Positions 1-64,000 of a DNA stretch of 64,000 bases are shown here, one piece after another. How positions within the stretch are numbered: position 1 is the first letter of the stretch; each line of letters begins with the position of its first letter. The position numbers and the translations under genes were made by a program. The notes beneath the pieces are model-generated. The model ran no database searches. It saw nothing but the letters and a program-made list of their open reading frames with translations, and was not told the origin of the DNA. Source of the stretch: Escherichia coli (GTDB taxonomy: Bacteria > Pseudomonadota > Gammaproteobacteria > Enterobacterales > Enterobacteriaceae); NCBI RefSeq assembly GCF_050320075.1, contig NZ_CP190018.1; one strand, written 5' to 3'.

Positions 1-955
1 CCTCGATAAAGGTCGTGGTCCGGTTGCTACCGTTCTGGTACGTGAAGGTACTCTGCACAAGGGCGATATCGTTCTGTGTGGCTTCGAATACGGTCGTGTT
101 CGTGCGATGCGTAACGAACTGGGTCAGGAAGTGCTGGAAGCGGGTCCGTCCATTCCGGTGGAAATCCTCGGCCTGTCCGGCGTTCCGGCTGCGGGTGATG
201 AAGTTACCGTTGTACGTGACGAGAAGAAAGCGCGTGAAGTTGCACTCTATCGTCAGGGTAAATTCCGCGAAGTTAAACTGGCGCGTCAGCAGAAATCTAA
301 ACTCGAGAACATGTTCGCCAACATGACCGAAGGCGAAGTTCACGAAGTGAATATCGTCCTGAAGGCAGACGTACAGGGTTCTGTGGAAGCTATCTCCGAC
401 TCCTTGCTGAAACTGTCTACTGACGAAGTTAAAGTGAAGATCATCGGTTCTGGCGTAGGTGGTATCACCGAAACCGACGCTACCCTGGCTGCGGCGTCCA
501 ACGCCATCCTGGTTGGCTTCAACGTACGTGCTGATGCCTCTGCACGTAAAGTAATTGAAGCGGAAAGCCTGGATCTGCGTTACTACTCCGTCATCTATAA
601 CCTGATCGACGAAGTGAAAGCGGCAATGAGCGGTATGCTGTCTCCGGAACTGAAACAACAGATTATCGGTCTGGCGGAAGTTCGTGACGTGTTCAAATCA
701 CCGAAATTTGGTGCCATCGCAGGCTGTATGGTTACCGAAGGTGTGGTTAAACGTCACAACCCGATCCGCGTTCTGCGCGACAACGTGGTTATCTACGAAG
801 GCGAGCTGGAGTCCCTGCGCCGCTTCAAAGATGACGTTAACGAAGTCCGTAACGGTATGGAATGTGGTATCGGCGTTAAGAACTACAACGATGTCCGCAC
901 TGGCGATGTGATCGAAGTATTCGAGATCATCGAAATCCAACGTACCATCGCTTAA
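1..955 (+). CDS. infB: Translation initiation factor IF-2, C-terminal part (5' end lies outside the window)
   Basis: Open frame runs from the window edge to a stop at 953-955; followed by rbfA-truB-rpsO-pnp in the conserved operon order. Confidence 0.9.
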
Positions 956-965
956 GGTTGTCTGG

Positions 966-1045
966 GTTGTAGGCCGGATAAGGCTTTTACGCCGCATCCG
1001 GCAGCCGTGGCCTGATATGACGCTCGCGCGTCTTATCAGGCCAAC
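966..1045. repeat. REP/BIME-type palindromic element between infB and rbfA
   Basis: Motif gccggataaggc...gccgcatccggc plus an inverted partner, typical of REP sequences. Confidence 0.55.
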
Positions 1046-1077
1046 GTGAACAGCCCTTCCACCTGAAATTAATTTTT

Positions 1078-1102
1078 AAAAAGGGGCTATGGCCCCTTTT
1101 TT
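1078..1102 (+). terminator. Hairpin plus T-run (intrinsic terminator/attenuator-like) upstream of rbfA
   Basis: aaaaaggggctatggcccctttttt: GC stem followed by T-run. Confidence 0.5.
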
Positions 1103-1118
1103 GTCAGGAGAATTTATT

Positions 1119-1520
1119 ATGGCGAAAGAATTTGGTCGCCCGCAGCGCGTAGCGCAGGAAATGCAAAAAGAGATCGCTCTCATCCTGCAGCGTGAAATTA
1201 AAGATCCTCGTCTGGGCATGATGACCACCGTTTCCGGTGTCGAAATGTCTCGCGACCTGGCGTATGCCAAAGTATATGTAACGTTCCTCAACGACAAAGA
1301 TGAAGACGCGGTTAAAGCGGGCATCAAAGCGTTGCAGGAAGCTTCTGGTTTCATCCGCAGCCTGCTGGGGAAAGCGATGCGCCTGCGTATCGTGCCGGAA
1401 CTGACCTTCTTCTACGACAACTCGCTGGTTGAAGGGATGCGTATGTCAAACCTGGTGACCAGCGTGGTCAAACATGACGAAGAACGTCGTGTTAACCCGG
1501 ACGACAGCAAGGAGGACTAA
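1119..1520 (+). CDS. rbfA: Ribosome-binding factor A
   Basis: ORF translation from [23 protein letters not shown]; 133 aa from this ATG; stop overlaps truB start. Confidence 0.93.
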
Positions 1521-2464
1521 TGAGTCGTCCTCGTCGTCGCGGTCGCGACATTAACGGCGTTTTGTTGCTGGATAAACCTCAGGGTATGTCCAGCAACGAT
1601 GCGCTGCAAAAAGTGAAACGGATTTATAACGCCAACCGTGCCGGGCATACCGGTGCGCTGGACCCGCTGGCGACCGGCATGTTGCCGATTTGCCTCGGGG
1701 AAGCGACGAAGTTTTCCCAGTATCTGCTGGACTCCGACAAACGCTATCGGGTGATTGCGCGTCTTGGACAGCGTACCGATACGTCTGACGCCGATGGACA
1801 AATCGTTGAAGAACGTCCGGTAACCTTTAGCGCAGAGCAACTGGCGGCGGCACTGGATACTTTCCGTGGCGATATCGAACAGATCCCATCGATGTATTCA
1901 GCACTGAAATACCAGGGCAAAAAACTGTACGAATATGCGCGTCAGGGCATTGAAGTACCGCGTGAAGCGCGCCCGATTACCGTTTATGAATTGCTGTTTA
2001 TTCGCCACGAAGGCAATGAGCTGGAGCTGGAAATTCACTGCTCAAAAGGCACTTATATCCGCACCATCATTGATGACCTGGGTGAAAAACTCGGTTGTGG
2101 CGCGCATGTTATTTACCTGCGTCGTCTGGCGGTAAGTAAATATCCGGTTGAACGGATGGTGACCCTGGAACATCTGCGTGAACTGGTTGAACAAGCCGAA
2201 CAGCAGGATATTCCAGCCGCGGAGTTACTTGATCCATTACTGATGCCAATGGACAGTCCAGCTTCGGACTACCCGGTGGTGAATCTTCCGTTAACGTCTT
2301 CTGTTTACTTCAAAAATGGTAACCCGGTTCGTACATCCGGTGCGCCGCTGGAAGGACTGGTTCGCGTTACAGAAGGTGAGAACGGCAAGTTTATCGGTAT
2401 GGGCGAAATTGACGATGAAGGCCGCGTCGCGCCTCGTCGCCTGGTGGTTGAATACCCGGCGTAA
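1520..2464 (+). CDS. truB: tRNA pseudouridine-55 synthase
   Basis: 314-aa ORF; [12 protein letters not shown] motif region; conserved position. Confidence 0.93.
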
Positions 2465-2516
2465 TGTTAACCGTCTTGCGATAACAGGTCGCTACGAGTA
2501 GAATACTGCCGCTTAA

Positions 2517-2882
<366 letters not shown>

Positions 2883-2897
2883 TTCTTGCGAGTTTCA

Positions 2898-2926
2898 GAA
2901 AAGGGGGCCTGAGTGGCCCCTTTTTT
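2898..2926 (+). terminator. rpsO intrinsic terminator
   Basis: aaaagggggcctgagtggcccctttttt: near-perfect GC hairpin plus T-run immediately after rpsO stop. Confidence 0.8.
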
Positions 2927-3128
2927 CAAGCTGACGGCAGCAATTCACTGGAAACTAATGTATTGTTGCTATGAATGATCTTCCGTTGCAGAGGTTCGCG
3001 CGGCTAATGAGAGGCTTTACCCACATTGGGCTGGGTTAGGGTTGTCATTAGTCGCGAGGATGCGCAGAAGATCGGGTATTAACACCAGTGCCGTAAGGTA
3101 CTGTCTAAGAAAGAGAAAGGATATTACA
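2927..3128 (+). promoter_or_regulatory. pnp promoter/leader region (RNase III-processed autoregulatory leader by established knowledge)
   Basis: About 200 nt untranslated region upstream of pnp with a TTG start; position-based call, motif not verified. Confidence 0.45.
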
Positions 3129-5264
3129 TTGCTTAATCCGATCGTTCGTAAATTCCAGTACGGTCAACACACCGTGACTCTGGAAACCGGCATGATGGCT
3201 CGTCAGGCTACTGCTGCTGTTATGGTTAGCATGGATGACACCGCGGTATTTGTTACCGTTGTTGGCCAGAAAAAAGCCAAACCAGGTCAGGACTTCTTCC
3301 CACTGACCGTTAACTATCAGGAGCGTACCTACGCTGCTGGTCGTATCCCGGGTAGCTTCTTCCGTCGTGAAGGCCGCCCAAGCGAAGGCGAAACCCTGAT
3401 CGCGCGTCTGATTGACCGCCCGATTCGCCCGCTGTTCCCGGAAGGCTTCGTCAACGAAGTTCAGGTTATCGCCACCGTGGTTTCTGTTAACCCGCAGGTT
3501 AACCCGGATATCGTCGCGATGATTGGTGCTTCCGCAGCACTGTCTCTGTCTGGTATTCCGTTCAATGGTCCGATTGGTGCTGCCCGCGTAGGTTACATCA
3601 ATGACCAGTACGTACTGAACCCGACTCAGGACGAGCTGAAAGAGAGCAAACTGGATCTGGTTGTTGCGGGTACTGAAGCCGCTGTACTGATGGTTGAATC
3701 TGAAGCTGAACTGCTGAGCGAAGACCAGATGCTGGGCGCAGTAGTGTTCGGTCATGAACAACAGCAGGTTGTTATTCAGAACATCAATGAACTGGTGAAA
3801 GAAGCCGGCAAACCGCGTTGGGACTGGCAGCCGGAGCCGGTAAACGAAGCGCTGAACGCGCGCGTTGCTGCACTGGCTGAAGCTCGTCTGAGCGATGCTT
3901 ACCGCATCACCGACAAACAAGAGCGTTATGCGCAGGTTGATGTCATCAAATCTGAAACCATCGCGACGCTGCTTGCTGAAGATGAAACCCTGGACGAAAA
4001 CGAACTGGGTGAAATTCTGCACGCTATCGAGAAAAACGTTGTTCGTAGCCGCGTACTGGCAGGCGAACCGCGTATCGACGGTCGTGAAAAAGATATGATT
4101 CGTGGTCTGGATGTGCGTACTGGCGTGCTGCCGCGTACTCACGGTTCTGCGCTGTTTACCCGTGGTGAAACTCAGGCGCTGGTTACCGCAACGCTGGGTA
4201 CTGCACGTGACGCGCAGGTTCTTGATGAACTGATGGGCGAACGTACTGACACCTTCCTGTTCCACTACAACTTCCCTCCGTACTCCGTAGGCGAAACCGG
4301 CATGGTCGGTTCTCCGAAGCGTCGTGAAATTGGTCACGGTCGTCTGGCGAAGCGCGGCGTGCTGGCAGTCATGCCGGATATGGACAAATTCCCGTACACC
4401 GTACGTGTGGTGTCTGAAATCACCGAATCCAACGGTTCTTCTTCTATGGCTTCCGTGTGCGGCGCGTCTCTGGCGCTGATGGACGCAGGTGTGCCGATCA
4501 AAGCTGCTGTTGCGGGTATCGCAATGGGTCTGGTGAAAGAAGGCGACAACTACGTTGTACTGTCTGACATTTTGGGCGACGAAGATCACCTGGGCGATAT
4601 GGACTTCAAAGTTGCGGGTTCCCGCGACGGTATTTCTGCATTGCAGATGGATATCAAAATTGAAGGTATCACCAAAGAGATCATGCAGGTTGCACTGAAC
4701 CAGGCTAAAGGTGCGCGTCTGCATATCCTGGGCGTAATGGAACAGGCGATCAACGCGCCACGTGGCGATATCTCTGAGTTCGCTCCGCGTATCCATACCA
4801 TCAAGATCAACCCGGACAAGATCAAAGACGTTATCGGTAAAGGCGGCTCTGTTATCCGTGCCCTGACCGAAGAAACTGGCACCACTATCGAAATCGAAGA
4901 TGACGGTACTGTGAAGATCGCAGCGACCGACGGCGAGAAAGCGAAACATGCTATTCGTCGTATCGAAGAGATCACTGCAGAAATCGAAGTGGGCCGCGTC
5001 TACAATGGTAAAGTGACCCGTATCGTTGACTTTGGCGCATTTGTTGCCATCGGCGGCGGTAAAGAAGGTCTGGTACACATCTCTCAGATCGCTGACAAAC
5101 GCGTTGAGAAAGTGACCGATTACCTGCAGATGGGTCAGGAAGTACCGGTGAAAGTTCTGGAAGTTGATCGCCAGGGCCGTATCCGTCTGAGCATTAAAGA
5201 AGCGACTGAGCAGTCTCAACCTGCTGCAGCACCGGAAGCTCCGGCTGCTGAACAGGGCGAGTAA
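3129..5264 (+). CDS. pnp: Polynucleotide phosphorylase (PNPase), TTG start
   Basis: ORF translation [21 protein letters not shown]...; 711 aa from TTG at 3129; C-terminal KH/S1 region. Confidence 0.93.
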
Positions 5265-5275
5265 GGTTGCCATTT

Positions 5276-5301
5276 GCCCTCCGCTGCGGCGGGGGGCTTT
5301 T
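5276..5301 (+). terminator. Putative pnp terminator hairpin
   Basis: GC-rich imperfect hairpin gccctccgctgcggcggggggc followed by tttt. Confidence 0.45.
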
Positions 5302-5372
5302 AACCGGGCAGGACGCCTTGTTAGCAACCGGGAACAGGACGTTCATTCAACCGTGGTCTTCGGGAGTGGGAA

Positions 5373-6257
5373 ATGAAGCCTTTTTTGCGCTGGTGTTTCG
5401 TTGCGACAGCACTTACGCTTGCAGGATGCAGTAATACTTCCTGGCGTAAAAGTGAAGTCCTCGCGGTACCATTGCAACCGACTTTACAGCAGGAAGTGAT
5501 TCTGGCACGTATGGAACAAATCCTTGCCAGTCGGGCTTTAACCGATGACGAACGCGCACAGCTTTTATATGAGCGCGGAGTGTTGTATGATAGTCTCGGT
5601 CTGAGGGCATTAGCGCGTAACGATTTTTCGCAAGCGCTGGCAATCCGACCGGATATGTCTGAAGTATTCAATTACTTAGGCATATATTTAACGCAGGCAG
5701 GCAATTTTGATGCTGCCTATGAAGCGTTTGATTCTGTACTTGAGCTTGATCCAACTTACAACTACGCGCACTTGAATCGCGGGATCGCATTATATTACGG
5801 CGGTCGTGACAAGTTAGCGCAAGATGATCTGCTGGCGTTTTATCAAGACGATCCCAATGATCCTTTCCGTAGTCTGTGGCTTTATCTCGCCGAGCAGAAG
5901 CTCGATGAGAAGCAGGCTAAAGAAGTGTTGAAACAGCACTTCGAAAAATCGGATAAGGAACAGTGGGGATGGAACATTGTCGAGTTCTACCTGGGCAACA
6001 TTAGCGAACAAACGTTAATGGAAAGGCTCAAGGCGGACGCAACGGATAACACCTCGCTCGCTGAGCATCTCAGTGAAACCAACTTCTATTTAGGTAAGTA
6101 CTACCTAAGTCTGGGGGATTTGGACAGCGCCACGGCACTGTTCAAACTGGCGGTTGCCAACAACGTTCATAACTTTGTTGAGCACCGATACGCATTGTTG
6201 GAATTATCGCTCCTGGGCCAGGACCAAGATGACCTGGCAGAATCGGACCAGCAATAG
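5373..6257 (+). CDS. nlpI: Lipoprotein NlpI (TPR-repeat outer-membrane lipoprotein)
   Basis: 294-aa ORF; lipobox LTLAGCS near N-terminus. Confidence 0.92.
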
Positions 6258-6363
6258 CTGACGTACACATCAGCCCGTAATCTTTTTTGATTGCCATCAC
6301 CTTAACGGGTGAGGGCGTTGTTGTTCGTTAATACACCTACTTTGAGCCGGTTCACACTTTTCA

Positions 6364-6444
6364 ATGAAAATTGCTGATCAATTTCATGATGAGTTATGTA
6401 GACTGGCCGCCATTAATTTTGAGGCACACGTACTACATGGCTGA
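6364..6444 (+). CDS. yrbN: Small protein YrbN (26 aa) upstream of and overlapping the deaD start
   Basis: Hand translation: ATG at 6364 gives [26 protein letters not shown], stop TGA 6442-6444; below the 60-aa ORF-track cutoff. Confidence 0.5.
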
Positions 6445-8326
6445 ATTCGAAACCACTTTTGCAGATCTGGGCCTGAAGGCTCCTATCCTTGAAGCCCTTA
6501 ACGATCTGGGTTACGAAAAACCATCTCCAATTCAGGCAGAGTGTATTCCACATCTGCTGAATGGCCGCGACGTTCTGGGTATGGCCCAGACGGGGAGCGG
6601 AAAAACTGCAGCATTCTCTTTACCTCTGCTGCAGAATCTTGATCCTGAGCTGAAAGCACCACAGATTCTGGTGCTGGCACCGACCCGCGAACTGGCGGTA
6701 CAGGTTGCTGAGGCAATGACGGATTTCTCTAAACACATGCGCGGCGTAAACGTGGTTGCCCTGTACGGCGGCCAGCGTTATGACGTGCAATTACGCGCCC
6801 TGCGTCAGGGGCCGCAGATCGTTGTCGGTACTCCGGGCCGTCTGCTGGATCACCTGAAACGTGGCACTCTGGACCTTTCTAAACTGAGCGGTCTGGTTCT
6901 GGATGAAGCTGACGAAATGCTGCGCATGGGCTTCATCGAAGACGTTGAAACTATTATGGCGCAGATCCCGGAAGGTCATCAGACCGCTCTGTTCTCTGCA
7001 ACCATGCCGGAAGCGATTCGTCGCATTACCCGCCGCTTTATGAAAGAGCCGCAGGAAGTGCGCATTCAGTCCAGCGTGACTACCCGTCCTGACATCAGCC
7101 AGAGCTACTGGACTGTTTGGGGTATGCGTAAAAACGAAGCACTGGTACGTTTCCTGGAAGCGGAAGATTTTGATGCGGCGATTATCTTCGTTCGTACCAA
7201 AAACGCGACTCTGGAAGTGGCAGAAGCTCTTGAGCGTAACGGCTACAATAGCGCCGCGCTGAACGGTGACATGAACCAGGCGCTGCGTGAGCAGACACTG
7301 GAACGACTGAAAGATGGTCGTCTGGACATCCTGATTGCGACCGACGTTGCGGCCCGTGGCCTGGACGTTGAGCGTATCAGCCTGGTAGTTAACTACGATA
7401 TCCCGATGGATTCTGAGTCTTACGTTCACCGTATCGGTCGTACTGGTCGTGCGGGCCGTGCTGGCCGTGCGCTGCTGTTCGTTGAGAACCGTGAGCGTCG
7501 TCTGCTGCGTAACATTGAACGCACCATGAAGCTGACCATTCCGGAAGTTGAACTGCCGAACGCAGAACTGCTGGGCAAACGTCGTCTGGAAAAATTCGCC
7601 GCTAAAGTACAGCAGCAGCTGGAAAGCAGCGATCTGGATCAATACCGTGCACTGCTGAGCAAAATTCAGCCGACTGCAGAAGGTGAAGAGCTGGATCTCG
7701 AAACTCTGGCCGCCGCACTGCTGAAAATGGCACAGGGTGAACGTACTCTGATTGTTCCGCCAGATGCGCCGATGCGTCCGAAACGTGAATTCCGTGACCG
7801 TGATGACCGTGGTCCGCGCGATCGTAACGACCGTGGCCCGCGTGGCGACCGTGAAGATCGTCCGCGTCGTGAACGTCGTGATGTTGGTGACATGCAGCTG
7901 TACCGCATTGAAGTGGGCCGCGATGATGGTGTTGAAGTTCGTCATATCGTTGGCGCGATTGCTAACGAAGGCGACATCAGCAGCCGTTACATCGGTAACA
8001 TCAAGCTGTTTGCTTCTCACTCCACCATCGAACTGCCGAAAGGTATGCCGGGTGAAGTGCTGCAACACTTTACGCGCACTCGCATTCTCAACAAGCCGAT
8101 GAACATGCAGTTACTGGGCGATGCACAGCCGCATACTGGCGGTGAGCGTCGTGGCGGTGGTCGTGGTTTCGGTGGCGAACGTCGTGAAGGCGGTCGTAAC
8201 TTCAGCGGTGAACGCCGTGAAGGTGGTCGTGGTGATGGTCGTCGTTTTAGCGGCGAACGTCGTGAAGGCCGCGCTCCGCGTCGTGATGACTCTACCGGTC
8301 GTCGTCGTTTCGGTGGTGATGCGTAA
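6437..8326 (+). CDS. deaD: Cold-shock DEAD-box ATP-dependent RNA helicase
   Basis: Start [21 protein letters not shown]; Q-motif, [25 protein letters not shown] motifs; RG-rich C-terminal tail; 629 aa. Confidence 0.93.
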
Positions 8327-8344
8327 TCATCGCTAAACAGCGAA

Positions 8345-8479
8345 CACAATCTGTAAAATAATATATACAGCCCCGATTTTTACCATCGGGGCTTTTTTTC
8401 TGTCTTTTGTACTCGTGTACTGGTACAGTGCAATGCATAACAACGCAGTCGCACTATTTTTCACTGGAGAGAAGCCCTC
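8345..8479 (+). promoter_or_regulatory. mtr promoter region with TyrR-box-like (tgtaaa-N6-tataca) and TrpR-operator-like (gtactcgtgtactggtac) motifs
   Basis: Motifs seen in sequence; mtr regulation by TrpR/TyrR is established knowledge. Confidence 0.4.
8369..8399 (+). terminator. deaD intrinsic terminator
   Basis: cagccccgatttttaccatcggggcttttttt: hairpin plus T-run. Confidence 0.7.
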
Positions 8480-9724
8480 ATGGCAACACTAACCACCACC
8501 CAAACGTCACCGTCGCTGCTTGGCGGCGTGGTGATCATCGGCGGCACCATTATTGGCGCAGGGATGTTTTCTCTGCCTGTGGTCATGTCCGGGGCGTGGT
8601 TCTTCTGGTCAATGGCGGCGCTGATCTTTACCTGGTTCTGTATGCTGCATTCCGGCTTGATGATTCTGGAAGCTAACCTGAATTACCGAATCGGTTCGAG
8701 CTTTGACACCATCACCAAAGATTTGCTGGGCAAAGGCTGGAACGTGGTCAACGGCATTTCCATTGCCTTTGTGCTTTATATCCTGACCTATGCCTATATT
8801 TCTGCCAGCGGTTCGATTCTGCATCATACCTTCGCAGAGATGTCATTGAACGTCCCGGCACGGGCAGCGGGTTTTGGTTTTGCACTGCTGGTGGCGTTTG
8901 TGGTGTGGTTGAGCACTAAAGCCGTCAGCCGCATGACGGCGATTGTGCTGGGGGCGAAAGTCATTACCTTCTTCCTCACCTTCGGTAGCCTACTGGGGCA
9001 TGTGCAGCCTGCGACATTGTTCAACGTCGCCGAAAGCAATGCGTCTTATGCACCGTATCTGTTGATGACCCTGCCGTTCTGTCTGGCGTCGTTTGGTTAT
9101 CACGGTAACGTGCCAAGCCTGATGAAGTATTACGGCAAAGATCCGAAAACCATCGTGAAATGCCTGGTGTACGGTACGCTGATGGCACTGGCGCTGTATA
9201 CCATCTGGTTGCTGGCGACGATGGGCAACATCCCTCGTCCTGAGTTTATTGGCATTGCCGAGAAGGGTGGTAATATTGATGTGCTGGTACAGGCATTAAG
9301 CGGCGTGCTGAACAGCCGTAGCCTGGATCTTCTGCTGGTCGTGTTCTCAAACTTTGCGGTAGCGAGTTCGTTCCTTGGCGTAACGCTGGGTTTGTTTGAC
9401 TATCTGGCAGATCTGTTTGGTTTCGACGACTCGGCTATGGGCCGTTTGAAAACAGCGTTGCTGACCTTTGCCCCGCCTGTTGTGGGTGGCCTGCTGTTTC
9501 CTAACGGATTCCTGTACGCCATTGGTTATGCTGGCTTAGCGGCTACCATCTGGGCGGCAATTGTTCCGGCGCTGTTGGCCCGCGCATCGCGTAAACGCTT
9601 TGGTAGCCCGAAATTCCGCGTCTGGGGCGGCAAGCCGATGATTATGCTGATTCTGGTATTTGGCGTTGGCAACGCACTGGTCCATATCTTATCGAGCTTT
9701 AATTTGCTGCCGGTGTATCAGTAA
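8480..9724 (+). CDS. mtr: Tryptophan-specific permease
   Basis: 414-aa polytopic membrane ORF at the conserved position; recognised as Mtr. Confidence 0.88.
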
Positions 9725-9729
9725 TCAGC

Positions 9730-9835
9730 GGTGCCTTATCCGACATTTCTGCTGCCTACACAATGCCTGATGCGCTTCGCTTATCAGGTCTACGTAGGAC
9801 AGCGTTGCCATCTCGGATAAGGCTTCCCGCGTTAA
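9730..9835. repeat. REP-like palindromic elements between mtr and yhbW
   Basis: gcgcttcgcttatcaggtctacg and cggataaggcttcccgcg motifs. Confidence 0.45.
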
Positions 9836-9841
9836 GACACA

Positions 9842-10849
9842 CTATCCCAACAACTCTTCCTTAACATCCATCGCCAGTTCAAACGAATGCAGGCGTGCCT
9901 GGTGATCGAAAATCTGCCCGTTAACCATAATCTCATCGGCGTCGGTTTCGCGCAGGATCGACTGCAAGCCATGACGCACTTTCGCTTTATCGCCTACCAA
10001 CGACATACTCAGCGCCTGCTGCACGCCATACTGCTCAGACGGTGACCAGAACTGATCCATATTTTGAATCGGTGGCGGTAGTTGTCCGGTTTCGCCACGG
10101 CGTAGTTTCACAAAGGCTTGCTGCATTGAGGTAAACAGAAATTCAGCGTCGCGGTTGCTGTCGGCAGCGATAATATTGATGCACACCATCGCGTATGGTT
10201 TTTCCAGCCGAGCCGACGGTTTGAAGTTACTGCGATAAAGATGCAGCGCCTGGAACAACATATCCGGCGCGAAGTGTGAGGCAAACGCAAACGGCAGACC
10301 AAGCTGCGCCGCCAGTTGCGCGCTGTAAAGGCTGGAGCCTAACAACCACACGGGGATTTTCTCGCCATAGCCTGGTACCGGGCGCACATGCGGATTGGGA
10401 TCGCGGGCGTCAAACCAGTCCACCAGCTCCGCGACATCGCGGGGGAAATTATCAATATCCCCGCTCATATGACGACGTAGAGCCATCATGGTTCGCTGGT
10501 CACTACCCGGAGCACGACCCAGCCCCAAATCGATTCGCCCCGGATAGAGCGTATTGAGCGTGCCGAACTGTTCGGCAATGACCAACGGTGAGTGGTTAGG
10601 CAACATCACGCCGCCAGACCCCAGATGCAGCGTGGTGGTATTCGCCGCCAGATAGCCAATCAATACCGACGTGGCAGCACTGGCAATGCCAGTCATATTG
10701 TGGTGTTCTGCCAGCCAGTAGCGATGATAGCCGCGCTTTTCAGCCAGACGGGCGAGATCGAGAGAGTGGGAGAATGCTTCTCGCGCTGAAGAACCTTCGG
10801 GGATGGGGGCCAGATCGAGTAGCGAAAACGGAATGGTTTTATCAGTCAT
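9842..10849 (-). CDS. yhbW: Luciferase-like (flavin-dependent) monooxygenase family protein
   Basis: 335-aa ORF; recognised sequence and position. Confidence 0.85.
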
Positions 10850-10929
10850 AACAGCTCACTTTGTTACCGATTAATCTTTAATACTGCATTAAAGAGTAGT
10901 TAAAGTTGTTAACAAAGTGAGCTATATAC

Positions 10930-11808
10930 TTACGCTTGCAGCTCCAGCCCGGCCAGCCGCCGCCAGTAGCCGTTACAATCGCTGTTTGCCGTCAACGGCA
11001 GTGGTGCAGCGCCATTTTCATTGGCGCGGAAGGCGTCGAGCATTGCGAAAGTGTCAGTACCCTGCGGTGACAGGCGGACCACATCGACCAGCCCCTGCAT
11101 GGATGTCAGCTCGTTACCGAGGTTGTAAACGTAGCCGCTCATGGTCTGAATGCCATTGAGTACAAACACTTGTTGGTTTTCCTGCGATAGCACGTTGCGC
11201 CCGTTCGGATACTTAATGCAGCAGGTTTCACACTCATCTTTCGGGCGGTCTTCCGAACGCGCGGTAAAGCAGCGGGCGGAGTAGGCCAGCGGCAGATGAC
11301 CGTAGCTCAGGACTTCCACTTCAAACTGGTTGCGAATGCCCAGCTCATCGCACTGATTAAGCAGATTCACCAACCAGTCGCGGGAAAGCTCCACCGGCAT
11401 ACACCAGCGCATCATGCCCTGTTTGAGCAATATTTTCAGTGTCACCGCGTTGTAGCAGTTCAGCGCGTGCCCGGCGACGAACGGCAGTTTGCGTTCAGCG
11501 CACATATTCACCACGCCGAGATCGCTGGCTTCAATCAGAAACTCACCGTTCTCAACATAGCGTTTCAGTTCGCCCAGTTCAGAGGATGCCTGCACCAGCG
11601 CCAGCGTGGAGAGCACAATCTGCTTACCACTTCCGGCGAGTGATTTTGCCATCTCCAGCCAGTCGCCAACTTTGGTTGCCCGACGCTTGCTGCATACCGC
11701 TTCACCAAGATAAATCACGTCGGCGCTGCTGGCGGCGGCCTGCTGATAAAATTCTTCCAGCGTCTCTTTTGGCCAGTACCACAGCACTGGCCCTAAGGAA
11801 TATTTCAT
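10930..11808 (-). CDS. ubiV: U32-family peptidase-like protein, O2-independent ubiquinone biosynthesis
   Basis: ORF 10930..11826; start placed at internal MKYSLGPVLWYWPKE (292 aa) from recalled length. Confidence 0.8.
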   Translation of the reverse strand: MKYSLGPVLWYWPKETLEEFYQQAAASSADVIYLGEAVCSKRRATKVGDWLEMAKSLAGSGKQIVLSTLALVQASSELGELKRYVENGEFLIEASDLGVVNMCAERKLPFVAGHALNCYNAVTLKILLKQGMMRWCMPVELSRDWLVNLLNQCDELGIRNQFEVEVLSYGHLPLAYSARCFTARSEDRPKDECETCCIKYPNGRNVLSQENQQVFVLNGIQTMSGYVYNLGNELTSMQGLVDVVRLSPQGTDTFAMLDAFRANENGAAPLPLTANSDCNGYWRRLAGLELQA

Positions 11809-11816
11809 TGCTTTTC

Positions 11817-12812
11817 TCACTGCCATTTACGGTGATACGCGCCAAGGGTGGTCTGCGTGCCTTCGGACATCGACCCGAGCGTCTCCATCCACGCGCTTTG
11901 CGGTACGAAGTTTTGCGGATCGGCCTTACAACGGTCGATAGCCTGACGCCAGACTTTCGCCACCTGGCTGACATACGCCGGGCTACGCTGGCGGCCTTCA
12001 ATTTTCACCGAAGCAATATTCGCTGCCATTAACTCCGGCAGCAGTTCCAGGGTATTGAGACTGGTGGGTTCTTCCAGCGCGTGATAGCGCTCGCCGTCCA
12101 CCAGATAACGCCCTTTACACAGCGTCGGATAACCTGCGTTTTCGCCGTCCTGATAACGGTCGATCAGCACTTCGTTCAGGCGGGATTCCAGCCCCTGCGG
12201 CGTTTGCTGCCAGCGCACGAAGCGAGCCGGAGAACATGCACCGACGGTGTTGGGCGATTCACCCGTCAGATATGACGACAGATAGCAACGGCCTTCCGAC
12301 ATAATGCACAGGCTGCCGAAAGCAAAGACTTCCAGTGGTACAGGCGTGACCCGCGCCAGTTGTTTCACCTGATGAATCGACAACACGCGCGGCAGCACCA
12401 CGCGTGCAACGTCAAAATGGCGATGATAAAAGTTAATCGCCTCTTCATTGGTCGCCGAAGCCTGCACTGACACATGACGCTCAATATGCGGGTAACGCTC
12501 GGCGGCGTACTCCAGCATGGCGAGGTCGGCGAGGATCAGCGCGTCGGCACCCAGCTGCGCCGCCATATCCACGGCGCGCTGCCAACGGGCGTAACCGTCC
12601 GGGTGCGCAAAAGTGTTAATCGCGATGTGAAGTTTGCGGCGATGTTGATGGACAAAACTCACCGCTTCCTGCAATTTTTTCTCGGTAAAGTTAAGGCCGG
12701 CGAAGTGACGGGCATTAGTATCATCTTTTAGCCCGATATAAACAGCATCTGCGCCGTTTTCGATGGCCGCCTTAAGCGCCGGGAGATTTCCGGCAGGGCA
12801 GAGCAGCTCCAT
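11817..12812 (-). CDS. ubiU: U32-family peptidase-like protein, O2-independent ubiquinone biosynthesis
   Basis: ORF 11817..12839; start placed at MELLCPAGNLPALKAAIENGADAVYIG (331 aa). Confidence 0.8.
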   Translation of the reverse strand: MELLCPAGNLPALKAAIENGADAVYIGLKDDTNARHFAGLNFTEKKLQEAVSFVHQHRRKLHIAINTFAHPDGYARWQRAVDMAAQLGADALILADLAMLEYAAERYPHIERHVSVQASATNEEAINFYHRHFDVARVVLPRVLSIHQVKQLARVTPVPLEVFAFGSLCIMSEGRCYLSSYLTGESPNTVGACSPARFVRWQQTPQGLESRLNEVLIDRYQDGENAGYPTLCKGRYLVDGERYHALEEPTSLNTLELLPELMAANIASVKIEGRQRSPAYVSQVAKVWRQAIDRCKADPQNFVPQSAWMETLGSMSEGTQTTLGAYHRKWQ

Positions 12813-13020
12813 AATTTTTCCTGAAGGTTGCGCTATCAAAACGCAAAAATGTTAACGAACTGGGATTTTAGTTAACCTTGCTGCGACAATTTTTGATTTA
12901 AGGCAGTTAAAGTTGTATTGGTGGTAGCAGCAATTTCATATGGAATTGTTGATTTATACCGCTATGTTATTTTTCTAATATGGCAAAATAGGATGATTGT
13001 TGAAACAGGGAGTAAAACTC

Positions 13021-13545
13021 GTGTTGGATAAACTGCGTTCCCGTATTGTGCATTTGGGGCCATCTCTGTTGAGTGTACCGGTAAAACTGACGCCATTTGC
13101 GCTAAAACGCCAGGTTCTTGAGCAGGTCTTAAGCTGGCAATTCCGTCAGGCGCTGGATGATGGCGAGCTGGAGTTTCTTGAAGGCCGCTGGTTAAGTATT
13201 CATGTGCGTGATATTGACCTGCAATGGTTTACCTCGGTGGTGAATGGCAAACTGGTCGTTAGCCAGAACGCGCAAGCTGATGTGAGTTTTAGTGCCGACG
13301 CCAGCGATCTGCTGATGATTGCGGCGCGTAAACAAGATCCGGATACGCTCTTCTTCCAGCGTCGGCTGGTGATTGAAGGCGATACGGAGCTGGGGCTGTA
13401 TGTGAAAAACCTGATGGACGCCATTGAACTGGAGCAAATGCCGAAAGCCTTACGCATGATGCTGCTGCAACTGGCGGATTTTGTTGAGGCGGGAATGAAA
13501 ACCGCGCCTGAAACCAAACAGACATCGGTAGGTGAACCATGCTAA
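13021..13545 (+). CDS. ubiT: SCP2-domain lipid-binding protein, anaerobic ubiquinone biosynthesis accessory factor
   Basis: ORF 12997..13545; probable GTG start at 13021 giving 174 aa. Confidence 0.75.
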   Translation: MLDKLRSRIVHLGPSLLSVPVKLTPFALKRQVLEQVLSWQFRQALDDGELEFLEGRWLSIHVRDIDLQWFTSVVNGKLVVSQNAQADVSFSADASDLLMIAARKQDPDTLFFQRRLVIEGDTELGLYVKNLMDAIELEQMPKALRMMLLQLADFVEAGMKTAPETKQTSVGEPC

Positions 13546-14042
13546 TTCGAGTAGAAATTCCCATTGATGCGCCGGGTATTGATGCCCTGCTGCGTCGTTC
13601 ATTCGAAAGTGATGCGGAAGCGAAGCTGGTTCACGATCTGCGTGAAGATGGCTTTCTGACGCTGGGGCTGGTGGCGACAGATGACGAAGGTCAGGTCATT
13701 GGCTATGTGGCATTTAGTCCGGTTGATGTGCAGGGCGAAGACCTGCAGTGGGTCGGCATGGCACCGTTGGCGGTTGATGAAAAATACCGTGGACAGGGGC
13801 TGGCACGCCAACTGGTCTATGAAGGACTCGATTCGCTTAATGAGTTCGGCTATGCCGCAGTGGTGACGCTGGGCGATCCGGCGCTGTACAGTCGTTTCGG
13901 CTTTGAGCTGGCGGCGCATCACGATCTGCGTTGCCGCTGGCCGGGCACTGAAAGCGCCTTCCAGGTACATCGTTTAGCGGATGACGCGCTGAACGGCGTA
14001 ACCGGTCTGGTTGAGTATCACGAGCACTTCAATCGCTTTTAA
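13539..14042 (+). CDS. yhbS: GNAT-family N-acetyltransferase
   Basis: 167-aa ORF; overlaps ubiT stop by 7 nt. Confidence 0.85.
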
Positions 14043-14331
14043 TCTTTGGGGTTTGCAGGCTGCTCAACAGTTCTGCAAACCCTGCGCCTTCCGCTACCAG
14101 ACGCTCTTTTTGCCGTTTGGTCAGTTGCTTAACGCGATATTCCGCCCGTAGTGCCAGCGAACGATCGCCCACTGGCGCGGAAAACGCCAGCGTTAGTTCT
14201 CCTTTCCCGCGCAGTGCTTTCGCCCCTTTGCCGCTTTGGTGCTGCTGATAGCGGCGTTCGACATCTGTGGTGATCCCGGTATAAAGCTTATTGTCGGCGG
14301 TACGGATCAAGTAAAGAAACCAGGGTGTCAT
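14029..14331 (-). CDS. yhbQ: GIY-YIG domain endonuclease-like protein
   Basis: 100-aa ORF with [25 protein letters not shown] (GIY-YIG). Confidence 0.85.
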
Positions 14332-14381
14332 CGTCTGCGTCGCATGTTAAGGTCAGGCCCACAGTATAAAAGAGAACAGCA

Positions 14382-14804
14382 ATGGAAACACTCATCACCA
14401 TCAGCCGTTGGTTGGCAAAACAACATGTTGTCACCTGGTGTGTGCAGCAGGAAGGGGAATTGTGGTGCGCCAATGCCTTTTATCTTTTTGATGCGCAGAA
14501 AGTTGCCTTCTACATTTTGACGGAAGAAAAAACGCGCCACGCGCAGATGAGTGGGCCGCAGGCGGCAGTTGCTGGAACGGTAAACGGTCAGCCGAAAACG
14601 GTAGCGTTAATTCGCGGCGTGCAGTTTAAAGGTGAGATCCGCAGACTGGAAGGTGAGGAAAGCGACCTCGCACGCCAGGCGTACAATCGACGCTTTCCGG
14701 TTGCCAGAATGCTGTCGGCCCCGGTGTGGGAAATCCGGCTCGATGAAATCAAATTCACCGACAACACGCTGGGCTTTGGTAAAAAAATGATCTGGCTACG
14801 TAAC

Positions 14805-14825
<21 letters not shown>
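14382..14825 (+). CDS. yhbP: UPF0306 / pyridoxamine-5'-phosphate-oxidase-like fold protein
   Basis: 147-aa ORF; recognised sequence and position. Confidence 0.8.
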
Positions 14826-15413
<588 letters not shown>

Positions 15414-15440
15414 GGGAGCGCAAGGCAGACAATTCTGTAA

Positions 15441-16086
<646 letters not shown>

Positions 16087-16158
16087 TTATTCCCAAGAAT
16101 TGATAGTGAGCGTAATATTCACGCGCTCAATTATCATAACTTATTCCTGGGGAATGCT

Positions 16159-17199
16159 ATGACTGGTCAGTCTTCATCTCAGGCGGCAACGCCCATTCAG
16201 TGGTGGAAACCCGCGCTTTTCTTTCTCGTTGTCATTGCTGGTCTCTGGTATGTGAAATGGCAACCTTACTACGGCAAAGCGTTTACGGCTGCCGAAACCC
16301 ACAGTATCGGTAAATCTATCCTTGCGCAGGCGGATGCTAATCCGTGGCAGGCGGCGTTGGATTACGCGATGATCTATTTCCTCGCGGTATGGAAAGCGGC
16401 GGTGCTGGGCGTACTGCTCGGGTCGTTGATTCAGGTGCTGATCCCGCGTGACTGGTTGCTGCGTACGCTTGGGCAATCGCGCTTTCGCGGCACGCTGCTG
16501 GGAACGCTGTTTTCGCTGCCGGGCATGATGTGTACCTGCTGTGCGGCTCCGGTCGCGGCGGGAATGCGTCGCCAACAGGTATCGATGGGCGGGGCGCTGG
16601 CATTCTGGATGGGGAATCCGTTGTTAAACCCGGCGACGCTGGTGTTTATGGGGTTTGTCCTCGGCTGGGGGTTTGCGGCGATTCGTCTGGTCGCGGGGCT
16701 GGTGATGGTGTTGCTGATTGCGACGCTGGTGCAAAAATGGGTACGTGAAACACCGCTAACGCAGGCACCGGTCGAAATTGACATACCGGAAGCGCAGGGC
16801 GGATTTTTTAGCCGCTGGGGCAGGGCGCTATGGACGCTTTTCTGGAGTACGATCCCGGTTTATATCCTTGCCGTACTCGTGTTGGGTGCCGCTCGCGTCT
16901 GGTTATTCCCCCATGCTGATGGTGCTGTCGATAACAGCCTGATGTGGGTGATTGCGATGGCGGTAGCGGGATGCTTGTTTGTCATTCCAACGGCAGCAGA
17001 AATTCCAATTGTACAAACGATGATGCTGGCAGGCATGGGAATCGCTCCGGCGCTGGCATTGTTGATGACGCTCCCGGCGGTGAGTTTGCCGTCACTGATT
17101 ATGTTGCGTAAAGCGTTCCCGGCGAAAGCCTTATGGCTGACGGGGGCGATGGTGGCAGTGTCAGGTGTGATTGTCGGCGGGCTGGCGCTGTTGGCCTAA
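16159..17199 (+). CDS. yraQ: Putative permease (DUF318 family)
   Basis: 346-aa polytopic membrane ORF. Confidence 0.82.
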   Translation: MTGQSSSQAATPIQWWKPALFFLVVIAGLWYVKWQPYYGKAFTAAETHSIGKSILAQADANPWQAALDYAMIYFLAVWKAAVLGVLLGSLIQVLIPRDWLLRTLGQSRFRGTLLGTLFSLPGMMCTCCAAPVAAGMRRQQVSMGGALAFWMGNPLLNPATLVFMGFVLGWGFAAIRLVAGLVMVLLIATLVQKWVRETPLTQAPVEIDIPEAQGGFFSRWGRALWTLFWSTIPVYILAVLVLGAARVWLFPHADGAVDNSLMWVIAMAVAGCLFVIPTAAEIPIVQTMMLAGMGIAPALALLMTLPAVSLPSLIMLRKAFPAKALWLTGAMVAVSGVIVGGLALLA

Positions 17200-17320
17200 G
17201 ATGTTGGATGCTCCTGAATACAGCACTGGACGGTCCCCTCTCCCCTTTGGGGAGAGGGTTAGGGTGAGGGGAACAGGTCGGCTAAGGTGTGAATATTTAC
17301 TTCAACGACCGATCAATGGC

Positions 17321-17896
17321 TTATTTAATAAACGTAAACGCCGTGGTTACCCGCTTCACGCCGCTTACCCGGCTGGCAATATCTGCCGCCGCTTTCGCTT
17401 CACGTTCAGTCACTAGCCCCATCAGGAACACTTCACCGTTTTCGGTGGTCACTTTCACGTTGGACGATTTCACCAGGTCGCTGGTTAAGAGCTGCGAACG
17501 CACTTTGGTGGTGATCCACGTATCGTTAGACGCTTCGCCCAGACCAATCGGCTGGCCCTGACGAATCTCGTTATACACTTCGTTGGCACCGTCTACGCCC
17601 ATCGCAATTTGTTTAGCGCGAGCCGAAAGTTCAGCGTTTGGTGACTGCCCAACCAGCAGCACTTTGCCCTGATACGCCGTGACATTAATACGGGTTTCTT
17701 TCTTAATCTGTTCGTCTTTCGACAATGCGCTGTTTACGCGCACTTCCAGGGTACCATCGTCCACCTGGGTGCCGACACTGCGTGGGTCAGTTGCGGCTTT
17801 GGTACCTACAGCAGCGGTACCCACTACGGCAGCGGCAACACAACCTTGCAACAGCAGCGCGGAAAGAAGGACTGCGATTGGCGATAATGCCTTCAT
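17321..17896 (-). CDS. dolP: Outer-membrane lipoprotein DolP (dual BON domain)
   Basis: 191-aa ORF, lipobox LLQGCVAA, two BON-like halves. Confidence 0.88.
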   Translation of the reverse strand: MKALSPIAVLLSALLLQGCVAAAVVGTAAVGTKAATDPRSVGTQVDDGTLEVRVNSALSKDEQIKKETRINVTAYQGKVLLVGQSPNAELSARAKQIAMGVDGANEVYNEIRQGQPIGLGEASNDTWITTKVRSQLLTSDLVKSSNVKVTTENGEVFLMGLVTEREAKAAADIASRVSGVKRVTTAFTFIK

Positions 17897-17905
17897 GTAT
17901 TCTCC

Positions 17906-18496
17906 TTAAACATCCTGGTGAGGGAAAAGCGTGTTATCGATCAGATCGCACAGGCAATTTACCGTCAGCATATGCATTTCCTGAATGCGAGCACTACGAT
18001 GCGAAGGAATGCGGATCTCCACATCCTGTGGCCCTAACAAACCTGCAAGTTCACCGCCGTCATAGCCGGTTAATGCCACAATGGTCATATCACGCGTAAC
18101 GGCAGCTTCTACCGCTTTTACAATATCGCGGCTGTTGCCACGGGTGGAAATGGCTAACAATACATCTCCCGCATGACCCAGCGCCCGCACCTGTTTTGCA
18201 TACACTTCATCATGTAAGCGATCGTTGGCAATCGCCGTTAAGACAACATTATCAGTATTTAGTGCAATGGCAGGTAAGCTGGGCCGCTCCGTTTCGAAAC
18301 GGTTGATCATGCTGGCAGCAAAATGCTGTGCATTGGCAGCGGAAGTTCCATTACCACAACAGAGGATTTTGTTGCCATTGAGCAGAGACTGAACCAGCGT
18401 CATGGCTGCACGGGAGATGGCATCCGGAAGCGCCTCTGCCGCCGCAATTTGAGTTTGAATGCTTTCAGTGAAGCAAGCTTTAATTCTTTCTTGCAC
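17906..18496 (-). CDS. diaA: DnaA initiator-associating protein DiaA (SIS domain)
   Basis: 196-aa ORF, SIS phosphosugar-binding-like fold sequence. Confidence 0.88.
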
Positions 18497-18515
18497 GCTA
18501 ATCCTTAAACCTTAA

Positions 18516-18911
18516 TTATGAGTGGTCATTAAAGGCATCCTTAATCCACTCAACCTCATTCCCGGTGAAGGCTACCACATCGAACCGGCAATCCACAGTA
18601 TCAAAACTCCCATTATGACGCGCGAGCCACAAGCGGGCAGTCTGTAATAATTTGTGTTGTTTGCTGCGGGTCACACTGGCTGCCGCGCCGCCATAAAGCG
18701 CAGAGCGGCGGTAACGCACCTCGACAAAAACGGTGATCCGGCCTTCACGCATTATCAGATCGATCTCGCCGCCACGCTCGTTCACGTTAGCGGCGATAAA
18801 CCGCAGTCCTTTGCCTTCCAGCCAGCGACGCGCTTGTGCTTCCCACGCATCGCCGGTCTGTTTGGTGGTTAACTGGCGGGGACTACCTGACCTTGTTGGT
18901 ACTGTAGCCAT
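18516..18911 (-). CDS. yraN: UPF0102 protein (endonuclease-like fold)
   Basis: 131-aa ORF; 5' end overlaps lpoA 3' end. Confidence 0.82.
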
Positions 18912-20905
18912 GATAACTTCCTGTTAATCACGCAATCCGGGTTAGCCGTCAGACTTCCGGTATTACCGTTGATTTCAAAACCCTGAACCTGGCGCATTTG
19001 TGAGAAATGATTTGCCAACGACCAGGCATCGACGCCCATCGCATACATGCGAGCCAGCGAATAATCGTTGTTCACCGCACTGAGCGCCTGCTGCATTAAC
19101 GGCAGATTACCGCCTGCCAGCATCGGGATTTCGCTGTACTGCAAGCCTTCCATCTCCAGACGGAAATCCGGGCCTGCGATGCCTTGTGCGCTGCGGGAAC
19201 TGGCGTACAGCGTTGCACCGCTCTGGCTACCGTTACGCATGGCGATCATCGGTTTGATAAAAGCGATTTCACCCGGCGTTGCCACAATGTACACCGCATC
19301 GACACGACCGCCATTATTGGTGAACTGGTCATCGGTTGGCGTGGTTTGCAGCGTTGGATTGTTGGTCGTCATGCCGGAGTCGGTTGTCGCTCTGGGAGTA
19401 ATCGGGCTACCCGTTAAAGCAATACCAGAACCGCCGTTAACACCCGCGCGTAATTCGCTGGTGGAACCAAATTTTTGTTGCAGAACGGTGCCGCCACCCA
19501 GTTTCTGCCACTCTTGCGCAAACGCATTGGCTACGCGATCGCCCAATGAACTGCGTGGGATCAGCACCAGCGGCGCTTGTTTACCCTGGTCACGAATATG
19601 ACGCGCCGCATCGCGCGCTTCGTCTTCCGGTGAAAGCGCGAAGTAACAAATATTGACGCGGTTTTCGATATTCTCCGGCTGGTTCAGTGCCAGCACGTTC
19701 AGCGGGGTGTTGCTCTTCAGCAACTCTTCAACGTTATTTTTCAGCAACGGACCGACCACAATACTCGCGCCATCCTGTTGAACCTGGTTGAGGATCTGGC
19801 TAAGTGGTTGTGATGATGTATCGTAGATTTTCAGCTCTGCGGATGGATTCGCGGGTGCGCTTACCGCTGCGGTGGTTGCCGCCGGGGCGCTTACAGGCAC
19901 CGGCTGGGCCGCAGGTTGTTCACCGGTCAGATCGCTAACCGAGGCTTGTGCCGGGCTGGCAACGCCATCCACGGTTTGCGGCTGAGGTTGTTCTGCTACG
20001 TCTGCGGCAGGTGCGGCAGCTACCTGAGCCGCCACTGGCTGAGTGCCGATATTTTTCGCCGCTTCAAAGCCTTGCTGAATAGTGCGACCAAATACCGCTG
20101 CCTGGCCATTCAGTGGCAACAGCAGGGCGATTTTGTTGGTCGATGCGGGTTTAAACGCTTTTACGTTAACCAACTGCGTTGGCAGCATTTTCGCGCCCGG
20201 GTTGTTCGGATAACGTTTCTGCCAGTCGGCGATCCCGGCTTTCATCATGTCGGGATCGTTACGGTTATCAAACCAGATGCGCTGCAGATCCAACCAGCCT
20301 TGCAGAATATTTTCGTCGGCATTGATCACCAGCGTATTCGCCTGTTCCTGAGTCATGGAGGAGAGCGCCTGCCAGGTGGCGTCAATATTCTGCTGCTTTT
20401 CTTTCGCGCCGAGCAGCGGTTCCTGAGCAATTAACGCGCGCAGTAAATCAATGGAAGGACGCCCCTGGCTGGCATCGATTTTTGCCTGCCAGTAACGCGC
20501 TTGCTGGTTTTGTTCTAAATCTGCAGGTGTGATTTTCGCCAGCAAGTTTTGCGCGCCAGCAAAATCTTTCTGCGCCAGTTTAATCTCTGCCGCCAGCAGT
20601 GTTTTCTCGCGACGCTGAGAATCGTTCAGTTCTTGCGGTAGTTGGTTAAACAACTCCACCGCCTGTCCGGTTTTACCTTCTTTCACCAGTGCACGAATGG
20701 CGAGTAATTGCCAGTTGATCCTGGTATCATCAGAACTTTGCTGCATCTGTTGCAGGTAAAAGGCAGAATCAGCCTGCGCCGTGCCCTGCATATAAGCAGT
20801 GGACTGATCGGGAGTATGGGTGCCACAACCGGCGAAAATCAGGGCTGCCAGAACAACAGGCAGACAACGCGCGGCTTTCAAACGAGAAAATGTTGAGGGT
20901 ACCAT
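18869..20905 (-). CDS. lpoA: Penicillin-binding protein activator LpoA (outer-membrane lipoprotein)
   Basis: ORF 18869..20935; start placed at [27 protein letters not shown] (lipobox); 678 aa. Confidence 0.88.
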
Positions 20906-20969
20906 AATGTATCCAGTGATATTTTTTTTACGCAATGCTCAATATTAAATCGGCAATACGGACGACACA

Positions 20970-21833
20970 ATGAAACAACACCAATCGGCGGATAATTCTC
21001 AGGGCCAGCTTTACATTGTACCGACGCCAATCGGCAATCTGGCGGATATCACCCAGCGTGCGTTGGAGGTATTACAGGCCGTTGATCTGATTGCCGCCGA
21101 GGATACGCGTCACACCGGTTTATTGCTGCAACATTTTGGGATTAATGCTCGGTTGTTTGCGCTGCACGACCATAACGAACAACAAAAAGCCGAAACGCTG
21201 CTGGCGAAGCTGCAAGAGGGGCAAAACATTGCGCTGGTTTCCGATGCCGGAACGCCGCTAATTAACGATCCTGGCTACCATCTGGTGCGTACCTGCCGTG
21301 AAGCGGGGATTCGCGTGGTGCCGCTACCCGGGCCGTGTGCTGCTATCACTGCGTTAAGCGCCGCGGGTTTACCATCCGATCGTTTTTGTTATGAAGGCTT
21401 TTTACCTGCCAAATCAAAAGGCCGCCGTGATGCGCTAAAAGCCATTGAAGCGGAGCCGCGCACGCTGATTTTTTATGAATCTACCCACCGTCTGTTAGAT
21501 AGCCTGGAAGATATCGTTGCGGTATTAGGCGAATCCCGCTACGTCGTTCTGGCGCGTGAGCTGACCAAAACCTGGGAAACCATTCACGGCGCGCCCGTTG
21601 GCGAGCTGCTGGCGTGGGTCAAAGAAGATGAAAACCGTCGCAAAGGCGAAATGGTACTGATTGTCGAAGGCCATAAAGCACAGGAAGAAGACTTACCCGC
21701 CGATGCCCTGCGCACGCTGGCGCTGCTACAGGCAGAACTGCCACTGAAAAAAGCGGCGGCGCTGGCAGCAGAAATTCACGGCGTGAAGAAAAATGCGCTG
21801 TATAAGTATGCACTGGAGCAGCAGGGAGAGTGA
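20970..21833 (+). CDS. rsmI: 16S rRNA 2'-O-ribose C1402 methyltransferase
   Basis: 287-aa ORF; divergent from lpoA. Confidence 0.88.
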
Positions 21834-21882
21834 TTACAGGCGTCGCAGCAGGAATAGCGTTGCAACGCCTGTAGCAGGCGAG

Positions 21883-22650
21883 TTAACGACGACACATCTC
21901 ATCAATCATGCATGTGAAATAGTTATGCAGCCATAAAAATGAAGCCGGGATAGCGGTAGAGACTTTAGCCGTGAGAAAACGATCTGTCGCATCCTGCTTT
22001 CCTTCGCCAGTCACCAGTAACAAAACTTCGCGGGCATTGAGAATATCCTTCAGGCCTAAGGTGATCCCACGAGTCACGGGACGGCCCGCGGTTTTTAACA
22101 TCTCATGTTGCTGTGTTCTGGCATCAAGTTGACTGATATGGCAGGCCGGTTGCAGGTTTTCTCCCGGTTCGTTCAGCCCAAGATGACCGTTTTTCCCCAA
22201 TCCGAGAACGCATAAATCCAGGCCGCCTTTGCGCGCAATCAGGTTCGTTACCCGTTCGCACTCTGTCTCATTTATCTCTTCGGAGCGAAAGCTGATGAGC
22301 TGGTCTTCACGTAGCCCCAGCGGCTGCACGATATGCTGTTGTAGGAAAGTTTCGCAGGTGCCAGGCATAGTTAATGGCAGATCCACCCATTCGTCGAGCT
22401 TCACGAAGGTGAGATGGCTGACATCAACCTGCTGCTGGTGGATTTTTTCTACCAGATAATGATACGTCAGTAATGGCGTGGCTCCGGTCGCCAGGCAAAT
22501 CACGGCATCCGGTTTGCTACGGATCACGGCCAATAAATATTCGCTGGCACGTTCACTTAACGCCGTATAGTTTTCAACTTGTTGAAGGGTTTGCACAGGA
22601 TGAAATTCCTTTAGTAAAGAGGCACCACCAGACGCAGTGCCTCGTTCCAT
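21883..22650 (-). CDS. agaI: Galactosamine-6-phosphate isomerase/deaminase-like (NagB family)
   Basis: 255-aa ORF, NagB/RpiA-like; last gene of the aga cluster. Confidence 0.82.
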   Translation of the reverse strand: MERGTASGGASLLKEFHPVQTLQQVENYTALSERASEYLLAVIRSKPDAVICLATGATPLLTYHYLVEKIHQQQVDVSHLTFVKLDEWVDLPLTMPGTCETFLQQHIVQPLGLREDQLISFRSEEINETECERVTNLIARKGGLDLCVLGLGKNGHLGLNEPGENLQPACHISQLDARTQQHEMLKTAGRPVTRGITLGLKDILNAREVLLLVTGEGKQDATDRFLTAKVSTAIPASFLWLHNYFTCMIDEMCRR

Positions 22651-23442
22651 TTACAAAATGCCGAATGCAGAACAAACAATAGAGAGCACAAAAGTCACGC
22701 TGATTAACAGCACCGGATGCGCTTTTTTCACCCGCAGGAAGTAATACATCAACAGGGTGTAGGCCATCGGTAAAATGTTCGGGAAGACTTTATCGAAGAA
22801 ATCCTGCTGCAGTGCGACGCTGTGGGTACTGTCGATGGCAAACGATGTCACCACGTTAATATGCACATACGAAGCGATCAGCCCGCCGATTACCGTGATC
22901 CCGAGGATGGTTGCCGAACGGGCAATCATCTGCGAGTTCTCTCGCACTTTATCGATCGCCTTCACGCCGACTGAATAACCGACGTGGGTCCAGCCGACGC
23001 GCAGGAAAAAGATAAGCAGGTAAACGGCGAAAAATAGAATCGGCCCCAGCAGGTTTCCCTGACTGGCAAACGATGAGCAAATCCCCGCCATAATCGGCAA
23101 CAAAGTGAACCAGAAAATCGCATCGCCAATCCCGGCGATTGGGCCAAACAGTGCCACTTTGAGGCCTTTAATGGTGTCGCGGTTTTCTCCTTTTTCTTCC
23201 ATCGAAATTAATAACCCCCTCAGGAATCCGACCAGATTCGGGTGGGTATTAATAAATTCGAGGTTATCTTTCATCGCTGCGCTTAGGCCCGGTTTGTCAT
23301 CCTTATAAATCTTTTTCAGGATCGGCAACATCGCCCAGGTAAAACCGCCCGCCTGCATCCTTTCGTAATTAAAGCTCGCTTGCAGCAGTGACGAACGAAA
23401 GCCCAGACGGGTGATATCTTTTTTACTGATTTCAGATCCCAT
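22651..23442 (-). CDS. agaD: PTS galactosamine-specific EIID component
   Basis: ORF extends to 23589; start placed at MGSEISKKDITRLGFRSSLLQASFNYERMQ (263 aa). Confidence 0.85.
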   Translation of the reverse strand: MGSEISKKDITRLGFRSSLLQASFNYERMQAGGFTWAMLPILKKIYKDDKPGLSAAMKDNLEFINTHPNLVGFLRGLLISMEEKGENRDTIKGLKVALFGPIAGIGDAIFWFTLLPIMAGICSSFASQGNLLGPILFFAVYLLIFFLRVGWTHVGYSVGVKAIDKVRENSQMIARSATILGITVIGGLIASYVHINVVTSFAIDSTHSVALQQDFFDKVFPNILPMAYTLLMYYFLRVKKAHPVLLISVTFVLSIVCSAFGIL

Positions 23443-24235
23443 TGCTGTAGTCCTCTTCTTCATTTTTACTGGCAACGGGCTGCGGTTGCGCTTGCTGCCG
23501 GGATTTCGCATTGAAAAACTCATACACCGCAAAGCCTGCGCCCAGTACGGCAACCGGCAACAGGTTGCTGACCTGGATGTAGCAAACAAACAGGAAACCG
23601 GCGATCAGGTAAGGGATATATTGCGCTTTGAACATCACGCGCAGCAGCAAGCCAAAACCAACGGCAGGCAGAATACCGCCAGCCACTTCAAAGCCGTGGG
23701 TCAGCCAGGCGGGCATCGCTTTCACCAGCGCCTGCATCGCCCCTTGTGCCAGGTAAGTACAGAGGAAAGCAATCACCGCATACGCTGAAGCGACGATGAG
23801 CATCGTTGTCCAGTTAAGTCGGGAAAACGCTGCCGTATCCGCCTCTTTTGCGCATTTATCGGCTTTGGTCATAAATAATGAGAAAGCGGAATAGAAGAAC
23901 AGAATGACGTACTGCATTAACAAACTAAACGGCAGGCCAAGACCAATTGCCGTTTTGGCATCAACGCCCGTAGACCATGCAATGACAGTGGTCATCAGAC
24001 CCGCCATAATCGGGTTGGGCGGCTGAACACCACCTGCAGGGGTTAATCCGGCGAAAGCCAACTCTGTCAGGCCACCGGTAATTAAGCCAGTCTGAATATC
24101 ACCGAGAATAGCGCCAGTTAGGGTACAAACGATTATCGGGCGGAATAAAAATAAGGCTTCCAGCCAAAAATCAATCCCCAGAAAGAAAACTAACGCCGCC
24201 AGGGATAATCCCTGAAGTAGGGTTATTTCATGCAT
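23432..24235 (-). CDS. agaC: PTS galactosamine-specific EIIC component
   Basis: 267-aa membrane ORF, mannose-family IIC. Confidence 0.85.
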   Translation of the reverse strand: MHEITLLQGLSLAALVFFLGIDFWLEALFLFRPIIVCTLTGAILGDIQTGLITGGLTELAFAGLTPAGGVQPPNPIMAGLMTTVIAWSTGVDAKTAIGLGLPFSLLMQYVILFFYSAFSLFMTKADKCAKEADTAAFSRLNWTTMLIVASAYAVIAFLCTYLAQGAMQALVKAMPAWLTHGFEVAGGILPAVGFGLLLRVMFKAQYIPYLIAGFLFVCYIQVSNLLPVAVLGAGFAVYEFFNAKSRQQAQPQPVASKNEEEDYSNGI

Positions 24236-24273
24236 TTTTATTACCTCAAACCAATATTAAGGCGATTTTAGAT

Positions 24274-24750
24274 TTAGTCAGGGATTTGTTCTTTTTGATC
24301 GCCAGGGACGTCCTGAATGAAAACATTCACGCCACGTTGTTTAATAAAACGTAAGTCCGTGAGATCCTGGTCATCGACATAAACTTTACTGCTGATTTGC
24401 TTTTTCCCTTCCGAGAAATGCATATTGCCGACGTTGACATCTTTCAGGTCAATACCACCTTCTACCAATTTACGTACCGTTTGTGGCGTACGGCAAATCA
24501 GGAAGATCTTCTGATGCGGTGCAGCTTTGCCGATGACGTTAATGGTTTTTTCGATAGTAAAGAAACGAATGCCAAAGCCGTAGGTTTCCGCGGTAATACC
24601 CATTAATTTCTGTTGAATATCATCGTTAGCGACAACATCATCCACGACTACCAGCAGATTTGCACCGATGGTGGATGTCCAGGTCACGCCAACCTGACCG
24701 TGAACCAGACGGTTATCAATACGGGTTAAGAGAATATTTGGACTGCTCAT
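24274..24750 (-). CDS. agaB: PTS galactosamine-specific EIIB component
   Basis: 158-aa ORF with RIDNRLVHGQV (mannose-family IIB signature). Confidence 0.85.
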   Translation of the reverse strand: MSSPNILLTRIDNRLVHGQVGVTWTSTIGANLLVVVDDVVANDDIQQKLMGITAETYGFGIRFFTIEKTINVIGKAAPHQKIFLICRTPQTVRKLVEGGIDLKDVNVGNMHFSEGKKQISSKVYVDDQDLTDLRFIKQRGVNVFIQDVPGDQKEQIPD

Positions 24751-24916
24751 TGTGTAATCCTCACCATAAAGTTGAATAATATAATTTTTTTAAATATATT
24801 ATTATTGCGATATTTTACTGATGTATTTATTAAGGTTTAGTTATCTCCTTTACCATTAAGGCACTCCCCGATATTAATCGGGAAGTACATTGGGATAAAT
24901 CATAAAAAAATAATGA

Positions 24917-25789
<873 letters not shown>

Positions 25790-26944
25790 TTATGCCTGCC
25801 ACGGATGAATGATTACGCCTTGCACCACGCGGTTAACGGTGCCGCTGGCTGATGGGGTATCCGGCGTATTGCCCATGTGCAGCGACTGCATCAGTGCAAA
25901 CGTCTGGGCGTACATCAGGAAGCAAAATGCCTGCTCAACGTCGATAAAGTGACGGGACGGCGGCAGGATGATATGTGGACCGGCGGTAATAACGTCGTTG
26001 CTTTCCGCGGCGATAGCGATTACGCGCATCGCCTGGTTATCGCGGCGAAGTTCAGCCAGCAGATCAAGATCATACTGACGGGTGTAAGGGTGGCTGGAGA
26101 CAAATACCACCACCAGCGTTTCGTTATCGACCAGCGATTTCGGGCCATGACGGAATCCGGTCGGGGAATCATAAAAGGCCGCCAGTTTACCCGCCGTCAG
26201 TTCCAGTACTTTCAGCGCCGACTCGCGTGCTGCGCCCTGTAAGCCACCGCTGCCGAGATAAACGATCCGTTTCCACGGTGCGTAACCAAACACACCTTCG
26301 CTGAAATCGCCCAGTGAGGTCAGGATCGCCTGGCAACGATCCGCCACGTCGCGGAAGCTCTGGCTGTTGATCGTCTCAGGTGCGAAAACCGCGAGGCAGC
26401 TGACCATCATGGTGGTAATGCTGCTGGTCATCGCAAAGCCGCGGTCGTGCGTTTCTGCGGGCATCAGCAGGGCAAACGCGTTGTCGCTGTTGATCGCGTT
26501 TTGGTAAAGAGCGCCCGCTTCGTTGCAGGTGATCGGCAGGTGATAGCACTCGGGTACAAATTGATTTGCCAGTTCCACGGCGGCGACGCTTTCCGGGCTG
26601 TTGCCGGATCGACCGAAGGAGATCAACAGCAGTGGATGAGCTGGATTCAGGTAGTCCATCGGATTGGTGACCAGATCGGTGGTCGGTACGGCGCTGAAGT
26701 TTTTACCTGTATGGCTGGCGAGCCACGGCGCGATGATGTCACCGATAAATGCCGAGGTTCCGGCTCCGGTCAGGATTACCCGCAGATTCTCTTTGCGCAG
26801 TAACGGTTCAAGGAAGTTATTGAGCGCGGAACGTAGCGCGTCGATGTTGGTGAGTGAACGGATCCATGCGCGAGGCTGATGGCGGATCTCTTCTTCAGTC
26901 CATGTACCGGTTGCGGCAGCAGCAGGGGTGTAATTTTCTGGCAT
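25790..26944 (-). CDS. agaS: SIS-domain sugar isomerase/deaminase (galactosamine-6-P deaminase)
   Basis: 384-aa ORF with two SIS domains. Confidence 0.88.
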   Translation of the reverse strand: MPENYTPAAAATGTWTEEEIRHQPRAWIRSLTNIDALRSALNNFLEPLLRKENLRVILTGAGTSAFIGDIIAPWLASHTGKNFSAVPTTDLVTNPMDYLNPAHPLLLISFGRSGNSPESVAAVELANQFVPECYHLPITCNEAGALYQNAINSDNAFALLMPAETHDRGFAMTSSITTMMVSCLAVFAPETINSQSFRDVADRCQAILTSLGDFSEGVFGYAPWKRIVYLGSGGLQGAARESALKVLELTAGKLAAFYDSPTGFRHGPKSLVDNETLVVVFVSSHPYTRQYDLDLLAELRRDNQAMRVIAIAAESNDVITAGPHIILPPSRHFIDVEQAFCFLMYAQTFALMQSLHMGNTPDTPSASGTVNRVVQGVIIHPWQA

Positions 26945-27134
26945 AACTCAATCCTTAGTCTGATGAACTTGACGTCGGGCGTTGTCGCTTTCGCTTACCT
27001 TTCGTTTCATTTCACTTGGTGATGTCTTTCGTTGATTAAAATCTATAGAAAAGAAACTGAAAGTTCAATGGAGAAAAAAGAAATAAAACGAAATTTGTGA
27101 TCGTTGAAAGAAAAGACAAGGGAAGATTAAAGAA
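26945..27134. promoter_or_regulatory. agaS promoter region with repeated ctttcgttt/gaaacgaaa-type motifs (candidate AgaR operators)
   Basis: Several copies of TTTCGTTT-like words in both orientations upstream of agaS. Confidence 0.45.
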
Positions 27135-27139
27135 TTGCA

Positions 27140-27230
27140 TGATGACGTTGCTATGTGCACCGATTGCCGGATGCGGCGTACCGTAGGTCGCATAAGACGC
27201 GTCAGCGTCGCATCCGACACCGCTGTACAG
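27140..27230. repeat. REP-like palindromic elements between agaA and agaS
   Basis: gccggatgcggcgtaccgtaggtcgcataagacgcgtcagcgtcgcatccgacacc. Confidence 0.45.
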
Positions 27231-27294
27231 ATCAAAAAGAAAGAAAAAGAAAGGCCTTACGGGGGAAGTGAAGGCCCAATAAAGGAGCAAACCA

Positions 27295-28428
27295 TCAAAA
27301 CGAAGCTAATTGACCCTGAATCCAGATTTGTTGCACATGCAGCCCGCTATCCAGCGCAACGACGCTGGCGCGTTTGCCCGGTTTAAGCGATCCCAGAACA
27401 TCATCAACACCCAGCATACGCGCCGGATGCAGCGACGCCATATGGATGGCTTCCGCAGGCGTTACGTCCGTCAACTCGACCATATTGCGCACTGCCGCAT
27501 CAACAGACAGCGTACTGCCCGCCAGTCCACCGGACGCGGTACGGACAACGCCACCGTGCATCTGCACTTCTTCGCCACATAACGTATAGCGACCATCCGG
27601 CATCCCGGCTGCCTGCATCGCGTCGGTGATGAGCACGATTCTCTCTTTCGCACAGCAACAACACAGCGACATCGCCGCCGGATGCACATGATGACCATCG
27701 GCTATCAGTTCCAGCCAGGCGCGCTTGTCCGTTAATCCCGCGCCAACCATTCCCGGTTCGCGGTGATGTAAACCTGTCATCCCGTTATAGCAATGCACCA
27801 GGCCGTCGGCACCAGCGTCAAACGCGGCACGGGTTTGTTGCCAGGTCGCCGCGCTATGCCCCAGCATCACCCGTACGTTTTGCTGTTTAAGATGGCGGAT
27901 GGCCTGCAATGCCCCTTCTTTTTCCGGTGCCAGCGCTACCACGCGCAAGGTGTGCTGAGAAACGGCAATCAATTGATCCAGCTCGGCAATTTCCAGCTCG
28001 CGAAACAGCTCCGGCGGATGCGCGCCTTTATTCTGCGGCGTGAAGTATGGTCCTTCGAGATAACTCCCCAGCACTTGCGCACCAGGTCCGTCGCGTTGGC
28101 AACGTTGAGCAATACGTTTCAGCGCCGCATGAATGGTATTAAGCGGCGCGGTTACGGTGGTCGGTAACCAACTGCCGACACCTTCGCGTGCTTTGTGCAT
28201 TGCCAGCTTGTCGAGCACATCCGGCGCGTCATCCATTACATCAACGCCCGCACCACCGTGTACATGGGTGTCGATGTAAGCGGGGCAGAGCAGTTCCGCA
28301 TCGCGTTCAGTCACGCCCACTGGAATCGGTTCGATTGCTGCGATTACACCGTCAGCAATACGCAACTGATGGTCATCGAGCCATCCCTCTTCAGTCAGCA
28401 GCCTTCTGGCGCGCAGAACGTGTGTCAT
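27295..28428 (-). CDS. agaA: N-acetylgalactosamine-6-phosphate deacetylase, full length
   Basis: ORF 27295..28449; start at MTHVLRARRLLTEEG gives 377 aa; NagA-like metal-binding motifs. Confidence 0.85.
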   Translation of the reverse strand: MTHVLRARRLLTEEGWLDDHQLRIADGVIAAIEPIPVGVTERDAELLCPAYIDTHVHGGAGVDVMDDAPDVLDKLAMHKAREGVGSWLPTTVTAPLNTIHAALKRIAQRCQRDGPGAQVLGSYLEGPYFTPQNKGAHPPELFRELEIAELDQLIAVSQHTLRVVALAPEKEGALQAIRHLKQQNVRVMLGHSAATWQQTRAAFDAGADGLVHCYNGMTGLHHREPGMVGAGLTDKRAWLELIADGHHVHPAAMSLCCCCAKERIVLITDAMQAAGMPDGRYTLCGEEVQMHGGVVRTASGGLAGSTLSVDAAVRNMVELTDVTPAEAIHMASLHPARMLGVDDVLGSLKPGKRASVVALDSGLHVQQIWIQGQLASF

Positions 28429-28859
28429 ATTCCTTCCTCGACCGGACATTCTTCATGGCAGCGGCCTAACTCGTCCACCAAACTGGTCAGCCCACGGTGT
28501 CCACACTCCAGCGCCTGCACACGGAACTCTTCACCGCTTAACCCTTCGCGCTCCAGCACCATCTCCAGTAGCAGTTGCAAATTGGTGCCGGTGATCACTT
28601 CACAGCCCGGTTTTTGCATCGCCAGCGTTGAAGCTACGCGAAACGGCGTGCCGCCCAGCAAATCCGTCAGAAAAACAATGCCGTCTTCACAATCGAGTTG
28701 GGCGATGGCCTCTTCAAGCTGCGATGTAAGCTGCGCGGTGCTTGAGGTTTCGGGAAAATCGATGGCAATAAACTGCGATTGCTCGCCGAGGATTTGCTTC
28801 ATTGCTTTTTCCATGCCGCTGGCAAATCCGCCATGCCCTGTCAAAATAATACTTAACAT
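28425..28859 (-). CDS. agaF: PTS N-acetylgalactosamine-specific EIIA component
   Basis: 144-aa ORF MLSIILTGHGGFASG (mannose-family IIA). Confidence 0.82.
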   Translation of the reverse strand: MLSIILTGHGGFASGMEKAMKQILGEQSQFIAIDFPETSSTAQLTSQLEEAIAQLDCEDGIVFLTDLLGGTPFRVASTLAMQKPGCEVITGTNLQLLLEMVLEREGLSGEEFRVQALECGHRGLTSLVDELGRCHEECPVEEGI

Positions 28860-28876
28860 CTAATACCTCATTGTAT

Positions 28877-29761
28877 TTAAAGGAAATGACAGAATTTACC
28901 GACGATACCGAGAACCACGGTAACTGCAATCAGGCGCAGCGGACTCCAGCCGCGGCGTACCAGCCAGAACATGGTCAGGGTGTAGACCAGCGGTAAGAAG
29001 GCAGGCATCAGTTTGTCGATAACATCAGCCTGTAACTTAACCACTGCATCGCCAGCGGTGATTTCCAGCGTGGTGCTTAAACGAACATAGGTTGCTACCA
29101 GCGCGCCGATTACCGTCATCCCAACGATTGACGCAGCATGGCCGACTTTTTTGGTATTCGCTTTAATGAGTGGAATCGCCGCCACGCCCATGCGATAAGC
29201 ATAATGCGCCAGACCAAAACGCAGCCCCAGGTGTACCACGTTGAACAGCACAATAAAGACGACAGCGCCAAGAATAGAGCCTTGTAGCGCGAGGCTTGCA
29301 CCAATCCCGCCACAAATCGGCAGTAGCGTCAGCCAGAACATTGCATCGCCAATCCCGCCGAGCGGCGCACCGACGGCAATTTTGGTGCTCTGAATACTGT
29401 TAACGTCCTGCTTAGAACGCTCCATCGCAAGGATAATGCCGATAACAAACGTCACCAGAAACGGATGGGTATTGAAGAAACCCATATGCCCCTTCATGGC
29501 GCGCGCCAGGTCGCGTTTATTAGTGTGGATCTTTTTCAGAGCAGGCAGCAGACCGTACAACCAGCCGGAAGCCTGCATACGTTCGTAGTTAAAAGACGCT
29601 TGTAACAGCATGGAACGCCAGGCGACGCGGTTGATATCTTTTTTTGTCAGCTCTGCGCCAATGCTCTGATCTTCATACACGTTTTCATTGATGCCAGTCA
29701 GCAGTGTTTCTTCGTTTTCACTGACGTTCGGCAGGGTGGTTTGATTAGATGCCATCTTCAA
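28877..29761 (-). CDS. agaE: PTS N-acetylgalactosamine-specific EIID component
   Basis: 294-aa ORF, paralogous to agaD (shared SFNYERMQA motif). Confidence 0.82.
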   Translation of the reverse strand: MKMASNQTTLPNVSENEETLLTGINENVYEDQSIGAELTKKDINRVAWRSMLLQASFNYERMQASGWLYGLLPALKKIHTNKRDLARAMKGHMGFFNTHPFLVTFVIGIILAMERSKQDVNSIQSTKIAVGAPLGGIGDAMFWLTLLPICGGIGASLALQGSILGAVVFIVLFNVVHLGLRFGLAHYAYRMGVAAIPLIKANTKKVGHAASIVGMTVIGALVATYVRLSTTLEITAGDAVVKLQADVIDKLMPAFLPLVYTLTMFWLVRRGWSPLRLIAVTVVLGIVGKFCHFL

Positions 29762-30524
29762 ATTCCTCTTTCTGTGCCGCAGGTTGAGTCGGTTCAGGAG
29801 ATTTACGCAGCAGGTCGATCAGCGCCATCGCCAGCGCGGCGGCAGCAATAGCCAGCACCGGTAACTTGAGCCAGGCTGCGGCAACAAAGCCCAGGATGAA
29901 GTAGGGGATGTAGACGTTTTTCATCATGATTTTCAGCAGCACGGCAAAACCGATTGCTGGCATGATGCCGCCCGCGACGCCGAGGCCGTCGATTAATCGT
30001 TGCGGCAGGACATCAATGATGGTTTTTGCATGTTCCGCGCCGAAGTAGATAGGCAGGAAAGCGCAGAGAAAATAGAAAGTGCCGAGTGCCAGCAGTGCCA
30101 GATAGTTCACGCGTTCAATGCCGCGAGTATCGGCGTTCTCCGCCATCCGGTCGCAGCGGGACATTACGCCAGACATCACCGAGAACAGGAAGGTAATCCC
30201 CATCTGTACTGCGACAGCGAAAGGTACGGCGACACCGACCGCGACATCGGGTTTCACGCCAGTAGTAATGGCAAACGCCGTGCCGACGATAGTACCGATA
30301 ATCACGTTAGGCGGTTGTGCGCCTGCCAGCGGGGCCAGCCCCATCCACACCAGTTCCAGCGTACCGCCGGTTAAAATACCGGTATGCAGATCGCCAAGTA
30401 CCAGCCCGACTAACGGGCCGAGGACCACCGGGCGGTGCATATGGGTTAAGCCGTTAAACATATCCAGGCCAGCGATAAAGGCGATAATGCCCAACGCGAA
30501 TGCCTGCAACAGACTGATTTCCAT
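29745..30524 (-). CDS. agaW: PTS N-acetylgalactosamine-specific EIIC component, full length
   Basis: 259-aa membrane ORF, paralogous to agaC. Confidence 0.82.
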   Translation of the reverse strand: MEISLLQAFALGIIAFIAGLDMFNGLTHMHRPVVLGPLVGLVLGDLHTGILTGGTLELVWMGLAPLAGAQPPNVIIGTIVGTAFAITTGVKPDVAVGVAVPFAVAVQMGITFLFSVMSGVMSRCDRMAENADTRGIERVNYLALLALGTFYFLCAFLPIYFGAEHAKTIIDVLPQRLIDGLGVAGGIMPAIGFAVLLKIMMKNVYIPYFILGFVAAAWLKLPVLAIAAAALAMALIDLLRKSPEPTQPAAQKEEFEDGI

Positions 30525-30534
30525 GATGAATCCC

Positions 30535-31008
30535 TCAAAGTAATTTAAAGAGGTCCACAGCAGGCTCTGTCGGGACGCCCTGAACGAAGCATTCCACCCC
30601 AGCGGCTTTCAGGTCGTTAAATGCTGCGATATCGCCCGCATCCACAGAAACCGTTTTGGCGATTTGTTGCTTGCCATTGGCGTAGTGCATATTGCCAACG
30701 TTAATGCGATTCACCGGAACGCCACCTTTCACCAGCGTCAGGAAATCGGCAGGTGTTTTACAAACCAGCAGGATTTTCTGTCGATCGGCGGCGCGGTGGA
30801 TGTTGTCGATAACTTTTTGCAGCGTCCAGAAACGTACGGCGATCCCTTCTGCCAGTACCATTTCCATCAGGTTTTGTTGTACCGGATCTTCGGCAACCTC
30901 ATCGTTGGCTACCAGCACCAGATTTGCCCCCGCAAATCCGACCCACTGAACGCCGACCTGACCGTGAATCAAACGCTCATCAATCCGGCTTAAAACAATA
31001 TTTGGCAT
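30535..31008 (-). CDS. agaV: PTS N-acetylgalactosamine-specific EIIB component
   Basis: Start placed at MPNIVLSRIDERLIHGQVGVQW (157 aa); paralogous to agaB. Confidence 0.85.
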   Translation of the reverse strand: MPNIVLSRIDERLIHGQVGVQWVGFAGANLVLVANDEVAEDPVQQNLMEMVLAEGIAVRFWTLQKVIDNIHRAADRQKILLVCKTPADFLTLVKGGVPVNRINVGNMHYANGKQQIAKTVSVDAGDIAAFNDLKAAGVECFVQGVPTEPAVDLFKLL

Positions 31009-31030
31009 AGCGTGTTCCTCTTTGTTTTGC

Positions 31031-32311
31031 TTATTGGCCTTCACAGGCTGTGTGGTACTGCGCCAGGATGTCCTGAATATGGTTGATAATGAGTTCCCGT
31101 GGTGTTGGCTGCAGCTCGCCGGAGCGAACTTTCACGTATTGCAGCGGCAAATACTGGCTGATGAGCGGTAGCGGAATTGGTGAATCCGCCAGATTACGAA
31201 CCAGATGAGCGAAAGCGTCATCAATCTGGCTGTCCGGCCAGTAATAGCGCACGCGATCTGAGTAGCTGTAACCACGCGCCAGGCGACGTGCGTTGCCGTC
31301 ACCGTGGTAGTGGCTTTGCCAGTATTCCGGGCGGTCGAGCATCACGTTTTCCAGCACCTGACGCAGACCAGAACAGGCTTTTGCTGGTACCAGTTCTTCT
31401 TCAATCGCCGCCAGAGAGAACAGAGCTTCACGCAGGGCGAAGGTCAGCGCCGGGCCAACTTTCAGGATGGCAAAGTGGTCAATCACCAGCTGGCGCAACG
31501 ATTGTGGCGTTTGATAATCGGTAGAGTGCGCTTCGAAAATCAGCGTTTCGTAGTTTTCGACCATCTGGCTTAAGGCGGTCGCTTTGACGGGCTGATAATC
31601 AATAACGTTGGTGTGATCGAATTCGACGCCGGGTTGAACCACCAGAGCAATGATGCGTGGCCAGATGGCACTCAGACCCTGCTTTTCAAAGGCGTGACGA
31701 TGGGCTTCCAGCGTGGCGCGGGCGGCATCCGGCGTGGTGACCGCCAGCTCGCTTAAGGTTTCATGCGCGCCGCCAGGTACCGGCACTTCGGTACCAATGA
31801 CATACTCCAGATCGGCTTCGCCAAAGTGTTCGCGACAGGTTTCTTCCGCCACTTTCGCCAGACGGGCGGCGCGTTCAGCCACGATGTCATCAGTTAAGGG
31901 AATTGGATCGTCCTGACAGGACATGCTGCAATCAAGGTGGATTTTTTTGAATCCTGCCGCAACGTAGCTTTTAATCAAATCATCGGCATTGGCCATTGCC
32001 TGAGCGGCTGGCAGGTTTTGCCAGCGGTTTGGACCCAGATGGTCACCACCCAGAATCAACGCATCCTGCGGGAAATTCAACGAGTCGGCGAGCTGACAAA
32101 CAAAGCCGCGAAAATCGGCGGGCGTCATTCCGGTATAGCCGCCGAACTGGTCTACCTGATTGGAGGTTGCTTCAATCAGTAACGGCGTTTGGTTTGCACT
32201 GGCGTAGCGGATTGCAGCCTCCAGCACCAGCGGATGTGCGGAACAAACGGCATAAATTCCATTTGTTTTGCCCGCTTTGTGCTGTCTCACCATTTCTGTC
32301 AGATGTTTCAC
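31031..32311 (-). CDS. kbaZ: Tagatose-bisphosphate aldolase non-catalytic subunit
   Basis: 426-aa ORF; first gene of the operon divergent from agaR. Confidence 0.88.
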
Positions 32312-32559
32312 TTTCCTCTCCAGTTCAGATTACTGCGATATTAATCTTTCGTTTTGTTTCAGTTGATACTGCGCCATGGTGAGATAAAAATAAAACGAAA
32401 GATAATGGTTTTCTGATCTGATTCACAAAAGAAACATAATGAAAGCCACTGAAACGAGAGTAGCTTGCGCCAATGGGTAAGGTGGGCTTGCATTTGCTTA
32501 ATAGAAAGGCGTTAATAGGCAAAACGAAATGAAACGAAAGTTTTACGAAAGGACTTACT
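32312..32559. promoter_or_regulatory. kbaZ/agaR divergent promoter region with multiple aaacgaaag / ctttcgttt repeats (candidate AgaR operators)
   Basis: Repeated (g)aaacgaaag and inverse words at about 32347, 32393, 32440 and 32528. Confidence 0.5.
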
Positions 32560-33369
32560 ATGAGTAATACCGACGCTTCAGGCGAGAAGCGAGTGACAGG
32601 CACCAGTGAGCGACGAGAGCAGATCATTCAACGCCTGCGCCAGCAAGGAAGTGTGCAGGTTAACGATCTGTCGGCATTGTATGGCGTATCTACTGTGACG
32701 ATCCGCAACGATCTGGCGTTTCTGGAAAAGCAGGGGATCGCTGTGCGTGCCTATGGCGGCGCGTTGATCTGCGATAGCACGACGCCGTCAGTCGAGCCAT
32801 CAGTGGAAGATAAAAGCGCGCTGAACACCGCAATGAAACGCAGCGTTGCGAAAGCTGCCGTTGAGTTGATTCAGCCAGGTCATCGGGTGATCCTCGATTC
32901 CGGGACCACCACTTTTGAGATTGCTCGTCTGATGCGCAAGCACACTGACGTAATTGCGATGACCAACGGTATGAACGTGGCTAATGCGTTGCTGGAAGCG
33001 GAAGGCGTTGAGCTGCTGATGACCGGCGGGCATTTGCGCCGTCAGTCGCAATCTTTTTACGGCGATCAGGCTGAACAATCGCTGCAAAATTACCACTTCG
33101 ATATGCTGTTTCTTGGCGTAGATGCGATCGATCTGGAGCGCGGCGTCAGCACGCATAATGAAGATGAAGCCCGTTTAAACCGTCGGATGTGCGAAGTTGC
33201 GGAACGGATCATCGTGGTCACCGATTCCAGTAAGTTTAACCGTTCCAGTTTACATAAGATCATTGATACTCAACGTATCGACATGATCATTGTTGATGAA
33301 GGCATTCCTGCGGATAGTCTGGAAGGCCTGCGAAAGGCTGGGGTTGAAGTGATTCTGGTCGGGGAGTGA
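32560..33369 (+). CDS. agaR: DeoR-family transcriptional repressor of the aga regulon
   Basis: 269-aa ORF with N-terminal HTH and DeoR C-terminal sugar-binding domain. Confidence 0.9.
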
Positions 33370-33423
33370 GAAAGGGTGCCCGCTGGTCAACACGAATGCG
33401 TTCGGCGGGCATTGTGAACACCA

Positions 33424-33525
33424 TCAATGGGCTTCTTCTGTCTCTCGGGTGAGGGTTTCCCAGTCGGCAGGAGGATGTCCTCTTTTTAACATTTTGCTGA
33501 ATACGGTATAGGCATCTGTTTTTTT
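33424..33525 (-). pseudogene. yhaV: Displaced 3' fragment of yhaV (last ~33 codons) separated from the gene body by IS1
   Basis: Minus-strand hand translation KKTDAYTVFSKMLKRGHPPADWETLTRETEEAH* continues in frame from the yhaV body across the IS1 target duplication. Confidence 0.8.
33518..33525. repeat. IS1 target-site duplication, left copy (gttttttt)
   Basis: Identical 8-bp gttttttt immediately flanks both IS1 ends. Confidence 0.8.
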
Positions 33526-33540
33526 GGTAATGACTCCAAC

Positions 33541-34044
33541 TTATTGATAGTGTTTTATGTTCAGATAATGCCCGATGACTTTGTCATGCAGCTCCACCGA
33601 TTTTGAGAACGACAGCGACTTCCGTCCCAGCCGTGCCAGGTGCTGCCTCAGATTCAGGTTATGCCGCTCAATTCGCTGCGTATATCGCTTGCTGATTACG
33701 TGCAGCTTTCCCTTCAGGCGGGATTCATACAGCGGCCAGCCATCCGTCATCCATATCACCACGTCAAAGGGTGACAGCAGGCTCATAAGACGCCCCAGCG
33801 TCGCCATAGTGCGTTCACCGAATACGTGCGCAACAACCGTCTTCCGGAGCCTGTCATACGCGTAAAACAGCCAGCGCTGGCGCGATTTAGCCCCGACGTA
33901 TCCCCACTGTTCGTCCATTTCCGCGCAGACGATGACGTCACTGCCCGGCTGTATGCGCGAGGTTACCGACTGCGGCCTGAGTTTTTTAAATGGCGGAAAA
34001 TCGTGTTGAGGCCAACGCCCATAATGCGGGCAGTTGCCCGGCAT
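33541..34044 (-). CDS. insB: IS1 transposase InsB (expressed as InsAB' by frameshift)
   Basis: 167-aa ORF, recognised IS1 InsB sequence. Confidence 0.9.
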
Positions 34045-34238
34045 CCAACGCCATTCATGGCCATATCAATGATTTTCTGGTGCGTACCGGGTTGAGAAGC
34101 GGTGTAAGTGAACTGCAGTTGCCATGTTTTACGGCAGTGAGAGCAGAGATAGCGCTGATGTCCGGCGGTGCTTTTGCCGTTACGCACCACCCCGTCAGTA
34201 GCTGAACAGGAGGGACAGCTGATAGAAACAGAAGCCAC
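33963..34238 (-). CDS. insA: IS1 protein InsA (transposition repressor)
   Basis: 91-aa [43 protein letters not shown]..., canonical InsA zinc-finger protein. Confidence 0.92.
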
Positions 34239-34293
34239 TGGAGCACCTCAAAAACACCATCATACACTAAATCAGTAAGTTGGCAGCATCACC

Positions 34294-34301
34294 GTTTTTT
34301 T
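34294..34301. repeat. IS1 target-site duplication, right copy (gttttttt)
   Basis: Identical to 33518..33525. Confidence 0.8.
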
Positions 34302-34664
34302 ACCGTAGGTGCGCAGCGTGTTTTCATCGTTCATCCATCCCAGAATGATGACTTTCTCTTTTTCGCTGTAACGAAAGAAGAGACGATAACGACCAGCACC
34401 AAATTTTACCCGTGACCAGTCTTTATTTTTCCCAGAGCCTAACGACTTGCCATGACGGAATGCCGGTGATGATGGATTGACCGTGATATGCTCCTCAATC
34501 ACTTTATGGACTACCGCCAATAACTTTGTGGCGGCTTTTCTCTGATAATTTTCAGGATCTTTTCCCTTTAATGTCTCGACTTCGGCAACTAAAGCGTCGT
34601 AGGTTTCCTGAAAACAGGGATGAGCATATAGCGCCCAACCATTAACCCTTTGTGGAAAATCCAT
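34294..34664 (-). pseudogene. yhaV: yhaV toxin gene (ribosome-dependent mRNA interferase of PrlF-YhaV), 5' ~123 codons; IS1-interrupted
   Basis: ORF 34272..34664 reads ...NDENTLRTYGKKT then 6 IS1-encoded residues (VMLPTY) and stops inside IS1; native C-terminus lies at 33424..33525. Confidence 0.85.
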
Positions 34665-34999
34665 TATTCGTCGTCGCCAATCTCATCATCAATGTTGACG
34701 TCCATGCCAGCGACAAGTTTCTTTCCTTGTTGAGTGTCGAATGGACGAGTTTTTTGCGGGTTGTTCTGGATATCTGCATCCAGAAAACGCAAAAATGCAT
34801 TCATAGTATGATCCTCCTGTTCATCTCCCAGTCGGCACATAAATACTTGCCCACCAGGCAGAATTTCGTAATGAATGCTGTCCTGGCCTGGCTTCAGTTT
34901 TAAGGCCTCACGCACTGGCGCGGGGATAGTTGTTTGTCCGCGTATCGTGACCTTTGATTCAGTGGTCAGTACAGCGTGAGAGCGAGCATTAGCGGGCAT
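34664..34999 (-). CDS. prlF: Antitoxin PrlF (SohA) of the PrlF-YhaV toxin-antitoxin pair
   Basis: 111-aa ORF with acidic C-terminal tail DDEIGDDE; stop overlaps yhaV start. Confidence 0.9.
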   Translation of the reverse strand: MPANARSHAVLTTESKVTIRGQTTIPAPVREALKLKPGQDSIHYEILPGGQVFMCRLGDEQEDHTMNAFLRFLDADIQNNPQKTRPFDTQQGKKLVAGMDVNIDDEIGDDE

Positions 35000-35147
35000 G
35001 ATTCACTGTCCTTTTACAGCCTGTTTTCTGCTCAAATTATAAGCTTGAACTAAGGTAATGCAAATGCATTATTAATGTACGTGGGGGCTTTAAACAATAA
35101 AAACATGGCACTAAGGCCATGTTTTGCGAGGGACGTTCCAAAAGAAA

Positions 35148-36719
35148 TCAGGTCACCGGTGCCGGGTTAAACACCGCCAGCTGGTTATGCAGTCCCCATT
35201 GATCTGAGAAGGTTTTCTTCTTCCCGCTGGCGACGTCGAGAATAAAGTGGAACAACTTCCAGCCCACCTCTTCAATAGTTTCTTCGCCGGTAGCGATGGT
35301 GCCCGCATTAATATCCATTAAATCAAACCAGCGGTTCGCCAGCTCGGTGCGGGTCGCCATTTTAATGACGGGTACCGCCATCAGGCCGTACGGCGTACCG
35401 CGACCGGTCGTAAACACTTGCACGGTGATACCCGAAGCCACCTGTTGCGTGCCACAGACAAAATCGCTGGCTGGCGTCGCGGCGTAAATTAATCCGCGTT
35501 TAGTCGGGCGTTGACCAGGCGACAGCACTTCAACAATTGCACTTTTACCCGATTTAGCAATGGAGCCGAGCGCTTTCTCCACCACGTTTGCCAGACCGCC
35601 TTTCTTGTTGCCCGGCGAAGGGTTGGCGCTGCGGTCGGTTTTTCCCATATTGAGATAGTTATCGTACCACTCCATCTCCTCCAGCAGCCGTTTACCGACC
35701 TCTTCGTTCACTGCGCGTGGTGTCAGCAGATGGATCGCGTCACGCACTTCCGTGACTTCTGAAAACATCACCGTTGCGCCGCAGCGCACCAGTAGATCAG
35801 ACGCATACCCAACCGCCGGGTTTGCCGTTACGCCAGAAAACGCATCGCTACCGCCGCACTGCATGCCGACAACCAGTTCTGAAGCCGGACAGGTTTCTCG
35901 CTGCCGTTGATTCAGTTTGTGCAAATGGCGTTCGGCGACCTGCAAAATATCCTCGACCATGGACTGAAAACCGACATGCTTTTCATCCTGCAAACTGACA
36001 ATGCTGGCGCTTTCTACTGGAATAGCTTGCACATCATCCGTTCCAGTCAGCAGGCGTTCAGGCTGCAACTTTTCACAACCCAGACCAATCACCATTACTT
36101 CGCCGCCAAAGTTAGGGTTCAGCGAAATATTGTGAATGGTACGAATAGGCACAACTGCCGCCGGTGCGTTAATCGCCACGCCACAACCGTACAAATGATT
36201 CAGCCCCACCACGCCATCGACGTTCGGGTATTTCGGTAGCAGATCGCGTTCAATGATTTTTACTACATAGTCCACCACGCCTGCCACACAGTGGACGCTG
36301 GTGGTGATGCCGAGCAGGTTTTTAGTGCCCACGCTGCCATCGGCATTGCGATAGCCCTCAAAGGTGTATCCTTCCAGTGGCGGTAAGGGTGCCGGGACTT
36401 TGGTTGCCAGTGGCAGCGTGTGTAACGGCGGCGCTTCCGGTAGTACAACCATTGATTCGTCGATCCAGCTTCCGCGTGGGATTGCGCGCACGGCGTAACC
36501 AATCACTTCGCCATAACGAATAATTTCACCATTAGCCGGAATGTCCAGCAATGCGACTTTATGCCCCTGGGGAATATGTTCAATTAATTCCAGCCCATCC
36601 GGAAAACGCGTTCCTGCTTTCAGGCCATTATCATTAACAATAATTGCCACATTATCTGTGTCGTGAACTTTTATATAAAACGCAGTTGGCGTTTCTTGTC
36701 TGATTTCGATGTTGGCCAT
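35148..36719 (-). CDS. garD: Galactarate dehydratase
   Basis: 523-aa ORF, recognised GarD sequence. Confidence 0.9.
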
Positions 36720-37093
36720 TGTGCAATATTCTCCAGCCAGGGGTTATTAAAATGAGGACCTGGTCTCATTTAAAAATAAATGACTTCATTGGGTGAAATA
36801 AGAATGTCAGGAGTTTAAACGCAGAAATGTGATCAATGTCAATCATTTCAGGGATTGCAGTGCCGCACGGTAAGGTAAAGCGCAAATCTGTGCTTTAGCG
36901 CGCAACCTTATGTGCATATGCTCAAAATAATATTTAAATAGTATTAATTAAATTAGCATTTGCACAATGATTATTATTCTCGCGCTGCTTATACTAATTC
37001 CCGAGTTCATTGCCGTAACGGCATAAATAAAACTCATAAATAACACCTTCCCCATAATAATAAAAATCAGCATAAGTACCCGAGGTAAATAAA
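36720..37093. promoter_or_regulatory. AT-rich divergent garD / garPLRK promoter region
   Basis: 374-bp AT-rich intergenic region between divergent operons; no motif verified. Confidence 0.4.
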
Positions 37094-38428
37094 ATGATTC
37101 TGGACACCGTTGACGTAAAAAAGAAAGGCGTGCATACCCGCTATTTAATATTACTGATTATTTTTATTGTTACCGCCGTTAACTACGCCGATCGTGCAAC
37201 GCTGTCTATTGCTGGTACCGAAGTGGCAAAAGAGTTGCAGTTAAGTGCGGTTTCGATGGGTTACATCTTCTCCGCTTTTGGCTGGGCCTACCTGCTGATG
37301 CAAATCCCCGGCGGCTGGTTGCTTGATAAGTTTGGCTCGAAAAAAGTTTACACCTACAGCCTCTTTTTCTGGTCGCTGTTCACTTTCCTGCAAGGCTTTG
37401 TTGATATGTTCCCGCTGGCCTGGGCAGGGATCTCCATGTTCTTTATGCGCTTTATGCTCGGCTTCTCGGAAGCGCCATCATTCCCGGCGAACGCCCGTAT
37501 TGTCGCCGCCTGGTTTCCGACAAAAGAACGTGGTACTGCCTCCGCCATCTTTAACTCGGCGCAATATTTCTCGCTGGCGCTCTTTTCGCCGCTGCTTGGC
37601 TGGCTGACTTTCGCCTGGGGCTGGGAGCACGTCTTCACCGTTATGGGGGTGATTGGTTTTGTGCTGACGGCGCTGTGGATCAAGTTGATTCATAACCCGA
37701 CAGATCACCCACGTATGTCTGCGGAAGAGCTGAAGTTTATCTCAGAAAATGGCGCGGTGGTCGATATGGACCACAAAAAGCCGGGCAGTGCGGCAGCAAG
37801 CGGTCCCAAACTGCATTACATCAAGCAATTGCTCTCTAACCGCATGATGCTGGGCGTATTTTTCGGACAATATTTTATCAACACCATCACCTGGTTCTTC
37901 CTCACCTGGTTCCCAATTTATCTGGTGCAGGAAAAAGGCATGTCGATTCTGAAAGTGGGTCTGGTCGCCTCGATTCCGGCACTGTGTGGCTTTGCGGGCG
38001 GCGTGCTGGGAGGTGTCTTCTCGGATTATCTGATCAAACGCGGTTTGTCCCTGACCCTGGCACGTAAGCTACCGATTGTGCTGGGAATGTTGCTGGCTTC
38101 CACCATCATCTTATGTAACTACACCAACAACACCACGCTGGTGGTCATGCTGATGGCGCTGGCTTTCTTTGGCAAAGGATTTGGTGCGCTGGGCTGGCCA
38201 GTGATTTCTGACACCGCGCCGAAAGAGATTGTTGGTCTCTGCGGCGGCGTCTTTAACGTCTTTGGCAATGTTGCCTCCATTGTCACTCCACTGGTGATTG
38301 GCTATCTGGTAAGTGAACTGCACTCCTTCAATGCAGCACTGGTTTTCGTGGGATGTTCAGCGCTGATGGCGATGGTCTGCTACCTCTTCGTAGTTGGCGA
38401 CATTAAACGTATGGAATTGCAGAAATAA
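37094..38428 (+). CDS. garP: Galactarate/glucarate/glycerate MFS transporter
   Basis: 444-aa MFS ORF. Confidence 0.88.
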   Translation: MILDTVDVKKKGVHTRYLILLIIFIVTAVNYADRATLSIAGTEVAKELQLSAVSMGYIFSAFGWAYLLMQIPGGWLLDKFGSKKVYTYSLFFWSLFTFLQGFVDMFPLAWAGISMFFMRFMLGFSEAPSFPANARIVAAWFPTKERGTASAIFNSAQYFSLALFSPLLGWLTFAWGWEHVFTVMGVIGFVLTALWIKLIHNPTDHPRMSAEELKFISENGAVVDMDHKKPGSAAASGPKLHYIKQLLSNRMMLGVFFGQYFINTITWFFLTWFPIYLVQEKGMSILKVGLVASIPALCGFAGGVLGGVFSDYLIKRGLSLTLARKLPIVLGMLLASTIILCNYTNNTTLVVMLMALAFFGKGFGALGWPVISDTAPKEIVGLCGGVFNVFGNVASIVTPLVIGYLVSELHSFNAALVFVGCSALMAMVCYLFVVGDIKRMELQK

Positions 38429-38443
38429 GCAAAGGTATAAGCG

Positions 38444-39214
38444 ATGAATAACAATGTTTTCCCGAATAAATTCAAAGCCGCACTGGCTGCGAAACAGGTA
38501 CAAATTGGTTGCTGGTCAGCACTCTCTAACCCGATTAGCACTGAAGTTCTTGGTTTGGCTGGGTTTGACTGGCTGGTGCTGGATGGCGAACATGCGCCAA
38601 ACGATATCTCCACGTTTATTCCGCAGTTAATGGCCCTGAAAGGCAGCGCCAGCGCGCCAGTAGTGCGAGTGCCGACCAACGAGCCGGTAATTATTAAGCG
38701 TCTTCTGGATATCGGTTTTTATAACTTCCTGATTCCTTTTGTAGAAACAAAAGAGGAAGCAGAGCAGGCGGTGGCATCAACCCGTTACCCACCGGAAGGC
38801 ATTCGCGGCGTCTCCGTTTCTCACCGCGCCAATATGTTTGGCACCGTGGCGGATTATTTCGCTCAGTCGAACAAGAACATCACCATTCTGGTCCAGATAG
38901 AAAGTCAGCAGGGCGTAGATAACGTCGATGCCATTGCCGCTACCGAAGGCGTAGACGGTATCTTCGTCGGCCCCAGCGATCTGGCTGCGGCATTAGGCCA
39001 TCTCGGCAATGCCTCGCACCCGGATGTACAAAAAGCAATCCAGCATATTTTTAACCGTGCCAGTGCGCACGGCAAACCCAGCGGTATCCTCGCACCGGTC
39101 GAAGCCGATGCGCGTCGTTATCTGGAATGGGGCGCGACGTTTGTGGCTGTCGGCAGCGATCTCGGCGTCTTCCGCTCTGCCACTCAGAAACTGGCTGATA
39201 CCTTTAAAAAATAA
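38444..39214 (+). CDS. garL: 5-keto-4-deoxy-D-glucarate (2-dehydro-3-deoxygalactarate) aldolase
   Basis: 256-aa HpcH/HpaI-family aldolase ORF. Confidence 0.9.
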
Positions 39215-39249
39215 CCACCACCGCAACAAGAGAGATGATTGATATGACT

Positions 39250-40134
39250 ATGAAAGTTGGTTTTATTGGCCTGGGGATTATGGGTAAACCAATGAGTAAA
39301 AACCTTCTGAAAGCAGGTTACTCGCTGGTGGTTGCTGACCGTAACCCAGAAGCTATTGCTGAAGTGATTGCTGCAGGTGCAGAAACAGCTTCTACGGCTA
39401 AAGCGATCGCTGAACAGTGCGACGTCATCATAACCATGCTGCCAAACTCCCCTCATGTGAAAGAGGTGGCGCTGGGTGAGAATGGCATTATTGAAGGCGC
39501 GAAGCCAGGTACGGTATTGATCGATATGAGTTCTATCGCACCGCTGGCAAGCCGTGAAATCAGCGAAGCGCTGAAAGCGAAAGGCATTGATATGCTGGAT
39601 GCTCCGGTGAGCGGCGGTGAACCGAAAGCTATCGACGGTACGCTGTCAGTGATGGTGGGCGGCGACAAGGCTATTTTCGACAAATACTATGATTTGATGA
39701 AAGCAATGGCGGGTTCCGTGGTGCATACCGGGGAAATTGGTGCAGGTAACGTTACCAAACTGGCAAATCAGGTCATTGTGGCGCTGAATATTGCCGCGAT
39801 GTCAGAAGCGTTAACGCTGGCAACCAAAGCGGGCGTTAACCCGGATCTGGTGTATCAGGCAATTCGCGGTGGGCTGGCGGGCAGTACCGTGCTGGATGCC
39901 AAAGCGCCGATGGTGATGGACCGCAACTTCAAGCCGGGCTTCCGTATTGATCTGCATATTAAGGATCTGGCAAATGCGCTGGATACTTCCCACGGCGTCG
40001 GCGCGCAACTGCCGCTCACAGCTGCGGTTATGGAGATGATGCAGGCACTGCGAGCAGATGGTTTAGGAACGGCAGATCATAGCGCCCTGGCGTGCTACTA
40101 CGAAAAACTGGCGAAAGTCGAAGTTACTCGTTAA
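39250..40134 (+). CDS. garR: Tartronate semialdehyde (2-hydroxy-3-oxopropionate) reductase
   Basis: ORF 39235..40134; start placed at MKVGFIGLGIMGKPM (Rossmann GxGxxG). Confidence 0.88.
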   Translation: MKVGFIGLGIMGKPMSKNLLKAGYSLVVADRNPEAIAEVIAAGAETASTAKAIAEQCDVIITMLPNSPHVKEVALGENGIIEGAKPGTVLIDMSSIAPLASREISEALKAKGIDMLDAPVSGGEPKAIDGTLSVMVGGDKAIFDKYYDLMKAMAGSVVHTGEIGAGNVTKLANQVIVALNIAAMSEALTLATKAGVNPDLVYQAIRGGLAGSTVLDAKAPMVMDRNFKPGFRIDLHIKDLANALDTSHGVGAQLPLTAAVMEMMQALRADGLGTADHSALACYYEKLAKVEVTR

Positions 40135-40230
40135 TGACGTCGTGCCCGGATGGCGTATTGCAATCCGGGCCTGGAATCCAGGCCGAATAAGAGAAACGCC
40201 CTCCGGCGTCATGTGGTAACAGGCATAGGT

Positions 40231-41376
40231 ATGAAAATCGTAATCGCCCCAGACTCTTATAAAGAAAGTTTATCTGCCAGCGAGGTTGCGCAGGCGATAG
40301 AAAAAGGATTTCGGGAAATTTTTCCTGATGCACAGTACGTTTCTGTTCCTGTTGCCGACGGTGGCGAAGGAACGGTGGAAGCGATGATTGCAGCCACCCA
40401 GGGTTCCGAACGTCACGCCTGGGTTACAGGGCCGCTGGGCGAGAAAGTGAATGCCAGTTGGGGGATCTCCGGCGATGGCAAAACCGCGTTTATTGAAATG
40501 GCGGCGGCCAGTGGGCTGGAGCTGGTACCTGCGGAAAAACGTGATCCACTCGTGACCACTTCACGCGGCACAGGCGAGTTAATTCTGCAGGCGCTGGAGA
40601 GCGGCGCGACAAACATTATTATCGGCATTGGCGGTAGCGCTACAAATGATGGCGGTGCAGGCATGGTACAGGCGCTGGGGGCGAAATTATGCGACGCCAA
40701 CGGCAATGAAATTGGTTTTGGCGGCGGTAGTCTTAATACTCTGAATGATATTGATATTTCCGGCCTCGATCCGCGCTTAAAAGATTGCGTCATTCGCGTC
40801 GCTTGTGATGTCACCAATCCGCTGGTGGGCGATAACGGCGCATCGCGCATCTTTGGCCCACAAAAGGGAGCCAGTGAAGCGATGATTGTTGAGCTGGACA
40901 ATAACCTCTCTCACTATGCCGATGTCATTAAAAAAGCGCTGCATGTTGATGTGAAAGATGTCCCCGGCGCAGGAGCTGCGGGAGGTATGGGCGCGGCGCT
41001 GATGGCGTTTCTTGGTGCGGAACTGAAAAGTGGTATTGAAATCGTCACGACGGCGCTGAATCTGGAGGAACATATTCACGATTGTACGCTGGTGATCACC
41101 GGTGAAGGGCGTATTGACAGCCAGAGTATTCACGGCAAGGTTCCGATTGGCGTCGCAAACGTGGCGAAAAAGTACCATAAACCGGTGATTGGCATTGCGG
41201 GTAGCCTGACCAATGATGTTGGCGTTGTACATCAGCATGGCATTGATGCGGTCTTCAGCGTATTGACCAGCATTGGTACGTTGGACGAAGCATTCCGCGG
41301 GGCTTATGACAATATTTACCGTGCTTCACGTAATATCGCCGCGACACTGGCTATTGGAATGCGCAACGTGGGGTGA
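40231..41376 (+). CDS. garK: Glycerate 2-kinase
   Basis: ORF extends upstream to 40150; start placed at MKIVIAPDSYKESL (381 aa). Confidence 0.88.
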   Translation: MKIVIAPDSYKESLSASEVAQAIEKGFREIFPDAQYVSVPVADGGEGTVEAMIAATQGSERHAWVTGPLGEKVNASWGISGDGKTAFIEMAAASGLELVPAEKRDPLVTTSRGTGELILQALESGATNIIIGIGGSATNDGGAGMVQALGAKLCDANGNEIGFGGGSLNTLNDIDISGLDPRLKDCVIRVACDVTNPLVGDNGASRIFGPQKGASEAMIVELDNNLSHYADVIKKALHVDVKDVPGAGAAGGMGAALMAFLGAELKSGIEIVTTALNLEEHIHDCTLVITGEGRIDSQSIHGKVPIGVANVAKKYHKPVIGIAGSLTNDVGVVHQHGIDAVFSVLTSIGTLDEAFRGAYDNIYRASRNIAATLAIGMRNVG

Positions 41377-41408
41377 CAAGGGCGCGCAAACCCTCTATAC
41401 TGCGCGCC

Positions 41409-41785
<377 letters not shown>

Positions 41786-41795
41786 GATTTACGTA

Positions 41796-41826
41796 AAAAC
41801 CCGCTTCGGCGGGTTTTTGCTTTTGG
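41796..41826 (+). terminator. rnpB intrinsic terminator
   Basis: aaaaacccgcttcggcgggtttttgcttttg hairpin plus T-run. Confidence 0.8.
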
Positions 41827-41836
41827 AGGGGCAGAA

Positions 41837-41948
41837 AGATGAATGACTGTCCACGACACTATACCCAAAAGAAAGCGGCTTATCGGTCAGTTTCACCTGG
41901 TTTAACGAAAACCCGCCAGCGTAAACTGGCGGGTTTTTGCTTTTTGGA
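41837..41948 (+). repeat. Repeat unit duplicating the rnpB 3' end plus terminator (rnpB-downstream repeat)
   Basis: agatgaatgactgtccacgaca...cggcttatcggtcagtttcacctg...aaaacccgcc...ggcgggtttttgcttt recurs about 100 bp downstream of the first copy at 41736..41829; partial third start at about 41957. Confidence 0.8.
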
Positions 41949-42012
41949 GCATAGTGTAAGATGAATAAATATCTACGGTATTAATAATAGACTTTGTAAG
42001 AAATTATTAAGT

Positions 42013-43200
42013 CTATATTGCATTTAAAAGGTCGTAATCATACGTATAGTCCTCTCTGGTAAAATATTGCTTCTCTGAATTATATGCTTCATATGTGTTA
42101 TATTTTACAACCTCAAAGCAATTGTCAGGAGAATTTTCGTCTTTCTCGAGTGTATTATCTGAAAGGAATTCCTCTGAGCTAGAATCCTCTATGTTTAAAT
42201 CTGTATTGTAATTATTTTTTGGATCGATAAGATAAGCATTTTCTTTGACGCTTTCATAATCTTTAATGATTATATCGATGTAATAATCTATTTTTTCTGA
42301 TGAGAATGCTTTCATCTCTGGTAATCTAATTCTGTTCAAGTAATTGTTAATTTTCGATGAGCTTTTATATATTTCTTTTGTTAATTCATTTTCTAATTCA
42401 TCTGTTAGAGTTGCTCTTGGTATAGATTCTATAATTGCAAGTCTCATAATTTTTAATTGTTCTTCGGTAATATCTCCAAGCGCATTTAAACAACTTTCGA
42501 CAAGCTTAATTTTTTCTTCAGAATACATATCGCTAATGCTTGTTATAACAGGCGTTATTTTTAGTAAATAATCCCAGGAGATTGTGGCGTTTTGTGTTGA
42601 ACTAACGAAATTTACCTGAAACATGTTGGCATTAGTAAAATCTGTGTCATCCAATTTAAAAGGATTTAAAATTGTATTGGCCATATGTTTATCTGTAAAA
42701 TCATAAAGTTCTAAATCGACATTCCGTAAGTCCAGAGAGGATAGATCAACTATACCTCCAGTCCCACAACTAAAGATTACGTTCAACCTCCTGATTTCAT
42801 TGTAAATGTCTTTCAATGGGCAATTAACATTGATATTGCCTGTGGATATTTCCTGGTTTTTTAACGGTTCATTAATGGTAAGTTCACAGGTATTGTCTGA
42901 TCGTTGAATAATTCGGGCGTTATAACCAAAAAAATCCATACGAAGAGACGAATCATTATAAAGAATTACATTTTGTAAGTACGCTAATTCTTTTTGAAAA
43001 TCACCAGTGATAATGCATTTCCCACCTGGTTGTAGCGCGTTAAGTAAAGTGACCATTTCAATAGAGGTCTGTTTTAGTTTTTCTATACCTGGTGCTAGTG
43101 CTTCGAGGTTATTAACTATGGGGCTTTCAGGAAGATCATTTATTTTTCGACGGGCTAAATCACTACTAATATCATTACCAATTGATGAAACAGGGGACAT
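42013..43200 (-). CDS. yhaC: Uncharacterized pentapeptide-repeat-containing protein
   Basis: 395-aa ORF in AT-rich DNA; central run of quintets VDLSS/LDLRN/VDLEL/YDFTD/KHMAN/TILNP/FKLDD/TDFTN/ANMFQ/VNFVS with a hydrophobic middle residue. Confidence 0.8.
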   Translation of the reverse strand: MSPVSSIGNDISSDLARRKINDLPESPIVNNLEALAPGIEKLKQTSIEMVTLLNALQPGGKCIITGDFQKELAYLQNVILYNDSSLRMDFFGYNARIIQRSDNTCELTINEPLKNQEISTGNINVNCPLKDIYNEIRRLNVIFSCGTGGIVDLSSLDLRNVDLELYDFTDKHMANTILNPFKLDDTDFTNANMFQVNFVSSTQNATISWDYLLKITPVITSISDMYSEEKIKLVESCLNALGDITEEQLKIMRLAIIESIPRATLTDELENELTKEIYKSSSKINNYLNRIRLPEMKAFSSEKIDYYIDIIIKDYESVKENAYLIDPKNNYNTDLNIEDSSSEEFLSDNTLEKDENSPDNCFEVVKYNTYEAYNSEKQYFTREDYTYDYDLLNAI

Positions 43201-43221
43201 TATTTTATCCTTTATAAATAA

Positions 43222-43782
43222 TCAATAAAAATCATTATTAAAATGATCGGGTGAAAAAAAGAGAATTTGCCAACAATCTGAAGGAATGGAGGTTTTATTA
43301 AAGTACGTAGGGGGGGTTAAGATGGCTTCTTTTCGGGTGAATTTTGCACAATACTTAGAAATCGTCTCCTTAATACACTCCAGCTCTTTTTTATTGACGG
43401 CTGAGCAAGTACATTGTTCGCCAAAAGGTGCAAAAGTGCCTACATCTAATGTTTGTATGATATAATCGTCATGTTCTCCTGTAGAAATATCTATGATGAA
43501 TGGACTCATATTTTCCGGTTGGATTCGGATCATGACAGAAGGAACATCGCCTTGATAGAAATTCAATGCAGTAATTGCAGATAATACTCTCCGCAGTTCA
43601 TTACTTATACTGTATATTTTATTAACGTCATTGGTGGAGACAATTTCTGCAAACTTTCTTTTTACCGTCCAATAATCAATATTTCTGTTGTGATTGTTAA
43701 CCACTGCGTGCATTGGCGGGATTGAAGGGTGAAAAATATGTGCAATTGGGAAGCCTTTCATTGATGCCTGCCTTGTCATCAT
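43222..43782 (-). CDS. yhaB: Uncharacterized protein
   Basis: ORF 43222..43791 (189 aa); start uncertain, placed at the second Met (186 aa). Confidence 0.7.
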   Translation of the reverse strand: MMTRQASMKGFPIAHIFHPSIPPMHAVVNNHNRNIDYWTVKRKFAEIVSTNDVNKIYSISNELRRVLSAITALNFYQGDVPSVMIRIQPENMSPFIIDISTGEHDDYIIQTLDVGTFAPFGEQCTCSAVNKKELECIKETISKYCAKFTRKEAILTPPTYFNKTSIPSDCWQILFFSPDHFNNDFY

Positions 43783-44016
43783 GACAAACAATAATAGATG
43801 CTTATTTTCCTCGCAGGGTTCTTTCGCACTATCAAAAAACGCTCATTTACCCGGCGTTACAGTAAACGAAGCAACATTCTGTGGCCTACGCCGATCAAAA
43901 GCTCTGTGAAAATTTCCCTTGTTGTCTTTGTCTGACCTTATCGCGGCGACCAGCAATTATTCGTTTTGTGATCCTCAACACAAAATGCTATTCGTCGCCT
44001 ATGAGGGGAGAGGAAT

Positions 44017-44235
44017 TTATGGAAAACGATTGCATTCACAAAATGACATCCTGTCAGAAGAGAAAAAGTTGACGTTAATCAATTGTTCGAGATGATCAAT
44101 ACCTGTATTCGAAATTTTAAAATATTGATAAAATAAATGTTTGTTCTTCAACAAATAACGTGAAAAAATGTGACGTGCCGCATTATTTATCGCTGAAAAT
44201 GGTTTATTTATAATAAAATTTGAGAACTTGCTCAT
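44017..44235 (-). CDS. tdcR: Putative tdc operon activator TdcR (72 aa)
   Basis: ORF 44017..44373; internal Met MSKFSNFIINKPFSAINNAARHIF gives 72 aa matching recalled TdcR length; divergent from tdcA; AT-rich. Confidence 0.55.
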   Translation of the reverse strand: MSKFSNFIINKPFSAINNAARHIFSRYLLKNKHLFYQYFKISNTGIDHLEQLINVNFFSSDRMSFCECNRFP

Positions 44236-44549
44236 TAAATTTAACTCAAATTTTGCCTGGTAATTATCCGGTAATTGCTTGAAATATGGTCTCAGCCCCT
44301 TTTTTGTATTAACCACATAACGAATGATGTTATCGCCATAAAATATGGTTATCCCCGTCATTTTTTTTGACAAAAATCAGGGTTTATGCTGATTTTTATA
44401 CTTTAACTTATTGATATGTAAAGATATTTAATTGGAATAACGATACCATGGAAAGTATTGAAAGTTAATTTGTGAGTGGTCGCACATATCCTGTTCATTT
44501 CATTTTGATACACTTCATGCCGTCACTGAGGTAATTAACGTAGGTCGTT

Positions 44550-45488
44550 ATGAGCACTATTCTTCTTCCGAAAACGCAGCACCTGGTAGTCTTTCAGGAA
44601 GTCATTAGAAGTGGCTCTATCGGCTCGGCTGCAAAAGAATTAGGGTTAACTCAACCGGCCGTCAGTAAAATCATTAACGATATTGAAGATTATTTTGGCG
44701 TGGAATTAGTGGTGCGGAAAAATACCGGTGTAACACTAACACCTGCCGGTCAATTGTTACTCTCCCGTTCTGAATCCATTACCCGTGAAATGAAAAATAT
44801 GGTTAATGAGATAAGCGGTATGTCTTCTGAGGCGGTGGTGGAAGTCTCATTTGGTTTTCCTTCATTGATTGGTTTTACTTTTATGTCCGGGATGATCAAC
44901 AAGTTCAAAGAGGTGTTCCCGAAAGCGCAGGTTTCTATGTATGAAGCGCAACTGTCTTCGTTCTTACCGGCAATCCGCGACGGTCGACTGGATTTTGCGA
45001 TTGGTACGTTAAGCGCAGAAATGAAGCTTCAGGATTTACATGTTGAGCCGCTGTTCGAGTCCGAGTTTGTGCTGGTAGCCAGTAAGTCCCGAACATGCAC
45101 CGGCACCACCACGCTGGAGTCGTTGAAGAACGAACAGTGGGTGTTGCCACAAACCAATATGGGGTACTACAGCGAGCTACTTACTACGTTACAAAGAAAT
45201 GGCATCAGTATTGAAAACATCGTTAAAACCGACTCAGTCGTGACAATTTATAATCTTGTTCTCAATGCTGATTTCTTAACTGTAATTCCTTGTGATATGA
45301 CATCACCTTTTGGTTCAAATCAATTTATTACTATTCCGGTTGAAGAAACATTACCTGTGGCACAATATGCCGCGGTATGGTCGAAAAATTATCGTATTAA
45401 AAAAGCAGCATCGGTTTTGGTGGAATTAGCCAAAGAGTATTCATCTTATAATGGGTGTAGACGAAGGCAATTAATTGAAGTTGGTTAG
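44550..45488 (+). CDS. tdcA: LysR-family transcriptional activator of the tdc operon
   Basis: 312-aa ORF with N-terminal HTH. Confidence 0.9.
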   Translation: MSTILLPKTQHLVVFQEVIRSGSIGSAAKELGLTQPAVSKIINDIEDYFGVELVVRKNTGVTLTPAGQLLLSRSESITREMKNMVNEISGMSSEAVVEVSFGFPSLIGFTFMSGMINKFKEVFPKAQVSMYEAQLSSFLPAIRDGRLDFAIGTLSAEMKLQDLHVEPLFESEFVLVASKSRTCTGTTTLESLKNEQWVLPQTNMGYYSELLTTLQRNGISIENIVKTDSVVTIYNLVLNADFLTVIPCDMTSPFGSNQFITIPVEETLPVAQYAAVWSKNYRIKKAASVLVELAKEYSSYNGCRRRQLIEVG

Positions 45489-45586
45489 TTATTTGTTTTT
45501 ATTTAAACATAAATAATCCACCTGTCTGTTTTGCAGGTGTCGGTTACGGTTACCTACATATTTAATTCAGGCTAAGAGGTTTTATA

Positions 45587-46576
45587 ATGCATATTACATA
45601 CGATCTCCCGGTTGCTATTGATGACATCATTGAAGCGAAACAACGACTGGCTGGGCGAATTTATAAAACAGGCATGCCTCGCTCCAACTATTTTAGTGAA
45701 CGTTGCAAAGGTGAAATATTCCTCAAATTCGAAAACATGCAGCGTACCGGTTCATTTAAAATTCGTGGCGCATTTAATAAATTAAGTTCACTGACCGATG
45801 CGGAAAAACGTAAAGGTGTAGTGGCCTGCTCTGCGGGCAACCATGCGCAAGGGGTTTCCCTCTCCTGCGCGATGCTGGGTATCGACGGTAAAGTGGTGAT
45901 GCCAAAAGGCGCGCCGAAATCCAAAGTAGCGGCAACGTGCGACTACTCTGCAGAAGTCGTTCTGCATGGTGATAACTTCAACGACACTATCGCTAAAGTG
46001 AGCGAAATTGTCGAAATGGAAGGCCGTATTTTTATCCCACCTTATGATGATCCGAAAGTGATTGCTGGCCAGGGAACGATTGGCCTGGAAATTATGGAAG
46101 ATCTCTATGATGTCGATAATGTGATTGTGCCAATTGGTGGTGGCGGTTTAATTGCTGGTATTGCGGTGGCAATAAAATCTATTAACCCGACCATTCGTGT
46201 TATTGGCGTACAGTCAGAAAACGTTCACGGCATGGCGGCTTCTTTCCACTCCGGAGAAATAACCACGCACCGAACTACCGGCACCCTGGCGGATGGTTGT
46301 GATGTCTCCCGCCCGGGTAATTTAACTTACGAAATCGTTCGTGAATTAGTCGATGACATCGTGCTGGTCAGCGAAGACGAAATCAGAAACAGTATGATTG
46401 CCTTAATTCAGCGCAATAAAGTCGTCACCGAAGGCGCAGGCGCTCTGGCATGTGCTGCATTATTAAGCGGTAAATTAGACCAATATATTCAAAACAGAAA
46501 AACCGTCAGTATTATTTCCGGCGGCAATATCGATCTTTCTCGCGTCTCTCAAATCACCGGTTTCGTTGACGCTTAA
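45587..46576 (+). CDS. tdcB: Catabolic threonine dehydratase (PLP-dependent)
   Basis: 329-aa ORF with PLP-binding [15 protein letters not shown]. Confidence 0.92.
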
Positions 46577-46594
46577 TTAATTCGTTGAGGATAG

Positions 46595-47929
<1,335 letters not shown>

Positions 47930-47954
47930 TCCGTAACTCAGGATGAGAAAAGAG

Positions 47955-49163
47955 ATGAATGAATTTCCGGTTGTTTTGGTTATTAACTGTGGTTCGTCTT
48001 CGATTAAGTTTTCCGTACTCGACGCCAGCGACTGTGAAGTATTAATGTCAGGTATTGCCGACGGTATTAACTCGGAAAATGCATTCTTATCCGTAAATGG
48101 GGGAGAGCCAGCACCGCTGGCTCACCACAGCTACGAAGGTGCATTGAAGGCAATTGCATTTGAACTGGAAAAACGGAATTTAAATGACAGTGTGGCCTTA
48201 ATTGGCCACCGCATCGCTCACGGCGGCAGTATTTTTACCGAGTCCGCCATTATTACCGATGAAGTCATTGATAATATCCGTCGCGTTTCTCCACTGGCAC
48301 CCCTGCATAATTACGCCAATTTAAGTGGTATTGAATCGGCGCAGCAATTATTTCCTGGCGTAACTCAGGTGGCGGTATTTGATACCAGTTTCCACCAGAC
48401 GATGGCTCCGGAAGCTTATTTATACGGCCTGCCGTGGAAATATTATGAAGAGTTAGGTGTACGCCGTTATGGTTTCCACGGCACGTCGCACCGCTATGTT
48501 TCCCAGCGCGCGCATTCTTTGCTGAATCTGGCGGAAGATGACTCCGGCCTGGTTGTGGCGCATCTTGGCAATGGCGCGTCAATCTGCGCAGTTTGCAACG
48601 GTCAGAGTGTTGACACTTCAATGGGAATGACGCCGCTGGAAGGCTTGATGATGGGTACCCGCAGTGGTGATGTCGACTTTGGTGCGATGTCCTGGGTCGC
48701 CAGCCAAACCAACCAGAGCCTGGGTGACCTGGAACGCGTAGTGAATAAAGAGTCGGGATTATTAGGTATTTCCGGTCTTTCTTCGGATTTACGTGTTCTG
48801 GAAAAAGCCTGGCATGAAGGTCACGAACGCGCGCAACTGGCAATTAAAACCTTTGTTCACCGAATTGCCCGTCATATTGCCGGACACGCAGCCTCATTAC
48901 GTCGCCTGGATGGAATTATATTCACCGGCGGAATAGGAGAAAATTCAAGTTTAATTCGTCGTCTGGTCATGGAACATTTGGCTGTATTAGGCGTAGAGAT
49001 TGATACAGAAATGAATAATCGCTCTAACTCCTGTGGAGAGCGAATTGTTTCCAGTGAAAATGCCCGTGTCATTTGCGCCGTTATCCCAACCAACGAAGAA
49101 AAAATGATTGCTTTGGATGCCATTCATTTAGGCAAAGTGAACGCGTCCGCAGAATTTGCATAA
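47955..49163 (+). CDS. tdcD: Propionate/acetate kinase
   Basis: ORF from 47943; start placed at [20 protein letters not shown] (402 aa). Confidence 0.9.
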
Positions 49164-49196
49164 TTTAGTTGAAGTATTGTAGAGAGATTATTTTTC

Positions 49197-51491
49197 ATGA
49201 AGGTAGATATTGATACCAGCGATAAGCTGTACGCCGACGCATGGCTTGGCTTTAAAGGTACGGACTGGAAAAACGAAATTAATGTCCGCGATTTTATTCA
49301 ACATAACTATACACCGTATGAAGGCGATGAATCTTTCCTCGCTGAAGCGACGCCAGCCACCACGGAATTGTGGGAAAAGGTGATGGAAGGCATTCGTATT
49401 GAAAACGCAACCCACGCGCCGGTTGATTTCGATACCAATATTGCCACCACCATTACCGCTCATGATGCGGGATATATTAACCAGCCGCTGGAAAAAATTG
49501 TTGGCCTGCAAACGGATGCGCCGTTGAAACGTGCGTTACACCCGTTCGGTGGCATTAATATGATTAAAAGTTCATTCCACGCCTATGGTCGTGAAATGGA
49601 CAGTGAATTTGAATATCTGTTTACCGATCTGCGTAAAACCCATAACCAGGGCGTATTTGATGTTTACTCACCGGATATGCTGTGCTGCCGTAAATCTGGC
49701 GTGCTGACCGGTTTACCAGATGGCTATGGTCGTGGGCGCATTATCGGTGACTATCGCCGCGTAGCGCTGTATGGCATCAGTTATCTGGTGCGTGAACGCG
49801 AACTGCAATTTGCCGATCTCCAGTCTCGTCTGGAAAAAGGCGAGGATCTGGAAGCCACCATCCGTCTGCGTGAGGAGCTGGCAGAGCATCGTCATGCGCT
49901 GTTGCAGATTCAGGAAATGGCGGCGAAATATGGCTTTGATATCTCTCGCCCGGCGCAGAATGCGCAGGAAGCGGTGCAGTGGCTCTACTTCGCTTACCTG
50001 GCGGCAGTGAAATCACAGAACGGCGGCGCGATGTCGCTGGGTCGCACGGCATCGTTCCTCGATATCTACATTGAGCGCGACTTTAAAGCTGGCGTACTCA
50101 ATGAGCAGCAGGCACAGGAACTGATCGACCACTTCATTATGAAGATCCGTATGGTGCGCTTCTTGCGTACACCGGAATTTGATTCGCTGTTCTCCGGCGA
50201 CCCAATCTGGGCGACGGAAGTGATCGGCGGGATGGGGCTGGACGGTCGTACGCTGGTGACCAAAAACTCCTTCCGCTATTTGCACACCCTGCACACTATG
50301 GGGCCTGCACCGGAACCTAACCTGACCATTCTTTGGTCGGAAGAATTACCGATTGCCTTCAAAAAATATGCCGCGCAGGTGTCGATCGTCACCTCTTCCT
50401 TGCAGTATGAAAACGACGATCTGATGCGTACTGACTTCAACAGCGACGATTACGCGATTGCCTGCTGCGTCAGCCCAATGGTGATTGGTAAGCAAATGCA
50501 GTTCTTTGGTGCACGCGCTAACCTGGCGAAAACACTGCTGTACGCAATTAACGGCGGGGTGGACGAGAAGCTGAAGATTCAGGTCGGGCCGAAAACAGCA
50601 CCGTTGATGGACGACGTGCTGGATTACGACAAAGTGATGGACAGTCTCGATCACTTCATGGACTGGCTGGCGGTGCAGTACATCAGTGCGCTGAATATCA
50701 TTCACTACATGCACGACAAGTACAGCTACGAAGCTTCGCTGATGGCGCTGCACGATCGTGATGTCTATCGCACTATGGCATGCGGCATCGCGGGCCTGTC
50801 GGTGGCGACGGACTCCCTGTCTGCCATCAAATATGCCCGCGTGAAACCAATCCGTGACGAAAACGGCCTGGCGGTGGACTTTGAAATCGACGGCGAATAT
50901 CCGCAGTACGGTAACAACGACGAGCGCGTAGACAGCATTGCCTGCGATCTGGTTGAACGCTTTATGAAGAAAATTAAAGCGCTGCCAACCTATCGCAACG
51001 CCGTCCCTACCCAGTCGATTCTGACTATCACTTCTAACGTGGTGTACGGCCAGAAAACCGGTAATACGCCGGACGGTCGTCGCGCCGGAACACCGTTCGC
51101 GCCGGGCGCTAACCCGATGCATGGTCGTGATCGCAAAGGTGCCGTGGCCTCATTGACGTCGGTGGCGAAACTGCCGTTCACCTACGCCAAAGACGGGATC
51201 TCGTACACCTTCTCGATTGTGCCTGCGGCGCTGGGCAAAGAAGATCCAGTACGTAAAACCAACCTTGTCGGCCTGCTGGATGGGTATTTCCACCACGAAG
51301 CGGATGTCGAAGGCGGTCAACACCTCAACGTCAACGTAATGAATCGGGAAATGCTGCTGGATGCCATCGAGCACCCGGAAAAATATCCTAACCTGACAAT
51401 CCGTGTCTCTGGCTACGCCGTGCGCTTCAACGCACTGACCCGTGAACAGCAACAGGATGTTATTTCACGTACTTTTACCCAGGCGCTCTGA
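49197..51491 (+). CDS. tdcE: 2-ketobutyrate/pyruvate formate-lyase (glycyl radical enzyme)
   Basis: 764-aa ORF with C-terminal glycyl-radical motif RVSGYAVRF. Confidence 0.92.
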
Positions 51492-51504
51492 CGCCGGAGG
51501 ATGT

Positions 51505-51894
51505 ATGAAAAAGATTATCGAAACGCAACGTGCCCCAGGCGCAATCGGCCCTTATGTTCAGGGCGTTGATTTAGGCAGCATGGTCTTCACCTCCGGGCAA
51601 ATTCCGGTTTGCCCACAAACCGGTGAGATCCCGGCTGATGTGCAAGATCAGGCGCGTTTAAGCCTCGAAAACGTCAAAGCGATCGTGGTTGCTGCCGGGC
51701 TGAGCGTGGGCGATATCATCAAGATGACCGTGTTCATCACCGATCTGAATGATTTTGCCACCATCAACGAAGTCTATAAGCAGTTCTTCGATGAGCATCA
51801 GGCGACCTATCCGACCCGGAGCTGTGTACAGGTCGCGCGTTTGCCGAAAGATGTGAAGCTGGAAATTGAAGCCATCGCAGTACGTAGTGCGTAA
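51505..51894 (+). CDS. tdcF: RidA-family enamine/imine deaminase
   Basis: Start placed at MKKIIETQRAPGAIGPYVQG (129 aa), YjgF/RidA family. Confidence 0.88.
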   Translation: MKKIIETQRAPGAIGPYVQGVDLGSMVFTSGQIPVCPQTGEIPADVQDQARLSLENVKAIVVAAGLSVGDIIKMTVFITDLNDFATINEVYKQFFDEHQATYPTRSCVQVARLPKDVKLEIEAIAVRSA

Positions 51895-51965
51895 AGCCTC
51901 GTGAGCGGGACGGTCGCAAGGTCGTTCCGCTCCACTTCACTGAACGGCAATCCGAGGGTGTGGAT

Positions 51966-53330
51966 ATGATTAGTGCATTCGATATTTTCAAAATTGGGAT
52001 TGGTCCCTCCAGTTCGCATACCGTGGGGCCAATGAATGCCGGAAAAAGTTTTATTGATCGGCTGGAAAGTAGCGGCTTATTAACCGCGACGAGCCATATT
52101 GTGGTCGATCTGTACGGGTCGTTGTCACTGACGGGCAAAGGCCATGCCACGGATGTCGCCATTATCATGGGACTGGCAGGAAACAGTCCGCAGGATGTTG
52201 TCATTGATGAGATCCCTGCATTTATAGAGTTAGTAACGCGCAGCGGGCGGCTGCCAGTGGCATCTGGTGCGCATATTGTTGATTTTCCTGTAGCAAAGAA
52301 CATTATCTTCCATCCCGAAATGTTGCCTCGCCATGAGAACGGAATGCGGATCACTGCCTGGAAGGGACAGGAAGCGCTATTAAGTAAAACCTATTACTCT
52401 GTCGGCGGCGGGTTTATTGTCGAAGAAGAACACTTCGGCCTGTCGCACGATGTCGAAACGTCCGTACCTTACGATTTCCACTCAGCAGGTGAACTGCTGA
52501 AAATGTGTGATTACAACGGCCTGTCTATATCTGGTCTGATGATGCACAACGAGCTGGCGCTGCGTAGCAAAGCGGAAATTGACGCCGGTTTTGCCCGTAT
52601 CTGGCAAGTGATGCATGACGGTATTGAACGCGGGATGAACACTGAAGGCGTGCTGCCTGGTCCGCTCAATGTGCCGCGTCGTGCCGTAGCGCTGCGTCGT
52701 CAGCTGGTTTCCAGCGATAACATCTCTAACGATCCGATGAATGTCATCGACTGGATCAATATGTACGCGCTGGCGGTTAGTGAAGAAAACGCAGCTGGCG
52801 GGCGCGTGGTAACGGCACCGACTAACGGTGCGTGCGGCATTATTCCGGCAGTGCTGGCTTATTACGATAAGTTCCGTCGTCCGGTAAACGAGCGGTCAAT
52901 TGCCCGCTATTTTCTGGCCGCGGGGGCTATTGGCGCGCTGTATAAAATGAACGCCTCCATCTCCGGCGCGGAAGTCGGCTGTCAGGGGGAAATTGGCGTG
53001 GCCTGTTCAATGGCGGCGGCAGGGTTAACTGAACTCCTGGGCGGCAGTCCGGCGCAGGTATGCAATGCGGCGGAAATCGCGATGGAGCATAACCTTGGGC
53101 TGACCTGCGATCCGGTTGCCGGACAGGTACAAATCCCGTGCATTGAACGTAATGCCATTAATGCCGTGAAAGCAGTAAACGCCGCGCGGATGGCGATGCG
53201 CCGCACCTCGGCACCGCGTGTTTCACTCGATAAAGTGATCGAGACGATGTATGAAACCGGCAAAGATATGAACGATAAATACCGCGAAACATCACGCGGA
53301 GGACTGGCCATTAAAGTGGTCTGCGGCTGA
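51966..53330 (+). CDS. tdcG: L-serine dehydratase (Fe-S dependent)
   Basis: Start [23 protein letters not shown] (454 aa). Confidence 0.9.
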
Positions 53331-53354
53331 CATTGCTGTCAGCTTTCATCCTTG

Positions 53355-53381
53355 GGTGCACAAATGTGCACCTTTTTTTTT
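53355..53381 (+). terminator. Intrinsic terminator after tdcG
   Basis: ggtgcacaaatgtgcacc hairpin followed by a 9-T run. Confidence 0.75.
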
Positions 53382-53605
53382 GTGATCTGCCGCAAATAGA
53401 GAATGAATATTCTCTTGTGATTAATTTAGTAGAAAATTCTTATCCATCTCCGTTATTTCAAAGTCTTGATTGTGAAGATTTTCTCTGACCTCGCGCGTAT
53501 CATTTCTTTATTCTAATAACTCGCCTGCAAAAACGTAGACCGCATATCGCCTTGATGCGGCTCGGAAAAAAATAATAAGCCCTACAAAATATTGAGCGAG
53601 AAATT

Positions 53606-54937
53606 ATGGAAATTGTATCGAATAAAGGCGTCATTGCAGACGCTTCGACCCCGGCGGGTCGTGCTGGAATGAGTGAGAGCGAGTGGCGAGAAGCGATCAA
53701 ATTCGACAGTACTGACACCGGCTGGGTGATTATGAGTATCGGGATGGCGATTGGCGCGGGGATTGTTTTTCTCCCGGTGCAGGTCGGTTTGATGGGATTG
53801 TGGGTATTTTTGCTCTCATCGGTGATTGGTTACCCGGCAATGTATCTGTTTCAGCGGTTGTTTATTAATACGCTGGCAGAATCACCAGAATGTAAAGATT
53901 ACCCGAGCGTCATTAGCGGTTATTTAGGTAAAAACTGGGGCATCCTGTTAGGTGCACTCTATTTCGTAATGCTGGTGATTTGGATGTTCGTCTATTCCAC
54001 CGCCATCACCAACGATAGTGCTTCCTACCTGCATACCTTCGGCGTGACGGAAGGGTTGCTGTCAGACAGTCCCTTTTATGGTCTGGTACTGATTTGCATT
54101 CTGGTGGCGATCTCCTCACGCGGCGAGAAATTGTTATTCAAAATTTCGACGGGGATGGTGCTGACCAAGCTGCTGGTGGTCGCGGCGCTGGGCGTGTCGA
54201 TGGTGGGAATGTGGCATCTGTATAACGTCGGTTCGCTACCGCCGCTGGGGCTGCTGGTGAAAAACGCCATTATTACGCTGCCGTTTACCCTGACGTCGAT
54301 TCTGTTTATCCAGACGTTAAGCCCGATGGTGATTTCTTATCGCTCGCGGGAAAAATCGATTGAAGTAGCGCGGCATAAAGCATTGCGGGCAATGAATATC
54401 GCGTTTGGCATTTTGTTTGTCACCGTCTTTTTCTACGCCGTGTCGTTCACGCTGGCGATGGGACATGACGAAGCGGTAAAAGCCTACGAGCAGAATATTT
54501 CCGCGCTGGCGATTGCCGCACAGTTTATTAGCGGTGACGGCGCAGCGTGGGTGAAAGTGGTCAGCGTCATTCTCAATATCTTTGCTGTAATGACTGCATT
54601 CTTTGGCGTCTATTTAGGCTTTCGCGAAGCAACGCAAGGGATCGTAATGAACATCCTGCGTCGCAAGATACCTGCCGAGAAGATTAACGAAAATCTCGTT
54701 CAGCGCGGCATCATGATTTTCGCCATTTTGCTGGCCTGGAGCGCCATCGTACTGAACGCCCCGGTGTTGAGCTTCACCTCTATCTGTAGCCCGATTTTCG
54801 GCATGGTAGGGTGCCTGATCCCGGCGTGGCTGGTTTACAAAGTACCGGCATTGCACAAATACAAAGGGATGTCTCTGTACCTGATTATCGTCACTGGTTT
54901 GTTGCTTTGTGTTTCTCCGTTCCTGGCATTTTCTTGA
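53606..54937 (+). CDS. cyuP: Amino acid (cysteine / D,L-serine) transporter, HAAAP family
   Basis: 443-aa membrane ORF, paralogous to tdcC; K-12 yhaO. Confidence 0.85.
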   Translation: MEIVSNKGVIADASTPAGRAGMSESEWREAIKFDSTDTGWVIMSIGMAIGAGIVFLPVQVGLMGLWVFLLSSVIGYPAMYLFQRLFINTLAESPECKDYPSVISGYLGKNWGILLGALYFVMLVIWMFVYSTAITNDSASYLHTFGVTEGLLSDSPFYGLVLICILVAISSRGEKLLFKISTGMVLTKLLVVAALGVSMVGMWHLYNVGSLPPLGLLVKNAIITLPFTLTSILFIQTLSPMVISYRSREKSIEVARHKALRAMNIAFGILFVTVFFYAVSFTLAMGHDEAVKAYEQNISALAIAAQFISGDGAAWVKVVSVILNIFAVMTAFFGVYLGFREATQGIVMNILRRKIPAEKINENLVQRGIMIFAILLAWSAIVLNAPVLSFTSICSPIFGMVGCLIPAWLVYKVPALHKYKGMSLYLIIVTGLLLCVSPFLAFS

Positions 54938-54964
54938 TTTACCTGAAATTTTAAGGTTTTTAAT

Positions 54965-56275
54965 ATGTTTGATTCGACTTTAAATCCGTTATGGCAGCGT
55001 TACATCCTCGCCGTTCAGGAGGAGGTAAAACCGGCGCTGGGGTGTACTGAACCGATTTCACTGGCGCTGGCGGCGGCGGTTGCTGCGGCTGAACTGGAAG
55101 GTCCGGTTGAACGTGTAGAAGCCTGGGTTTCGCCAAATCTGATGAAGAACGGTCTGGGTGTCACCGTTCCCGGTACAGGAATGGTGGGGCTGCCGATTGC
55201 GGCGGCGCTTGGGGCGTTAGGTGGAAATGCTAACGCCGGGCTGGAAGTGCTGAAAGACGCAACTGCGCAGGCAATTGCCGATGCCAAAGCACTGCTGGCG
55301 GCGGGGAAAGTCTCAGTTAAGATCCAGGAACCTTGCGATGAAATCCTCTTCTCACGCGCCAAAGTCTGGAACGGTGAGAAGTGGGCGTGTGTCACCATCG
55401 TCGGCGGGCATACCAACATTGTGCATATTGAGACGCACAATGGTGTGGTGTTTACTCAGCAGGCGTGTGTGACAGAGGGCGAGCAAGAGTCGCCGCTGAC
55501 GGTGCTTTCCAGGACGACGCTGGCTGAGATCCTGAAGTTCGTCAATGAAGTCCCGTTTGCGGCGATCCGCTTTATTCTCGATTCTGCGAAGTTAAATTGC
55601 GCGTTATCACAGGAAGGTTTGAGCGGTAACTGGGGGCTGCATATTGGTGCGACGCTGGAAAAACAGTGCGCGCGCGGTTTGCTGGCGAAAGATCTCTCTT
55701 CATCCATTGTGATTCGTACCAGCGCGGCATCCGATGCGCGTATGGGCGGCGCTACGCTTCCGGCAATGAGTAACTCCGGCTCGGGTAACCAGGGGATCAC
55801 CGCAACAATGCCTGTGGTGGTGGTAGCAGAACACTTCGGAGCGGATGATGAACGGCTGGCGCGTGCGCTGATGCTTTCGCATTTGAGCGCGATTTACATC
55901 CATAACCAGTTACCGCGTTTGTCTGCGCTTTGTGCCGCAACGACCGCAGCAATGGGGGCCGCCGCCGGGATGGCATGGCTGGTGGATGGGCGTTATGAAA
56001 CCATTTCGATGGCGATCAGCAGTATGATCGGCGATGTCAGCGGCATGATTTGCGATGGAGCGTCGAACAGCTGCGCGATGAAGGTTTCGACCAGTGCTTC
56101 GGCTGCGTGGAAAGCGGTGTTAATGGCGCTGGATGATACCGCCGTGACCGGCAATGAAGGGATTGTGGCGCATGATGTTGAGCAGTCGATTGCCAACCTG
56201 TGTGCGTTAGCAAGCCATTCGATGCAGCAAACGGATCGGCAGATTATCGAGATTATGGCGAGCAAGGCCAGATAA
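54965..56275 (+). CDS. cyuA: L-cysteine desulfidase (anaerobic cysteine catabolism)
   Basis: 436-aa ORF; K-12 yhaM. Confidence 0.85.
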
Positions 56276-56289
56276 TCGCCAGGTTTTGG

Positions 56290-56334
56290 GTATCGTGCCG
56301 GATAAGGCGTTTACGCCGCATCCGGCACCTGTCT
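56290..56334. repeat. REP element after cyuA
   Basis: gtatcgtgccggataaggcgtttacgccgcatccggcacctg. Confidence 0.55.
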
Positions 56335-56499
56335 TTACGCAGTAGCTTCATCCTCGGCTAAACGCGTTTCAGCATCCGCGACGATGGCTTCCAGCTCGCT
56401 CAACATCTCTTCATAGCCAAAATTATTGGCGGTGCGAGCAGGTTCTTTCGCCACCACGGGCTTCACTGGCTGACGCTTTTTGGCCGATTTTTTACTCAT
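56335..56499 (-). CDS. yhaL: Small uncharacterized protein YhaL (54 aa)
   Basis: Hand translation of minus strand: MSKKSAKKRQPVKPVVAKEPARTANNFGYEEMLSELEAIVADAETRLAEDEATA*; below ORF-track cutoff. Confidence 0.55.
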   Translation of the reverse strand: MSKKSAKKRQPVKPVVAKEPARTANNFGYEEMLSELEAIVADAETRLAEDEATA

Positions 56500-56521
56500 C
56501 ATCATCTCCCTGTTAAAACAA

Positions 56522-57223
56522 CTAGACAGGCAAATCTATCAGCAAAGCGCGCAGTGGGGAATCGGCAACCAGCGTAATGTTAGCCTCGTCACGAATAAAC
56601 GCCCCATCACCGCAGGTCAGCGCCGCTTTCTCTTCATGATGCGTAAGTGCATGAAATTTCCCGTGAATCGATTGCAAATACGCGCGTGGCCCATGCAACT
56701 GGAAATTCGCACTTTCGCCTTTGTCGAGCACAATATGATGCAGCCACACTTGCTGGCGCAATTGCAGGCTTCCCATCGCACCCTCTGGCGAGGCGATTAA
56801 TTGCTGCTTGTCCATATTAAGCGCCAGCTTTTGAATCAGTGGATTCTCTCGCTGCGGGCAGGCATCCAGCCAAAGCTGCATTCGCGTTAACGGTTTGTCT
56901 TTGCTGAGATTGTGTTCGCTATAGCTGACACCCGGCTGGGTAGAGAGCAGCAACACCTCACCAGCGCTGGCCTGAACATGATTGCCTTCGCTGTCGCGAT
57001 ACTCTGCTTCTCCATCCAGAATCACATTTAAAATATCGACTTTGGGATAGGTTCGCGGCTGAAAGGCGGCACCTGGGGCCAGCACTTCCTGGTTAAGCAC
57101 GCGCAGGGAGGCATAGCCTAACAATTTCGGGTCGAAGTAGTGTCCAAAGGAAAAAGTATACCGGGCCTGCAACCATCCGTAGTCTGCTTGTCCACACTGC
57201 CTGGCAGTTCGGGTAGTAATCAT
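56522..57223 (-). CDS. yhaK: Pirin-like bicupin protein
   Basis: 233-aa ORF, pirin family. Confidence 0.85.
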   Translation of the reverse strand: MITTRTARQCGQADYGWLQARYTFSFGHYFDPKLLGYASLRVLNQEVLAPGAAFQPRTYPKVDILNVILDGEAEYRDSEGNHVQASAGEVLLLSTQPGVSYSEHNLSKDKPLTRMQLWLDACPQRENPLIQKLALNMDKQQLIASPEGAMGSLQLRQQVWLHHIVLDKGESANFQLHGPRAYLQSIHGKFHALTHHEEKAALTCGDGAFIRDEANITLVADSPLRALLIDLPV

Positions 57224-57327
57224 AATTCTTGACCTCTCTTTACTTCCTTTTATGGTAAGGGGCTGGACGCTACATTGTTAGCCAGATATTCTGCCCGGTA
57301 TGTTCAAATTTCCTGAATGAGAACGAA

Positions 57328-58224
57328 ATGGCCAAAGAAAGGGCATTAACGCTGGAAGCACTACGGGTTATGGATGCGATCGATCGCCGGGGCAGTTTTG
57401 CGGCGGCGGCGGATGAGCTGGGACGCGTGCCTTCCGCACTTAGCTACACCATGCAAAAACTGGAAGAAGAGCTGGATGTGGTGCTGTTTGACCGCTCGGG
57501 CCATCGCACCAAATTCACCAATGTCGGGAGGATGTTGCTGGAGCGAGGGCGCGTTTTGCTGGAAGCCGCAGATAAACTGACTACCGATGCGGAAGCTCTC
57601 GCGCGCGGTTGGGAAACGCATCTCACCATTGTGACCGAAGCGCTGGTACCGACACCTGCCTTTTTCCCGTTAATTGACAAACTGGCGGCAAAAGCGAATA
57701 CCCAACTGGCAATCATCACCGAAGTGCTGGCGGGGGCATGGGAACGGCTGGAGCAGGGGCGGGCGGATATCGTTATCGCGCCGGATATGCATTTTCGTTC
57801 CTCGTCGGAGATCAACTCGCGCAAACTCTATACCTTAATGAACGTCTATGTTGCCGCGCCTGATCACCCGATTCATCAGGAGCCAGAACCGTTATCTGAA
57901 GTGACGCGCGTGAAATATCGTGGAATTGCGGTAGCGGATACCGCTCGTGAGCGCCCGGTGTTGACCGTACAGCTGCTGGACAAACAGCCGCGCTTAACGG
58001 TGAGCACGATTGAAGATAAACGTCAGGCGTTACTGGCGGGGCTTGGCGTGGCGACGATGCCGTATCCGATGGTCGAAAAAGATATTGCGGAAGGGCGGTT
58101 GCGTGTCGTCAGCCCAGAATCGACCAGCGAGATCGATATTATTATGGCCTGGCGTCGTGACAGTATGGGGGAAGCGAAATCCTGGTGTTTGCGGGAAATT
58201 CCCAAACTTTTTAGCGGAAAATAA
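57328..58224 (+). CDS. yhaJ: LysR-family transcriptional regulator
   Basis: 298-aa ORF with N-terminal HTH; divergent from yhaK. Confidence 0.88.
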   Translation: MAKERALTLEALRVMDAIDRRGSFAAAADELGRVPSALSYTMQKLEEELDVVLFDRSGHRTKFTNVGRMLLERGRVLLEAADKLTTDAEALARGWETHLTIVTEALVPTPAFFPLIDKLAAKANTQLAIITEVLAGAWERLEQGRADIVIAPDMHFRSSSEINSRKLYTLMNVYVAAPDHPIHQEPEPLSEVTRVKYRGIAVADTARERPVLTVQLLDKQPRLTVSTIEDKRQALLAGLGVATMPYPMVEKDIAEGRLRVVSPESTSEIDIIMAWRRDSMGEAKSWCLREIPKLFSGK

Positions 58225-58274
58225 TATTTGTTATTGTTAATAAAAAGGGGCGAAATATCGCCCCAATTCTAAGA

Positions 58275-58631
58275 TTAATTTGAACCAAACTTCGGATCGT
58301 TTCCGTAACGATTGCTGCCAGAATTGCCTTCTAAACAGGCAAATACAAACAGAACTAACCAGCCAATGACCGGTACCAGATAGAGAAGCGCCCACGCACC
58401 TGAACGGTCAGTATCGTGCAGACGACGAACGCACAGAGCAATGACCGGAATGATTGTTGCTGCCAGGTAAATGAGAGAAAGGAATGGAAACTCTAAACCT
58501 AAAATCAATTGAATGACATTGATAATAGCGCCGACGATGGCGTTAATCAGAGTAAACATCCAGTACTCTTTACGACGTGCGCGACCAGAGAAACCAACAT
58601 AATTTTTTAATACGGCTAAATACCACTGCAT
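58275..58631 (-). CDS. yhaI: DUF805 inner-membrane protein
   Basis: 118-aa ORF; paralogous to adjacent yhaH (shared YLxVLKNYVGFxGRARRKEYWMF...RRLHDTDRS). Confidence 0.82.
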   Translation of the reverse strand: MQWYLAVLKNYVGFSGRARRKEYWMFTLINAIVGAIINVIQLILGLEFPFLSLIYLAATIIPVIALCVRRLHDTDRSGAWALLYLVPVIGWLVLFVFACLEGNSGSNRYGNDPKFGSN

Positions 58632-58872
58632 AAAAACATCCCTTTAATTAAAAGTGACGAAAGTCTATTCCGGGTATTGTGTAAATGCTATTCGTATCTT
58701 TCTTTTTCGGATGTTATAAAGGTTTTGATATTTAAGATAAATACATGGTTATTTTTTATATGTAATTTATATAACGACATTGAAATATTTTAAATAAACA
58801 TTAGTAAATTATTCATTCATCAACATGATGATAAAAGCCGGATGAGTCAGACATCCGGCGAGTAGATTTGTT

Positions 58873-59238
58873 TTAAGGTTCCAGTTTTGGATCAGGTCCA
58901 AAGCGGTTTTCGCCTGGCGTACCCGCCTGGCAGTTAAAGACGATGATAATAAGCCAGCCGATAAACGGGATTAAGAATAGCAGTGCCCACCACGCCGAGC
59001 GGTCGGTGTCGTGCAGGCGGCGGAACTGAACTGCCCACCATGGTAAAAACACCAGAATACCGTAGATTGTCGTCAGGATGCCTTCGCCACCGGCACGTTG
59101 CCAGCCTAACATTTTATCCAGTAGCCCCAGCACGAACGTAAAGATGATGTTGACCAGAATAAACATCCAGTACTCTTTGCGCCGCGCACGACCCCGGAAA
59201 CCGACATAATTTTTTAGTACTTTCAGATACCAGTCCAT
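58873..59238 (-). CDS. yhaH: DUF805 inner-membrane protein
   Basis: Start placed at MDWYLKVLKNYVGF (121 aa). Confidence 0.82.
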   Translation of the reverse strand: MDWYLKVLKNYVGFRGRARRKEYWMFILVNIIFTFVLGLLDKMLGWQRAGGEGILTTIYGILVFLPWWAVQFRRLHDTDRSAWWALLFLIPFIGWLIIIVFNCQAGTPGENRFGPDPKLEP

Positions 59239-59339
59239 TTTTGCCTCAATTTTGCTCAATCACTTGTTTTTAAAGCAGCAAATTAAGAATAGACGTGAAT
59301 GAAATGGCAGTAAATATTCGTTCAAGGAATTAATAAAGT

Positions 59340-59500
59340 GCCGTGAAGGCGCGCTAAGACTGATGACAAGCGCAAAATCGCCAGATGCGCTACGCTTATC
59401 TGGCCTACGCGGCATTGTAACATATTGAATATAAACGTTTTGTAGGTTGGAGAAGACGTTCACGCCGCATCCGACATAAATAACACGCACTTAGCTAATA
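59340..59500. repeat. REP-like palindromic elements between yhaH and yqjG
   Basis: gccagatgcgctacgcttatctggcctacgcgg and cacgccgcatccgac motifs. Confidence 0.45.
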
Positions 59501-59529
59501 ATCAGAGGCACCCCGTAAGGTGCCTTTTT

Positions 59530-60516
59530 TTAACCGAAGCGAACATCTCGTCCATGCGGTTCATCGAGATCCTGCCACGGACCAATTGAAATAATCCCCG
59601 TAGGGTTGATGGTCTTATGACTGCGGAAGTAATGATTACGGATGTGATCGAAATTGACGGTTTCGGCAATCCCCGGCATCTGGTAGATATCTCGCAGGAA
59701 ACCATACAGGTTCAGGTAATCGCTGATGCGGTGCTTATCACACTTGAAGTGGGTGACATACACCGGATCAAAACGCACCAGCGTGGTCCACAGGCGAATA
59801 TCGGCTTCGGTTAGCTGGTTGCCGGTCAGGTAACGATGCTGGCCTAAAATCTGCTCCAGTCGCGCCAGCGATTCAAACACTTTCACTACCGCCTCGTCGT
59901 AGGCTTGCTGGCTGGTGGCAAAACCGGCTTTATACACGCCATTGTTAACGGTGTCATAAATCCAGCCGTTAAGTTCGTCAATTTTCGTTTGCAGGGCTGA
60001 TGGGTAGTAATCACCCGCTTTCGCGCCCAGCGCATCAAACGCGGTATTGAACATGCGGATGATTTCTGCTGATTCGTTGCTGACGATGGTGTGGTTCTTT
60101 TTGTCCCACAGCACGGGAACAGTAACTCGTCCGCTGTAGTGTGGATCGGCGTGGAGATAAAGCTGATACAGAAATTCATGTTGATAGAGCGTATCTCCGG
60201 TTGCACCCGGAAAACTGTCATCAAATGTCCAGCCGTTTTCCAGCATCAGCGGGTTCACTACGGAAACGGAAATAAACGGTTCCAGTCCTTTGAGTTTACG
60301 CATGATCAGCGTGCGGTGCGCCCACGGGCAGGCGAGTGAAACATAGAGATGATAACGATCTTTCTCTGCGATAAAACCGCCTGTGCCAGTGGGGCCTGGC
60401 GCGCCATCGGCAGTGAGCCAGTTACGAAATGCGGAAGCTGAACGTTGAAATTTACCGCCGGTAGATTTGGTATCGTACCAGGTGTCATGCCAGACGCCGT
60501 CAATCAGTTGACCCAT
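59530..60516 (-). CDS. yqjG: Glutathionyl-hydroquinone reductase (Xi-class GST-like)
   Basis: Start MGQLIDGVWHDTWYDT (328 aa). Confidence 0.88.
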   Translation of the reverse strand: MGQLIDGVWHDTWYDTKSTGGKFQRSASAFRNWLTADGAPGPTGTGGFIAEKDRYHLYVSLACPWAHRTLIMRKLKGLEPFISVSVVNPLMLENGWTFDDSFPGATGDTLYQHEFLYQLYLHADPHYSGRVTVPVLWDKKNHTIVSNESAEIIRMFNTAFDALGAKAGDYYPSALQTKIDELNGWIYDTVNNGVYKAGFATSQQAYDEAVVKVFESLARLEQILGQHRYLTGNQLTEADIRLWTTLVRFDPVYVTHFKCDKHRISDYLNLYGFLRDIYQMPGIAETVNFDHIRNHYFRSHKTINPTGIISIGPWQDLDEPHGRDVRFG

Positions 60517-60545
60517 ATTTCTCTCCTCCAATAGCAAAAACGAGG

Positions 60546-60574
60546 AGCTTCCTCCTCGTTTTTTATCGTTAAGT
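60546..60574 (-). terminator. Hairpin plus T-run (bidirectional-looking terminator) between yqjF and yqjG
   Basis: aaaaacgaggagcttcctcctcgttttt: perfect stem with A-run and T-run on either side. Confidence 0.65.
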
Positions 60575-60585
60575 ATAGCTCGTGC

Positions 60586-60978
60586 TTACCACTTTTTATT
60601 CAGCAGGCGGTCGATGCTATACGCGCCCGGACCGGTAATTGCCAGCAGCAGGAATCCGCCAGAAATTGTCAGGTTTTTCATGAACATCAGCGAGTTGACG
60701 CCTTCAGCAAAGTTGCTGTGAAATAAAAATGCCGTCAGCAGCGTAAAGCCCGCAGTAAACAGGGCTGTGGTGCGAGTCAGGAAACCGAACAGGATTGCTA
60801 GACCACCACCAAACTCAAGCAGAATCACCAGCGGCAGCATAAAGCCTGGGACACCCATCGCTTCCATATATTGTTGGGTACCCGCGTAGCCAGTAATTTT
60901 TCCCCAGCCTGCGGTAATAAACAGAATCGGCATTAAAATGCGCGCTACCAGTACACCAACATCTTCTAATTTTTTCAT
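60586..60978 (-). CDS. yqjF: DoxX-family inner-membrane protein
   Basis: Start placed at MKKLEDVGVLVARILMPILF (130 aa). Confidence 0.82.
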   Translation of the reverse strand: MKKLEDVGVLVARILMPILFITAGWGKITGYAGTQQYMEAMGVPGFMLPLVILLEFGGGLAILFGFLTRTTALFTAGFTLLTAFLFHSNFAEGVNSLMFMKNLTISGGFLLLAITGPGAYSIDRLLNKKW

Positions 60979-61163
60979 CATACTCTCCACTGCGCCACTC
61001 AGGCTGCTGATTGTTTTTTTGTGCAAGGGCGCGGTATTAGCGTCGTTGCTGTCGATGGAGAGAATCATAAACGTGGTGAATGATGAATGTTAGCAAGGAA
61101 AACTGTCAAAAATCTTCAAAAAATTTGAGGGATAAGGCCGGAATGGCTCCGGCCAGAGGGAAG

Positions 61164-61463
61164 TTAACCGCGAAGTTGTTGCTGCTTGAGGGTCGTTTTC
61201 ACCAGACGCCAGGCGCTCCATACGCCAAAACCGCGTCTGGCCCAGCGGACCAGCATATTAGGATGGCGAATCGTCCAGATCGCCATCACGCTACTGCCTA
61301 CCAGCGCCCAGGAGCGCAGACTTAGCAGCATATTCCAGCGACGATCGTAAGCGCCTGTTGCCTCCAGCCATTCACGACGACTGGCGGAAAGATCCAGCCG
61401 TTGTTGCTGGATCTGGCTCAGCAGTTGCGCCTTACGTCGTTCACGTTCGACTTTACTGCTCAC
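61164..61463 (-). CDS. yqjK: Uncharacterized small protein YqjK (probable GTG start)
   Basis: 99 codons from VSSKVERERRKAQLLSQ; overlaps yqjE 3' end. Confidence 0.7.
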   Translation of the reverse strand: MSSKVERERRKAQLLSQIQQQRLDLSASRREWLEATGAYDRRWNMLLSLRSWALVGSSVMAIWTIRHPNMLVRWARRGFGVWSAWRLVKTTLKQQQLRG

Positions 61464-61857
61464 GGGACTCCTCCTCGAGCAGCTGCCGATCGTTTGCCAG
61501 CTCATGGCGTGTATGGCGCAGCAGGGTGGATTTACGCGATTTACGTAACGTCCAGATACCGCCAATCAGTGCCAGTAGCAGCAACACCACGGTGGTGGCA
61601 ATCATCGCATTCAGGCGATATTGCGGATCAACCGCCCAAATAATCAGCACCATCAGGCTCATAAGACCAAATGCAGCGAAAAGCATCGTCAGGCCCAGCA
61701 TCAGTAAAAGTTGAAAGAGATTCGCTTTTTCCTCTTCCAGCTCCACCACCGCCAGCCGCAGACGTGTTTCCACCATTTCAACCATGATGGAAACAATTCG
61801 CTGCCCGATGCCCAGAACGCTTTTACCGGGCCCTTGCGCGTGATGAGTGTCCGCCAT
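61453..61857 (-). CDS. yqjE: Inner-membrane protein (DUF1469)
   Basis: Start placed at MADTHHAQGPGKSVLGIGQ (134 aa). Confidence 0.82.
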   Translation of the reverse strand: MADTHHAQGPGKSVLGIGQRIVSIMVEMVETRLRLAVVELEEEKANLFQLLLMLGLTMLFAAFGLMSLMVLIIWAVDPQYRLNAMIATTVVLLLLALIGGIWTLRKSRKSTLLRHTRHELANDRQLLEEESREQ

Positions 61858-61859
61858 AA

Positions 61860-62165
61860 TTAACGACGCGACAGCAGAACGCCGAGCACTACACCGATTG
61901 CAGCGCCAATGCCCACGCCCGTCCACGGGTTTTCACGCACATACTCATCGGCACGCGCCGCCGCGACACGGGTTTGTTTGGCGATGGCATCACCGGTTTC
62001 ACCCAGGCGATAACGGCTCTGTTTCAGTGCCTGCTCCGCTTTGCTACGAATCTTACTCAACTCTTCTTTCGACTTCTCGCCAGATGAGCTAAGTACCTCT
62101 TCCAGCGTATCGGAAAGGGATTTCAACTCAGCACGCAGATGTTCCGTAGTGTGTTCTTTCGACAT
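61860..62165 (-). CDS. yqjD: Ribosome-associated membrane-anchored protein (ElaB/YgaM/YqjD family)
   Basis: 101-aa ORF with C-terminal TM anchor GVGIGAAIGVVLGVLLSRR. Confidence 0.85.
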   Translation of the reverse strand: MSKEHTTEHLRAELKSLSDTLEEVLSSSGEKSKEELSKIRSKAEQALKQSRYRLGETGDAIAKQTRVAAARADEYVRENPWTGVGIGAAIGVVLGVLLSRR

Positions 62166-62202
62166 AGTTTTCTCCAGGTGAGTAAGTAGTGACTATTGTG
62201 AG

Positions 62203-62571
62203 TTAGTAGTCGCGCGCTTCCAGCTTTTTCAGCTCTTCCTGCGCTTCTGCCAGTTTCCGTTCGCGTTTGGCAATCTTATCGGCATCGCCTTTTTGCTTCG
62301 CCTCGGTTAAATCTTGCTGGCGTTCCGCCACCTCATCTTTCTGCTTTGCGATTTTCTTCTGATGATCGGCACGCAGCTGGCTATCTGAACAGTTGGCCCG
62401 GACTTCACTCAGGGCTTTATTCAGACCGTCAATACGATTCTGGTTTTGGTGTTTTTCGGCATAGCTGATCTCCTTAAGGATATTTTGCTCCTTTTCCTGA
62501 CACAGGGTAGTGGCATAACTACCGGCACTAAGAGCAAAGAGAGAAACAGCTAAAGCGATGCGGTATTTCAT
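62203..62571 (-). CDS. yqjC: Periplasmic protein (DUF1090), signal peptide
   Basis: Start placed at MKYRIALAVSLFALSAGSYA (122 aa). Confidence 0.82.
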   Translation of the reverse strand: MKYRIALAVSLFALSAGSYATTLCQEKEQNILKEISYAEKHQNQNRIDGLNKALSEVRANCSDSQLRADHQKKIAKQKDEVAERQQDLTEAKQKGDADKIAKRERKLAEAQEELKKLEARDY

Positions 62572-62717
62572 TCTTGAACCTTCCATTGTGATTCGGACCT
62601 ATTACAAAGGAACGATTGTCCAGACAACGAAGCGGTAGTGTTAACCACCGCCTCATTAATCATAGACAGTTACGGTGAAATCACCAAAGTCAGTGATATG
62701 TTTCGGATAACAGGAAG

Positions 62718-63101
62718 TTATCCGAAGCGATGAGAGTTATCCCGCAACCGGGTCAGCCACTGCATAGCCTGACTATTATTGTCCTGCTGCGCGATGATGT
62801 AGCCATGGGGCAATGTTCTGTCGAGGACCGCTTTTGCGGCGGCACTCTGGTCGCTGGAGTCAAAGGTAATTAACAGAGTGTCATTTTTGGGGGTGATACT
62901 TTTGAAAGGAATGCCGTGAGCGTCAAGGTGATGCCAGATTGAAAAACCGTCTGGCATCGTTGTCCCTTGATGAACGGCACGAATCGCCAGCGTAGACTCT
63001 TGCTGGCGAACCGCGGACCAGGCCAGCAACAGTGTGCCGACCAGAAGTAAAACAGCGCCGGACCAGGCTAGCTGGCGAAGCGACATGCGAGGTATTTGCA
63101 T
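62718..63101 (-). CDS. mzrA: Modulator of EnvZ/OmpR
   Basis: 127-aa ORF with N-terminal TM segment. Confidence 0.85.
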
Positions 63102-63104
63102 CCC

Positions 63105-63767
63105 TTACCCCCGATTTCCATATTTCTTTTTCCATAACACGACCAGAGAACCTGCCAGGCCAAACACCAGCAGCACCACCGGGAGCAGCATCAGGCATGA
63201 CATCAGCTGGTCCTCGTACTTTAAAAATACCGGCGTTTTGCCGAGCATGTAACCCAGAGTTGTCAGGATCAATACCCACAGCAGACCGCTCATCCAGTTG
63301 AAGAACTGAAAGCGCGCGTTATTCAGCCCTGATAATCCGGCAATCGTCGGCAGCAGTGTTCTGACAAATGCAATAAAGCGACCAATTAACAGCGCCGATA
63401 AACCGTGTTTATGAAAAAGATGGTGTGCGCGTTGATGATAATGCGCGGGTAAATGAGATAGCCAGTTTTGTACAGTGCGGGTATTGCCCAACCATCGCCC
63501 CTGAATATAGCTGACCCAGCAACCGAGGCTGGCGGCAACGGTCAGCAGCAGAATCGTTTGCGGATAGCCCATCGCGCCTTTCGCAATCAATACGCCGACC
63601 AACACCAGTAAACTGTCGCCCGGTAAAAAGGCCGCCGGAAGCAAGCCGTTTTCAAGGAACAAAATTACAAACAAGACAAAATACAACATGCCAATCATCG
63701 ACGGATTGGCCAGGGTTTCAAAATCCTGCGCCCACAGGGCTTGCAGCAATTGGGTCAAAAGTTCCAT
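63105..63767 (-). CDS. yqjA: DedA-family inner-membrane protein
   Basis: 220-aa membrane ORF. Confidence 0.88.
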
Positions 63768-64000
63768 TCATTATTCCTGGTGAATCGGTTAACGCCACGC
63801 TGGTTTTAAAAGATGCACTACCGCAATGTTATTGCTGTTTTGGTATGTTTTGCGGGTTTGATACATCAACACAGCCTGAACTATTCCCTGTTAAATCGTG
63901 AGATAAGAAAGCATTCAAAAGCATAAATTCAAATTGAATCTAATTGTAACAAAGGTCAACGTTGTTCGTTATCAAAATTACATGTCCGTAGAGTCTGATT

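Follow-up and report, generated by a model that had tools for sequence, protein, structure and literature searches.

Beta-helices of the pentapeptide type occur in the T3SS effectors PipB2, SopA and EspX, and the helix needed by Qnr and MfpA is long and dimeric, with roughly 8–9 coils per monomer. The Shigella T3SS secretes IcaR (YjgL) and IcaT (YfdF), whose genes are AT-rich orphans on the chromosome of non-B2 E. coli (PMC9241512). In K-12, promoter islands within yhaC and between tdcA and tdcR were reported to be bound by H-NS and predicted to be horizontally acquired, with H-NS occupancy of yhaC found in all three ChIP data sets as summarised in the same study (PMC3661553), and H-NS binding and foreign origin of the locus are thus already published for K-12. 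The yhaB-yhaC pair has further been listed as an operon of young phylostratum (PMC12218254), and a scan of 92 genomes for positive selection ranked yhaC within its top 14 genes (PMC9110714). The original prediction, that this DNA holds unexplored biology, stands in so far as both genes are uncharacterised and belong to the part of the K-12 gene set still without function, but not in so far as they had escaped notice, the locus having appeared in H-NS, gene-age and positive-selection surveys.

Here the locus is compared with these systems using a 64-kb stretch of E. coli DNA, the whole of which is referred to as the window. On balance, yhaB-yhaC is best regarded as a known, uncharacterised orphan pair that forms a probably silent, E. 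coli-only insertion with a short pentapeptide-repeat segment, which makes it a real oddity and not a new kind of system.

Composition, boundaries and age of the AT-rich stretch

The GC content was 33.5% in positions 41,950–44,549 as compared with 51.0% across the window, and the lowest-GC 2.6-kb segment of the whole 64 kb started at position 41,901. When calculated over 400-bp segments, GC ranged between 0.28 and 0.40 from ~41,900 to 44,600, below the garK/rnpB flank (0.50–0.61) and the tdc flank (0.42–0.53). The same was seen at third codon positions, with GC3 values of 0.270 for yhaC, 0.301 for tdcR and 0.333 for yhaB against a mean of 0.562 (sd 0.061, minimum 0.428) for the 45 other genes of the window. 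The AT-richness that had been noticed by eye between 42.0 and 44.4 kb is therefore borne out.

The left flank is GC-rich and carries rnpB, the RNase P RNA gene (41409..41785, + strand; Rfam RF00010, 318.6 bits, E=1e-104; also in RefSeq), followed by the rnpB 3′-end repeats and terminator hairpins (41837..41980, + strand; direct-repeat families D1, D2 and D4 and hairpin I5), among which a terminator-like site lies at 41906–41939. The third rnpB 3′-repeat unit is degenerate and ends where E. coli-specific DNA begins, and the spacer between yhaC and rnpB varies from 219 to 726 bp depending on the strain. The yhaC gene (42013..43200, − strand; an ORF of 395 aa matching NCBIfam NF007262 ‘YhaC family’ with 858 bits) is preceded by yhaB (43222..43761, − strand; 179 aa, from ORF and annotation), located 21 bp upstream on the shared strand. 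These are followed by the AT-rich tdcR (44017..44235, − strand; 72 aa, NCBIfam NF008507, 174 bits), annotated as a tdc activator, by the divergent tdcR-tdcA control region (44236..44549), which is also AT-rich (GC 0.31–0.39), and by tdcA (44550..45488, + strand; ORF and RefSeq) as the right neighbour of the islet. The ORFs agreed with the RefSeq annotation across the islet genes. Elsewhere in the window, upstream of 34.3 kb, an extra IS1 was present relative to a near-identical genome.

The stretch had been described as one islet, and while its low GC stands, its unity does not. Homology to two sister lineages, E. ruysiae and Escherichia sp. E4930, ends at ~41,977 and restarts exactly at 43,953, both lineages having ~65 bp of unrelated DNA in place of 41978..43952, a segment that comprises yhaC, yhaB and 190 bp upstream of yhaB. 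Their gene order is tdcA, tdcR, garK, with yhaBC missing and with tdcR and its spacer present. The low-GC stretch is a composite of an older tdcR and tdc control region, common to sister lineages, and a ~2-kb yhaBC insertion; only the latter is E. coli-specific, lying just beyond the rnpB 3′ repeats, and the inserted segment is now bounded to the base. The foreign look and H-NS binding proposed for the region are in keeping with the absence of 41978–43952 from sister lineages and with the published K-12 data (PMC3661553), respectively.

At least 80% of yhaC was carried by 4,314 of 5,426 complete genomes, and most of the genomes without the gene keep just a 105-bp remnant. In phylogroup B2 only deletion scars are found at the yhaBC site and not an empty site, which makes the acquisition ancient: as two later deletions took away most of the insertion in B2, it was already in place before E. 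coli radiated. Its gain is thereby dated between the divergence from E. ruysiae-like lineages and this radiation. The locus of the sampled strains invariably held the same two genes or their scars.

Full-length relatives of YhaC and YhaB were confined to E. coli and Shigella in a word-indexed search of 5.8 billion proteins and in a HMMER search of 1.84 billion representatives. A scan of 100,044 species genomes for YhaC returned just two E. coli-like contigs, in mis-binned MAGs, and no relatives of yhaBC were found in phage and genuine plasmid collections. Four ‘plasmid’ matches were discarded as indicators of a plasmid origin, being 4.8–4.9-Mb records labelled plasmids, plus one 354-kb record, with no evidence of mobility. 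Neither an integrase nor flanking direct repeats were found at the insertion, and searches of PDB, NCBIfam, PADLOC and PHROGs gave no distant homologues beyond the YhaC family and generic pentapeptide-repeat proteins.

The islet contains 17 promoter-like sites as compared with 11.1±2.8 expected, and two further regulatory-type sites were read from the sequence. A CRP-type palindrome, tttgtgttgaggatcacaaaa, lies between tdcR and yhaB (43964..43984, − strand), and the identical 21-mer is listed as a CRP footprint adjoining yhaB in K-12 (PMC12871828); as the palindrome is also present in sister lineages without yhaBC, it predates the insertion. An FNR-type site, aacaattgattaacgtcaactttt, is located inside tdcR (44064..44087, − strand) and has the same sequence as the motif listed beneath an FNR ChIP peak labelled yhaB (PMC1802558). 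Since yhaB and yhaC lie inside DNA that is H-NS-bound in the published K-12 data, both genes are probably silent in the laboratory.

The pentapeptide-repeat segment of YhaC and the neighbouring protein YhaB

YhaC is an acidic protein of 45 kDa (pI 4.4) with a Ser-rich N-terminus and no evident signal peptide. The N-terminus and the ten quintets quoted in the original prediction were found exactly as written, the latter at residues 151–200 (42601..42750, − strand) and reading VDLSS, LDLRN, VDLEL, YDFTD, KHMAN, TILNP, FKLDD, TDFTN, ANMFQ and VNFVS. The pentad centres are, in order, L, L, L, F, M, L, L, F, M and F, preceded by D or N at position i−1 in six of the ten, and an in-register run of ten L/F/M-centred pentads was reached in none of 20,000 shuffles of YhaC. 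Across 14 alleles, the inward-facing centre (i) was invariant in all ten pentads, i−1 in seven and the likewise inward-facing i−2 in five, with the remaining i−2 changes being solely I/V or A/T, whereas the outward positions i+1 and i+2 were invariant in only three and two pentads, respectively.

Pfam models gave sub-threshold matches to YhaC (Pentapeptide_4, E=0.068; Pentapeptide, E=4.2). A YhaC profile compared with 1.84 billion protein representatives matched canonical pentapeptide-repeat proteins with E-values from 2e-10 to 1e-3, although these are summed multi-stretch scores against highly repetitive proteins and may be inflated. In the HMMER search of the same representatives, all distant matches to residues 151–200 were canonical pentapeptide-repeat proteins, and the structure of Np275/276 (PDB 2j8k) matched the repeat with E=0.047. 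AlphaFold2 modelling of YhaC from a 14-sequence alignment gave a mean pLDDT of 33.2 with no residue above 70. Taken at the level of sequence, the shuffles, the invariant centres and the profile matches support the proposed pentapeptide-repeat reading, and residues 151–200 most likely form ~2.5 coils of a right-handed pentapeptide-repeat beta-helix. This is a modest new domain call, for a probable fold element that Pfam does not report. An N-terminal match of YhaC to methylene-tetrahydrofolate dehydrogenase in PDB (E=0.006) was weak and looks spurious, as do the Pfam matches to Pox_VLTF3 and DUF5876, which were scattered over single alleles.

The repeat appears to be flanked by orphan domains, followed by a fast-evolving Tyr/Asn-rich tail. 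The acidic nature ascribed to this tail was evident in residues 326–395 (pI 4.05; 18 D+E vs 5 K+R), of which only 40% of alignment columns were invariant.

YhaB is an orphan protein with a pI of 6.3, in which five cysteines are conserved among non-frameshifted alleles. It had been put at about 186 aa, which fits neither the annotated 179 aa nor the longest ORF, of 189 aa from a TTG start. A precomputed Pfam match assigns YhaB to PF27690 (UCP004546), a search against local Pfam gave no match, and AlphaFold2 with 5 sequences returned a pLDDT of 34.5.

Selection on yhaBC and alternative explanations

Nonsynonymous changes per site were fewer than synonymous ones in yhaC (dN/dS 0.27–0.36; Fisher p=1e-8) and in yhaB (dN/dS 0.23–0.25; Fisher p=2e-8), with comparison values of 0.05 for garK, 0.02 for tdcA and ~0.8–1.2 for tdcR. 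Over codons 301–360 of yhaC, dN/dS reached 1.01 in the alignment of the window with allele L002. The alleles at this fixed locus are unusually deep, with dS up to 0.64 and protein identity down to 63%, and include chimeras; such old alleles probably explain the earlier positive-selection score of yhaC. The genes are real but weakly constrained, as judged from dN/dS values of 0.23–0.30: yhaB and yhaC truly code for protein, purifying selection on them is relaxed, and they are dispensable and sometimes pseudogenised.

How far such genes still serve a purpose can be read in several ways. In what is tentatively the likeliest mechanism, the short beta-helix of YhaC would provide a rigid platform for protein binding, aided by the tail and by co-transcribed YhaB; its inward residues are fixed, and the outward face and the tail vary among alleles. 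This pattern suggests a variable partner, which yhaBC would engage as an accessory module expressed only once H-NS silencing is lifted; variable outward positions are, however, also predicted by plain structural constraint and are no proof of an antagonistic partner. It is unlikely that yhaBC works as an interaction module, expressed under certain conditions, whose deep allele classes (dS ~0.6) would be older than the divergence of their flanks and would be maintained through balancing or diversifying selection acting on the outward face of a mini beta-helix and on the acidic tail. Such a module might be a cryptic factor in non-B2 E. coli that is secreted or directed at host or phage, in the manner of IcaR/IcaT, and would then represent a new family, specific to E. 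coli, of pentapeptide-repeat proteins acting as effectors or adaptors. At the opposite end, yhaBC may have been acquired once, silenced by H-NS and left as a useless relic under slow loss, its dN/dS below 1 reflecting past selection or selection against misfolding. Deletion in phylogroup B2 (~1,087 of 5,426 genomes), yhaB alleles with frameshifted tails, a yhaC allele of strain EC24 that carries a frameshift and an internal stop, numerous truncated forms in the protein collection and a nonsense allele tolerated at the locus in an evolved K-12 laboratory derivative (PMC7907822) all fit such a relic, as does a literature on yhaB/yhaC that consists of survey tables only, with no phenotype and no functional study found. 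Loss from ~20% of genomes, together with the frameshifted, pseudogenised and nonsense alleles, does suggest little present benefit. Yet dN/dS values of 0.23–0.36 persist between allele classes at dS ~0.6, 8 of 9 sampled full-length alleles from distant lineages keep an intact reading frame, and the ten pentad centres and the C-terminal YTY.YDLLN.I motif are all invariant, so that complete uselessness seems somewhat doubtful.

More specific roles fared less well. YhaC could be a ‘fossil’ T3SS substrate parallel to IcaR and IcaT, with YhaB as a possible partner, since it combines a Ser-rich N-terminus without signal peptide and a probable beta-helix of a type known among T3SS effectors with a distribution like that of icaR/icaT and ETT2, i.e. 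present in non-B2 strains and absent from B2 (PMC9241512, PMC7058095). This proposal looks improbable, as the MxiE box GTATCGTTTTTTTANAG had no match in the window at up to 3 mismatches, the alignment of YhaC with YjgL was not significant (E=0.07–0.2) despite a shared TPVI.SI-like stretch, and no effector family was matched in NCBIfam or in the exhaustive HMMER search of 1.84 billion representatives. Moreover, yhaC is under purifying selection in K-12-type strains, whose ETT2 is degenerate (PMC7058095), B2 once had the genes and then lost them, making the common absence one phylogenetic event and not a correlation, and YhaB (179 aa, pI 6.3) does not resemble class I chaperones, which are small and acidic. 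A two-gene conflict module, whether for anti-phage defence, a toxin-antitoxin pair or a competition toxin paired with an immunity protein, would account through an arms race for the deep mosaic alleles with 63% protein identity and chimeras, and would suit the fast-evolving C-terminal tail, the small two-gene operon layout and the place of yhaC in the top 14 of the 92-genome scan (PMC9110714). Site models can, however, read recombination between old alleles as positive selection, the overall dN/dS lies well under 1 and the locus is no variable hotspot, the sampled strains sharing the same two genes or scars; with no PADLOC family for YhaC, YhaB or TdcR at E up to 1, no PHROGs match, and neither toxin nor immunity families in NCBIfam or Pfam, this role is hard to credit. 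Least of all is YhaC expected to be a Qnr/MfpA-like DNA mimic binding gyrase or another DNA enzyme: its pentapeptide-repeat segment, strong acidity (pI 4.4) and the ‘response to DNA damage’ label on yhaC, repeated in PMC9110714, point that way, but ten pentads, or ~2.5 coils, are too short, the repeat takes up only a small part of the protein and no Qnr or MfpA model matched at E up to 1 in NCBIfam. The link to effectors and DNA mimics that had been suggested for YhaC thus gains no backing from homology, neither EspX/PipB2-type effectors nor Qnr/MfpA having been matched in NCBIfam or the exhaustive HMMER search.

The reading favoured here, of a probably silent orphan insertion, leaves the biology modest in scope either way. 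If yhaBC turns out to work as an interaction module under conditional expression, it would illustrate in compact form how an orphan insertion becomes domesticated beside a metabolic operon; if not, yhaBC would be a well-documented silenced relic.

Comparison of yhaBC with described systems

With EspX, PipB/PipB2, SopA/NleL, Qnr and MfpA, YhaC has solely the type of repeat in common, its own repeat being far shorter, its flanking domains unrelated and family-level matches lacking. The likeness to icaR (yjgL) and icaT (yfdF) is one of setting, yhaC also being a low-GC orphan of non-B2 E. coli and Shigella that is largely missing from B2 and has no known role in K-12; it differs in having no MxiE box and no sequence similarity to these genes, and it is unreported in that regulon (PMC9241512). 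Pentapeptide-repeat proteins at large (PF00805/PF13599; e.g. Np275/Np276, PDB 2J8K) share with YhaC the tandem pentads of A(D/N)LXX type, with invariant centres and variable outward positions, whereas the YhaC repeat is very short (50 of 395 residues), falls below Pfam thresholds and is placed between two orphan domains. As in the H-NS-silenced xenogeneic islets and ‘promoter islands’ of K-12, yhaBC is AT-rich, taxonomically restricted, reported to be H-NS-bound and richer in promoter-like sites than expected. It differs from these in having no integrase, flanking direct repeats or mobile-element relative, and also in that its acquisition is old, its site is fixed and part of the AT-rich stretch, namely tdcR and the tdc control region, lies outside the insertion.

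Composition and limits of the yhaBC insertion

In 400-bp windows, the GC fraction was 0.59–0.61 in the interior of rnpB (41409–41785, + strand; Rfam, 318 bits), dropped to 0.28–0.40 over about 41,900–44,600 and recovered through tdcA (44550–45488, + strand). The GC content of 41,950–44,549 was 33.5% compared with 51.0% across the whole window, and the lowest-GC 2.6 kb of the 64 kb began at 41,901, bearing out the original prediction of an AT-rich islet. The islet carries three minus-strand genes supported, like tdcA, by ORF and RefSeq annotation – yhaC (42013–43200, 395 aa), yhaB (43222–43761, 179 aa) and tdcR (44017–44235, 72 aa) – with GC3 values of 0.270, 0.333 and 0.301, respectively, against a mean of 0.562 (sd 0.061; minimum 0.428, for tdcA) in the 45 remaining genes of the window. 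The stretch shared 100% identity with strain CFSAN061763 and about 95.5% with K-12.

Relatives of TdcR occur in the sister lineages E. ruysiae and Escherichia sp. E4930, where the order is tdcA, tdcR, an unrelated stretch of about 65 bp, rnpB 3′ repeats, rnpB and garK, and yhaBC is absent from this tdcA–garK locus. The low-GC stretch is therefore composite. Homology with the sister lineages ended near 41,977 and restarted exactly at 43,953, indicating that 41,978–43,952 (yhaC, yhaB and 190 bp upstream) is E. coli-specific and that the older part comprises tdcR and the tdc control region. The original reading of the whole islet as acquired DNA needs correcting in that only yhaBC is the E. coli-specific insertion. 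The left edge of this segment cuts the last, degenerate third copy of the rnpB 3′-end repeat; neither an integrase nor flanking direct repeats were found at the insertion.

B2 strains (e.g. LF82, ST131) showed scars at the site, namely yhaB codons 1–34, 63 nt from mid-yhaC and the final 44 nt of yhaC, with 812 and 727 bp removed by two deletions. Since these are scars rather than an empty site, the insertion predates the E. coli radiation, with later loss of yhaBC in B2. Among 5,426 complete genomes, yhaC was present at ≥80% in 4,314, about 1,087 retained only a 105-bp remnant and 25 had no match.

The rnpB 3′ end and terminator are repeated downstream of the gene (41736–41980) in two good copies plus a degenerate one, and sister species also carry two to three copies. 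The yhaC–rnpB spacer varied from 219 to 726 bp among the E. coli loci compared (L011–L018), and in some strains this repeat-rich spacer harbors IS621 (IS110 family), as in DETEC-P829 (locus L015, 3926–4906). Elsewhere in the window, an IS1B at about 33,500–34,270 (InsA ORF, 33963–34238, and InsB ORF, 33541–34044, both on the minus strand) disrupts the toxin gene yhaV in its 3′ part, leaving the antitoxin gene prlF of the prlF–yhaV pair intact. The surrounding 33424–34664 was held at ≥80% in one place by only 5 of the 5,426 complete genomes, with 100% matches in strains YZLc1-3 and Ec-U3.

The islet had also been expected to be H-NS-silenced. Binding is listed for K-12, and is known here from K-12 papers only: “promoter islands” within yhaC and in the tdcA/tdcR spacer are both recorded as H-NS-bound (yhaC in all data sets) and as predicted foreign DNA (PMC3661553). 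A consensus scan returned 17 promoter-like sites where 11.1±2.8 were expected, and RpoS and RpoH SELEX peaks are reported within the tdcR–yhaB–yhaC interval (PMC5493296). The sequence of a CRP footprint assigned to yhaB (PMC12871828), a CRP-type palindrome, was found at 43964–43984, adjoining yhaB. In the sister lineages (L019, L022), which lack yhaBC, it differs by no more than one spacer change and is therefore not a yhaB-specific invention; this predicted site is probably used by tdcR or the tdc region and not by yhaB. An FNR ChIP peak labelled yhaB (PMC1802558) has its motif within tdcR (44064–44087). The dN/dS of tdcR was about 0.8–1.2 within E. coli and 0.8–1.0 against the sister lineages, not significantly different from 1 for most pairs, with a dS of about 0.16, under half that of tdcA (about 0.37). 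Loss of the stop codon extends the product to 78 aa in some lineages. The 72-aa “activator” may be under hardly any constraint as a protein; alternatively, its DNA may be constrained as regulatory sequence, in view of the FNR motif inside the gene.

A predicted pentapeptide repeat in YhaC

All YhaC sequence features quoted in the original prediction were found, and its pentapeptide repeat gained support. Residues 151–200 form ten pentads in a single register (VDLSS LDLRN VDLEL YDFTD KHMAN TILNP FKLDD TDFTN ANMFQ VNFVS), each centered on L, F or M, a run matched by none of 20,000 shuffles. Pfam Pentapeptide_4 aligned to residues 152–201 with E=0.068, and the cyanobacterial repeat protein Np275/276 (PDB 2j8k) gave E=0.72 when searched with the single YhaC sequence and 0.047 with the YhaC family profile. 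A profile of 14 YhaC alleles was scored against all 1.84 billion cluster representatives; besides YhaC and its fragments, the matches of several hundred residues or more were proteins of 412–1,865 aa (E=2e-10 to 1e-3) aligning to residues ~105–242 in 3–11 stretches, and the long ones inspected were plain A(D/N)LXX repeat proteins. This profile evidence for a pentapeptide repeat is consistent, though weak.

The strongest argument comes from conservation, which tracks pentad position across alleles down to 63% identity. The central position (i) is invariant in 10 of 10 columns, i-1 in seven, i-2 in five (the others varying only I/V or A/T), i+1 in three and i+2 in two, the pattern predicted for inward- and outward-facing residues of a quadrilateral beta-helix. 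The mean AlphaFold2 pLDDT was low for YhaC (33.2) and YhaB (34.5) because the alignments were shallow. The repeat, only about 2.5 coils long, is thus well supported by sequence, its fold being a structurally unconfirmed prediction.

Orphan status, selection and allelic divergence

YhaC matched the “YhaC family” model alone in NCBIfam. YhaB, in which the original prediction recognized no features, had no match in local Pfam and bears only the uninformative label PF27690/UCP004546; both proteins are orphans. All homologues found, in a 5.8-billion-protein collection and by exhaustive HMMER over the 1.84 billion representatives, were from E. coli or Shigella, and searches of phages, genuine plasmids, PADLOC and PHROGs yielded no relatives. 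When one genome per species was scanned (100,044 species), yhaC turned up on two contigs only, both short and from mis-binned MAGs assigned to Collinsella sp. and uncultured Bacteroides sp. (94% and 87% identity to E. coli yhaC), almost certainly E. coli contamination of metagenome bins. YhaC is acidic (pI 4.4; tail residues 326–395, pI 4.05) and no hydrophobic leader was found in it; YhaB (pI 6.3) keeps five cysteines in non-frameshifted alleles.

Pairwise dN/dS (ratio of means, 10–12 lineages) was 0.30 for yhaC and 0.23 for yhaB, compared with 0.05 for garK and 0.02 for tdcA. The nonsynonymous deficit (Fisher p ~1e-8 for yhaC and for yhaB alike) indicates real coding genes under relaxed constraint. 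In yhaC, dN/dS approached 1 only at alignment codons 301–360, extending into the acidic tail. For alleles of a single species, those of yhaC are extremely divergent. A rare class at the same locus (19 genomes; P0034, 389 aa) shares 63–64% protein identity, with dS of about 0.6 against 0.07–0.13 in flanking genes. The common alleles fall into two more groups, with about 1,340 genomes at ≥95% identity to the window allele and most others K-12/O157-like (about 92% identity). Old alleles seem to have recombined, as judged from chimeric proteins such as P0028 and from a dS between the window and K-12 that runs from 0.08 to 0.47 along the gene; this recombination may explain the rank of yhaC among the top 14 genes of a positive-selection scan (PMC9110714). 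Decay also occurs: some alleles have frameshifted yhaB tails, yhaC is frameshifted in strain EC24, and a laboratory-evolved strain tolerates a nonsense allele (PMC7907822).

Possible functions of yhaBC

The two genes make up an ancient AT-rich insertion, confined to E. coli and under weak purifying selection, whose DNA is reported as H-NS-bound in K-12. We tentatively propose that the mini beta-helix and the variable tail, together with YhaB, would form a protein-binding module for a variable partner, expressed only once silencing is relieved. Losses and pseudogenes would suit a functionless relic instead, but dN/dS stays near 0.3 and the structural positions of YhaC are invariant, leaving that reading rather unlikely. 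By analogy with IcaR and IcaT, YhaC could be a fossil T3SS substrate, as its non-B2 distribution, common to both (PMC9241512; PMC7058095), its Ser-rich N-terminus and its repeat type might suggest. We consider this improbable: no MxiE box was found in the window, YhaC lacks similarity to YjgL, the B2 absence reflects a single deletion event, and neither NCBIfam nor exhaustive HMMER gave an effector-family match, so the effector link first suggested for YhaC finds no backing in homology. YhaC 213–285, in the post-repeat region, did align with residues 358–439 of K-12 YjgL (IcaR; L023:7438–9252) non-significantly (hhalign E=0.069), with a TPVI.SI stretch in common that may be chance.

PADLOC and PHROGs offered no family evidence for a defence or toxin module, which is quite improbable. 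Least credible is a Qnr-like DNA mimic, the other link originally floated, given a repeat far too short at its 2.5 coils and no Qnr-type family match in NCBIfam. From its sequence, YhaC is best described as an orphan with a divergent pentapeptide repeat, located in a xenogeneic islet that is probably silenced. The importance of yhaBC is modest and would grow with evidence of expression and of a partner. The yhaBC locus, its AT-richness, H-NS binding and young age are already published, including its description as a homogeneous young operon in a gene-age study (PMC12218254); new relative to the literature searched are the sequence-level case for the YhaC repeat segment, the precise boundaries of the E. 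coli-specific insertion, the scars in B2, and how deep and mosaic the yhaC alleles are.

Follow-up and report, generated by a model that had tools for sequence, protein, structure and literature searches.

Two similar genes for small membrane proteins of the same family, yhaH and yhaI, lie next to each other in the 64,000-nucleotide stretch of Escherichia coli DNA analysed here (hereafter the window), and they raise the question of how the second copy came to stand beside the first and whether both are needed. The initial annotation read the pair as an old tandem duplication of DUF805 genes of unknown function. DUF805 is among the largest uncharacterised families of bacterial membrane proteins, numbering over 28,000 clusters at 50% identity. 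In E. coli it can be studied in a natural genetic system, in which one copy is core and another optional and stress-inducible, with two deeply diverged alleles, natural nulls and a reported phage phenotype; this makes the function of the family experimentally approachable.

Both genes are already annotated members of this known family, and the pair as first described adds little to the existing annotation. What is new here is the population structure of the locus, which occurs in three forms among E. coli chromosomes, together with the mosaic make-up of its yhaI allele. The population structure is a modest addition, and both features are ordinary accessory-gene variation unless they can be linked to selection by phages or toxins.

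Anatomy and identity of the gene pair

The two adjacent minus-strand reading frames proposed at first sight were recovered as described (Table 1). A Shine-Dalgarno-like AAGGGA lies 8 nt 5' of the yhaI ATG, and the mechanical reading frame of yhaH reaches further upstream, to a TTG at 59259. Pairwise alignment, which had been suggested as a check, gave 63 identities over 118 residues (53%; full-length BLASTP, E 2e-44), far above the background-level identity that would have spoken against paralogy, and the two blocks said to be common, WYLxVLKNYVGFxGRARRKEYWMF and RRLHDTDRS, occur in both proteins. Membership of DUF805 was likewise confirmed: PF05656 matches YhaI with 108.9 bits (profile positions 1-110 of 111) and YhaH with 120.9 bits (1-111 of 111), both above the Pfam gathering threshold of 25.7 bits. 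The genes are thus adjacent, on the same strand and significantly similar, as a tandem pair formed in place should be in the first instance, and their N-terminal blocks form a 96-nt direct repeat with 78% nucleotide identity. No third DUF805 gene was found elsewhere in the 64-kb window.

The protein encoded by yhaH is identical to YhaH of K-12 (WP_000384145.1), RefSeq names the locus yqjF-yqjG-yhaH-(yhaI)-yhaJ-yhaK with yhaI labelled yhaI/DUF805, and many E. coli chromosomes match the DNA of the locus at 100% identity. The name yhaI is also in use for non-orthologous DUF805 members; the 'yhaI' described as a Klebsiella pneumoniae-specific LAMP target is apparently a different DUF805 paralogue, with primers that encode RRMHDIG (PMC8864245).

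Table 1. Features of the yhaH-yhaI locus, in window coordinates
Feature	Coordinates	Strand	Remarks
yhaJ	57328-58224	+	LysR-type regulator, convergent neighbour
Terminator-like hairpin 3' of yhaI	58247-58264	-	GGGGCGATATTTCGCCCC followed by a T-run; faces convergent yhaJ
yhaI coding sequence	58275-58631	-	118 aa, DUF805, window-type allele
Divergent yhaI patch	58324-58496	-	173 bp; codons 46-103 (loop 1, TM2, TM3)
96-nt direct repeat, copy 1	58536-58631	-	N-terminal block of yhaI
Very AT-rich spacer 5' of yhaI	58632-58836	-	18-30% GC; presumed yhaI promoter region
Candidate CpxR box	58794-58808	+	ATAAACATTAGTAAA; 1 mismatch to GTAAA-N5-GTAAA; ~165-175 nt 5' of yhaI ATG
Terminator-like hairpin 3' of yhaH	58837-58859	-	between the two genes
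yhaH coding sequence	58873-59238	-	121 aa from ATG, DUF805
Two 18-nt direct repeats inside yhaH	58975-58992 and 59023-59040	-	48 nt apart
96-nt direct repeat, copy 2	59143-59238	-	N-terminal block of yhaH
yqjG-yhaH intergenic region	59239-59529	-	yqjG terminator, REP/BIME-like elements (~59380-59490), AT-rich yhaH-proximal 100 bp

Two transcription units and their regulation

Terminator-like hairpins follow both genes, and another follows yqjG (59525-59506). Given these terminators and the AT-rich spacers, yhaH and yhaI form separate transcription units, split by the hairpin behind yhaH. The earlier remark about separate AT-rich regions upstream of the two genes is accurate: the spacer between them has 18-30% GC, and the ~100 bp 5' of yhaH have 32-33%. 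A strict scan for sigma-70 promoters returned no site, and an Rfam search of 57800-60000 gave just a weak match to the REP-derived naRNA4 (59445-59486), far below threshold. The REP/BIME-like stretch at 59351-59500, between yqjG and yhaH, is only 80-90% identical to K-12 and carries indels, with flanks at ~100%.

In Salmonella, yhaH mRNA is a validated target of the small RNA SdsR, which represses it, and YhaH protein climbs toward stationary phase (PMC5137417). Overexpression of CpxR raises yhaI 3.2-fold on arrays and 40.3-fold by qRT-PCR, similar to spy (PMC2731931), and in EHEC yhaI is activated 36-fold by Ler, the strongest Ler-activated gene outside the LEE (PMC3891560). The spacer 5' of yhaI holds a candidate CpxR box, which has a chance probability of ~0.07 in this spacer and is not conserved in Citrobacter. 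Two further overlapping one-mismatch matches to such a box, amounting to three GTAAA-like pentamers with 10-bp spacing, lie at 57229-57253 in the divergent intergenic region between yhaK and yhaJ.

The strength of induction by CpxR overproduction and by Ler leads us to infer that yhaI is silent by default. Ler is an H-NS antagonist that counters H-NS silencing, and the AT-rich yhaI promoter is therefore probably silenced by H-NS.

Protein family and predicted structure

At E <= 1e-3, DUF805 comprises 28,107 clusters at 50% identity, and in many members a single chain contains two to four of the domains with short hydrophilic linkers between them. Among 95 diverse sequences R17, R20, W24, P62, R69, R70, H72, D73 and N107 (YhaI numbering) are invariant, and the marks of the family, namely the GRxxRxE[YF]W and RRLHD motifs and three hydrophobic helices, are all present here. 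In the AlphaFold2 model of YhaI (pLDDT 94.2, pTM 0.85), residues 2-9 form an amphipathic N-terminal helix, followed by helices at 20-44, 50-73 and 78-99, of which the third has a kink at P87; hydropathy also supports the three hydrophobic helices.

Lysine and arginine average 6.1 residues in the N-terminus across the family, 0.27 in loop 1 and 2.9 in loop 2, a distribution that places the N-terminus and the RRLHD loop in the cytoplasm. The C-terminus may be cytoplasmic too, to judge from tandem domains that follow one another without a linker and from C-terminal zinc-ribbon fusions, in which case helix 3 would have to be re-entrant. When a natural DUF805 protein with two domains was modelled with AlphaFold2, each domain came out confidently and the packing between domains did not (pTM 0.50). 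The multi-domain fusions hint that these proteins may work as oligomers. As to the activity, our best guess is that the proteins form an oligomeric module in the membrane, with conserved basic, His and Asp residues making up a site on the cytoplasmic side, and that some phages exploit this module.

That the function is unknown, as first stated, holds for the biochemistry; regulation and a phage-infection phenotype have been published, and YhaH-GFP has been found to mislocalise without YidC (PMC3225971). A profile search of the PDB gave a single chance match (E 0.84), a structural search gave no meaningful one, and the PADLOC defence models had no match to YhaH or YhaI at E <= 1. NCBIfam returned sub-threshold matches only, and in a relaxed Pfam scan nothing emerged beyond a weak resemblance between TM3 and DUF5684 and PLDc_N-type motifs. 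When the neighbours of 50 non-enterobacterial DUF805 loci were clustered, no neighbour family recurred. PHROG 12855, annotated as phage 'moron membrane proteins', matched at 5.7e-27.

DUF805 members are indeed found in phage records. The Shigella Stx phages 75/02 and POCJ13 (KF766125.2, NC_025434.1; ~16300-16690) encode one, 32% identical and named 'hypothetical protein', and Listeria and Enterococcus phage records contain others, consistent with the 'moron' label of PHROG 12855.

Distribution beyond E. coli

A species scan (one genome per species, with patterns drawn from the conserved blocks) yielded 80 loci. Of these, 30 Enterobacteriaceae loci have yqjG and/or yhaJ synteny, and every one of the 30 holds a single DUF805 gene, with yhaJ adjacent in 28; among them are loci from Citrobacter, Klebsiella, Enterobacter, Kluyvera, Cedecea, Siccibacter, Shimwellia and Mangrovibacter, as well as E. 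albertii and the E. coli species representative. In each, the gene is orthologous to yhaH: identity to YhaH is mostly 70-100%, with two outliers at 57-61%, and identity to YhaI is 42-56%. An HMM scan of the 80 loci detected a second DUF805 copy nearby in one, from Enterovibrio. The core copy is yhaH, which almost throughout the Enterobacteriaceae has no other DUF805 gene beside it between yqjG and yhaJ.

In a search of 5.8 billion proteins, the nearest relatives of YhaI outside Escherichia were 60-68% identical, and none exceeded 68%. Four of them could be located, and all four occupy the same slot by yhaJ. Citrobacter rodentium and C. amalonaticus carry a tandem of yhaH and a yhaI-type gene, Superficieibacter electus has three DUF805 genes at the locus, and Intestinirhabdus alba has the yhaI-type gene alone. 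The comparison of single and double copies that had been suggested for this locus therefore finds the pair to be real and not fixed, with yhaH only at all 30 species loci.

Two of these loci show further rearrangement. The third DUF805 gene of S. electus (145 aa) is divergent, reading RRLHDLNWSG, and an Ldh_2 gene is inserted 3' of yqjG (2619-3056 and 1373-2389, respectively, of extracted locus L084). In C. rodentium, IS66 elements lie immediately 5' of yhaH, in the position that yqjG takes in other genera (extracted locus L082, 1-2293).

Three forms of the locus in E. coli

Haplotypes were counted in 5,426 complete E. coli genomes. The central part of yhaI is of the type seen in the window in 2,289 genomes and of the K-12 type in 2,111, including MG1655 and O157:H7, and 1,012 genomes, including UTI89, Nissle and ST131, carry instead an empty-site junction of yhaH, hairpin and yhaJ. 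Consistent with these counts, a full-length yhaI is present in 4,353 genomes; yhaH stands alone in 19% of complete genomes. With yhaI missing from 1,012 of 5,426 E. coli genomes, from E. albertii and from 30 of 30 species loci, the pair is no fixed element of the core genome.

Comparison with the empty site defines yhaI as a cassette of ~650 bp whose limits are precisely the stop codons of yhaH and yhaJ: homology ends at the last two yhaH codons (LEP* versus LEQE*) and restarts at the yhaJ stop. The empty site of UTI89 consists of one shared hairpin, and in other strains and in E. albertii the hairpin is doubled around a REP/BIME insertion. No integrase, transposase, att-like site, target duplication or other repeat was detected at the cassette borders, and no true plasmid or phage copy of yhaI was found. 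Of the hallmarks of an island, yhaI has atypical composition and patchy distribution, and it lacks mobility features and an identifiable donor. In one E. coli isolate from sewage (NZ_OZ001728.1, 2769719-2771996) the yhaH/yhaI locus, with three annotated DUF805 features, contains an IS1A insertion.

Defective alleles of both genes occur naturally. The K-12-type yhaI contains a T7 tract (about 58340-58346 in window coordinates; about 2566-2572 of extracted locus L089) that the window-type allele lacks, and assemblies contain T6 and T8 frameshifts of it, a 139-aa product in 345 contigs (P0182) and a 131-aa product in 190 (P0196), which are either slippage variants or homopolymer sequencing errors. 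In yhaH, a 48-bp in-frame deletion, the length that separates the two 18-nt direct repeats, leaves 105 aa and removes VQFRRLHDTDRSAWWA (P0097, 193 contigs); the shortened protein lacks RRLHDTDRS, that is, the invariant RRLHD loop. The reciprocal 48-bp duplication, giving 137 aa, was present in 19 contigs (P0001).

A mosaic yhaI allele

Identity between the window and K-12 is 97-100% over yhaJ, yhaH, the spacer and both ends of yhaI (45 codons at the start, 15 at the end), and drops to 70-76% within 58300-58510. The divergent patch at the core of this region (Table 1) differs from the K-12 allele at 54 positions (~69% identity), with dS 1.06, dN 0.17 and dN/dS 0.16. In the protein, the changes conservatively exchange one hydrophobic residue for another within TM2 and TM3, every invariant residue is retained, and a dN/dS of 0.16-0.19 between the two E. 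coli alleles marks yhaI as under purifying selection. Intragenic recombinants between yhaI alleles exist.

The patch does not derive from any sampled genus, to which it is 55-65% identical, and a closer relative was absent from the 5.8-billion-protein search. Gene conversion from yhaH is excluded as the source, the patch being 49-55% identical to yhaH. An adenine-biased diversity-generating mechanism is excluded by the presence of all substitution types (25 transitions, 31 transversions), mostly at third codon positions, and diversifying selection by the dN/dS of 0.16.

The flanking gene yqjG (59600-60250) and the 3' half of yhaJ (57650-57900) are 93-97% identical to K-12, against 99-100% further out. 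This divergence suggests that a wider segment around the locus may have been affected by recombination.

Phylogeny and rates of evolution

A neighbour-joining tree of 47 sequences (117 columns, 500 bootstraps) recovered a yhaI-type clade with 81% support and an enterobacterial yhaH clade with 82%. In the best tree these clades group as sisters, with only 34% bootstrap for the joint clade. Mean identities are 53.7% between YhaI and YhaH types, 52.2% between YhaI types and outgroups and 53.2% between YhaH types and outgroups, the outgroups coming from other orders and phyla, and the signal is saturated. Because the joint clade has 34% support and YhaI is no closer to YhaH than to homologues from other phyla, duplication in place is undemonstrated. 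YhaH and YhaI are genuine ancient paralogues of one fold; of the 'old tandem duplication' first proposed, the paralogy and the age of the split stand, and the in-place origin, with its sister clade at 34%, is tentative.

Compared over the same pairs of genomes, YhaI types are 60-67% identical between genera and YhaH 75-86%, so that the yhaI lineage is evolving two to three times faster. Within one genome, in four genera, YhaH and YhaI are 50-59% identical, so that concerted evolution is absent and gene conversion between them has left no sign. Third codon positions are 42% GC in yhaI and ~60% in yhaH and yhaJ, and the GC3 of the yhaI type is below that of its yhaH and yhaJ neighbours in all five genera. 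Lateral spread would also be compatible with this low GC3 and with the patchiness of the distribution; under vertical inheritance, many independent losses would be needed.

Discussion

How, then, did the two genes come to lie together? The history that we prefer, and hold to be somewhat better than an even bet, is an old two-gene state followed by differential loss, which is also the most economical. It is favoured because the same slot is occupied in five genera and because Intestinirhabdus provides the reciprocal case. Under this history the split between yhaH and yhaI would be at least as old as the divergence of Escherichia, Citrobacter, Superficieibacter and Intestinirhabdus, after which most lineages would have kept yhaH only, Intestinirhabdus the yhaI type only, and E. 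coli would still be polymorphic.

The locus would then encode two independently transcribed inner-membrane proteins of ~120 aa with one fold and one molecular activity, differing mainly in regulation and dispensability and perhaps functionally redundant. A shared activity is most likely because the invariant polar residues (those listed above except P62) are identical in both. The slowly evolving core copy would be yhaH, and yhaI would represent a separate, faster, AT-richer paralogue lineage, carried as a cassette with its own terminators and AT-rich promoter region, which would be silent unless induced by CpxR overproduction or Ler.

The main competitor is a foreign origin, which we regard as possible and clearly the less probable course of events. 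A DUF805 cassette from an AT-richer donor would have inserted beside yhaH, entered E. coli after the divergence of B2, and spread through recombination in the yhaH and yhaJ flanks. The composition of yhaI in all five genera and of its spacer favours this, as do the induction by Ler, typical of silenced foreign DNA, the sharp borders at two stop codons, the 34% support for a joint clade, and the absence of yhaI from the 30 species loci, from E. albertii and from the B2 strains UTI89, ST131 and Nissle. However, the borders have none of the integrase, transposase, att-like or target-duplication features of insertion, true plasmid or phage copies are wanting, and no donor was found; the nearest relatives are 60-68% identical, and the four located ones all sit in the same slot. 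The best tree, moreover, still puts the yhaI clade beside enterobacterial yhaH, and Intestinirhabdus has the yhaI type only, as reciprocal loss predicts.

Selection by phages could bear on why the locus is so variable. In E. coli TK001, a frameshift in yhaH confers resistance to PhiWec188 and PhiWec190, both Stephanstirmvirinae phages, and sensitivity returns on complementation (bioRxiv 10.1101/2024.11.29.626071). It is conceivable, though we give it little credence, that the locus has been moulded by phages, or by toxins whose passage across the inner membrane depends on DUF805 proteins, with YhaI as an inducible alternative or decoy entry factor. The three intermediate-frequency forms of yhaI, the ancient TM2-TM3 patch and the recurrent loss-of-function alleles, among them the T7 slippage in yhaI and the repeat-mediated deletion of RRLHD from yhaH, could be footprints of such selection.

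That yhaI is merely a decaying redundant copy, its function no longer under selection, is slightly more doubtful still. The empty site in 1,012 genomes, the common frameshift alleles at the K-12-type T7 tract and the low GC3 would all suit decay; against it stand the dN/dS of 0.16-0.19 between alleles with all invariant residues kept, the intact orthologues in C. rodentium, C. amalonaticus, Superficieibacter and Intestinirhabdus, and an induction by CpxR and Ler that is both strong and specific.

Least credible, and in our view very improbable, is an obligate YhaH-YhaI hetero-oligomer in the style of EbrAB or two-gene Fluc, for which the tandem would be functionally required: the fusion of two to four domains in many family members suggests that DUF805 domains cooperate, but a terminator lies between the genes, their regulation differs, yhaH stands alone in most species and in 19% of E. 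coli and the yhaI type alone in Intestinirhabdus, the two-domain AlphaFold2 model has no confident packing between domains, and the same K+R bias of N-terminus and loop 2 in both proteins means that they are not an opposite-topology pair.

Set beside known systems, the pair resembles the SMR proteins EbrAB and MdtIJ and two-gene Fluc/CrcB in consisting of adjacent paralogues, in coding for small multi-helix membrane proteins and in having fused forms in the family; unlike those pairs, yhaH and yhaI show neither opposite charge bias nor co-transcription, and each gene is also found alone. Its AT-rich promoter region, low GC3, 36-fold activation by Ler and accessory distribution liken yhaI to the AT-rich accessory genes that are silenced by H-NS and activated by Ler or other regulators; the locus differs from these in being free of mobile-element features, and the link to H-NS is here a probable one. 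Inner-membrane host factors are familiar for phages, such as ManYZ for lambda, PtsG for HK97 and NfrB for N4, and the need for yhaH during phage infection of TK001, whose allele may differ from that of the window, may be of the same kind. As members of PF05656, YhaH and YhaI match the family end to end with all invariant residues and show no structural difference from it. Finally, the pair corresponds to YhaH (b3103) and YhaI (b3104) of K-12 in locus, order, orientation between yqjG and yhaJ and YhaH sequence, and departs from it in the yhaI allele, which is 85% identical in protein and ~85% in nucleotide sequence overall.

Follow-up and report, generated by a model that had tools for sequence, protein, structure and literature searches.

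The yqjC-yqjD-yqjE-yqjK operon of Escherichia coli: a conserved yqjD-yqjE-yqjK core with probable translational coupling

The window analyzed here, a stretch of 64,000 nt from E. coli (contig NZ_CP190018.1), carries the published yqjC-yqjD-yqjE-yqjK (yqjCDEK) operon, a chromosomal unit of stationary phase and osmotic stress. The operon, its promoters, its control by CsrA and the activity of YqjD have already been published, and the finding itself is nothing new. The yqjD-yqjE and yqjE-yqjK junctions were left unanalyzed in the study of this operon (Pourciau et al., 2023, mBio, PMC10746276). Judged from sequence comparison, the conserved core of the locus is yqjD-yqjE-yqjK (D-E-K), with YqjE probably translated only by ribosomes that are finishing yqjD. 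Taken as a whole, the account given below (identity of the locus, its published control, D-E-K coupling, and YqjE and YqjK as partners of the YqjD anchor) is regarded with high confidence as the best explanation of this stretch.

The stretch showed 100% DNA identity over 1751 nt to annotated E. coli chromosomes and was found in 5422 of 5426 complete E. coli genomes. The RefSeq gene table of a 100%-identical chromosome lists yqjC, yqjD, yqjE and yqjK with coordinates and order matching those of the window (Table 1). All four genes lie on the minus strand between wide flanks (146 nt to mzrA and 185 nt to yqjF), and the neighbors of the locus are yqjA, mzrA, yqjF and yqjG (RefSeq), an order kept in 77 of 80 Enterobacteriaceae species. 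This comparison set consists of the best 80 loci from a genome scan with a narrow YqjE alignment, all of which belong to Enterobacteriaceae. Relative to the yqjCDEK/yqjDEK operon of E. coli K-12 (PMC10746276), the genes, their order and their start codons are identical, and matching bases occur in the window for each published transcription start and −10 element and for the four CsrA sites; the window represents another E. coli strain, with a few amino-acid differences at most and nothing substantial. An Rfam scan of positions 60400-64000 at E ≤ 1 gave zero matches.

A previous sequence-only reading of the region had placed the four genes correctly to the base, as seen from the open reading frames and the RefSeq table. 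Its gene names, the tail anchor of ElaB/YqjD type and the link to stress were also right (Pfam, RefSeq, PMC10746276). The sequence bears out the distance of 2 nt between yqjD and yqjE and the 11-nt overlap of yqjE and yqjK that it had described, and its GTG start for yqjK is backed by the comparison of starts across the 80 species. Its view of the module as still poorly characterized holds for YqjC, YqjE and YqjK only, as the operon structure, the sigma-S and CsrA control and the activity of YqjD are published; the operon mapping that it had suggested as a check is largely in the literature already.

Table 1. Coordinates of genes and regulatory features of the yqjCDEK stretch within the window.
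Feature	Position	Strand	Description	Basis
yqjC	62203-62571	minus	ATG start, 122 aa, DUF1090 protein	ORF, Pfam, RefSeq
yqjD	61860-62165	minus	ATG start, 101 aa, tail-anchored inner-membrane protein	ORF, Pfam
yqjE	61453-61857	minus	ATG start, 134 aa, inner-membrane protein	ORF, Pfam, AlphaFold model
yqjK	61164-61463	minus	GTG start, 99 aa, YqjK family	ORF, Pfam PF13997
yqjC sigma-S promoter	62653-62665	minus	−10 CTATGAT at 62659-62665, C at −13	PMC10746276 mapped onto sequence
yqjC transcription start	62653	minus	A, −82 from ATG	PMC10746276 mapped onto sequence
CsrA site BS1 (AUGGA)	62579-62586	minus	overlaps yqjC Shine-Dalgarno AAGG	PMC10746276
Internal yqjDEK sigma-S promoter, inside yqjC	62266-62278	minus	−10 TAAGAT at 62273-62278	PMC10746276 mapped
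yqjDEK start region	62266-62270	minus	CCAAA, −105 to −101 of yqjD	PMC10746276 mapped
CsrA sites BS2-BS4	62173-62239	minus	upstream of yqjD	PMC10746276 and GGA motifs in sequence
BS2, BS3 GGA	62237-62239, 62219-62221	minus	GGA at −74 and −56 of yqjD	
BS4 GGA	62173-62175	minus	inside yqjD Shine-Dalgarno GGAG	
yqjK Shine-Dalgarno (GAGGAGGAG)	61468-61476	minus	Glu codons of YqjE C-terminus (LLEEE)	sequence
Hairpin GGCCGGA-GCCAU-UCCGGCC	61136-61154	minus	10 nt past yqjK stop	fold, centroid −14.1 kcal/mol

Transcription of yqjC is directed by a sigma-S promoter and begins 82 nt upstream of the ATG (PMC10746276). During growth CsrA keeps ribosomes off the binding sites of yqjC and yqjD; its sites BS2 and BS3 were placed between −80 and −50 of yqjD, and BS4 on the yqjD Shine-Dalgarno (SD) sequence. 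CsrA action at the yqjC leader also influences the output of yqjD (PMC10746276). The published A(−15)G mutation (PMC10746276) maps to position 62586, within BS1. Among the 80 species, the CTATGATT block of the yqjC −10 region and the CCTGGAGAAAACTATG block covering BS4 and the yqjD SD are conserved, and the CACAATGGAAGGTTC block covering BS1 and the yqjC SD is near-invariant. It was further reported that cold and oxidative stress shift yqjC and yqjDEK in opposite directions, that YqjD reaches an abundance up to 20-fold above that of YqjC, and that global mapping of transcription starts predicts extra starts upstream of yqjE and yqjK (PMC10746276). A generic promoter and terminator scan produced counts no higher than those of shuffled sequences and picked up neither of the published sigma-S promoters, nor the hairpin after yqjK.

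The product of yqjC matched Pfam DUF1090 (E = 8.6e-35, 119.5 bits, cut-off 24.4). Its N-terminus consists of a signal-peptide-like segment (MKYRIALAVSLFALSAGSYA), read by eye from the sequence without a predictor, which is followed by a Lys/Glu-rich helical part containing two Cys, and YqjC is predicted to be a periplasmic protein. The spacing between yqjC and yqjD is 37 nt in the window and ranges from 12 to 85 nt among the Enterobacteriaceae species. The gene is present in 80 of 80 Enterobacteriaceae loci and absent from Proteus and nine more distant D-E-K loci. This conserved neighborhood suggests that YqjC adjoins the D-E-K core only in Enterobacteriaceae loci and is regulated partly on its own.

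The tight packing of yqjD, yqjE and yqjK is, by comparison of their junctions, more than chance. The yqjD-yqjE gap, which is 2 nt in the window (TAA-TT-ATG), measures −1, +1 or +2 nt in all 80 species, and the yqjE-yqjK junction, an 11-nt overlap in the window (GTGAGCAGTAA), lies between −11 and +6 nt in all 80 and is overlapping in 75. Anti-SD pairing upstream of yqjE amounts to +1.1 kcal/mol in the window and is at least −1.7 kcal/mol in 80/80 species; yqjE has no SD in any of them. For yqjD, which has an SD of its own, the median pairing in the 80 species is −6.4 kcal/mol. At one distant locus with a D-E gap of 34 nt, GGAG precedes the yqjE homolog. As the SD-less yqjE begins 2 nt past the stop codon of yqjD, its translation probably depends entirely on ribosomes that arrive from yqjD and reinitiate after terminating there (termination-reinitiation). 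Coupling of this type is a general mechanism in bacterial operons. The yqjD/yqjE pair resembles such systems in the 2 nt between its stop and start and in its SD-less downstream gene, and the yqjE/yqjK pair in having a stop/start overlap with an internal SD, the mechanism in this operon being deduced from sequence.

It is expected that yqjK would then start at its GTG inside the end of yqjE, aided by the strong SD within the tail codons of YqjE. Anti-SD pairing before yqjK is −11.8 kcal/mol in the window, with a median of −9.3 kcal/mol in the 80 species, and an SD-like match precedes the gene in 78 of them. At the homologous position the start codon of yqjK is GTG in 45 species, ATG in 34 and TTG in one; in 50 of the 80 it is preceded, at 0-2 codons, by an in-frame stop, and an alternative upstream start is absent in 60. 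D-E-K coupling would link the production of the three membrane proteins, and repression of yqjD by CsrA would also reach yqjE and, probably, yqjK. The extra starts predicted before yqjE and yqjK would allow some uncoupled expression.

Outside the set of 80, YqjE was found in ten distant contexts, including Halomonas, Acidiferrobacterales, Rubrivivax, Proteus, Ca. Pantoea carbekii and metagenomes. A gene bearing DUF883_C and a third gene that is YqjK or YqjK-like were present in 10/10 of these, and a DUF1090 gene in 0/10. In two of them the anchor is kept and the DUF883 N-terminal domain is replaced by CsbD, which suggests that the association of YqjE is with the membrane anchor. The divergent third genes of other loci gave weak but consistent scores against the YqjK profile. 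A similar arrangement is the PA3040-PA3042 locus of P. aeruginosa, in which <15 bp separates a DUF883 gene, a yqjE-like gene and a third, small gene, and whose expression rises under envelope stress and in stationary phase (PMC11302039). The product of the third gene, PA3042, was reported to have no recognized domain (PMC11302039); by analogy with the divergent third genes elsewhere it may also be YqjK-like.

YqjD matched Pfam DUF883 (PF05957, 4e-13, residues 8-60) and DUF883_C (PF19029, 1.4e-15, residues 72-101), both above the cut-off. It has a single C-terminal hydrophobic segment (residues 80-100), a glycine-zipper transmembrane helix at the extreme C-terminus, with Pro80 directly before the helix (...VRENP80WTGVGIG); this P80 is functionally important in published work. 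The genes of ElaB and YgaM are not known to have yqjE or yqjK neighbors of their own. Binding of YqjD to ribosomes was reportedly first described by Yoshida and colleagues in 2012. YqjD is a C-tail-anchored inner-membrane ribosome-inactivating (hibernation) factor, with ElaB and YgaM as paralogs arising from its duplication, and the synteny of yqjD with yqjE and yqjK has already been noted in a cross-linking study of YqjD, which names the two as conserved neighbors only (Njenga et al., 2024, bioRxiv 10.1101/2024.08.16.608256). The YqjD of the window shares the DUF883 N-domain, Pro80 and the glycine-zipper anchor with this tail-anchored ElaB/YgaM/YqjD family. The YqjD dimer, formed via the transmembrane helix, has been described as binding the 50S subunit at the tunnel exit, upon which translation stops. 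In vitro, YqjD inactivates ribosomes without YqjE or YqjK, and even with foreign transmembrane helices, so the partners are dispensable for the core activity.

YqjE matched Phage_holin_3_6 (PF07332, 3.5e-21, 75.8 bits, cut-off 28.4). It has two hydrophobic segments, with a long N-terminal helix bearing a conserved TRLxL..ELEEEK motif that runs into TM1, then TM2, and it ends in a predicted C-terminal cytoplasmic helix; the AlphaFold model (pLDDT 89.5) contains helices 10-74, 77-108 and 111-132. YqjK matched PF13997 (4.5e-25, 88.3 bits, cut-off 28.1, residues 14-86), and its model (pLDDT 86) shows a long helix (2-66) ending weakly hydrophobic, then a basic amphipathic helix (68-98). When the models of YqjE and YqjK were compared with PDB folds, no match reached E < 1, and PDB sequence or profile searches yielded no genuine match for any of the four proteins, the single YqjD match having no qualifying stretch.

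From the conserved neighborhood it is suspected that YqjE, as a membrane hairpin of two helices, and YqjK would be membrane partners of the YqjD anchor, probably acting on the membrane assembly or dimerization of YqjD, and dimerization is the step reported as required for ribosome inactivation. In its most specific form, which is put forward as a tentative and rather doubtful possibility, YqjE and YqjK would serve the DUF883_C glycine-zipper anchor as dedicated partners inside the membrane; made in cis at a fixed proportion to YqjD via SD-less reinitiation, they would gate YqjD dimerization and thereby determine the timing and location of membrane-tethered ribosome shutdown. If this were true, the CsbD-anchor variants would mean that the YqjE/YqjK pair recognizes the anchor and not the ribosome-binding domain, and CsbD-type general stress proteins may be functional analogs of the DUF883 head. 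The conserved SD-less yqjD-yqjE junction, together with the constant association of YqjE-YqjK with DUF883_C, offers a concrete, testable ground for examining YqjE and YqjK as candidate regulators of a membrane-bound ribosome-hibernation factor. This is of practical value in an operon whose sole understood product is YqjD, which parks ribosomes at the membrane. It should also be noted that YqjD-YqjE and YqjE-YqjK fusion proteins present in databases were rejected as evidence of interaction: they are frameshifts into the upstream extension of the next frame, with the YqjD anchor destroyed.

The sequence-only reading had proposed one uniform co-translated module of four genes, YqjC included, with a single transcript and, by extension, a single complex. 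The co-orientation of all four genes in 80/80 Enterobacteriaceae loci agrees with this, as do the probable contribution of the yqjC promoter to yqjDEK transcription and the effect on yqjD of CsrA bound at the yqjC leader (PMC10746276). However, a second sigma-S promoter inside yqjC drives yqjDEK, the YqjD excess and the opposite cold and oxidative responses (PMC10746276) separate the two parts, and the D-E-K loci of Proteus and the nine more distant contexts do without a DUF1090 gene. The predicted locations differ too, with YqjC in the periplasm and the soluble parts of YqjD, YqjE and YqjK in the cytoplasm. A uniform four-gene module is thus very unlikely; tight packing applies to yqjD-yqjE-yqjK but not to yqjC, given its variable spacing and the separate ribosome-binding site of yqjD, and co-translation, as suggested by the junction statistics, likewise applies to these three genes with yqjC set apart. 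It is rather unlikely that YqjE and YqjK are envelope-stress membrane proteins independent of YqjD and adjacent to it only through shared stationary-phase control. The partner-free function of YqjD in vitro fits this, and in P. aeruginosa the growth, biofilm, pyocyanin and tobramycin phenotypes of PA3040-3042, a locus responding to envelope stress, map to the third gene alone (PMC11302039). Shared control, however, needs no SD-less junctions of reinitiation type, yet these are conserved in 80/80 species, and it leaves aside the DUF883_C anchor gene of all ten distant YqjE contexts, two of them with a CsbD head.

The family assignment of YqjE raises another reading, in which YqjE would be a holin-like permeabilizing or depolarizing effector that induces dormancy, with YqjK as its regulator and co-expression as the only link to YqjD. 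YqjE does resemble the phage holins of Phage_holin_3_6 ('Actinobacterial Holin-X') in profile, small size, two transmembrane helices and charged C-terminal tail, and its over-production alone has been published to slow growth and raise persistence >100-fold. The same over-expression screen, however, picked the ordinary membrane proteins PntA and FocA, so the toxicity of YqjE is not specific, and the P. aeruginosa proteins PA3040 and PA3041, the latter the YqjE homolog, were non-toxic on over-production (PMC11302039). Unlike phage holins, YqjE has neither phage relatives nor a lysis partner: a PHROGs search returned zero families at E ≤ 0.01, and tblastn against 50,697 phage records gave two matches, both fragments of enterobacterial chromosomes. 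No annotated lysis or prophage gene occurs among the neighbors of this core chromosomal locus, a lysis gene is absent in the ten distant YqjE contexts, and yqjE is kept in a symbiont genome of 1.15 Mb. A holin-like effector is therefore quite improbable, and 'phage holin family protein' is a family label for YqjE which should not be read as a function.

Returning to the D-E-K unit, the hairpin after yqjK is its probable 3′ end of transcription. A T run of E. coli (61118-61123) lies 13 nt beyond this hairpin, and the terminator scan made no call here; at such a distance the hairpin does not look like a canonical intrinsic terminator. A T-rich tail was seen in 28 of the 71 species having a hairpin of ≤ −8 kcal/mol after yqjK. 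Hairpins of ≤ −12 kcal/mol within 80 nt of the yqjK stop were present in 67 of the 80 species, compared to 10 of 240 shuffled sequences.

The window ends in the gene order exuR-yqjA-mzrA-yqjC-yqjD-yqjE-yqjK-yqjF-yqjG, all on the minus strand, and 146 nt separate yqjC from mzrA upstream. Several complete E. coli chromosomes were found to be 100% identical over 61000–62750, a stretch contained in 5422 of 5426 complete genomes (coverage at least 80%), and RefSeq annotates one of these identical chromosomes with precisely the four genes yqjC to yqjK noticed in the sequence-only reading. As this annotation, the recomputed coordinates and Pfam agree, that observation is confirmed in all its details of genes, starts and spacings. 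YqjC belongs to DUF1090, YqjD carries DUF883 and DUF883_C (the glycine-zipper transmembrane anchor), YqjE matches Phage_holin_3_6 and YqjK the YqjK family, all far over the cut-offs; the ElaB-type membrane anchor ascribed to YqjD is correct. The locus is an operon that already has a name and an annotation and has been studied by experiment.

Features of the yqjC–yqjK region (window coordinates) and of three distant loci (L-numbers) with YqjE homologues
Feature	Position	Strand	Details
yqjC	62203-62571	minus	ATG, 122 aa, 37 nt before next gene (recomputed)
yqjD	61860-62165	minus	ATG, 101 aa, 2 nt before next gene (recomputed)
yqjE	61453-61857	minus	ATG, 134 aa, -11 nt (overlap with next gene; recomputed)
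yqjK	61164-61463	minus	GTG, 99 aa, 185 nt to yqjF (recomputed)
yqjC transcription start	A at 62653	minus	CTATGAT just upstream; published site mapped to sequence
Internal yqjDEK start	CCAAA 62266-62270	minus	TAAGAT upstream; published site mapped
CsrA site BS1	AUGGA 62582-62586	minus	published site mapped
CsrA GGA motifs	62237-62239, 62219-62221, 62173-62175	minus	published sites mapped
Divergent third-position genes	L092:3375-3701, L094:2896-3204, L096:2860-3189		YqjK layout, weak YqjK-profile scores, no Pfam hit on record

To compare the gene junctions, 80 loci, each from a different species of Enterobacteriaceae, were collected by scanning genomes with an alignment of YqjE. The complete order yqjA-mzrA-yqjC-yqjD-yqjE-yqjK-yqjF was present in 77 of these, the remaining three being truncated by contig ends. 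Without exception, the 80 species space yqjD and yqjE by −1, +1 or +2 nt, and none has a Shine-Dalgarno (SD)-like match of at least 4 nt upstream of yqjE. For the 18-nt stretch preceding yqjE, the best pairing energy with the 16S anti-SD never fell below −1.7 kcal/mol, against medians of −6.2 for yqjC, −6.4 for yqjD and −9.3 kcal/mol for yqjK. It is inferred from this arrangement that yqjE would be translated essentially via reinitiation by ribosomes terminating at yqjD, in which case yqjE should also be silenced when CsrA represses yqjD at its SD. At the yqjE–yqjK junction the spacing was −11 nt (11 species), −8 (11), −4 (42), −1 (11), +1 (1), +2 (3) or +6 (1), with GTG (45 species), ATG (34) or TTG (1) as the yqjK start codon. 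The codons of the conserved acidic YqjE tail (CTGGAGGA...) encode the yqjK SD, and ribosomes would here be recaptured through this strong SD despite the weak start codon.

The yqjK start is pinned by an in-frame stop no more than two codons upstream in 50 of the 80 species. In E. coli the frame is open for 34 codons upstream of the GTG (61164–61565, minus strand), which is why public YqjK gene calls span 99–134 aa; the cross-species comparison supports the 99-aa form. Apparent YqjD–YqjE and YqjE–YqjK fusions also occur in public E. coli and Salmonella protein sets (entries P0002, P0003, P0034, P0014, P0039 and P0060), and these were attributed to frameshifts running into the reading frame of the following gene, which is open upstream of its start. 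It should be noted that P0034, a 230-aa YqjE–YqjK cluster, has 74 member sequences and may therefore represent a genuine allele of some lineage.

Ten distant contexts of YqjE homologues were compared: Proteus faecis, Candidatus Pantoea carbekii, Halomonas, an Acidiferrobacterales MAG, Rubrivivax and five other contigs, some metagenomic. All ten contain a gene for a DUF883_C anchor and a third gene abutting or overlapping the yqjE homologue, from which it follows that the conserved unit is anchor protein, YqjE and YqjK. Pfam assigns the third gene to YqjK in six loci; in three it is divergent, with weak but consistent scores against the YqjK profile; the "domain-less" PA3042 of Pseudomonas aeruginosa may be a similarly divergent YqjK. 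In locus L093 a YqjK-family gene with a GTG start (2889–3182) overlaps the yqjE homologue by 17 nt and scores 50 bits with the YqjK profile built here; the gene calling of the source assembly had missed it. L092 has a long gap of 34 nt between the anchor gene and the yqjE homologue, which is preceded by GGAG. The strongly reduced 1.15-Mb genome of the insect symbiont Ca. P. carbekii keeps an 83-aa DUF883_C protein, YqjE and YqjK, joined by a 2-nt gap and then a 4-nt overlap, which argues for a housekeeping-level value of the three-gene core. In the low-GC loci L085 (2501–3535) and L093 (2501–3475) no DUF883 gene lies upstream of yqjE–yqjK, and the pair is followed by an 82-aa protein with CsbD and DUF883_C both over the Pfam cut-offs. 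This suggests that the pair accompanies the anchor and not the ribosome-binding head, and these fusions link CsbD-type stress proteins to the YqjE/YqjK module.

DUF1090 was found in none of the ten contexts, and in Proteus yqjA is followed directly by yqjD-yqjE-yqjK-yqjF, with mzrA and yqjC absent. Among the loci examined, yqjC thus stands beside the unit only in the Enterobacteriaceae, in agreement with its separate promoter logic and opposite stress responses (PMC10746276). The reading of all four genes as a co-translated, stress-related module holds for the coupling and the stress link and was partly too broad, since yqjC lies outside the coupled core and the operon mapping it proposed has largely been published (PMC10746276).

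YqjD, ElaB and YgaM are C-tail-anchored proteins which bind at the tunnel exit of the 50S subunit and halt translation, an activity requiring dimerisation via the transmembrane helix, and DUF883 genes across bacteria are accompanied by yqjE- and yqjK-like genes (Njenga et al., 2024; bioRxiv 10.1101/2024.08.16.608256). In P. aeruginosa the homologous operon PA3040–3042 is induced in stationary phase and under envelope stress (PMC11302039), and over-produced YqjE leads to slower growth and higher persistence (PMC4738310). Going by the conservation of the gene neighbourhood and the architecture of the junctions, the most economical hypothesis makes YqjE and YqjK putative membrane partners of the YqjD anchor.

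The AlphaFold2 model of YqjE (74-sequence alignment, pLDDT 89.5) is confident and all-helical, with a long helix (10–74) that contains the conserved TRLxL..ELEEEK motif and runs on into the first transmembrane segment; after a tight turn come a second transmembrane helix (77–108) and a C-terminal helix (111–132). That of YqjK (33 sequences, pLDDT 86) has a long helix (2–66) with a weakly hydrophobic end and then a basic amphipathic helix (68–98). Searches with both models and with sequence profiles matched no solved structure. Despite the Pfam match to Phage_holin_3_6, YqjE had no PHROG match, and both matches among 50,697 phage records were chromosomal fragments rather than genuine phage homologues. 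As YqjE is also a core-genome protein without a lysis neighbour, the holin label should not be taken for its function.

The operon was dissected by Pourciau et al. (2023; PMC10746276), who placed a sigma-S-dependent start 82 nt upstream of the yqjC ATG, a second within yqjC, 101–105 nt upstream of yqjD and serving yqjDEK, and four CsrA sites, of which BS1 covers the yqjC SD, BS2 and BS3 fall between −50 and −80 of yqjD and BS4 covers the yqjD SD. In the 80 species the −10 block is near-invariant, as are both SD/CsrA blocks. Salt induction of yqjC–yqjE was described in a 2026 reporter study. Downstream of yqjK, a hairpin of −12 kcal/mol or lower was detected in 67 of 80 species versus 10 of 240 shuffles and probably marks the end of the transcription unit; that of E. 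coli (61136–61154) lacks an adjoining U tract. A palindrome, GGTGATTTCACC (62674–62685, minus strand), occupies roughly positions −32 to −21 relative to the published yqjC start; it is strongly conserved in the 80 species although intergenic, and no assigned regulator was found for it. The mzrA stop codon (62718–62720) is spanned by a 10-bp perfect hairpin, UUCGGAUAAC-UUCCU-GUUAUCCGAA (62702–62726, minus strand), with a folding z-score of −6.3 against shuffles and no U tract after it, which may form the 3′ end of the yqjA-mzrA transcript or stabilise it.
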